A stretch of DNA of 63,961 nt, counting the filler, from Octopus bimaculoides (taxonomy: Eukaryota), in NCBI RefSeq assembly GCF_001194135.2. It is 5 parts of 4 records of this genome, joined end to end, with 100 filler letters (N's around TTAATTAATTAA, not from the genome) between each part and the next. Parts side by side here need not be neighbours in the genome. Positions count along the whole stretch, not along the records: positions 7,385 to 38,534 come from NC_068982.1; 4 more parts are not named here. One strand, 5' to 3'. Below the pieces are notes generated by a model. That model was given only the letters and a program-made list of their open reading frames with translations, was not told the DNA's origin and made no database searches. The stretch's first letter is position 1, and each line of letters starts with the position of its first letter. This document shows, in pieces, positions 1 to 63,961 of this stretch. The position numbers and the translations under genes were made by a program.

Positions 1-35
<35 letters not shown>

Positions 36-1868
36 TATACACAAACACACAAACATATATATACATATGTACCAATATTGTTATATATGAATATACAACT
101 ATATATATATGTATCAATTTATCAATGCACACGCACATATATATGTGTGTGCATATGTGTATACACTGTTATACACAAATATATATACAAAATATTTATA
201 TATCATAACATATCTATACATATATACATATGTACTTACACATGTGTGTTGTGTGTGTGTAAGTATATATCTATATATGGACGTATGTATATGTGCATTT
301 ACACTTACAAAGAATACAAAATTGAGACAGCTCGACATTGTAAGACGAAAAGCGGGAAAATTAAAAGAAAATATAAAGTAAAAATTAGAAGATGTAAAAA
401 AATTTTACGAAATAGAAGCAATTAGGTTGTGAGACCAATTTGACAGTCGTCTGGTAAAATTGGTTCTGAAAATAAGCAAAACTATTAATTAAAACAACAT
501 TTATAGTATTTAATAAAAACAATTTCACTAGAGAAAACGTAAATAGAATATATATNNNNNNNNNNNNNNNNNNNNNNNNNNNNNNNNNNNNNNNNNNNNN
601 NNNNNNNNNNNNNNNNNNNNNNNNNNNNNNNNNNNNNNNNNNNNNNNNNNNNNNNNNNNNNNNNNNNNNNNNNNNNNNNNNNNNNNNNNNNNNNNNNNNN
701 NNNNNNNNNNNNNNNNNNNNNNNNNNNNNNNNNNNNNNNNNNNNNNNNNNNNNNNNNNNNNNNNNNNNNNNNNNNNNNNNNNNNNNNNNNNNNNNNNNNN
801 NNNNNNNNNNNNNNNNNNNNNNNNNNNNNNNNNNNNNNNNNNNNNNNNNNNNNNNNNNNNNNNNNNNNNNNNNNNNNNNNNNNNNNNNNNNNNNNNNNNN
901 NNNNNNNNNNNNNNNNNNNNNNNNNNNNNNNNNNNNNNNNNNNNNNNNNNNNNNNNNNNNNNNNNNNNNNNNNNNNNNNNNNNNNNNNNNNNNNNNNNNN
1001 NNNNNNNNNNNNNNNNNNNNNNNNNNNNNNNNNNNNNNNNNNNNNNNNNNNNNNNNNNNNNNNNNNNNNNNNNNNNNNNNNNNNNNNNNNNNNNNNNNNN
1101 NNNNNNNNNNNNNNNNNNNNNNNNNNNNNNNNNNNNNNNNNNNNNNNNNNNNNNNNNNNNNNNNNNNNNNNNNNNNNNNNNNNNNNNNNNNNNNNNNNNN
1201 NNNNNNNNNNNNNNNNNNNNNNNNNNNNNNNNNNNNNNNNNNNNNNNNNNNNNNNNNNNNNNNNNNNNNNNNNNNNNNNNNNNNNNNNNNNNNNNNNNNN
1301 NNNNNNNNNNNNNNNNNNNNNNNNNNNNNNNNNNNNNTATATATATATATATATATATATATTTACACACACACATGCATATATATATTTATGAACCTCA
1401 TGAAAAATTCAACCGCATCATCATCATCATTCTCATTCTCCTCGACAACATTATCAACTTCATCATCATCAACGTTTTCGTCGGCGTCTTCGTCGTTATC
1501 ATCATCATCATCATCGTCACTCTGATGAATGTGAATATGAAACAGAACAATAATAAATTGAACAAATAAACAAAAGCAGTAGCAACATAAATAAAAATAA
1601 GAAAATAACAACAACATGAACTACTTCTATTACTACTACTACTACTACTACTACTAGTAGTAGTAGTAGTAGTAGTAGTCGTAGTTCACACGCGGCACCA
1701 TCAACAAACATCAGACAGATTCCTCTGTGTTTTATATGAGAAAATGTTTGCCTATTTGAAATATTCTGGAAAGAATAAAAACTTCCACTTTTGCTGGAGT
1801 ATTGGACCTATAACATTGATGATAAGTTCCTTGAAAATTAGTAACAAAGCAAACAAGATAAACTATAG

Positions 1869-1911
<43 letters not shown>

Positions 1912-3046
1912 AAGAAACCAGAGACAAACTCAGTAACCAAATATGGTGCTATGTTCTATGTCATAGCAACTTGTATGTTTAGAGTGCTCCCTTGAAGCAA
2001 AATCATTTTGTTTCATGACTGAAAACTAGAATCAATGGAATCGTAATACTGGTTGGTTGTCTATGATTGTGTGTAAGTGTGGTGGGGGATTGATCAGGTG
2101 GGAGATGGGTTATATGATTCATTGAAAGAAGTGAAAAATAAATTTTAAAAAAAGAAATTGTGTGCCGTGATGTGAAGCGAGTTGTGATGTTTCGGATGTT
2201 TGTAATACTGGAAAGAATTTGATGCTAAGAATGAGATTTTGGAGTTTACTGGATTTTGGAGTTTTCTAAAAAAAAACAACTTGTTTGATGAGGTTAAATG
2301 ATGCGTTGTCTTGTGGTGAAACGAAAATAACAAGAAAAAAAAACGTCGTGGTCATCTACGTTATGACCAACACTATCACCAATGGCACCACCGCCACTGC
2401 CGCCGCCAGAGCGGCCGTCACGATCACCGTCGTCACAGCCACTGCCGATGCGGCCACCATCGCCGTGATGGCCGCTGCCAACACGGTCGTCACTGCCATA
2501 CGGCCGCTGCCAGCGTGACCGTCGACGTTGTTATCGTCATTGCCTTACTCGATTTCCTCCCCCTCCTCCTCGTCGTCTTGGTCATCACCACCGTCACCAC
2601 AACCACCACCATCGTCATTAACATTTATATTGTACACAGTACATACATACCGCTCCTGGTTTCAACAGTTTCGTTAGTGTACACAGAAAGAACAGTTAAA
2701 GCATCTGAGTTCAAAAATCTCCGTGACCTGGTGGTCTTCAATTGACTCCCCTTTCCCATACGGTGCCTCACCATCATGAATTCTAGTGGAAGTCATTCTA
2801 TCGTAAACATTCATGCCTAGTTTCCAGTTTGGCGAAACCGTCCATTCTTCCACTTAATTGTCATGAACAACCTGAGAATGTCATGGCCCATGACCCTTCC
2901 TCATCACACTTTAAATTCGCAGTAAATTGCACTTTCATAATTTGTGACAATTTCTTTTGTAGAACATTAATTAATTTCTAATTGTACGCACAAAAATGAT
3001 TTATTCTGCGCGTTAGTTATTATAGAAAGGTGTAACTGAGAGTACA

Positions 3047-3540
3047 TTTCATATCATCAAAGTGACACCGGGGTACAAATATACGAAACCCAATATACCC
3101 ATCACGACTACATACCCAATAAAGTATACCACGCACGTGCATCGCAGTCATATGTGCGTAACATGGTGATCTCATATCAAGATAAACAGCGCATGACCTT
3201 GCAGGTGGAGCCCAGTTAGAATTTTCTTCAGGTCGAGTAGCCCATCCTGCTCAAAAGGTCTCTGAATAAGGTTTGTTTAAGGATGATAAGCGAACTACCT
3301 ATGTTTCTAAGGGTGAATTATTCAAACACCAAAGAATCCCTCTCAACACATGGCTATGATGTCCACCCCACACTACTTCTGCTCGGGATCAGAGATGCAT
3401 ATATCGTCAGCCACTAACTAGGGGACATGCTCAACTGGCTAAGGTCAGACAACTGACAACAAATCTGTTGTACAGAGCAGAATGTTTGATGTAGCTCATC
3501 TTTTATACCAAGACAAAACATGTACATGGTAACACTTCCA
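3047..3540 (+). mobile_element. Non-coding interspersed repeat, 'family E' copy 1 (class unknown)
   Basis: About 490 bp that align along their length with 4571-5050 (shared blocks include CATGGTGATCTCATATCAAG, TAGAATTTTCTTCAGGTC, CTCTCAACACATGGCTATGAT and GATCAGAGATGCA). Ends at an (ATT)n array. No ORF. Confidence 0.7.
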
Positions 3541-3543
3541 GCC

Positions 3544-3553
3544 ATTATTATTA

Positions 3554-3610
<57 letters not shown>
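3544..3610. repeat. (ATT)n microsatellite
   Basis: Directly visible. Confidence 0.95.
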
Positions 3611-3611
<1 letters not shown>

Positions 3612-3802
3612 GTCAAAATTTAAAGGAGAGTGCCATTGTTATCTAGTGAACGATATTTCGATATCTTGTGTCTTCAACTGGTTCAAAAAATAAATTCGTC
3701 AATCTACTTCGTTTTGGTTAATATATAAAGGATTGAGGCAACGCCTCCTGAAGATAGAGAGTCAAAATTAAAAGTACAGTGCCATTGTTATCTAGTGAAC
3801 CC
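3611..3802 (-). mobile_element. Penelope-like element terminal repeat (solo pLTR-like) with 41-bp terminal direct repeat
   Basis: 3611-3651 and 3760-3800 are near-identical 41-mers ending GTGCCATTGTTATCTAGTGAAC. A decayed minimal hammerhead motif lies at 3647-3685 on the minus strand. Flanked by (ATT)n on both sides. Confidence 0.5.
3647..3685 (-). ncRNA. Decayed minimal type I hammerhead ribozyme motif
   Basis: Minus strand: TGAAC-CAGTTGA-A-GACACAAGATATC-GAAA-TATC-GTTCA. Stem I is a perfect 5 bp, stem III is the palindromic ATAT with a C17 site, the core has 2 mismatches to CUGAUGA, and stem II is imperfect. Confidence 0.45.
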
Positions 3803-3883
<81 letters not shown>

Positions 3884-3910
3884 TTTATTTATTAATTTAT
3901 TAATTTATTT
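3803..3910. repeat. (ATT)n then (ATTT)n microsatellite
   Basis: Directly visible; abuts the 3' end of the R4/Dong fragment. Confidence 0.9.
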
Positions 3911-3913
3911 ATT

Positions 3914-4537
3914 TTCTTTGCACAGCTTCTAATGCTGGAGATGTACTACGGTGCCCAGTGAACTAAGGTAACACCCCTTATTTTGCAAGCACCATCCGGA
4001 GTATTCGGGCGGTTCCAAGTAGTGGTGTTTTCTGCAAGTTCTCCACCCTTATTGTAGCTCCTATTTGTTCCATGTACTTCTCATGACTTTTACTCACTTT
4101 TCCCAGGGCTCCAACAATTATTGTTACTACTACCACCTTTTCCATCGACCACAACTTCTTAAACTCTCAAGCTAACTTGTCATATATATCCACTTTTCTT
4201 TCTTCTTTATCGCATACCTTGTTGTCAGCCGGGCATGATATATCTATGATCCAGCATCGTTTCCTTTCTTTCTCGATTAACACTATGTCTGGCTTCCTAT
4301 TTTCTATTTCATGGTTGCACTGAATCATAAAATCCCATAGGCTCTTTGCATTATCATTTTCGATGATGCCTTAGGGTTTATGCTCGTACCACTTTTTTTG
4401 CTCTGTCAAGTCCATACTTGTTGCAAAGTGTCTAATGGACAATCCTTGCTATAATGTCATGGCGTCTCGTATATTCTTTCTGGGCTAGTGGCGTACACTG
4501 ACTGGTAATATGCCATACTGTTTCACCATTTTGTCCG
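3914..4537 (-). mobile_element. 5'-truncated R4/Dong-clade non-LTR retrotransposon (CCHC remnant + restriction-like endonuclease + 3' UTR), pseudogenised
   Basis: Minus translation with stops: GQNGETVWHITSQCTPLAQKEYTRRHDIIARIVH*...WDFMIQCNHEIENRKPDIVLIEKERKRCWIIDISCPADNKVCDKEERKVDIY...IIVGALGKV...LLGTARILRMVLAK*. This contains the PD..D REL signature. (TAA)n lies on both flanks. Confidence 0.9.
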
Positions 4538-4570
4538 TTATTATTATTATTGCTGTTGTTGCTGTTGTTG

Positions 4571-5050
4571 AGAGCAGTGCATGCCATCAGAGTGATACTG
4601 CGGTAAAATATACGAAGCCCTGTTTGGCCATCATGACTACTCGTCTGATAAGGATACACCAGGCACATGCATCACAACCATATTTGCACGACATGGTGAT
4701 CTCATATCAAGGTAAACAGCTCATTATTTTGCAGGTGGGACCCAGCTAGAATTTTCTTCAGGTCAAGTAGCACACCCTGCTCAAATGAGTATGTTGAATT
4801 ATCCAAAGCCCAAAGAATTCCTCTCAACACATGGCTATGATGCTCCCCCACTACTTCTGCTCATGATCAGAGATGCACATATCGTCAGCCACTAAGGGAA
4901 ATGTTCAACTGGTTAAAGTTAAACAACTGACAATGAAATCTGTGGTATTGAGCAGAATATTTGCTGTAGCACATCTTTTATATCAAGACAAAACAATGTA
5001 CAATGATAACACTTCCAGTAAGTTAAGATCAGAAGCTATGAGAGTCACTG
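4571..5050 (+). mobile_element. Non-coding interspersed repeat, 'family E' copy 2
   Basis: Homologous to 3047-3540, with an internal deletion of roughly 60 bp after CTCAAA (about 4785). Confidence 0.7.
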
Positions 5051-5094
5051 CCTTTGTTATTATTGTTGTTTTTGTTGTTGTTATTATTATTATT

Positions 5095-6483
5095 GTTCAG
5101 TAGTTTTATTTTTATAACGTGCTTTCACTTCACTACCGAGCGCAGCTCTGTGCGCCTTGGGTATGTGCTGTGGTTTGCTGTGGTGCTCTTATGTTTACTG
5201 TATTGAAAGTGTTTTGCGTAGAATGTGTGTGCAATTTTCTGTATGTTATATATATTTGTAAGTCCTGGTGTTTTTGTTATGTATTTGTCTGAATATCTTT
5301 TTTATTATACCTAAGGCACCTACTATGATAGGAATTGTCTCTGTTNNNNNNNNNNNNNNNNNNNNNNNNNNNNNNNNNNNNNNNNNNNNNNNNNNNNNNN
5401 NNNNNNNNNNNNNNNNNNNNNNNNNNNNNNNNNNNNNNNNNNNNNNNNNNNNNNNNNNNNNNNNNNNNNNNNNNNNNNNNNNNNNNNNNNNNNNNNNNNN
5501 NNNNNNNNNNNNNNNNNNNNNNNNNNNNNNNNNNNNNNNNNNNNNNNNNNNNNNNNNNNNNNNNNNNNNNNNNNNNNNNNNNNNNNNNNNNNNNNNNNNN
5601 NNNNNNNNNNNNNNNNNNNNNNNNNNNNNNNNNNNNNNNNNNNNNNNNNNNNNNNNNNNNNNNNNNNNNNNNNNNNNNNNNNNNNNNNNNNNNNNNNNNN
5701 NNNNNNNNNNNNNNNNNNNNNNNNNNNNNNNNNNNNNNNNNNNNNNNNNNNNNNNNNNNNNNNNNNNNNNNNNNNNNNNNNNNNNNNNNNNNNNNNNNNN
5801 NNNNNNNNNNNNNNNNNNNNNNNNNNNNNNNNNNNNNNNNNNNNNNNNNNNNNNNNNNNNNNNNNNNNNNNNNNNNNNNNNNNNNNNNNNNNNNNNNNNN
5901 NNNNNNNNNNNNNNNNNNNNNNNNNNNNNNNNNNNNNNNNNNNNNNNNNNNNNNNNNNNNNNNNNNNNNNNNNNNNNNNNNNNNNNNNNNNNNNNNNNNN
6001 NNNNNNNNNNNNNNNNNNNNNNNNNNNNNNNNNNNNNNNNNNNNNNNNNNNNNNNNNNNNNNNNNNNNNNNNNNNNNNNNNNNNNNNNNNNNNNNNNNNN
6101 NNNNNNNNNNNNNNNNNNNNNNNNNNNNNNNNNNNNNNNNNNNNNNNNNNNNNNNNNNNNNNNNNNNNNNNNNNNNNNNNNNNNNNNNNNNNNNNNNNNN
6201 NNNNNNNNNNNNNNNNNNNNNNNNNNNNNNNNNNNNNNNNNNNNNNNNNNNNNNNNNNNNNNNNNNNNNNNNNNNATTTGTTAGGTAGATTGATTTCTTG
6301 TTTGTATTTGTCAGCTTCCTTAAATACTGAAAATAGTTTTTTTGTTTTGCTCGTGTTTTGTGGCTATTTGTATTAGTTTCCCTTGCTTCTGGAGTAGGTA
6401 TTTTTGCAGTCCTATGGTGGTTATTTTATAATAGTTTTCTAGCTGTATATGACCCCTGCCACCTTCTGTGCGTTGTATATATA

Positions 6484-6484
<1 letters not shown>
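5095..6484 (-). mobile_element. 5'-truncated R4/Dong-clade LINE, second subfamily, spanning the N gap 5346-6276
   Basis: Right of the gap: LYIQRTEGGRGHIQLENYYKITTIGLQKYLLQKQGKLIQIATKHEQNKKLFSVFKEADKY (RxEGGRGL motif after the RT). Left of the gap: ETIPIIVGALGIIKK...YNIQKI...HILRKTLSIQ* followed by a 3' UTR. (TAA)n at both junctions. Confidence 0.85.
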
Positions 6485-6521
<37 letters not shown>

Positions 6522-6537
6522 TATTATCATTTTTATC

Positions 6538-6600
<63 letters not shown>

Positions 6601-6601
6601 C
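6485..6601. repeat. (ATT)n microsatellite
   Basis: Directly visible. Confidence 0.95.
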
Positions 6602-6812
6602 ATTTTAAACCTGAATATTTTTCCAGTAGTGTTAGTTACTTCCGGAGAGGTCAGGAAGAAACCTAACTTTGTTGATCTACCATAAAGGGAACATAACGGT
6701 CATTTTATTTTATATACTTGTTTACCTCCACTCCCATTTCTATTTTATGCAGTTATATGCACAGAAACATATGGCTATGTTGATAAACATATCAGTCATG
6801 CACTTCACAAAG

Positions 6813-6856
<44 letters not shown>

Positions 6857-7284
6857 AAACTCTCGCGCGCACACACATACCTTAAACACAAAAGCACATA
6901 CATAAACCTACACATGTACAAATGTACTCAGACATGTGACTAAGAAACAGCCATCATTGATTCTAAAGGAATCTTAGCACTTAACCGTTCTTCTGTATCG
7001 CAATCGCATCATTGTAAACGGATTGCTTTAGGTCCAACATGGAAAGTTGAAGCAAGGAACCAGACAAAGTCTTAATCCGCAGACATAAATTCCGGATGGG
7101 ATTCCATAAGAAACATGGCCACGTGGCTCGCACGAAGAATTTGTTCCGAAAATCGAATAATTGTCAGAGTTATTGGTCAATTTAGGGATTCCTTGTTCCA
7201 GTGTTTGTATGTGCGTGCCCACACACACGCACATACACACAAACACAAGCACTATATATATACATAGCTATATAAATATATATA

Positions 7285-7384
7285 NNNNNNNNNNNNNNNN
7301 NNNNNNNNNNNNNNNNNNNNNNNNNNNNTTAATTAATTAANNNNNNNNNNNNNNNNNNNNNNNNNNNNNNNNNNNNNNNNNNNN
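7285..7384. other. Scaffolding gap: 44 N + TTAATTAATTAA + 44 N (also 38535-38634, 46401-46500, 57365-57464)
   Basis: The same 100-nt construct occurs four times, with a 12-mer that puts stops in all six frames. Artificial. Confidence 0.95.
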
Positions 7385-7462
7385 TTAAAACAAAATAGGT
7401 CTTTTAAGAGGTGAAAAATGCAACTTACATGGGAGCCGATGTGTCTACCGTCCGTCCATGAT

Positions 7463-7554
<92 letters not shown>
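7463..7554. repeat. (GATA)n microsatellite
   Basis: Directly visible. Confidence 0.95.
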
Positions 7555-7842
7555 TTTCTATTTCATATTAATGTTACTGGACATACAGGTAGAAGTTTTG
7601 TTCCAGTTCTTTTAACTAAACAGCTTGTCTGTTGAAGCCATCATTTGTTCTCCATAAAAATCTCCAGCAGCCTTCGGCCTGATCTTTTGTGGCGGTATCT
7701 TTTACAGAGATTGAGTCTTTCGCATTGAAGCTGCAATAAACTGACTTGAATTCTCTGGCAAATAATATATTGAGCATATGCCGATTACATGCTGTAGACT
7801 TTAGCAAGAGTCCATCAACCCAAGTGGTCGTACATCGTTCTC

Positions 7843-7892
<50 letters not shown>

Positions 7893-8089
7893 TGTATATT
7901 GACTTTAAGTAAAGCATGATGGTTTATTCAACCAGAAACTAGAGACTTAAAAACCTCCATTCAAGAAGAGTTTTATGATATATTTTTCTCTGATGCCTCT
8001 GCTCTGAGTCCCCCTACCCCATCAGTAAATTCACAGTTGTTATTCGTTTTTTTTTTTACATACCCAGGTCTATTCTCCATATTTTTAGG

Positions 8090-8400
8090 AGAGGGTAGCC
8101 ATAACAAGACACACACCAGGCATTTCGGGTGGGATGTACTGGGTATGACTATAAACTACATCCGACATTAGGACCCTGGAGTCCTGGTTTCAGTGTTTGA
8201 GAAGTTGGAACCACCTCTTAGCCACTATTGTTCCCAGGTCTACTCTGACCCAAAATGGTAACACCTGTAAGGGTCCCAGCTATAGGTTAACTAGCAACCC
8301 TCACCTGCGACTGGGGGTGGGGATCGGTAGAATGCAGTCACTGTATTCCCTGCGTGGCGTAAGAGGTGACAAAAAGGGGCGGGATCGAGGGGACTTGGAA
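8090..8400 (+). mobile_element. Decayed retroposon-like interspersed repeat
   Basis: GC-richer block containing CCCAGGTCTACTCTGACCC...GGTAACACCTGTAAGGGTCCC and CCCTGCGTGGCGTAAGAGGTGAC, which resemble retroposon consensus motifs from memory. Single copy in this window. Confidence 0.35.
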
Positions 8401-8471
8401 CTCTCTCCTCCTAGTAAATCTATATTCCTAAAAAGACAGCAAGTTGTTATTCTTAAATGTCCCTTAAAATA

Positions 8472-8686
8472 ATCATTTCTAATATAGACACAAGGCCTGA
8501 AAGTTTCGAAGGAGGGAGACAGTCGATTACATCAACCCCAGTACTTAACTGGTACTAATTTTATCGAATCCGAAAGGATGAAAGGCAAAGTCAACCTCGG
8601 TGAAATTTGAACTCAGAACAAAAACACAGACGAAATGCTGCTAAGCATTTTGTTCGGCGTGTTAATGGTTCTGCCAGCTCGCTGCC
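8472..8686 (-). mobile_element. tRNA-derived SINE, family B
   Basis: Minus head GGCAGCGAGCTGGCAGAACCATTAAC...GTTCTGAGTTCAAATTTC, then GACTTTGCCTTTCATCCTTTCGGATTCGATAAAATTAGTACCAG; homologous to 31528-31747 and 47195-47545. Confidence 0.85.
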
Positions 8687-8719
8687 TTATCATATTATAA
8701 AATTAAAAAAGATCTCACA

Positions 8720-8768
<49 letters not shown>

Positions 8769-9224
8769 ACTAAGCACATACAAACATACACTTACATACG
8801 CACAAGCACAAATATTTGTACTGCATGGAAACTTCATTCTCGAGTGAGTTGTAAAAAGTATATAATGTTACAATAAACATAATACTGATCAATCAAACAT
8901 TTACTCTATCAACGAGCACTTCTTCTACCCCGTTGATCTGTTCGACCAGAACAGGATAACGCAAAGCAAGAATACAAGTAGTATAATATATAAACACTAT
9001 GGATTGCTTCATCTCCAGTGTACAATATAATATCTATAGCGCATTCAATACGATATACGCATGAATATTAGCAGAACTATTAATTCCATCCTCTAAGTTC
9101 CATATCTATATGTGTGTGTTTTATTAAATATATCATTTCACCATTAGATTCTTTTGAATTTGATATATTAGCTTTTAAAGAGCATATGATAACTTAGCAT
9201 ATTGTACACAGACACAAAAAGATT

Positions 9225-9350
9225 GCTTTTCAACCATATGATTCGAGTTCAGTCCCACTACAGAACACCTCGAGCAAGCGCCTTCTAATATAGCAGTGAG
9301 CCATTCGAAATCTTGTAAGTAGATTGGTAGACGGAAACTGAGAGAAGCGC
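9225..9350 (+). mobile_element. SINE family A, decayed 5' fragment
   Basis: CAACCATATGATTCGAGTTCAGTCCCACT...GGTAGACGGAAACTGAGAGAAGC matches the family A head. Confidence 0.7.
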
Positions 9351-10804
9351 TAAAACATGTGCCTGAGAGAGGAAAATCTTTGGCTTCAAACTTTTGCTGT
9401 CCAGAGGAACCAGTTCGATGGACTGTATGACGTTCTTGGTTTTATTTATCAAATTTCCCTTCAAGGGAGAAAGAGAACTTCATTGGAATTTATACAACCT
9501 CATACAAGGTAGTTTTGTCTGACTGTTTATATGTCTGTCTGCTTGCATATATTTATCTATGCTATACATGTGTGTGTGTGCGCGCGCGAGTGCACATATC
9601 TAGGTAGGTAGATAGGTACTAGGGAGCCCATGTGTATATGTACATATGTATCCGTGCATGAACACAAGGGTGCAGATATGAATACTGTTTCATACGTAGA
9701 TTTTGTTACTGATTTGATGACGTTTTACACATTTTACCAATCCCTTTGGCATTTTGACGCTGTAAACTGATTATGTTCTGTTTTCTGGTTTTGTGAATCC
9801 CAGCTTCTCAAGATCGGTAAAGTATATATATGCACGCATATATTTTTGTATATTACACATTAACCCACCTGACCTAGCTCAACGTGTGTGCTAAAGGATA
9901 TACAGAATATCCCTCTTCCATTGCAGTTTTCTCACCTCTTAGTTGATGATACTTATCATTTTTCAGAATTCATTACTCTACCACTCTGAATCTTGACTTA
10001 ATAATGGATAGTGTTAATAGTTTTATTATACATTTTTTAAAAATCTGCTACAAAAATTAGATTTAGAACTTAAATATACGTTAATTAAAGTAAAATTTCA
10101 TTGAGTGATATTCCGGTATTACATTGAACAAATGGTGTGTCTAGATAGTACAATATATATTAATGTTGTTGTTTAGCACAAAGTAAGGTGTTATTGAATA
10201 GTCTAATGGTGAAAAATATCACTTCTAATGTACTTATCCAGTCTTCTTTATCCTACAACATTGTCCTACGTGTTCTTGCCCTTTTTTTTAAACGCAGGGC
10301 TCTTTTTGAGGAATATTTAGCTGCTATTTTCAAAAGGTCGAGCAACCACACGGAATTAGTTCATTTCTATAGATATAACTGTTTCAATACATTATGCTGG
10401 ATATAACGTCAGAACCATTTTAAATAATAGACTACCATTAAATACTTCCTTACAGACTGTTTTATTATATTTATAAAAAAAATTATGAGGTTTATAAGAT
10501 ATATTATTTATAAAATAATATAAAAATCAATTATCAAATGAAATATAAATCAATCATTTCCACACAGATAACAAAATGTATATAGCTAACAGCAAAGCTC
10601 ACAGTTTACATTGCTGATGAAATCTAAAAAATTATCATAAGTCATACTAAGTCAGGTCATATCAATTGATTATATCAACAAGTGAATACAATGCAAACGT
10701 TACGATTTTTATAACATGACACTGTTGCTAATCATACTGTCTGATTATATCAACAGGTGAGGACAGTATAGAAATTTTGAGTGGTACAGTAATGAATCCC
10801 CATT

Positions 10805-10950
10805 GTGGCCAGTTGGCGGTCGTTAGAGTTCCGGGTACATTGTTTTGTAGCGATCATATTGGGTCTTTTCACTCGAAGTTAAAATTTCGCCGATGTCAAT
10901 TTTGCCTTTCACCCTTTCGGAAGCAATAAATGAAGTACCAGTTTTGTATT
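10805..10950 (+). mobile_element. SINE family B, decayed
   Basis: GGCCAGTTGGCGGTCGTTAG...TTTTGCCTTTCACCCTTTCGGAAGCAATAAATGAAGTACCAG. Confidence 0.6.
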
Positions 10951-11691
10951 AGGTTAGCTTCTATTTCTGCCACTCTTTCTATCTCACTTTCGTGACGAAA
11001 TCGGCTGGGACCAAGCCTAGAGAGAGACGGACTGGTACCTCCAGGTCTAAAACGATGCCCAAGATATGCCGTATGCCAGGATTATACCTTTATGACTCCA
11101 TCAAGGAGCTGAGGGCACAAGAAAAAGTAATCAATGAATTCAAAAATGATGTCTTGGTGATAGAAGAGATGCTAAAACTGCAATGGGAGAAGAATATATT
11201 GTTTAATCTTTTATTCATTTACAGGTTTCAACAAGTGAGCAGTGATCTTGCTGGTGACTGTTGGAAAGTTTCAAAGAATTAACAGATACAGATTTAAAAA
11301 CAATGCATTTTGAAGAAGATCTATTTGTTAAAACGAACCATGAAGGTCTCTAAATTTAATTAAAGATATTTTCGAAGGAATCTGTACTTAGAGATATGTT
11401 AAAGCTGTAAACAGAAACTTCATGTGTGCAGTAAATGGTTTGATAAACACTGAAATATTTACAAAAACATATTCGTTGATATAGTAATCCTTTCGTTAAT
11501 CAAAATATAGCTAGACCATTTACAAATAATGTGAATGAACTTTATTCTCCTGTCTGTATTCTTCTATGTACTGTTTTACACTTTATCCGTCTATCTACAA
11601 TTCTGTTCCTTATAAACTGTAAATTTCCCTGTCTAGAACTTTGATATATACTCACCTTATCTCTGATGACTGTACACCCAGTGTACGGGTA

Positions 11692-11762
11692 GCGAAGTTT
11701 TTTCCCACGAGAAATCCAGACTCCAGTTATAAACTCATTTGCATACAGCCAATCAGTGCTCA
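11692..11762 (-). promoter_or_regulatory. Promoter-like cassette, left copy (CCAAT box + octamer)
   Basis: ATTTGCAT at 11737-11744 and CCAAT at 11749-11753. Followed on the minus strand by a short exon-like stretch ending ATAAG|GTGAGT (donor at 11655-11650). Confidence 0.5.
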
Positions 11763-12143
11763 ACTATCAAACTAATTTCTGAGCGCATAACAATGGTTAA
11801 GGAATGACCATGTTTCTTTTCTTTCTTAATAATGCTTGTTGTTCTTGTTCTTGTTTCAACCGTGGCTGCCTCTGTGTAGTTATTTGTATTATTGTTTACT
11901 TTGTAAAGCAGTAAGGACAGAAGGTTGCTAGTACATCACCCTCTACCCACATTTTCCCCATCCACATCTTTACCATATGGAGCCCTAACAAAATCCGATA
12001 ATAGGTATAGATGCGAATCTACCTAATTACTTGTCTCCTTCTAAAATCAGGCATAACTTGGCGATCGGTCGACTTACAACACCGTTCTTTGTCTTGAGTT
12101 TACTTGGTAGAGTATGTTTGTTAACTTGACCACAAGGTCAAGG

Positions 12144-12215
12144 TGAGCTCTGATTGGCTGTATGCAAATGAGTTCATTACTGGGGTCTGGAACTCTCGTG
12201 AGAAAAAACTTTCGC
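12144..12215 (+). promoter_or_regulatory. Promoter-like cassette, right copy (inverted repeat of 11692-11762)
   Basis: ATTGG at 12153-12157, ATGCAAAT at 12162-12169, TCTCGTGAGA at 12194-12203. Differs from the reverse complement of the left copy by 7 substitutions and 1 indel over 72 columns. Confidence 0.5.
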
Positions 12216-12357
12216 GTACGAGCATGCTTGCCTATCACTTGAGACATCCAAGAAACAGCTGTAAGACTTCAAATTCACCTTACCCTAATTAAATATTCTA
12301 AATGACTTGAGATACTCATCTTGCCTTGGTTTTGCTGTCCTTTTTCCTCTAATATAT

Positions 12358-12416
<59 letters not shown>

Positions 12417-12659
12417 TTTTTTTTATAGAACCGGAGAAAAAAGGGAAAATAGGAAGAGAGAGAAAGAAGAAACTCGGAAATTAAGAAACAGGAGGAGCGT
12501 GAAGCTAGTCTCCGTTGTATCAATAAGGAACTAGGTCATTCTTTTCTAGCCATCAGCCTAAGCTATTGTCGTCTGTTACCGACGGCGAATAGTATCAAAA
12601 TAAGGTGTTGAAATTTAATATTTACCACCTCCTCAAATGGTCAACTGGTGAAATGTTGT

Positions 12660-12950
12660 CTTGGTAATTGGTTGTTCGATTGGTTGCCCACCACCGCAGC
12701 ATAGCTGCCAGCTTCCATGCCCAACAATGAGTAGAAAAAGCAAATTCAACAACAGTTCAATCAACAAATCTAACGACAATATCAACAATTTCAATAATAG
12801 TTTCAAAAATCAATTTTCACAACTCACCACTCTGAAGACTGTCACACGACTCCCTGTGCTGGTTGAGGTCGTCTCATTTTATATTGGCTCTCTGATACCA
12901 CTTGTCCTGTGGGAGGGGTGTACCATTTCCACTACAACACAGCCAATGTT
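12660..12950 (-). promoter_or_regulatory. Third promoter-like block with four CCAAT boxes and a paralogous 5'-exon/donor
   Basis: CCAAT/ATTGG at 12667, 12679, 12883 and 12943; TATAAAA on the minus strand at 12883-12877; GTGTGACAGTCTTCAGAGTG|GTGAGT with the donor at 12827-12822. Confidence 0.35.
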
Positions 12951-13369
12951 TGGTGTGGTAGGTATTAAGTGTAGAGATGATATCGCTTAGAAGTTGCAGG
13001 ATATACTATTGACAAATGCTATGGTCCATGGTTTTAATGAGGACATTTCAAGAGATCTTAAGGAACAATTTGATTTCAATAAGAAGTCAGCGACAGTGCT
13101 TAAAAGGTTGTGAGAAAAGAAAAGGGAAATTAATCTAATTTTAAACTTTTCCACTGTGTGGGCGAGGGTTAACATAGAAAAAAATTTGTTTCAAAAGTAC
13201 ATCGTTGGAAGTGAAATTATTAATTAATGTTAATTTAAGCATAAGTCCAGCGGCCACGAGGGGACGAGCAGTGATATCTCCGATCCCAGTACTACTAAGC
13301 AGGTACTTTATTTCCCAATAACAGACTCTTCAGTGACTTTTGTACTTCAGCCGAATCCTGGTTAGGAAC

Positions 13370-14830
13370 ATTTACTCTATTGAAGATCAGATGGCTATCT
13401 CGAGAAAAAGTTCTGCAACAAGTTATGCCATTAGGAAATGAAGTAGAAATTCTTTTATCTGAAAAAAATAATTCTTCAGCTTTAAGATTTCGAAATTCCG
13501 TGTGGGTGCTTCAATTCGCTTATCTTTCCGATATTTTATTTTTCATTCAATTGAATTACTTGAATATCTCTCCGTAAGACTGATCAAACAATTATTGATT
13601 TAATAGAGAAAATAAATGTATTTAAAGAAGTCTCAAAGTATGGAAAAGGAAACTGGACCAAGAAAGAACTGCATCTTTGCAGCATTTAATCTACTGCAAA
13701 ATATCGGTAATAACTTTAATGATGTACAAAATATTTTCTTTTCACCATCAAACAACAGTAGTTACAGAATTCAATCACTACATTGTAATATAAGCTGCTG
13801 CGCAATATAATTGGCCGTGGATTCCTTTTAATTTTAGCAATAACGATTTTCATGACGATTTTGTCAACAATAATACTTTTCAAGAAAGCTTTGTTCAAGT
13901 TTAAAATGATTTATAGCTTCAATAAAAATTTGGAATTTATCAGAACATTCTCATTGAATGTCAGACAGGGGAAAATATTAATCCTTGGAAATGAAGTAAT
14001 GAAAGTGTTTCTTCCCTTTGTTACAACATACCTGCGTGAATCGAGGTTCTCAGCCCGAACAAATACAAAGGCCAGACAAACAACTTAATTGCAACAGGAA
14101 GCTGACTTAAGATTCAGATTATATCAATGGTGAATCCTGGACTGGAAGAACTTTCTTAACTTGTCCAAATTCAAAGTTCTTATTCAATTGCAAAAAAAAA
14201 ACGGGTATATAACTTCCCTAAATTTAAGTAAAGAATTTTTGAGAATTATCGTAAGACGGGGATATGACAGACATGCACAGATCTTGCATAGAGACTGATG
14301 TGATGCTAAGTTATATAACTGAGAATTTTGGTGACAATATCTTTTCGCGATAGTGAACGTAATGCCATGGAAACAAACAAACCTATAAAATAATGAGTGA
14401 TAGGCATTGCTACAGTTAAGTAAATAACATTTAAATCAGTTTCCTGAGGTTTATCAATATTTAGTTTCATAAAATAAATTACCACGTAAAATAAATTTAA
14501 TAAGGCGCTATAATTGTAAAATTAATTGGATTTTCCTAGTCATAGATTCAGTCAGTTTTCAAGCAATAAAATTTATTTTAAATATTTTTCTCGAGTTATG
14601 GAGTAAATCAAGCAAAATCATCCACCATTTCCCATTTTATATTACTGATTTCACCTTTTTTTCCTTTAATTAAATATAAAATTACTTCGCAGTATACTGA
14701 GTAAAAAAGTAATAGAGTTAATGCAATTCATTAGATTTTCTTCAATCTTTTTTTTAATTTAATTTTTCGGTCGCCATCTTGAAACTATATGCTACTTTGG
14801 GTCGCTATGCAGAAAGGCTGAAAACCTCTG
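13370..14830 (+). mobile_element. hAT-Buster/Charlie-type DNA transposon, 3' part with right TIR, pseudogenised
   Basis: IRWLSREKVLQQVMPLGNEVEILLSEK...WVLQFAYLSDI (RWLSR hAT motif) and LGNEVMKVFLPFVTTYLRESRFSA (dimerisation domain). Ends GGGTCGC...GGCTGAAAACCTCTG at 14830, the reverse complement of a CAGAGGTTTTCAGCC Charlie-like terminus. Confidence 0.85.
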
Positions 14831-15599
14831 AAATAAGAGATTATTTGTAAAAGTGTTATCATGAGCATATTAGTTGGATATGTGGTTGATGACGTATGAA
14901 ATAATTTATGAGGCACAGCATATTGGATACATAGATATGAAAAAAGAATTTCTGTGTAGCTAATCTCTTACGACAAAAGGAAGGCTATAATAGTGGCGTG
15001 CCAGTGATGTAAGCCCACAGAATTTATTTGTGATATAATTGTGTCGATTATTCTCATCCAATCACTTGTTACACCTACTCATTGACAGTAGCGGTAGCCA
15101 ATGTAACAACAACGAAAATTAGCAGCAATGCTACGTCGACCATTTCTTATAACCGATCAGTGACTTGTCTCATATTATATTAGAAGGCATCACTCACTGC
15201 TGACAGCTCTACTTTGATATTGTATACACACTTACGTTTACCAATTCCTACAACTGACCTATGACACATCAAATATATCTTTGTAGAACAGCCACACAAC
15301 ACACAACACACAAACAGCATTTCAGCTTTTCGGTTACAAGATTTCTAAAACAGTTGCACAGAGGAAACATGGCAGGTGGACTTCTGCAGTCATCGATTTT
15401 CACACTCAAAACACTTTACAAAGAAATTATATTAACTTCTTTTTCAGTTAAATTGTTTTTAAAGCACATTATAGCCGGAATATAAATTTTTATCAGATTG
15501 TACACTATAAATACACACAGGCACTTTTTTATAGACGTACATACCATACAGACACGTTTGTATGATGCAGACACTCTATGACTCATATGTATGGGGTAT

Positions 15600-15989
15600 G
15601 TTGTTGTTGTTGGCACTCCGTCGCTTACGACGTCGAGGGTTCCAGTTGATCCGATCAACGGAACAGCCTGCTCGTGAAATTAACGTGCAAGTAGCTGGGC
15701 AGTCCACAGACACGTGTACCCTTAACGTAGCACTCGGGGATATGCAGCGTGACACAGTGTGACAAGGCTGACCCTTTGAATTACAAGCACAACAGAAACA
15801 GGAAGTAAGAGTGAGAGAAAGTTGTGGTGAAAGAGTACAGCAGGGTTCGCCACCATCCCCTGCCGGAGCCTCGTGGAGCTTTAGGTGTTTTCGCTCAATA
15901 AACACTCACAACGCTCGGTCTGGGAATCGAAACCGCGATCCTATGACCGCGAGTTCGTTGCCCTAACCACTGGGCCATTGCGCCTCCAC
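15600..15989 (-). mobile_element. tRNA-derived SINE, family C, full length with (AAC)n tail
   Basis: Minus head GGAGGCGCAATGGCCCAGTGGTTAGGG (A box)...GGTTTCGATTCCC (B box); near-identical to 46501-46769. Confidence 0.9.
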
Positions 15990-16177
15990 TATGTATGGGG
16001 ACACAGACTGTTTAGAATCTGGATCACAGTTGCCCGACGAATGGGAATGCAGTAGCAGTTTTTTGTGATATTTTTGTGATGTTTTTGCAGTTTTAATGAC
16101 AAAGTATCTTATTCTATCTCCGGTATTCGTGTACTACTTTCCCACCTTGTTTCACAGTTATTTACTTACTGTGGTAT

Positions 16178-16579
16178 ACTCTTTTACTTGCTTCAGTTAT
16201 TTGACTGTGGCCATGCTGGAGCACCGCCTTTAGTCGAGAAAATCGACTCCAGGACTTATTCTTTGTAAGCCTAGTACTTATTCTATCGGTCTCTTTGGCC
16301 GAACCGCTAAGTTACGGGGACGTAAACACAGCAGCATCGGTTATCAAGCGATGTTGGAGGGGGCAAACACAGACACACAAACATACACACATATATATAT
16401 ATTTATACATATATACGACGGGCTTCTTTCAGTTTCCCTCTACCAAATCCACTCACAAGGCTTTGGTCGGCCCGAGGCTATAGTAGAAGACACTTGCCCA
16501 AGGTGCCACGCAGTGGGACAGAACCCGGAACCATCTGGTTGGTAATCAAGCTACTTACCACACAGCCACTCCTGTGCCT
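16178..16579 (-). mobile_element. SINE family A, full length (tRNA head, CORE-like CCTTGGGCAAGT block, internal TA/CA microsatellite, 3' domain)
   Basis: Minus head AGGCACAGGAGTGGCTGTGTGGTAAG...GGTTCTGTCCCACTGCGTGGCACCTTGGGCAAGTGTC; more than ten homologues in this window. Confidence 0.9.
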
Positions 16580-16684
16580 ATATATATGTGTAGCCTTTTT
16601 GCTTGTTTGTTTATTCACCGTTTCGTTTTCTTGTCTTGTTTTCCGTCCGCCACTACCCTCCACGAAAATAATTTAATTTGTGTT

Positions 16685-16830
16685 CGTGGGAAGAACCATT
16701 TCAACGATGCGTACTGCCTTAATTCTTCGAAACGCCGGTGTTTTAATGGTGGCAGCTGATGAAGGAGATGTTTCTATGTGGCTTGCTTGTTTGTTGTACC
16801 TTGTTTATCATTTTGTCCACGTTCTTTTGC
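16685..16830 (+). mobile_element. Penelope-like terminal fragment (decayed)
   Basis: ACCATT/AATGGT stem flanks a decayed core and CGAAACGCCGGTG, then CTGATGAAGGAG. The same GAAAC...CTGA(T/G)GA(A/G)GAG layout occurs at 27510-27690. Confidence 0.35.
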
Positions 16831-16919
16831 CACGTCATGTACCCAGTTTTGTATCTATATGTACATGTAGATGAAGGTATGTACATACATGTACATATAT
16901 ATGCATATACTCATATATT

Positions 16920-16955
<36 letters not shown>

Positions 16956-16959
<4 letters not shown>

Positions 16960-17362
16960 AATGTAAGGATAAGCAAGTTAGGCAGGTCAGTATACAAAGT
17001 ATATTGGATACATGAAATATAAAACATGTATATATGTTTACATATTCCCCCTCTAATAGACTTAGCTCTCCACAAATTCATTCTATCTTTGAATCTCTTT
17101 CTGTCAATACCTCCTTGACGACGGAGGCTTGTCTCCTCCAACGATGGAATCAATCCACAAACATTATTCTGAACCACCGAGCCCCCAGAAACAGCTGTTG
17201 GATTTTTAATACATTTCTTCAACCGCTTTAATTCTAGATATCATTTCTATTCTGTGTAAGTCGGACCTTTTTGTATGTAAACATATATACATTTTTTGTA
17301 TTTCATATATTTAATATACTTTGTATATTGAGCTGCCTAACTTGCTTATCCTGACATTTACT
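16956..17362. mobile_element. 89-bp inverted repeats around a 229-bp spacer; probable Ty3/gypsy 3' end plus an inverted second LTR
   Basis: Arms at 16956-17044 and 17274-17362. On the minus strand the spacer reads ...SLRRQGGIDRKRFKDRMNL, then a polypurine run AGAGGGGGAATA and TGTAAACA, which resembles integrase tail, PPT and LTR start. Confidence 0.55.
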
Positions 17363-17574
17363 TCTTTACCTGCTCAAGTTTAAATCTCGAGCACTACTAA
17401 GTGTATTCTATACAGAGAATATCATCTATGAACTATATATATACATATAAAGTGATAGAATGTATTTCCCAATTGAAGGTTACACTTTACAACTAAGGAA
17501 AAGGAATTTTGCATAGGGAAACATTTTTTCACATACATAGATATATACATATCTATATATACATGTGCATGTGT

Positions 17575-17700
17575 ACGGCGGGCTTCATTCAGTTTCCGTT
17601 TACCAAATTCATTCACAAGGCTTTGGTCAGTCCGGGACCATTGTAGAAGACCCTTGCCTAAGGTATCACGAAATATGTCGGAAGCCAAATCATCTTATCA
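17575..17700 (-). mobile_element. SINE family A, partial 5' half
   Basis: ACGGCGGGCTTCATTCAGTTTCCGTTTACCAAATTCATTCACAAGGCTTTGGTC... Confidence 0.75.
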
Positions 17701-17714
17701 TACAACTATATATA

Positions 17715-17757
<43 letters not shown>

Positions 17758-18468
17758 NNNNNNNNNNGAATCCAGTAACGTTTAGACGTTTGTCTTATAT
17801 TCTTGACATTGAAATAGAATCTTGTTATTTATAACATTATATTAAACATGTGACAGCAAACATAAATCATCGATAGGTAGAGAATATATTTTCTGATGCT
17901 GTGATTATATAAGAATGCAATCAATTTATAATTTATTCTGTATATCATATCTTTTAGTCGAATTTATACATCCTACAACTGCATTTACTCGAGCAATGAC
18001 CGAGCGAGTTAATATCGTTATAAGGCGAAAGTAATAGAAAGTTAATTGCAGTCATCTCATTGGTCATTTCAGCTCCAACGTCACATGCGTTTCGATGTTA
18101 AGTGGTAGGTTGATAAGAGACTAGGTTGTTTGTTTATCTAAGTTTCAGGAAACGGGCGCTATGTGGGGAAAGAGTAACGACAAATCATGGATGTGTACGA
18201 TGGAGAGGACGATGAAGTGGTATCGAGGGAGAAAGACTTCACACCGTGTTTGCATTATCTGTTCTGTAGTGAAAGGATGAAAGGATGAGAGTGGGTTTTT
18301 AAATAGAGATAGAGTGCGTGAAAGAGAAACAGAGAGAGAGAGAGAGAAGGGAGAGTTGTGTGAAAAAGAAATTGTGAGAAATAAAAGAATTTAAAAGAGA
18401 GAATAGTTTGTGTAAAAAAAAAAAGAATGCGTGAGGGACTGGGAGAGACAGCTCGATGTTTAAACAAC

Positions 18469-18848
18469 GGATCTATTCCATCTCCATCACAGATTTTTTA
18501 AATTATTTTTTTTAACTAAACAGATTGAAACTTCGAATACTGGTAGAATTTCTCACGTAGAACACGGTTTACTCGGAACGTTTTTGACAAAATTTTGTAA
18601 TTTAGAAGTTATTTCGTGTTAAAGTTGTATTTGTAGCTTTCTTCAACCGAAAACACGTCGGTGGTTGGTTGAAATTACCCAAATACGACAACTTTGACAC
18701 AAAATAACTTCTAAAATACGAAATTTTGTCAAAAACGTTCCGAGTAAACCGTGTTCTACGTGAGAAATTCTACCAGTATTCGAAGTTTCAGACTGTTTAG
18801 TTTTAAAAAAATTAATTAAAAAGTCCGTGATTGAGATGGAATAGATCC
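18469..18848. mobile_element. Foldback/MITE-like element: 380-bp near-perfect palindrome
   Basis: Starts GGATCTATTCCATCTC and ends GAGATGGAATAGATCC. An internal block GAAACTTCGAATACTGGTAGAATTTCTCACGTAGAACACGGTTTACTCGGAACGTTTTTGACAAAATTT is matched exactly by its reverse complement. Short central loop near 18650-18665. Confidence 0.85.
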
Positions 18849-19044
18849 ACAATTTAGAGATTAAAATTTAAAAATAAAAGGAAATGGATATTTTGTGTGT
18901 TGAGTGGCAAAGTGATTAATATACCAATGAGTTTATCTGGGAGATGAGTGATTCATAACTATGTCGCTATTTAGAAAAGAGTCTTGTTAATGATTACAAA
19001 ACATTTGTATATTTATGTAATATTCTTTTTATTCTTTTATTCTT

Positions 19045-19245
19045 TTATTTGTTTCGGTCATTTTTTGACTGCGGCCGTACTGGAGCACAGCCTTTAGTCG
19101 AGCAATTCGACCCCAAGACTTATTCTTTTGTAAGCCTGGTACTTATTTTATCGGCTCTTTTGCCGAACTGCTATATTACGGGGACGTAAACACACCAACA
19201 TCGGTTGTCAATCGAGGCTTGGGGGGGACAAACACAGACACGCAA
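19045..19245 (-). mobile_element. SINE family A, 3' half
   Basis: GACTGCGGCCGTACTGGAGCAC...TTACGGGGACGTAAACACACC...GGACAAACACAGACAC. Confidence 0.85.
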
Positions 19246-19293
19246 ACATATACACACACAAACACACACACACACATTCACACACATACACAT

Positions 19294-19331
<38 letters not shown>

Positions 19332-19339
19332 AGAAAATA

Positions 19340-19440
19340 ACTCAAGGTAGAAAATGCTAAAATAATTTTATCATGAAAAACATTTTAGTACCGGTTCCCG
19401 TCATTCAGACTTTTTCAACTCTAAGCATGGAAAACAATTA
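19340..19440 (-). mobile_element. Penelope-like terminal fragment with decayed hammerhead motif (19385-19424)
   Basis: Minus: TTAG-AGTTGA-AAAA-GTC TGAAT GAC-G-GGAA-CCGG-TA-CTAA (stem I, stem II and a palindromic stem III are visible; GAAA is mutated). Confidence 0.35.
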
Positions 19441-20869
19441 AATTGTGGAAAAATTAAATGAATTTTTTTTTTTTTNNNNNNNNNNNNNNNNNNNNNNNNN
19501 NNNNNNNNNNNNNNNNNNNNNNNNNNNNNNNNNNNNNNNNNNNNNNNNNNNNNNNNNNNNNNNNNNNNNNNNNNNNNNNNNNNNNNNNNNNNNNNNNNNN
19601 NNNNNNNNNNNNNNNNNNNNNNNNNNNNNNNNNNNNNNNNNNNNNNNNNNNNNNNNNNNNNNNNNNNNNNNNNNNNNNNNNNNNNNNNNNNNNNNNNNNN
19701 NNNNNNNNNNNNNNNNNNNNNNNNNNNNNNNNNNNNNNNNNNNNNNNNNNNNNNNNNNNNNNNNNNNNNNNNNNNNNNNNNNNNNNNNNNNNNNNNNNNN
19801 NNNNNNNNNNNNNNNNNNNNNNNNNNNNNNNNNNNNNNNNNNNNNNNNNNNNNNNNNNNNNNNNNNNNNNNNNNNNNNNNNNNNNNNNNNNNNNNNNNNN
19901 NNNNNNNNNNNNNNNNNNNNNNNNNNNNNNNNNNNNNNNNNNNNNNNNNNNNNNNNNNNNNNNNNNNNNNNNNNNNNNNNNNNNNNNNNNNNNNNNNNNN
20001 NNNNNNNNNNNNNNNNNNNNNNNNNNNNNNNNNNNNNNNNNNNNNNNNNNNNNNNNNNNNNNNNNNNNNNNNNNNNNNNNNNNNNNNNNNNNNNNNNNNN
20101 NNNNNNNNNNNNNNNNNNNNNNNNNNNNNNNNNNNNNNNNNNNNNNNNNNNNNNNNNNNNNNNNNNNNNNNNNNNNNNNNNNNNTATATATATATATATA
20201 TATATATATACTATATATATATATATGCATGTATATACATATATATACATATGTATACACGTATATTTGCATATAGATATACATAAGTGGAAATATATAT
20301 ATATGCATAGATAACCAGAAATGGTTCTGACGAAAGTAGCATTAATTTTCTTAGGTCGTTCAATTTTTCTCAACTGATAAATAGACCATTGAGTAAATCT
20401 ATCAGTAATGTACCTATAAGGACTATTGGAAACAGCTGTAAACTAAATTTGCTCCGATAAAAGAAAAACATGTAATTACCATTAGTTTTAATTTGTTTCT
20501 TATTTATCACTCTCCGTAAAAATCAATTGGTCTGAGCCCATCCACGGATTTACAATATAAAATTTTGATGAACCATAAGCTTGGACACTACCAAAAGATT
20601 ACCTGGAGTTCTTCACTAATCTAAATAGCATTGTTACCCTGGTATGCCAACAGAGAGCTTATGAAGTATTTTGCCCGGATTGATAATCTCTCACTATTTG
20701 TTCTGTTATATGCATACATATAAAGATATACACATATACACACACATCCACACACAAACATACGTATATACACGTGAATATGACGTTTTTGTGAATATGT
20801 ATATATGATATCTTTGTCAGTATTAACAAATGATATGCCATTTTTTTTTCTAATCAATTAGCATTATGC

Positions 20870-21350
20870 GTTGTCAAAGTTTTGTTTTATTTTATCGTGA
20901 AACTTTTTAGCTTTACAAATTTTTAATTGTCTGAGTATCGCTTAACGTCAGTCCTTCGGAATCTACTTTAATTGTTTTTGAATTTTAATTACTCTTTAAT
21001 TGTACATTCGACTCCACTCAGAATATTTGTCAACTATTTTAATTCTGAAAACACGGAAAGCGATCATTCATATAACTTGCATAAAACTGAGTGAACAACA
21101 AATTTTATTGACTAAAAAATTTTTTTGAAGCAATTGATGATTAAAAAAGTTTCTTCACGTCTGATACATATATACATTAGTTGACATAATCCTTTGCCTC
21201 GTTTAATATAACTACCTGTCTGAAAATACCTTTAGTGACGCCAAACTTTCGAGTCATGTCTCTAAGGTTAACCTCCTTCCTTCCTTCCACTATTTCCAGA
21301 AGATCTAGTAATGAGATCAGAGGTGCTGCTCCCACTTCTCTTTTTCTGAC
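20870..21350 (-). mobile_element. Highly decayed Tc1/mariner-superfamily transposase remnant
   Basis: Minus: LLEIVEGRKEVNLRDMTRKFGVTKG (HTH-like), VSDVKKLF (FSDEKxF-like) and VESNVQLKS...TLSDTQTIKNL (Tc1 C-terminal-like). Many stops. Confidence 0.35.
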
Positions 21351-21847
21351 TAAATAATACGCAAAAAGTACTCCAATGTGAAAGGTATATTCATCGAACT
21401 GAAAAGATTTTTTAAAATCATTTACGTAATTTAGCTTCTATATCTATGCACATTATTTTGTTCTGTATGCACTCCATTTAGACTGCTGGCGCTTTGATTT
21501 TTCTTTGTCACGTGCGCTGTTTTGACTAATCAGAATCTTGTAGACTGTTGAGCAGTAAACGCACAGTAAAATCTATTCTTTTTTTCTCGACTTGACACCA
21601 TTTCCTCGTCTCAGGCCAGTCTATCTCTCCTTCTGACCTTTTATTTTAACAGCAATTATGCATCAGTTATATTGCACGTATTGTATTCTACCTTGATATT
21701 AGTTAACTTCCTCCACCTCAGCATAGCCTCGATAGAATTCCGTCAGTAAGTATGGATATGTTTAACTTAATTTCTCCGATAACTATGTATCTGTCTCCAT
21801 GAATTTAACGTAGCAACACAAGCCCCCTCATTAGAAGAAAATACCTC

Positions 21848-22276
21848 TCTTTTACTCTTTACACTTTTACTTGTTTCAGTCATTTGACTGCGGCCATGCT
21901 GGAGCACCGCCTTTGGTCGAGCAAATCGACCCCAGAACTTATTCTTTGTTGTAAGCCTAGTACTTATTCTATCGGTATCTTTTTGCCGAACCGCTAAGTT
22001 ACGGGGACGTAAGCACACCAGCACCGGTTGGCAAGCGATGGTGGGGGGACAAACACAGACACACAAATACACACACAAACACACACACACATATCTATAT
22101 ATATATATATATATATATACGACGGGCTTCTTTCAGTTTCCGTCTACCAAATCCACTCACAAGGCTTTGGTCGGCCCGAGGCTATAGTAGAATACACTTG
22201 CCCAAGGTTCCACACAGTGGGACTGAACCAGGAACCATGTGGCTGGTAAGCAAGCTACTTACCACAGAGCCACTCT
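21848..22276 (-). mobile_element. SINE family A, near full length
   Basis: Collinear with 16178-16579. Confidence 0.9.
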
Positions 22277-22479
22277 TAAAATATTTGCAGCAAAAATTAT
22301 CTGACTTATCAATGTACATTTTCACAACACATACATGTAAACTATTGCAAATCAATAGCTTTTTCTTTTATCTTTTACTGATTTCAGCCAGAGGTTGAGG
22401 CCATGTTGGGGCGCCGCCTTTACAAACACTAAGATCTCACCGAGAGGCTTAGTTTTGAATTTATCCTTTATTCCAAAAC

Positions 22480-22810
22480 TACTTTCTATGCAATTACTGT
22501 TACGTTTATAATATCAGCAAAATCTGCCAAGATCTCTTCCCGCTGCTGTTGATTAGGAAAATAGAGGTAAATATACAAGCAACTTTTCTTGTAATATTTA
22601 TGATCTAACTCTCTAATATTTCCAACAGTTCTATGAGATATAGCAAATAAAACCGGCGCGATGAATTTCAAGAGGAATATTTGCTCTTTGAAAGCATCCG
22701 ATGGGATGTTGGAAGATTATCGAAATGTGTTTTTAAATTCTTCCAGAAATTCCAACAGATCGTTTTAACAGTGCAGTGATAAATCGTTCTCCTCACTGTA
22801 AAATTAACTT
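22480..22810 (-). mobile_element. PIF/Harbinger transposase remnant
   Basis: Minus: THFDNL..., FAISHRTVGNIRE and YLYFPNQQQREEILADF resemble the Harbinger DDE_4 N-terminal region (F.IS.STV..IIRE; YL.FP....W.EI...F). Confidence 0.5.
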
Positions 22811-23754
22811 TTGTGCATTCAGGAAGACAAAATGAAAGGAAAGCTGCAAGAATATATTTCATAGTTTGGCAACGTTCTAGTCTTTGGCAGCATGAATAAT
22901 GATTCTATTACATCGGTAGTTTCAATAATCAATATCTCGAGCTGACTAAATTAGTCTAACCTGAAAATCTCAACTACCCACATTGTTTTTCTCCTGCAGC
23001 AACAAACTCAACTTCAAATCTAATCTTCAGGTGATAGATGATGTTATTGTTTGCTTTTGGGTATGTCTCTATGTGTCTATGTATGCATATATGCGTGCAT
23101 GTGCATGCATGTGTGTATCTGGTATGTAAATGTATTATTCATGTGTATGTTTCTGCGTGTAAATGTGAATATACGTGTTTGTTTGTGTATGTTGTTCGTT
23201 AAGAGTGCATTTAAAGCGTTATATATATCCAGTCTACGGAAAAGAAGAGAACTATACATAAAATGAATGCTGCACTTAGTAATGCAACTATCTGCAGTGT
23301 GTATCGATGATATTTATGATTTTTATCTGTGTTAGTTTAACCTAATTCTTTCAATTATTCCTCCCTGTATACCTTTTACCAATGTTTCTAAATTTTATAT
23401 TTTGAAACTTTCTCAACTTCCTTCCAATCAATTTTCTTGTCATAAATGATTTATATGTCGATAAAGAGAGCAGCCCTTTTAACTTCAATGTCTAAAACTC
23501 ATTGCTTTGTAAGATTTTCTTTTTACTTCTCTTTCCGGGATTTGTTTGTTTTCAGTCAATGTTTATAGAGGATTCTGTCTCTATTGATCGAAGTGTTGAA
23601 CACATTGTTCTGTGAATAATCTATTTAATCGGTCATACTTATTAATTGTAGCATAATGTAGTGAAGTCAGGACTATTTATGACAAAGTAGTCAATTTTTC
23701 TTATTGTTCACTAAATAATCAACATTTGCTACATTGGTTGGTCATATTTGTAGT

Positions 23755-23965
23755 TAGATGGTTGAGTCTCAGAGTCGTTAGAATATAGCACAAGTTGCCT
23801 TGCGATATTTGTTCCAGCTCTCTGCGCTCTCAGCTCAAATGCCACAGAGGTCGATTAAATAAATTCCCAGTATATGCTAGCAGATTGGTAGAATTGTAAA
23901 TGATCGCCGGGCGAGAGGCTTTATATAATTTGTTCCGGCTTTTGCACTCTGAATTCTTGGATTGT
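23755..23965 (+). mobile_element. Two decayed SINE family B head fragments in tandem
   Basis: AGAGTCGTTAGAA...TCTCAGCTCAAATGCCACAGAGGTCGA and TTGGTAGAATTG...GCCGGGCGAGAGGC...ACTCTGAATTC. Confidence 0.45.
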
Positions 23966-24872
23966 CGGCCGAATTTATCCCCAGGTTTAAAATGTTATCA
24001 AATCTTTGGATACTTTTGGCAGAACCCAATCTTTTGCTAGGATTTTGGGCCAGGTCTCCACTTAAAGGACAACTTCTTCCCTATCTCCTACTAATTTCGG
24101 AAGTTCTAGACAAATAAAGGGTTCATATACGCTGCTCTTCCCTCTGTTAGTGTTAATAAAAGCTAGTTAAGTGTATGCTAATTCTGGTCTTTTACATCAA
24201 TTATAAAACAATTTGGCTTAACTATTATGCTAGTAGTACCATACCATTTTAAATTTCTTTTATATTTACCTAATTCAACTTGCTTACTACATCAGGTATG
24301 GTAACATCCACTTTGTTAAAGTAAGAAAACGCCTACTTTACTAATAGTATTTTCTGTTAAATTTGTCTATGGATATTTACTCAAATTTTAAACTATCATG
24401 TCTATCTGTGTTCATTCATGAAAAATCTGTCTTCTCTAGTCATTCTAAGATCTGGAAACCACCCTGTGTTTTGTTGATGAAACACCACAAAGTCACCTCC
24501 ACTGCATTTCATAGTTATTTAATTCAAATTCCAGCGTTGTCTTCCCCGCCTGATGTAAATAGCTGCAAAACTAACACCATCCTTTTCTGTTCAGTATGTC
24601 GGTTAAAGGCAGAAAAGTGGTGGAGAAAAGAGTCTCCTTGAATGGAGATGAGTTTAATTTTATAAGTCCCTCTTTATGTTTGCAGCTGCAGAACTGCTTG
24701 ACATTTACTCATGAAATGTAATATGTATTCTATTACTGTTGATACTACCTTGCTCATGGTTAGTTTCCAAGGTCCACGTGCGAGGAATACTCTCAAAAGC
24801 CTTCCGAAAGTTTATCCAAGCCATGCATAGACCCTTCTTTTTCTTTCGGCAGTCTTCAGTTATAGCTATTTC

Positions 24873-25274
24873 CATCCACTGATTCCAGCAGGCATGCCCT
24901 TTGAATTGAAGAGACTTCAGTTTCCAGTGAGAGTTAGTTTTGCAATATCAATTAACAAGAGTCAAGGACAATCACTGAAAATTGTTAGACTTCACCTCAT
25001 GCAGTAGTGCTTTTCCCATTGTCAGGTCTATGTTGGTTGTTCCAGAGTTGGAAATGGCAACAATCTCTTCATACTCACGTCAAATGGTAAAACCAAGAAC
25101 AGTATTTATACTGCTGATTTACAGTGATCTCTAAATGTCACGGTGATACAAAATACTCCAAATGTGATACTCTGTGATATAAATCTTAAATGATACGATA
25201 CCAATAAATGCTTTATTATTATTTCTCTCTTTAGTTTTGGGCCGCAGGCCCAATTCGCCCGCCACAGGAGCTAA
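24873..25274 (+). mobile_element. Helitron 3' end: PIF1-helicase C-terminus, 3' UTR, subterminal hairpin and CTRR terminus
   Basis: HPLIPAGMPFELKRLQFPVRVSFAISINKSQGQSLKIVRLHLMQ*CFSHCQVYVGCSRVG...NGKTKNSIYTADLQ* (24873-25127). Hairpin TTGGGCC-GCA-GGCCCAA at 25237-25253; CTAA at 25271-25274 followed by T. Confidence 0.9.
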
Positions 25275-25309
25275 TGTCAAAGTGAAGAGCTGAATGTCAA
25301 AGTGAAGAG

Positions 25310-25360
25310 CTGAATGTCAAAGTGAAGAAATTCAACCAAGCGCGGGTAAACGGTGGGAGT
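25310..25360 (+). rRNA. 51-nt fragment of 28S (LSU) rRNA, helix 68-69 region; not a gene
   Basis: CTGAATGTCAAAGTGAAGAAATTCAACCAAGCGCGGGTAAACGGTGGGAGT matches the conserved eukaryotic LSU sequence as I recall it, with one C>T change at 25354. Confidence 0.85.
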
Positions 25361-27509
25361 GCGGCTTTTAAGATAGTATAATAAAATAAAATAGATAAAT
25401 AGACTGTCAGGCAAACNNNNNNNNNNAATAAACATAATAAAGTCGTATATGGGTTCTGTTTTTAACTTATTTTCCAGATAAAAATATATGGAAAATTAAA
25501 TAACATTTTGATGAAATTTTCTTCTTTGTCTCACAACTTTACTGCCATCTCCACCATCACCACGACCACCACTATCACCACTACCACCGCCATCATCATC
25601 ATTACCACTACCTCATCCATCCCCCATCTTCCTGCTCATCTTCATCATCATCTCCATTATTATCACTATTCTCCTCTACCACCTCCATCCTATCACTACC
25701 AACACCACCACTACAACCACCACTGTCTTCATCATCATCATCAACAACAACAACAACAACAACAACAACAGCAACAATAATAGCAACAACGTCTCATCAT
25801 TCTCTCCACGTACGAGCCATTCCCTCTTCCCTCCTATTCATTGCTTGACCGTTGTCATGTGTAGTGATTGACTATCTGTGAGATCAGTCTTCACTTTGTT
25901 CACCTGACTGTCACGGTGTCTAACACGCACCAACTCACGAATCTTTCATCTGTCCCTGCACACTTTACACAGCTATTGCCATCACACAGACAATAAATAA
26001 TACATACATATGCATACATACATACATACATACATACATACATACGTACANNNNNNNNNNNNNNNNNNNNNNNNNNNNNNNNNNNNNNNNNNNNNNNNNN
26101 NNNNNNNNNNNNNNNNNNNNNNNNNNNNNNNNNNNNNNNNNNNNNNNNNNNNNNNNNNNNNNNNNNNNNNNNNNNNNNNNNNNNNNNNNNNNNNNNNNNN
26201 NNNNNNNNNNNTATATACATATATATATAAAGACATGTACACAACTTTACTAACAAACATTCATTAGCTTTACTAAAACACACACAAACACAGACACACA
26301 CACACACATACACATATGCACGCACACACAAACACGTAGACATGCATTTACAATTCAGGAGAAATAAATTTTAAGCATCCCGTCCTTTTTCCCCTCACCA
26401 CTTTCCCCACCAACACCAACAGCAAGGCCGCCAACACCACCAACGCCGCCATCACCCTCATCATAACGCCATCAATATTGCTCCCACCATCATCATTATC
26501 ATCATTACTACCGTTATAATCCCCACCCCTCTCACAATCACCATAAACGCCTTAAACAACATCAACACTAGTAACAACAGCAGCAGCAACGACAGTAGAA
26601 CGAAAACAGGAAGGAGTCGCCGTACCGGCAGCCTTGAGATTGAATAAAGTTTGATGGTTCTATGGCTTAACGGAAACGGCAATTGTGAGTGGGGTAAAGA
26701 TGGAGATTGATGGAGAGAAATAGCAAAAAGAGATAAATGAAAGGAAGAAGGAAAAGACGGAAAGAAAGAAGGGAGGAAAGAGAGAAAGGAAGCTAGAAAA
26801 GCAAGATGAGGAAAACAGAAATAATCTAAGGTAAAATAATTATAAGAAAACAACAAAGAAAGACAAAAAAAATATGGACGATTGAGAAAGATAGAAATGA
26901 AACGGCGAGTGAGAGAATGAGTAAACGCCATGTAATGTCAATGAAATTAATGGTAGCAAAGAAGAGATATTGCTAAATTTCATGACATTATAATAATAAT
27001 AATAAAGCGTTAGCAGAAAGTGAATAAGTATAAAAACCATTTGAATACATATATCTACAATCGCGTAAAATCGACATCATAAAGATCAAACTCCATCGAC
27101 CTCACCGGCCTCAGAAAAGCTCGGAAGGCCAAGGGTATAACCGTATCTCCCACAAGATCTGAGTTTATTATTTTTTTTTTCCAGTTTCGTCATCTGCTTT
27201 TATCAATCCTTAAATAAGAATCCCAATTTAGTTTGCCGTGTTCAATTCCATTATATATTTATACAAATACTTCCCCCGCCTGTACACATTTGATTTTTTT
27301 ATTTCTATATTTTTATATTATGATACCTATTACACACACACACACAAACGGAAATGTAAACACACCAATACCTGTCGTGAACCGTGGGTGGAGAAACATA
27401 CATACACACACACATATGTTGATTGTTTACTCTGTACGTCCACTTTGTTGGTGTTTGCTCGTTCGAAGTCCTAACTCTCCACAAATTTCATATTTTAAAA
27501 ATTTCTGGA

Positions 27510-27690
27510 TGCTACTGTCTTATGAAATTTTCCTATCTTGTCGTTGAAAGCTCGAAACAGGTAATAATAAACAGTCGACAACTGAGGAGGAGTTAGACTT
27601 CTTTTGGTATTTTCTCCCGTACTTGTCTCTCGTTATGTGTTTACGTGTATTTCGCTCGTTGTTGATGTCCTGTGCTTACTGTGTATTTTT
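27510..27690 (+). mobile_element. Penelope-like terminal fragment (decayed)
   Basis: ACTGT-CTTATGA...GAAAGCTC-GAAAC-AGGTA...ACAGT, then CTGAGGAGGAG and a T-rich tail; same layout as 16685-16830. Confidence 0.35.
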
Positions 27691-28809
27691 TTTTTNNNNN
27701 NNNNNNNNNNNNNNNNNNNNNNNNNNNNNNNNNNNNNNNNNNNNNNNNNNNNNNNNNNNNNNNNNNNNNNNNNNNNNNNNNNNNNNNNNNNNNNNNNNNN
27801 NNNNNNNNNNNNNNNNNNNNNNNNNNNNNNNNNNNNNNNNNNNNNNNNNNNNNNNNNNNNNNNNNNNNNNNNNNNNNNNNNNNNNNNNNNNNNNNNNNNN
27901 NNNNNNNNNNNNNNNNNNNNNNNNNNNNNNNNNNNNNNNNNNNNNNNNNNNNNNNNNNNNNNNNNNNNNNNNNNNNNNNNNNNNNNNNNNNNNNNNNNNN
28001 NNNNNNNNNNNNNNNNNNNNNNNNNNNNNNNNNNNNNNNNNNNNNNNNNNNNNNNNNNNNNNNNNNNNNNNNNNNNNNNNNNNNNNNNNNNNNNNNNNNN
28101 NNNNNNNNNNNNNNNNNNNNNNNNNNNNNNNNNNNNNNNNNNNNNNNNNNNNNNNNNNNNNNNNNNNNNNNNNNNNNNNNNNNNNNNNNNNNNNNNNNNN
28201 NNNNNNNNNNNNNNNNNNNNNNNNNNNNNNNNNNNNNNNNNNNNNNNNNNNNNNNNNNNNNNNNNNNNNNNNNNNNNNNNNNNNNNNNNNNNNNNNNNNN
28301 NNNNNNNNNNNNNNNNNNNNNNNNNNNNNNNNNNNNNNNNNNNNNNNNNNNNNNNNNNNNNNNNNNNNNNNNNNNGTGGGGGTTGTATCATGTATTATGT
28401 TATATGTGTAGTTATATATTATAATATACGTGTTATATATAATAGAAATACCGTTTCCAACAAAACTCTAAACCTATACTTCAAAATTCATAAAAAATGA
28501 AAATACACACATCAGATAAAGGTGGTACATATACTTCTCTTCCTATATCATTTCAGAATTAACAAAGAAGACATAAATCCGAAATAGCATGCAACTGACT
28601 CAATGACATCAATGCAGTGGGTTATATATATTAAATATATCCAAGACACAAAGGCGTGAATTGTCGTGAGACGAAGATTAAAGATGCTTCATCCTTTAAA
28701 CCGAAAACTAATAGTAAGTAAGGAAAACCCACTTAAGAATGTCACTTGTAGATATTGAGAATATAATAAAATACTCTTAAATAAAATACGAGAACAATAA
28801 ATGAGAAAG

Positions 28810-30470
28810 TAGACCTGCTCAAATGTTTTCTGTGGTCTGAAAGGAACAAACTGGATTTCCCGAATGTGCCACTGTGGACATGGACAAACCACATCGGGAC
28901 ATCTAAGTCGTATGTAGAGTATTCTGTTGGTCAGTAGACTGGTATAGCAAAAGTCGTCCACATTTAAAAATCGTCGGCTACACAGACCACAAATTTGTGA
29001 TCTGTACGTTCGACCTAGGTGAGCCTCATAGGCAGAGACCCGATTAATGGGAGCTAAATGCGTCACTCCCGGCTTCCAAATTTACAGAGTCTAGATTAGC
29101 GAATTAGTTTAGCGCGGTCAATCGTCAACAACAAATTGCAGTTCGCCCTGAAAAGGACGATTAGAGTAGTATCCATTAAGTTTAGTGTGGTCATAGTAAT
29201 TGAGAAAAATAGAATAGAGAGAGACTTAGCCATAAACTTTGAAGAGGTTCTTAGGAAAGGTATCGCAACCTACGTGCTTGCGGTGAGATTCAATGCATAG
29301 CACGAAGAGACAAATGGCGCGCTGGAACGTAGGATGGATTTCACTGCCTACCTTGACGACCCGCCGCGATTCTCGGCAAGAGAAGTGAAATGTTGTGAAA
29401 AGTCAATAACAGTTGTAGAATTACATGGCTGCGTGAAGGGCAAATTGCCTGGTTTGGATGGTCTACTCTGCGTGCTTTAATTTTATATGCCGGACTTGTT
29501 TGGAGACTTCTTGGCAGATATCTCCCGCAACTGGTAGCACAACAAGAGGATTCCCAGTTTGAGAGTTGAAGAGTGGTGTAAATACTCAGAAAGGACCCAA
29601 ATAAGAGGGATCACATTGATAATTCCCGCTCCATAAGTCTGCTAAACGCAGAATTTAAAGTTTCAGCCAAGCAAAGAGGTTGGCCCTTATCGAGGGCTTG
29701 ATAGGCGATTCACAAACATGCGAAATCCTAAACAGATCTATCCACGACAATCTTCATGTGATACCTCACAGAGGTTGGATAATGAGTCTGACATGGGTAG
29801 AACTCTGGTCAATTTAGATCAATCAACAGCCTCTGATAGGGTTGATCACCAATACTTGGCGGCTGTTCTCGCGGTAGTTGGTTTCGGACTCGTTTTGCGC
29901 GGCTGGATTACCGCAATATACAGCAACATCTTCTCGGTGTTTCGAATGAATGGTCACCTATCAGAACTACTCAGCATCAAGGTTTCCCCTCTCACTTCCG
30001 TATGTACTGACTCTAGAGCCACTACAGCGGAAACTGGAGACGTTGAGAGTATCTCGTAGGGCGTGAGGGAACCGTGTTGGCATATGCAGATGACGTCACC
30101 GTCAAAGTGTCGGATATCAGACACATAGACTTGATCGGCGCTACTCTAAAGGAATATGAGACAGTGACATAGCAAATATCAAACAAAAAAGTCAGTGGGG
30201 TTGCCGCTTGGTACCTGAAGAGGTAGATCTATGCCACCCAATAACATCGTGGGACGCTGGACGGACGAACCTGTTAAATTACTCGAGGTCTAGTTTGATC
30301 CAGACCTTTTAATTGGGGAAAGACTGGAACGAGATGACGAGTAGAGTATCCAGTCTCACCGAGAGATAGTCCGAGAGAAAGCTTTCCCTGAAACTTCGAG
30401 TACGGGTGGCCAACGCATACATCACATCCGTTTTTATACTACCACCTGACCGTTGTGCCTTGCCTCAGTT
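28810..30470 (+). mobile_element. Tx1/L1-clade LINE ORF2 remnant (end of APE endonuclease and RT)
   Basis: LDFPNVPLWTWTNHIGTSKSYV...GYTDHKFVICTFDL (TW...SR.DR and xDH APE motifs); LVNLDQSTASDRVDHQYLAAVLAVVGFG...WITAIYS...RMNGHLSE (RT); YADDVTVKV near 30085; ANAYITSV...LTVVPC at the end. Confidence 0.85.
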
Positions 30471-31340
30471 CACATCTGACCAGACAGGAACGCCTATACT
30501 TCTATGCGCTTCGGTTTGGTTTTCTGGGATGATAGTGGTATTATTTTTTATTGTCTCGAATCCTACTGGCGTTAGACTGTTGTTGGGCATATCTCTGCGT
30601 ACGGTGGCTAATTTGTTTGCTTCAATATAATCACGGGTGTCATCCCTTATCATTTCTCTCCAGATATTGAAACACAACTCAGCTTTATTACGTCTTGGTT
30701 GATTCAGTGCTGTGTAGAATGCTGTCATACTCCTCTATCTCTCGTCTATCTATTTTTAGTGGTTCTTTCGACGTTTGTTTTATTTGGTATTTGTCTGTAG
30801 GTGTCAGGGTTGATTTCTTGACTCTGATCCCCCTCAAGATCATTTTTAGAGGAGTTTGTTCCAATTTTCAACTTTTCGACTGCTGGTTGGTTCCTCACTG
30901 AAAGACATCCCTTGGTGATACGCGTGACAGACGATGCGGTATAATCCGTTTCTAGTCTGCATTTTACAAGAAGAATCTATTTTAACCTTACAGGCAAAGA
31001 GAGATTTTCGTCACTATTCTTGACACATTTGCTTCATCAAGCTTGGACGGAGTCTGTCTACTCTTGTTTGGATAGGCTGTGCTGCGCTGGTTATCAACAC
31101 ACTATTTACAGCCCTGTTGCAGTGGGTTAAGCATTGTGTTATTTTTCTATTGGAATTACAAACTCTTCCTAGTATTGTATTGCAACAGAATGTTTTGTTA
31201 TGGGGTTGTGCTTCAGTCTTTTGTTGTATTAGTGTTTATATTGTGTGTTGTGTGTGTATTGCGAGTTGTGTTCTTCAGTTGGGCATCGCCAGTGGCATTC
31301 AGAGATGGGTCTGTCTGTTTAGTGTTAACCGTTTGAGAGC
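30470..31340 (-). mobile_element. Opposite-strand A-rich segment, possible L1/Tx1 ORF1 remnant
   Basis: The strand bias flips at about 30470. Minus frames give GMTPVII.KQTN.PPYAEICP and LATVRRDMPN, which could be a decayed zinc knuckle. Confidence 0.3.
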
Positions 31341-31468
31341 TTTATCAATGGGTGCACCTGTCCCTTTCCACTACTTAAAAAGAAACTAAAGAAACTTGTT
31401 ACAGCTTTTGTTAAGGGCATTTAAATACCGTTTATCATTATTATCATTATTATTATTATTATTATTAT

Positions 31469-31469
<1 letters not shown>

Positions 31470-31526
<57 letters not shown>
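31470..31526. repeat. (AGT)n microsatellite
   Basis: Directly visible; abuts the SINE B head. Confidence 0.95.
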
Positions 31527-31527
<1 letters not shown>

Positions 31528-31747
31528 AGGCGGCATGCTAGCAGAATCATTAGCGCGCCGGACAAAATGCTTTCGTCCGTCCCCTTACTTTCTGAATTCA
31601 TATATTCCGCTGAGGTTGACTTTGCCTTTCATCCTTTCGAGATCGATAGAATAAGTACCAGTTGAGCACTGGGGTCGATGTAATCGGCTAACCCCGTCCC
31701 CCAAAATTTCAGGCTATGTCCCTATAACAGAAAGGTTTATTATTATC
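31528..31747 (+). mobile_element. SINE family B, full length with (ATT) tail
   Basis: GGCGGCATGCTAGCAGAATCATTAGCGCGCCGGAC...GAGGTTGACTTTGCCTTTCATCCTTTCGAGATCGATAGAATAAGTACCAG...ACTGGGGTCGATGTAATCG. Confidence 0.85.
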
Positions 31748-31776
31748 TTAATCATCGTCATTATCATAATCATCAT

Positions 31777-31808
<32 letters not shown>

Positions 31809-32716
31809 GCGTCGCCGTGGTCGTCGTCGTCGTCATCATTATAATCCCTCTTACTCCTTCCACCCGGCACCTTCTTCATAAAACCTATCACTTTCCATCC
31901 CCACTGCTCACTTTCTGTACTGTCCCTCAAACATCCCCATCCCCCGTTCTTTCTCACTTTATGACTTCCATCGCTTTTCTTCTTAACTCCTTTTATCTTC
32001 TTAACCATCTTCTCTCCTTATGCCTTCTTCGACTTCCATCTTACTCCTTTCTATTTCTCATAATCCCCCTCTCTCTCTCCCTTTTCTCTCCTTCTCTCTC
32101 TCTCTCCCTTTTCTCTCCTCCTCTCTCTCTCCCTCTCTTTCTCCCCTTTTTCTCAGTTCTTCCCTCATTCAATTGTTCCGTTAAGCGTGGGTGGAAGAGG
32201 AAACAAGGAACATTGAAAACACATATAATCGGAACTAGCAGCTATGATTACAGCGACGACCGCAGCAACAGTAACAACAATTACTGCACCAATATCAACA
32301 ACAACAACAACAACAACAACAGCAGCAGCAGCAGCAGCAGTAGCAGGAATAACAAATCAATTAAACAGTCACAAAAACAATAAGAAAAAACAATAACAAT
32401 AGACGCAACAGCATCAACAGAAGTAATAAAAAACACAAAAATATCAATAGCAACAACAAAAACAACAGCAACAACTAGATCAACAGGGTGTGTATATGCC
32501 TTAAGTGAGCGCGCGTGTGTGTGTGTGTGTGTGTGTGTGTGCGCCTGTGAGTGCGTGCGTGTGTGGAGGGGAGAGAGAGAGATTGAATGTGTGTGCATAT
32601 GTGTGCATTTATCTATTTGTATGTTTTTATACGGATATATGTGTGTGTGTATATTCCACATGTTTGTATATATCTGCATACATATATACATGTACATATG
32701 TATATGTATATCGATA

Positions 32717-32754
<38 letters not shown>

Positions 32755-32846
32755 AAAACACGCCCACACAAACATCTCTCTATCTCCCCTCTCGTACTCT
32801 TTCTCTCTCTCTCTTATCTATTGATCTAGCGATCTATTTCTTTCCC

Positions 32847-32850
<4 letters not shown>

Positions 32851-32930
<80 letters not shown>

Positions 32931-32995
32931 TATATTTCCATATATATATATACATATACATACACACACACGCACACACGCACACACGCACACAC

Positions 32996-33060
<65 letters not shown>
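32851..33060. repeat. (TA)n, (CA)n and (GATA)n compound microsatellite
   Basis: Directly visible. Confidence 0.9.
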
Positions 33061-33429
33061 TGTCTGTGTGTGCCAGAGAGTATAGGCATGCAGTTATAAG
33101 TTGTATTTGTAACTGCTTGTCAATAAGTCTGCAGTTAATTCATTGGTGTTGATCAAAATGTAATGGAATCTTCTGGAAAGACAGGTTTTGTTTACTAAAG
33201 TATCGATTTTACGAATACCTCCTACGTAACTGATAAAATTGAAGGACGCTTTATAAAATATCAACACCTATAATACATAAGTATATATACATACAAACAT
33301 ACATCTATGTGCATGTGGTTGTGTATAAGTATATATACATATTCAAATATATATACATATATATATACACACACATGTATGTATGTATATGTCTACAATT
33401 ATAATGTAAAGAGAAACGTTTGTTATGAC

Positions 33430-33660
33430 TTCCGGTAACGCATGCGCAATGATATATAGTAACCGGTCGGCGTTTACCTACGGCATATCTATACATGTGT
33501 GCCCCAACGACTTTCTTCCCTCATAACTTTCAGAAAGGTAGATATTTTTTAATGTAATTTTCCAGAAGTACGCCTATATCAGAATTTGTTTGTAAAAATA
33601 TTGTTTAAGAAATTTGATGTGTCATTATATATGTGTGCTATCCCACAAATTTTTACTTCC
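33430..33660 (+). mobile_element. Possible DINE/Helentron-like non-autonomous fragment
   Basis: TAGTAACCGGTCGGCG...CTCATAACTTTCAGAAAGGTAGATATTTTTTAATGTAATTTT resembles this class from memory. Single copy here. Confidence 0.3.
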
Positions 33661-33675
33661 ATATTAAATTGCGAT

Positions 33676-34074
33676 CTCTTTTACTCTTTTACTCTTTTAC
33701 TTGTTTCAGTCATTTGACTGCGGCCATGCTGGGGCACCGCCTTTAGTCGAGCAAATCGACCCCAGGATTTATTCTTTGTAAGCCTAGTACTTATTCTATC
33801 GGTCTCTTTTTGCCGAACCGCTAAGTTACGGGGACGTAAACACACCAGCATCGGTTGTCAAGCGAAGTTGGGGGGACAAACACAGACACACAAACATATA
33901 TATATATATATATATACATATATACGACAGGCTTCTTTCAGTTTCCGTCTACCAAATCCACTCACAAGGCTTGGTCGGCCCAAGACACTTGCCCAAGGTT
34001 CCACGCAGTGGGACTGAACCCAGAGCCATGTGGTTGGGAAGCAAGCTACTTACCACACAGCCACTTCTGCGCCT
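33676..34074 (-). mobile_element. SINE family A, full length (small internal deletion)
   Basis: Collinear with 16178-16579. Confidence 0.9.
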
Positions 34075-35019
34075 ATATATATATATTAAAATTTATTAGC
34101 AGTAGTTATGTAATAATATTTAATTGCTTTATAAATGCAGGTTCTGTTAACATTATTGCAAAAGTTTCACAAGGTGCTTCACATACTAAGAGTTCATAAG
34201 ATGAGATACTGCACATTAGGCTAGCAAATAGCTTTTGATTCATTTTGTTGTTGTTGTTGTTGTTGTTGTTGCTGTTGTCGTCGTCGTCGTCGTCGTCGTT
34301 GTCAAAAAGTCAATGTCCAAGGATTCCAGATTTGAAAGTTTTTCTAATACTTGTACATTGATTTCCATGACTCTGAGAGTGAACTCTTTAGGAAGTATTT
34401 ACTTCCAGATGATCTTCCAAATGATCCAAGAACTATCGCAGCTCAACAAAGGTCCAGATAAGAAACTCCAAATAAAGTTATGCATGAATATGTTTTCGTA
34501 AACTTGAAGATGATACTAATATCGACAGTGTAGCATTTCTTAGTGTCGTGATCATCCTATCACATTTTGGCGGTTATATATTCGCTATCTAAGAGCATGA
34601 GATAGTTTCAAAATACCTAATGATATAAAGATACAGTGAAGCATTTAAACCCTCCAGGACTCGACAGGAAATGTCAATTACGTCATATTTCTTTGAAAGA
34701 AATTGTGCATGCCATCAGCAAGTGTTCGGAAATGTCATTAAAGTAATCCCGTCCAATGTGTCCTGACATTAATACTAAAACAATATATGATGCTATTCAT
34801 AGGAAAGATTTCTCTGGGATAAATACAGAAAATATTTCTGCTGTTCATCGTATGCGTATATTTCAAAACAAGGAACACTAATGGAACATTCTCATCAAAA
34901 CTTCCAACCGATTTAAATGTGTTTGCTGCAGAAGAGAAAAATTATGTGCGTTCATAGAGGACAGCTGCTCTGGACTTTACTTTCAAAATCTGTGAAAAAG
35001 AGAATATTTATGAGCATAT

Positions 35020-61038: not shown

Positions 61039-62892
61039 AATATATATAAACAATATATCTCCTTGTGTTTTGTTAGTATACGATAACTGGAAAGTATTTG
61101 TCTATAAATCTCCTTGTCTTCTCTGCCGCCGGTTATGCCATATATCGAATCAAATAAATTGAGAGACATAGATAAAGAGAGAAAAATAAACGAGAAGTAG
61201 AAGAATGATAGGACAAGAAAGGAAAGGAAGGGAAGCCGAGGGAGAACCAAGGTGAGAAAGAGAGGGGAGGGAACTGGAAAGGGTTAGATGAGAAGTAAAT
61301 ATTGAACAGAAAGGGAATCACAAAAAGCGAATGTGAATGTGGGTGGGAGAGCTAGTGGGGAAGATTCTCTTAGCAATTTCATAGTCATTAAATGTGATCT
61401 TAGGTCAATCTAATTTTCCTCTGTGATAGTCTCCACATAAGTCAAGTGAAAGAAAGAATAATTATATTATATTGCAGCGTATACATAGTGACCGAACGCT
61501 ATCACAGATCTGAATCTTGATTCGATGGCTCTTTTAGGCTCTCCGAAATATTACTATTGTTTGAAATTATTATTTCTACAAATAACTCTCATGAATAATA
61601 TTTGGTTTTCAAATCGAAGCTTAATTTCGTATGTGGACATACAGTCCTCTATCCAAAAGGCAGAAATGTATACCAGTAATACACTAAGTGGACAGTAATT
61701 ATATGACCCCTTTTCTCGTTTTACAAAAAAAAGAATTTTGTTTTTTGCTTTTTTACATCTCTCAGATGATCGTTGTTATAGAAAATAAGAATTGTTTTGT
61801 TTTAAAATTCTCCATTTCAAGGAAAATGAAGAATAATACAAATAGCTTGCATCTTCCCCAAAGGAATAATAGAGAAAAATGAAAGGTCTTTCGATACGGA
61901 GATGGAACTGCAGTGTAGATTCAACCTACAGTTGATGATGCGGTTTATTTCTGTTTTGTAGCGACAGTCATAATTAAATTTGTGTAACAGACCTCAAAAA
62001 TAAATTACTTTAACAATTGTAAAATAATGTAGAAATTCTATTAAGAATAATATTCTAGAACGCCATAGTGGTGTTGAATGGGAGTGGAATTGAGTGGATG
62101 CTTCTCGCTTGAGAATTATATGTTTGATGTTTCCACTCTTTGAAAGATCGTAGGAAAATAATAGTAATATCTGTACACACTCTTTACATATACCTGAGAG
62201 ATTTAGAAAATGTACTTTCTAACCATGTTGGAATCATACTTCTAAATTCGTGAAGAACGGTTATTGGCATTTTAGAAAGAATTCTACGCCCTACCAAACA
62301 TGAACTCGCAAAACAAATATTGAATTAGTCACTTCTAAACACACGCAAGGGAAATTCAGACAATATAACCCTTTTAGTCGCGTGTGTCGTTAGGAATAAC
62401 CCTCGAAAATATTCTTGTTTAGCAGGCCGAAAGAGAGATATTCTCATTTTTGAATTGAAATAGATACGCTTTGGGATTAAGAGTCGCAACAACAACATAC
62501 CGTCTGCTGAATGTTGAGTTTGAATGCAATGATGCATTAACTAATTCACCGAGTTTTACCGAATGAAGCAGTGTTCTTGTTGCTTACATTAGTAAATCAC
62601 AGTCATGTTACCTATTTAGGTAGAATGACTGGAACAATTATGAACGCTGATAAACTGATACAAAATAGAGATTTCCCAACTAGTAAACTGACACCCACTG
62701 GACAACTCCAGCTGCAATGTGCACCTTCATATATACATACATACATGCATATGTGTTTGTCCCTCTGTCGTACTTATACACTATGCATGAATATATCTAT
62801 GCATGTACGTATGTGTGTGTGTGTGTCTCTGTATGTTTGTGTGTTTGTGTTTCTAATGACTAAAGTAAAAAATAAACGATAAAAGACCCCCA

Positions 62893-62931
<39 letters not shown>

Positions 62932-62970
62932 ATAAACACACGCATATATATATGTATATATATATATATA

Positions 62971-63614
62971 TCTATATATATATAAAAATGAGAATGTGTG
63001 TCTGTCTGTCTGTCTGTGTGAATCCCTAAAACTCGAGAACTACGCAACCAATTTCATTCAAATTTTACACATGCCTTCCTTAGGGTTCCAGTTGTGTTTT
63101 AGTCAAAAAAAATTATTAACTTCTTGCAGAGTTCGAGCACACGGCAACATAATATCTCCTCCACTATTTAAGTATTACGTGTCAAAAGTGAAACAAAAAC
63201 ACTCATGTCAAATACTTTCACTTTAAAAATGAAACTATTCCACTAACTGAAACAATCACATTTCGATACTGTATTGACAGATACTTTCACAGAGAGAGAA
63301 AGAGAGAAAGAGAGAGACAGAAAGAGAGAAAGAGAGAGACAGAAAGAGAGAAAGAGAGAGACAGAAAGAGAGAAAGAGAGAGACAGAAAGAGAGAGACAG
63401 AAAGAGAGAGACAGAAAGAGAGAGAGAGAGAGATGTATATGTATACATATACATGTATATGTACACCATTTCGATACTGTAATGACAGATACTTTCAGAG
63501 AGAGAGAAAGAGAGAAAGAGAGAGAAAAAGTGAGAGAGAGAAAGAGAGAGAGAGAAAGAGAGAGATAGAAAGAGAGAGAGAGAGAGATGTATATGTATAC
63601 ATATAGATGTACAC
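62971..63614 (+). mobile_element. Non-autonomous Helitron 5' portion
   Basis: A|TC start: TCTATATATATATAAAAATGAGAATGTGTG(TCTG)n...AACTACGCAACCAATTTCATTCAAATTTTACAC, the typical TC-TATA-microsatellite-ATTT..AAATTT layout of Lep1-like Helitrons. Internal tandem duplication at 63259-63614. Confidence 0.6.
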
Positions 63615-63961
63615 GTATATGTATAGATATATAGATCTATACATACATGTATATGTATACATATGTGTAGATGTATATATATATATAGATGTACATGTAA
63701 TATGTACACATATATACATATATACATGCATACAGATATCTATACATATATACACCCATCACACACACATACACATGCACACAAACACACACGTTAGTCA
63801 TTTGTTTTCTTATCCAAAACTGCGTCAAGGGTACTGAATGGATCTTTATGAAATTTGGAAATTATATTCTTTGCATAACGGCCATAACTCCCATGAAAAT
63901 TCATATATTTTTGATGTTGATGAAATTTTAACCCGAACATAACAGATGAGCATTACTTAGA

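What the first reader, a model, noticed from the sequence alone, without database searches (positions are those of the whole stretch)
11692..12215. Inverted pair of CCAAT + octamer promoter cassettes, 381 bp apart
Seen: 11692-11762 and 12144-12215 are inverted copies (7 substitutions and 1 indel in 72 columns). The 25-nt block CTGATTGGCTGTATGCAAATGAGTT, holding a CCAAT box and a perfect octamer, is invariant, while the changes fall outside it. Each arm also has a one- or two-mismatch version of the TCTCGCGAGA promoter palindrome. Established: NF-Y plus POU octamer is a classic promoter combination (e.g. histone H2B). Inference: a bidirectional promoter made by inverted duplication, or the promoter-bearing TIRs of a Mutator-like element. 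No TSD was found.
Basis: partly seen in the sequence, partly recalled or inferred. Interest (0 to 1): 0.75.

Follow-up and report, generated by a model that had tools for sequence, protein, structure and literature searches.

The report
Probable small transposon with promoter-like ends
The inverted repeat is real, but it looks more like the two ends of a small, old, non-coding DNA transposon that carry transcription-factor sites than like a purpose-built two-way promoter; whether either end drives transcription could not be tested.

Summary
Windows 11692-11765 and 12141-12215 are inverted copies (71 nt, 89%, blastn E 8e-20). They are the only copies in the 31-kb piece, and both carry CTGATTGGCTGTATGCAAATGAGTT exactly.

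- The repeat has sharp ends. The spacer and the outer flanks are unrelated.
- The 9 nt just outside the two ends form a direct near-repeat, GTACGGGTA / GTACGAGCA (7/9, P about 0.003). It looks like a decayed target-site duplication.
- The same piece holds two other short inverted-repeat or foldback structures.

My best reading is therefore a 524-bp MITE-like transposon with 72-nt terminal inverted repeats.

The promoter reading has no direct support.
- No gene, Pfam domain or RNA family flanks the repeat, and CpG is not enriched there.
- The 25-nt invariant block is not statistically unusual (P 0.22).
- The "TCTCGCGAGA" copies lack the CGCG core.

Two things keep a promoter role open for the left end. 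It reads CCAAT, octamer, TATA-like box in that order. The only perfect splice-donor consensus in the piece lies 36 nt beyond it, on the outward strand.

Genome copy number and RNA evidence could not be obtained.

The parts
11683..11691 (.). Left copy of the candidate 9-bp target-site duplication, GTACGGGTA
   Evidence: Direct 7/9 match to 12216-12224. It abuts the end of the inverted repeat. Binomial P 0.0028; empirical P 0.003-0.005.
11692..11765 (-). Left arm (candidate terminal inverted repeat). It reads outward on the minus strand.
   Evidence: 89% complementary to the right arm. Its outer end is GCGAAG...
11747..11756 (-). NF-Y box CTGATTGGCT (CCAAT on the plus strand at 11749-11753)
   Evidence: matches the extended consensus CTGATTGGYY.
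11737..11744 (-). Perfect octamer ATGCAAAT
11727..11733 (-). TATA-like TTTATAA (TATAAA on the plus strand). Present only in the left arm.
   Evidence: Read from the sequence. The right arm has TTCATTA, which accounts for two of the seven substitutions.
11703..11712 (-). Degenerate TCTCGCGAGA-like word (TCTCGTGGGA, 2 mismatches, CGCG core broken)
   Evidence: Words this close occur 10 times in the piece.
11766..12140 (.). 375-nt spacer: unique, non-coding, with no internal symmetry
12141..12215 (+). Right arm (candidate terminal inverted repeat). It reads outward on the plus strand.
   Evidence: Its outer end is ...CTTTCGC.
12150..12159 (+). NF-Y box CTGATTGGCT
12162..12169 (+). Perfect octamer ATGCAAAT
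12194..12203 (+). TCTCGTGAGA (1 mismatch to TCTCGCGAGA; core is CGTG, not CGCG)
   Evidence: The core requirement comes from PMC6192621.
12216..12224 (.). Right copy of the candidate 9-bp target-site duplication, GTACGAGCA
11650..11658 (-). Perfect 5' splice-site consensus AAG|GTGAGT, 36 nt outward of the left arm (exon would end at 11656)
   Evidence: It is the only MAGGTRAGT on either strand of the 29-kb piece. By PWM it ranks 3rd of 3466 GT sites. Its link to the repeat is inferred, not shown.

Best explanation
The 524 bp from 11692 to 12215 are most likely an old, non-autonomous DNA transposon of the MITE type. It has two 72-nt terminal inverted repeats around a 375-nt non-coding filler, and it appears to have inserted with a 9-bp target-site duplication (GTACGRGYA).

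The CCAAT box and octamer belong to the terminal repeat itself, so both ends have them simply because transposon ends are inverted copies of each other. Long terminal repeats of this kind, as in Mutator-like elements, normally hold the transposase binding sites and a promoter, and they can read outward into flanking DNA.

Shown: the repeat, its sharp ends, the flanking near-repeat and the motif quality.
Inferred: that it moved as a transposon, and which superfamily it belongs to.
Unproven: whether either end still acts as a promoter. I put the chance that the left end does at roughly 40%, conditional on transposon origin.
For: - The inverted repeat is highly significant and is confined to 72-nt arms. 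Neither the spacer halves nor the outer flanks show inverted similarity.
- The 9 nt outside the two ends are a direct 7/9 match, with the first 5 exact. P is about 0.003 for that fixed pair, and it is the best of 70 boundary/length combinations tried.
- The element has no coding capacity and folds into a long stem (z = -9.7).
- The same 31 kb holds two more inverted-repeat or foldback structures (18469-18848; 16956-17044 with 17274-17362), a SINE-like family and a hAT remnant. Such elements are therefore common in this sequence.
- The two arms differ by 11% and the two flanking 9-mers by 2 of 9, a similar degree of decay.
- Long Mutator-type terminal repeats are known to carry promoters and to read outward (PMC3310237; bioRxiv 10.1101/2023.06.05.543741).
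Against: - No second copy of the element or its arms was seen. The genome-wide copy number could not be measured.
- Four of the seven flank matches are the palindrome GTAC. They could equally be an extension of the inverted repeat across a 5-nt indel, and the remaining 3/5 is not significant.
- With all boundary and length choices counted, the duplication reaches only about P 0.03-0.2.
- The termini (GCGAAG...) match no superfamily signature that I can name.
- No related transposase was found.
- The adjacent NF-Y and octamer sites (0/300 simulations) and the perfect donor 36 nt outside the left end are better explained if at least one end is a working promoter.
Confidence: 0.55

Rival explanations
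1. A host bidirectional promoter. A 72-nt core promoter (CCAAT, octamer, TATA) was copied in inverted orientation 375 nt upstream. Two divergent transcripts start just outside the arms and are spliced from short first exons.
For: - A full NF-Y consensus lies next to a perfect octamer (0/300 simulations).
- Reading outward, the left arm has the order CCAAT, octamer, TATA-like. A perfect AAG|GTGAGT donor lies 36 nt beyond it and is unique in the piece.
- NF-Y boxes are typical of bidirectional promoters (PMC1802594, PMC2559893).
Against: - No gene, exon, Pfam domain or RNA family lies on either side within 4 kb (left) or 26 kb (right).
- CpG is not enriched.
- The right-hand 'donor' GTAAGA ranks only 280th of 3466 GT sites, so it is ordinary. 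The right arm also lacks the TATA-like box.
- Motif invariance is not significant.
- No known mechanism copies only a 72-nt core in inverted orientation.
- The direct 9-nt flank repeat is left unexplained.
Confidence: 0.15
2. An inert local inverted duplication, for example from fold-back repair or template switching. The motifs are chance matches. It is neither a transposon nor a promoter.
For: - Octamers are not enriched in the piece (3 seen, 2.6 expected). An octamer with any CCAAT within 20 nt arises in 18% of simulated pieces.
- The duplication evidence weakens once the GTAC palindrome is discounted.
- No copies and no transcripts were found.
Against: The extended NF-Y match, the 7/9 flank repeat and the unique perfect donor would each have to be coincidence.
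Confidence: 0.15
3. The right arm is the promoter or 5' end of the neighbouring hAT transposase gene, and the left arm is a rearranged copy of it.
For: - A hAT remnant lies on the same strand at 13317-14127.
- A full-length ORF would start near 12400, about 190 nt past the right arm.
- The arm translation GVWISRGKKL resembles the hAT motif VRWLSRGKVL.
Against: - The family profile matches only positions 306-574 of 592. Nothing of the N-terminal half is detectable between 12215 and 13317.
- The motif resemblance has E 0.2-1.3, which is chance level.
- No 8-bp duplication is present at the ends (1/8; 6/8 if the left boundary is shifted 1 nt) and no hAT-type termini are seen.
Confidence: 0.05
4. 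A hairpin-RNA locus. If read through by a host transcript, the 72-nt arms pair and yield small RNAs.
For: The predicted stem is strong (-94 kcal/mol, z -9.7).
Against: A strong stem follows automatically from any inverted repeat. There is no Rfam match, no RNA data, and a 375-nt loop is atypical for microRNA precursors.
Confidence: 0.05

Closest known systems
MITEs / non-autonomous TIR DNA transposons
   Same: About 0.5 kb long, non-coding, with terminal inverted repeats, sharp ends and a short flanking direct repeat. It lies in a repeat-rich region that holds other foldback-like units.
   Different: Copy number is unknown, with only one copy seen. The 72-nt arms are long for a MITE. The flank duplication is imperfect (7/9).
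Mutator-like elements (MULEs) and their derivatives
   Same: Long terminal repeats that carry promoter-type motifs, and a 9-bp flank duplication. Mu ends are known to provide outward-reading promoters (bioRxiv 10.1101/2023.06.05.543741; PMC3310237).
   Different: No MURA-type transposase or autonomous partner was found. The arms are shorter than typical plant MULE repeats (100 nt or more). Merlin (8-9 bp), P (7-8 bp) or hAT-like (8 bp, 6/8 here) duplications cannot be excluded.
Histone H2B-type promoter (CCAAT, octamer, TATA)
   Same: The left arm, read outward, has these three elements in that order within 30 nt.
   Different: There is no histone ORF or any other ORF downstream. The octamer is in the opposite orientation to the H2B ATTTGCAT. 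The right arm lacks the TATA-like box.
CGCG element (TCTCGCGAGA) bidirectional core promoter
   Same: A 10-mer with 1 or 2 mismatches lies in each arm.
   Different: The CGCG core is CGTG in both arms. Changes to or within the CGCG core abolish activity in reporter assays (PMC6192621). There is no CpG island. That element was described in vertebrates.
Transposon-derived regulatory cassettes (MITE- or LTR-borne factor sites)
   Same: Transcription-factor sites are carried in the ends of a repeat, as in MITE-derived enhancers in Xenopus (PMC12676858).
   Different: No activity, chromatin or binding data exist for this locus.

Membership tests
TIR DNA transposon / MITE | Terminal inverted repeats with sharp outer ends | tested here: met
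   Arms of 71-72 nt at 89%, E 8e-20. No similarity beyond the ends.
TIR DNA transposon / MITE | Target-site duplication directly abutting both ends | tested here: inconclusive
   GTACGGGTA / GTACGAGCA match 7/9, P about 0.003 for the fixed pair. However, GTAC is palindromic and many boundary and length choices were scanned.
TIR DNA transposon / MITE | Several dispersed copies in the genome | not testable with these tools
   Only this copy exists in the 31-kb piece.
TIR DNA transposon / MITE | Small size and no coding capacity | tested here: met
   The unit is 524 bp. The longest internal ORF is 36 aa, and nothing has homologues.
Mutator-like element | 9-11 bp target-site duplication | tested here: inconclusive
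   A 9-bp near-repeat (7/9). An 8-bp reading (6/8) is also possible.
Mutator-like element | Related autonomous element encoding a MURA-type transposase with matching terminal repeats | not testable with these tools
   No way to search this genome by DNA. The protein searches returned nothing relevant.
Bidirectional promoter | Two divergent transcription start sites or genes less than 1 kb apart | not testable with these tools
   No RNA data were available. No ORF with a homologue or domain lies on either side.
Bidirectional promoter | CpG-rich, unmethylated island (vertebrate type) | tested here: not met
   CpG o/e is 0.54-0.60 at the repeat against a median of 0.75. The relevance of this test in an invertebrate-like genome is uncertain.
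CGCG element | Intact central CGCG in TCTCGCGAGA | tested here: not met
   Both arms have CGTG. The requirement comes from PMC6192621.
Histone H2B promoter | Histone H2B coding sequence downstream | tested here: not met
   No such ORF and no Pfam hit in the flanks.
hAT element | 8-bp target-site duplication, short YARNG-type termini, and continuity with the neighbouring hAT coding remnant | tested here: not met
   The 8-mer at the ends matches 1/8 (6/8 only with a shifted boundary). The termini are GCGAAG. The hAT profile covers only 13317-14127.

The most novel reading that the evidence does not exclude
A mobile element whose two ends each carry a compact CCAAT-octamer(-TATA) promoter that fires outward. 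Each insertion would then plant a portable two-way promoter. Here the left end would have been taken over as the start of a host transcript, with a first exon of about 45 nt spliced at 11656.
Probability: 0.25. Interest if true: 0.55.

Novelty: new member of a known kind. Interest (0 to 1): 0.3.

Why it matters
If this is only a decayed MITE, it is ordinary repeat annotation. If the ends are active outward promoters, it would be an animal counterpart of the outward-reading promoters of maize Mutator ends. It would also be a concrete case of a DNA transposon spreading NF-Y/POU-responsive promoters and creating new first exons in a repeat-rich invertebrate-like genome. That question is directly testable with a genome-wide copy count and 5'-end RNA data.

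Tried and rejected
- **RNA genes.** Rfam found nothing at gathering thresholds or at E up to 10, and no tRNAs were found. A small-RNA-gene promoter (snRNA or Pol III type) is therefore rejected.
- **Flanking genes.** I tried ORF lists, Pfam on concatenated flank ORFs, a 3839-aa concatenated ORF query and an exact look-up of 12 window ORFs. All were empty.
- **Other copies of the arms.**
  - A six-frame pseudo-protein search found no hits.
  - Exact 22-mer scans of the metagenome, prokaryote-genome and viral collections found nothing.
  - A control scan with the piece's abundant SINE-like 26-mer was also empty in the metagenome collection, so these negatives say nothing about copy number.
  - A literature search for the sequence strings found nothing.
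- **Link to the neighbouring hAT remnant.** A profile of 25 full-length relatives maps only the C-terminal half, so the link is rejected. The 'WISRGKKL' resemblance is at chance level.
- **Larger palindrome.** The idea that the arms are part of a larger decayed palindrome is rejected.
- **Empty-site reconstruction.** Joining the flanks gave no informative ORF or repeat. On the minus strand the joined flanks could form a 70-nt exon (YAG ... AAG|GT), but the acceptor has a poor pyrimidine tract, so I did not pursue it.
- **By-eye TE calls.** Pfam did not confirm my calls of RT-, Pif1- and mariner-like fragments.

Full report
**What is there**

The piece (7385-38534) is AT-rich (GC 32-44%) and full of microsatellites, assembly gaps and dispersed repeats. 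From memory I think the SINE-like repeat resembles cephalopod sequence, but I could not verify that.

At the finding, the repeat finder reports one strong inverted pair: arms 11695-11765 and 12141-12211, 71 nt, 89% complementary, 375 nt apart. Self-blastn gives E 8e-20. Including a terminal GCG after a 1-nt indel, the arms run 11692-11765 and 12141-12215. The 25-mer CTGATTGGCTGTATGCAAATGAGTT is exact in both arms and occurs nowhere else in the piece.

**How much of the motif argument survives**

- **Invariant block.** With 8 differences in 71 columns, a mismatch-free run of 25 nt or more arises by chance with P = 0.22. This is not evidence of selection.
- **Octamers.** They are not enriched: 3 in the piece against 2.6 expected. 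An octamer with any CCAAT within 20 nt appears in 18% of simulated pieces.
- **NF-Y site.** The CCAAT box here is the full consensus CTGATTGGYY, placed 2 nt from a perfect octamer. That combination never arose in 300 simulations. The motif pair is of real quality.
- **TCTCGCGAGA words.** Words within 2 mismatches occur 10 times in the piece. Both arms have CGTG where the element needs CGCG, and changes to or within that core abolish activity in reporter assays (PMC6192621). I discount them.

**Context**

- No RNA family and no tRNA was found.
- CpG is not enriched: o/e is 0.54-0.60 at the repeat against a median of 0.75.
- The flanks have no ORF with a Pfam domain or a homologue.
- The only confirmed coding remnant nearby is a frameshifted hAT transposase fragment at 13317-14127 on the plus strand. 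It corresponds to profile positions 306-574 of 592.
- The N-terminal half of that transposase is not detectable between the right arm and 13317. I therefore cannot tie the arms to the hAT copy.
- A resemblance between the arm translation (GVWISRGKKL) and the hAT motif VRWLSRGKVL is at chance level (E 0.2-1.3).

**Anatomy that points to a transposon**

- Similarity stops sharply at both outer ends. Neither the spacer halves (P = 1.0) nor the outer flanks (P = 0.10) show inverted similarity.
- The 9 nt just outside the ends are GTACGGGTA (11683-11691) and GTACGAGCA (12216-12224). This is a direct 7/9 match with the first five bases exact.
- For that fixed pair P is about 0.003, both by the binomial and empirically in this piece. 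It is the best of the 70 boundary/length combinations I scanned.
- The caveat is that GTAC is its own reverse complement. Four of the seven matches could instead be an extension of the inverted repeat across a 5-nt indel, and an 8-bp reading gives 6/8.
- The unit has no coding capacity and folds into one long stem.
- The same 31 kb holds a 380-nt foldback (18469-18848) and another inverted pair with 89-nt arms (16956-17044 / 17274-17362). Structures of this kind are common in this sequence.

Taken together, a 524-bp MITE-like element with 72-nt terminal repeats and a decayed 9-bp duplication is the most economical reading. I give it 0.55. A 9-bp duplication and long promoter-bearing ends fit Mutator-like elements best (PMC3310237). 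Membership cannot be established without a related transposase or other copies.

**What keeps a promoter role alive**

- Read outward on the minus strand, the left arm has, in order: the NF-Y box (11756-11747), the octamer (11744-11737) and a TATA-like TTTATAA (11733-11727).
- About 30 nt further lies the end of the arm. Another 36 nt on lies AAG|GTGAGT (11658-11650).
- That is the only perfect MAGGTRAGT on either strand of the 29-kb piece. By a simple donor matrix it ranks 3rd of 3466 GT sites.
- The chance of such a site within 60 nt outward of either arm is about 0.006.
- The right side is weaker. The TATA-like box is lost (TTCATTA), and the GTAAGA at 12261 ranks 280th, which is ordinary.

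So a two-way promoter is not supported. The left end could nevertheless be a working, possibly transposon-donated promoter with a first exon of about 45 nt, as described for maize Mu ends (bioRxiv 10.1101/2023.06.05.543741). Alternatively the element may simply have landed next to the 5' exon of a minus-strand gene. I could not find that gene. Only 4.3 kb of sequence lies to the left.

**What could not be done**

The DNA collections on hand do not contain this genome. The 22-mer scans were empty, but so was the metagenome-collection control scan with the piece's own abundant SINE-like repeat. Window ORFs are not in the protein collection, and a six-frame pseudo-protein search of the arms found nothing. 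Copy number, empty sites and transcription therefore all remain untested. They are the decisive experiments.

**Verdict**

The repeat is real. It is probably the two ends of a small old DNA transposon that carry a good NF-Y plus octamer site. The second reading, promoter-bearing terminal repeats, is the better one, with Mutator membership unproven. This is a new member of a known kind, of modest interest. Interest would rise if outward transcription from the ends were shown.

Noticed in passing
18469-18848: A near-perfect foldback of about 380 nt (self-inverted, 86%), with termini GGATCTATTCCATCTCC... / ...GGAGATGGAATAGATCC. It has the highest CpG o/e in the piece (1.69). It looks like a foldback or MITE-type element.
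   Followed up: partly
16956-17044 and 17274-17362: A second inverted pair with 89-nt arms (91%) and a spacer of about 230 nt, next to a (TA)n run. Its architecture is like the finding's.
   Followed up: partly
16177-16587, 21846-22275, 33675-34082, 35016-35273 (-), 19027-19277: A SINE-like repeat family of about 410 nt, 84-94% alike, with an internal (CA)n/(TA)n microsatellite. There are also partial copies at 17531-17670 and 9220-9348.
   Followed up: partly
13317-14127 (+): A frameshifted, 5'-truncated hAT transposase remnant (RWLSR... to ...PFVTTYL.ES.FS). It has 333 relatives in the representative library and covers profile positions 306-574 of 592.
   Followed up: yes
11695-11724 (-) and 12182-12211 (+): In one frame the arms translate to GVWISRGKKL / GVWNSREKKL, which resembles the conserved hAT motif VRWLSRGKVL. 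The tblastn E-values are 0.2-1.3, so I judged this to be chance.
   Followed up: yes
12140-12148 (+): A strong donor-like AAG|GTGAGC at the inner edge of the right arm, ranking 4th of 3466 GT sites. Two of the four best donor-like sites in the piece lie beside the repeat.
   Followed up: no
12354-12424: A (GATA)n microsatellite about 140 nt beyond the right arm, followed by a purine-rich run.
   Followed up: no
29646-30056 (+), 24708-24947 (-), 25008-25124 (+), 37752-38265 (-): ORF fragments that by eye look like LINE reverse transcriptase, a Pif1/Helitron helicase tail and a Tc1/mariner transposase. Pfam did not confirm any of them.
   Followed up: partly
8547-8613 and 10877-10943: A short inverted pair (67 nt, 81%) flanking about 2.3 kb to the left of the finding. 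It translates to ...FAFHPFG.DKISTS and also matches 31526-31741, so it is probably part of another dispersed repeat.
   Followed up: no
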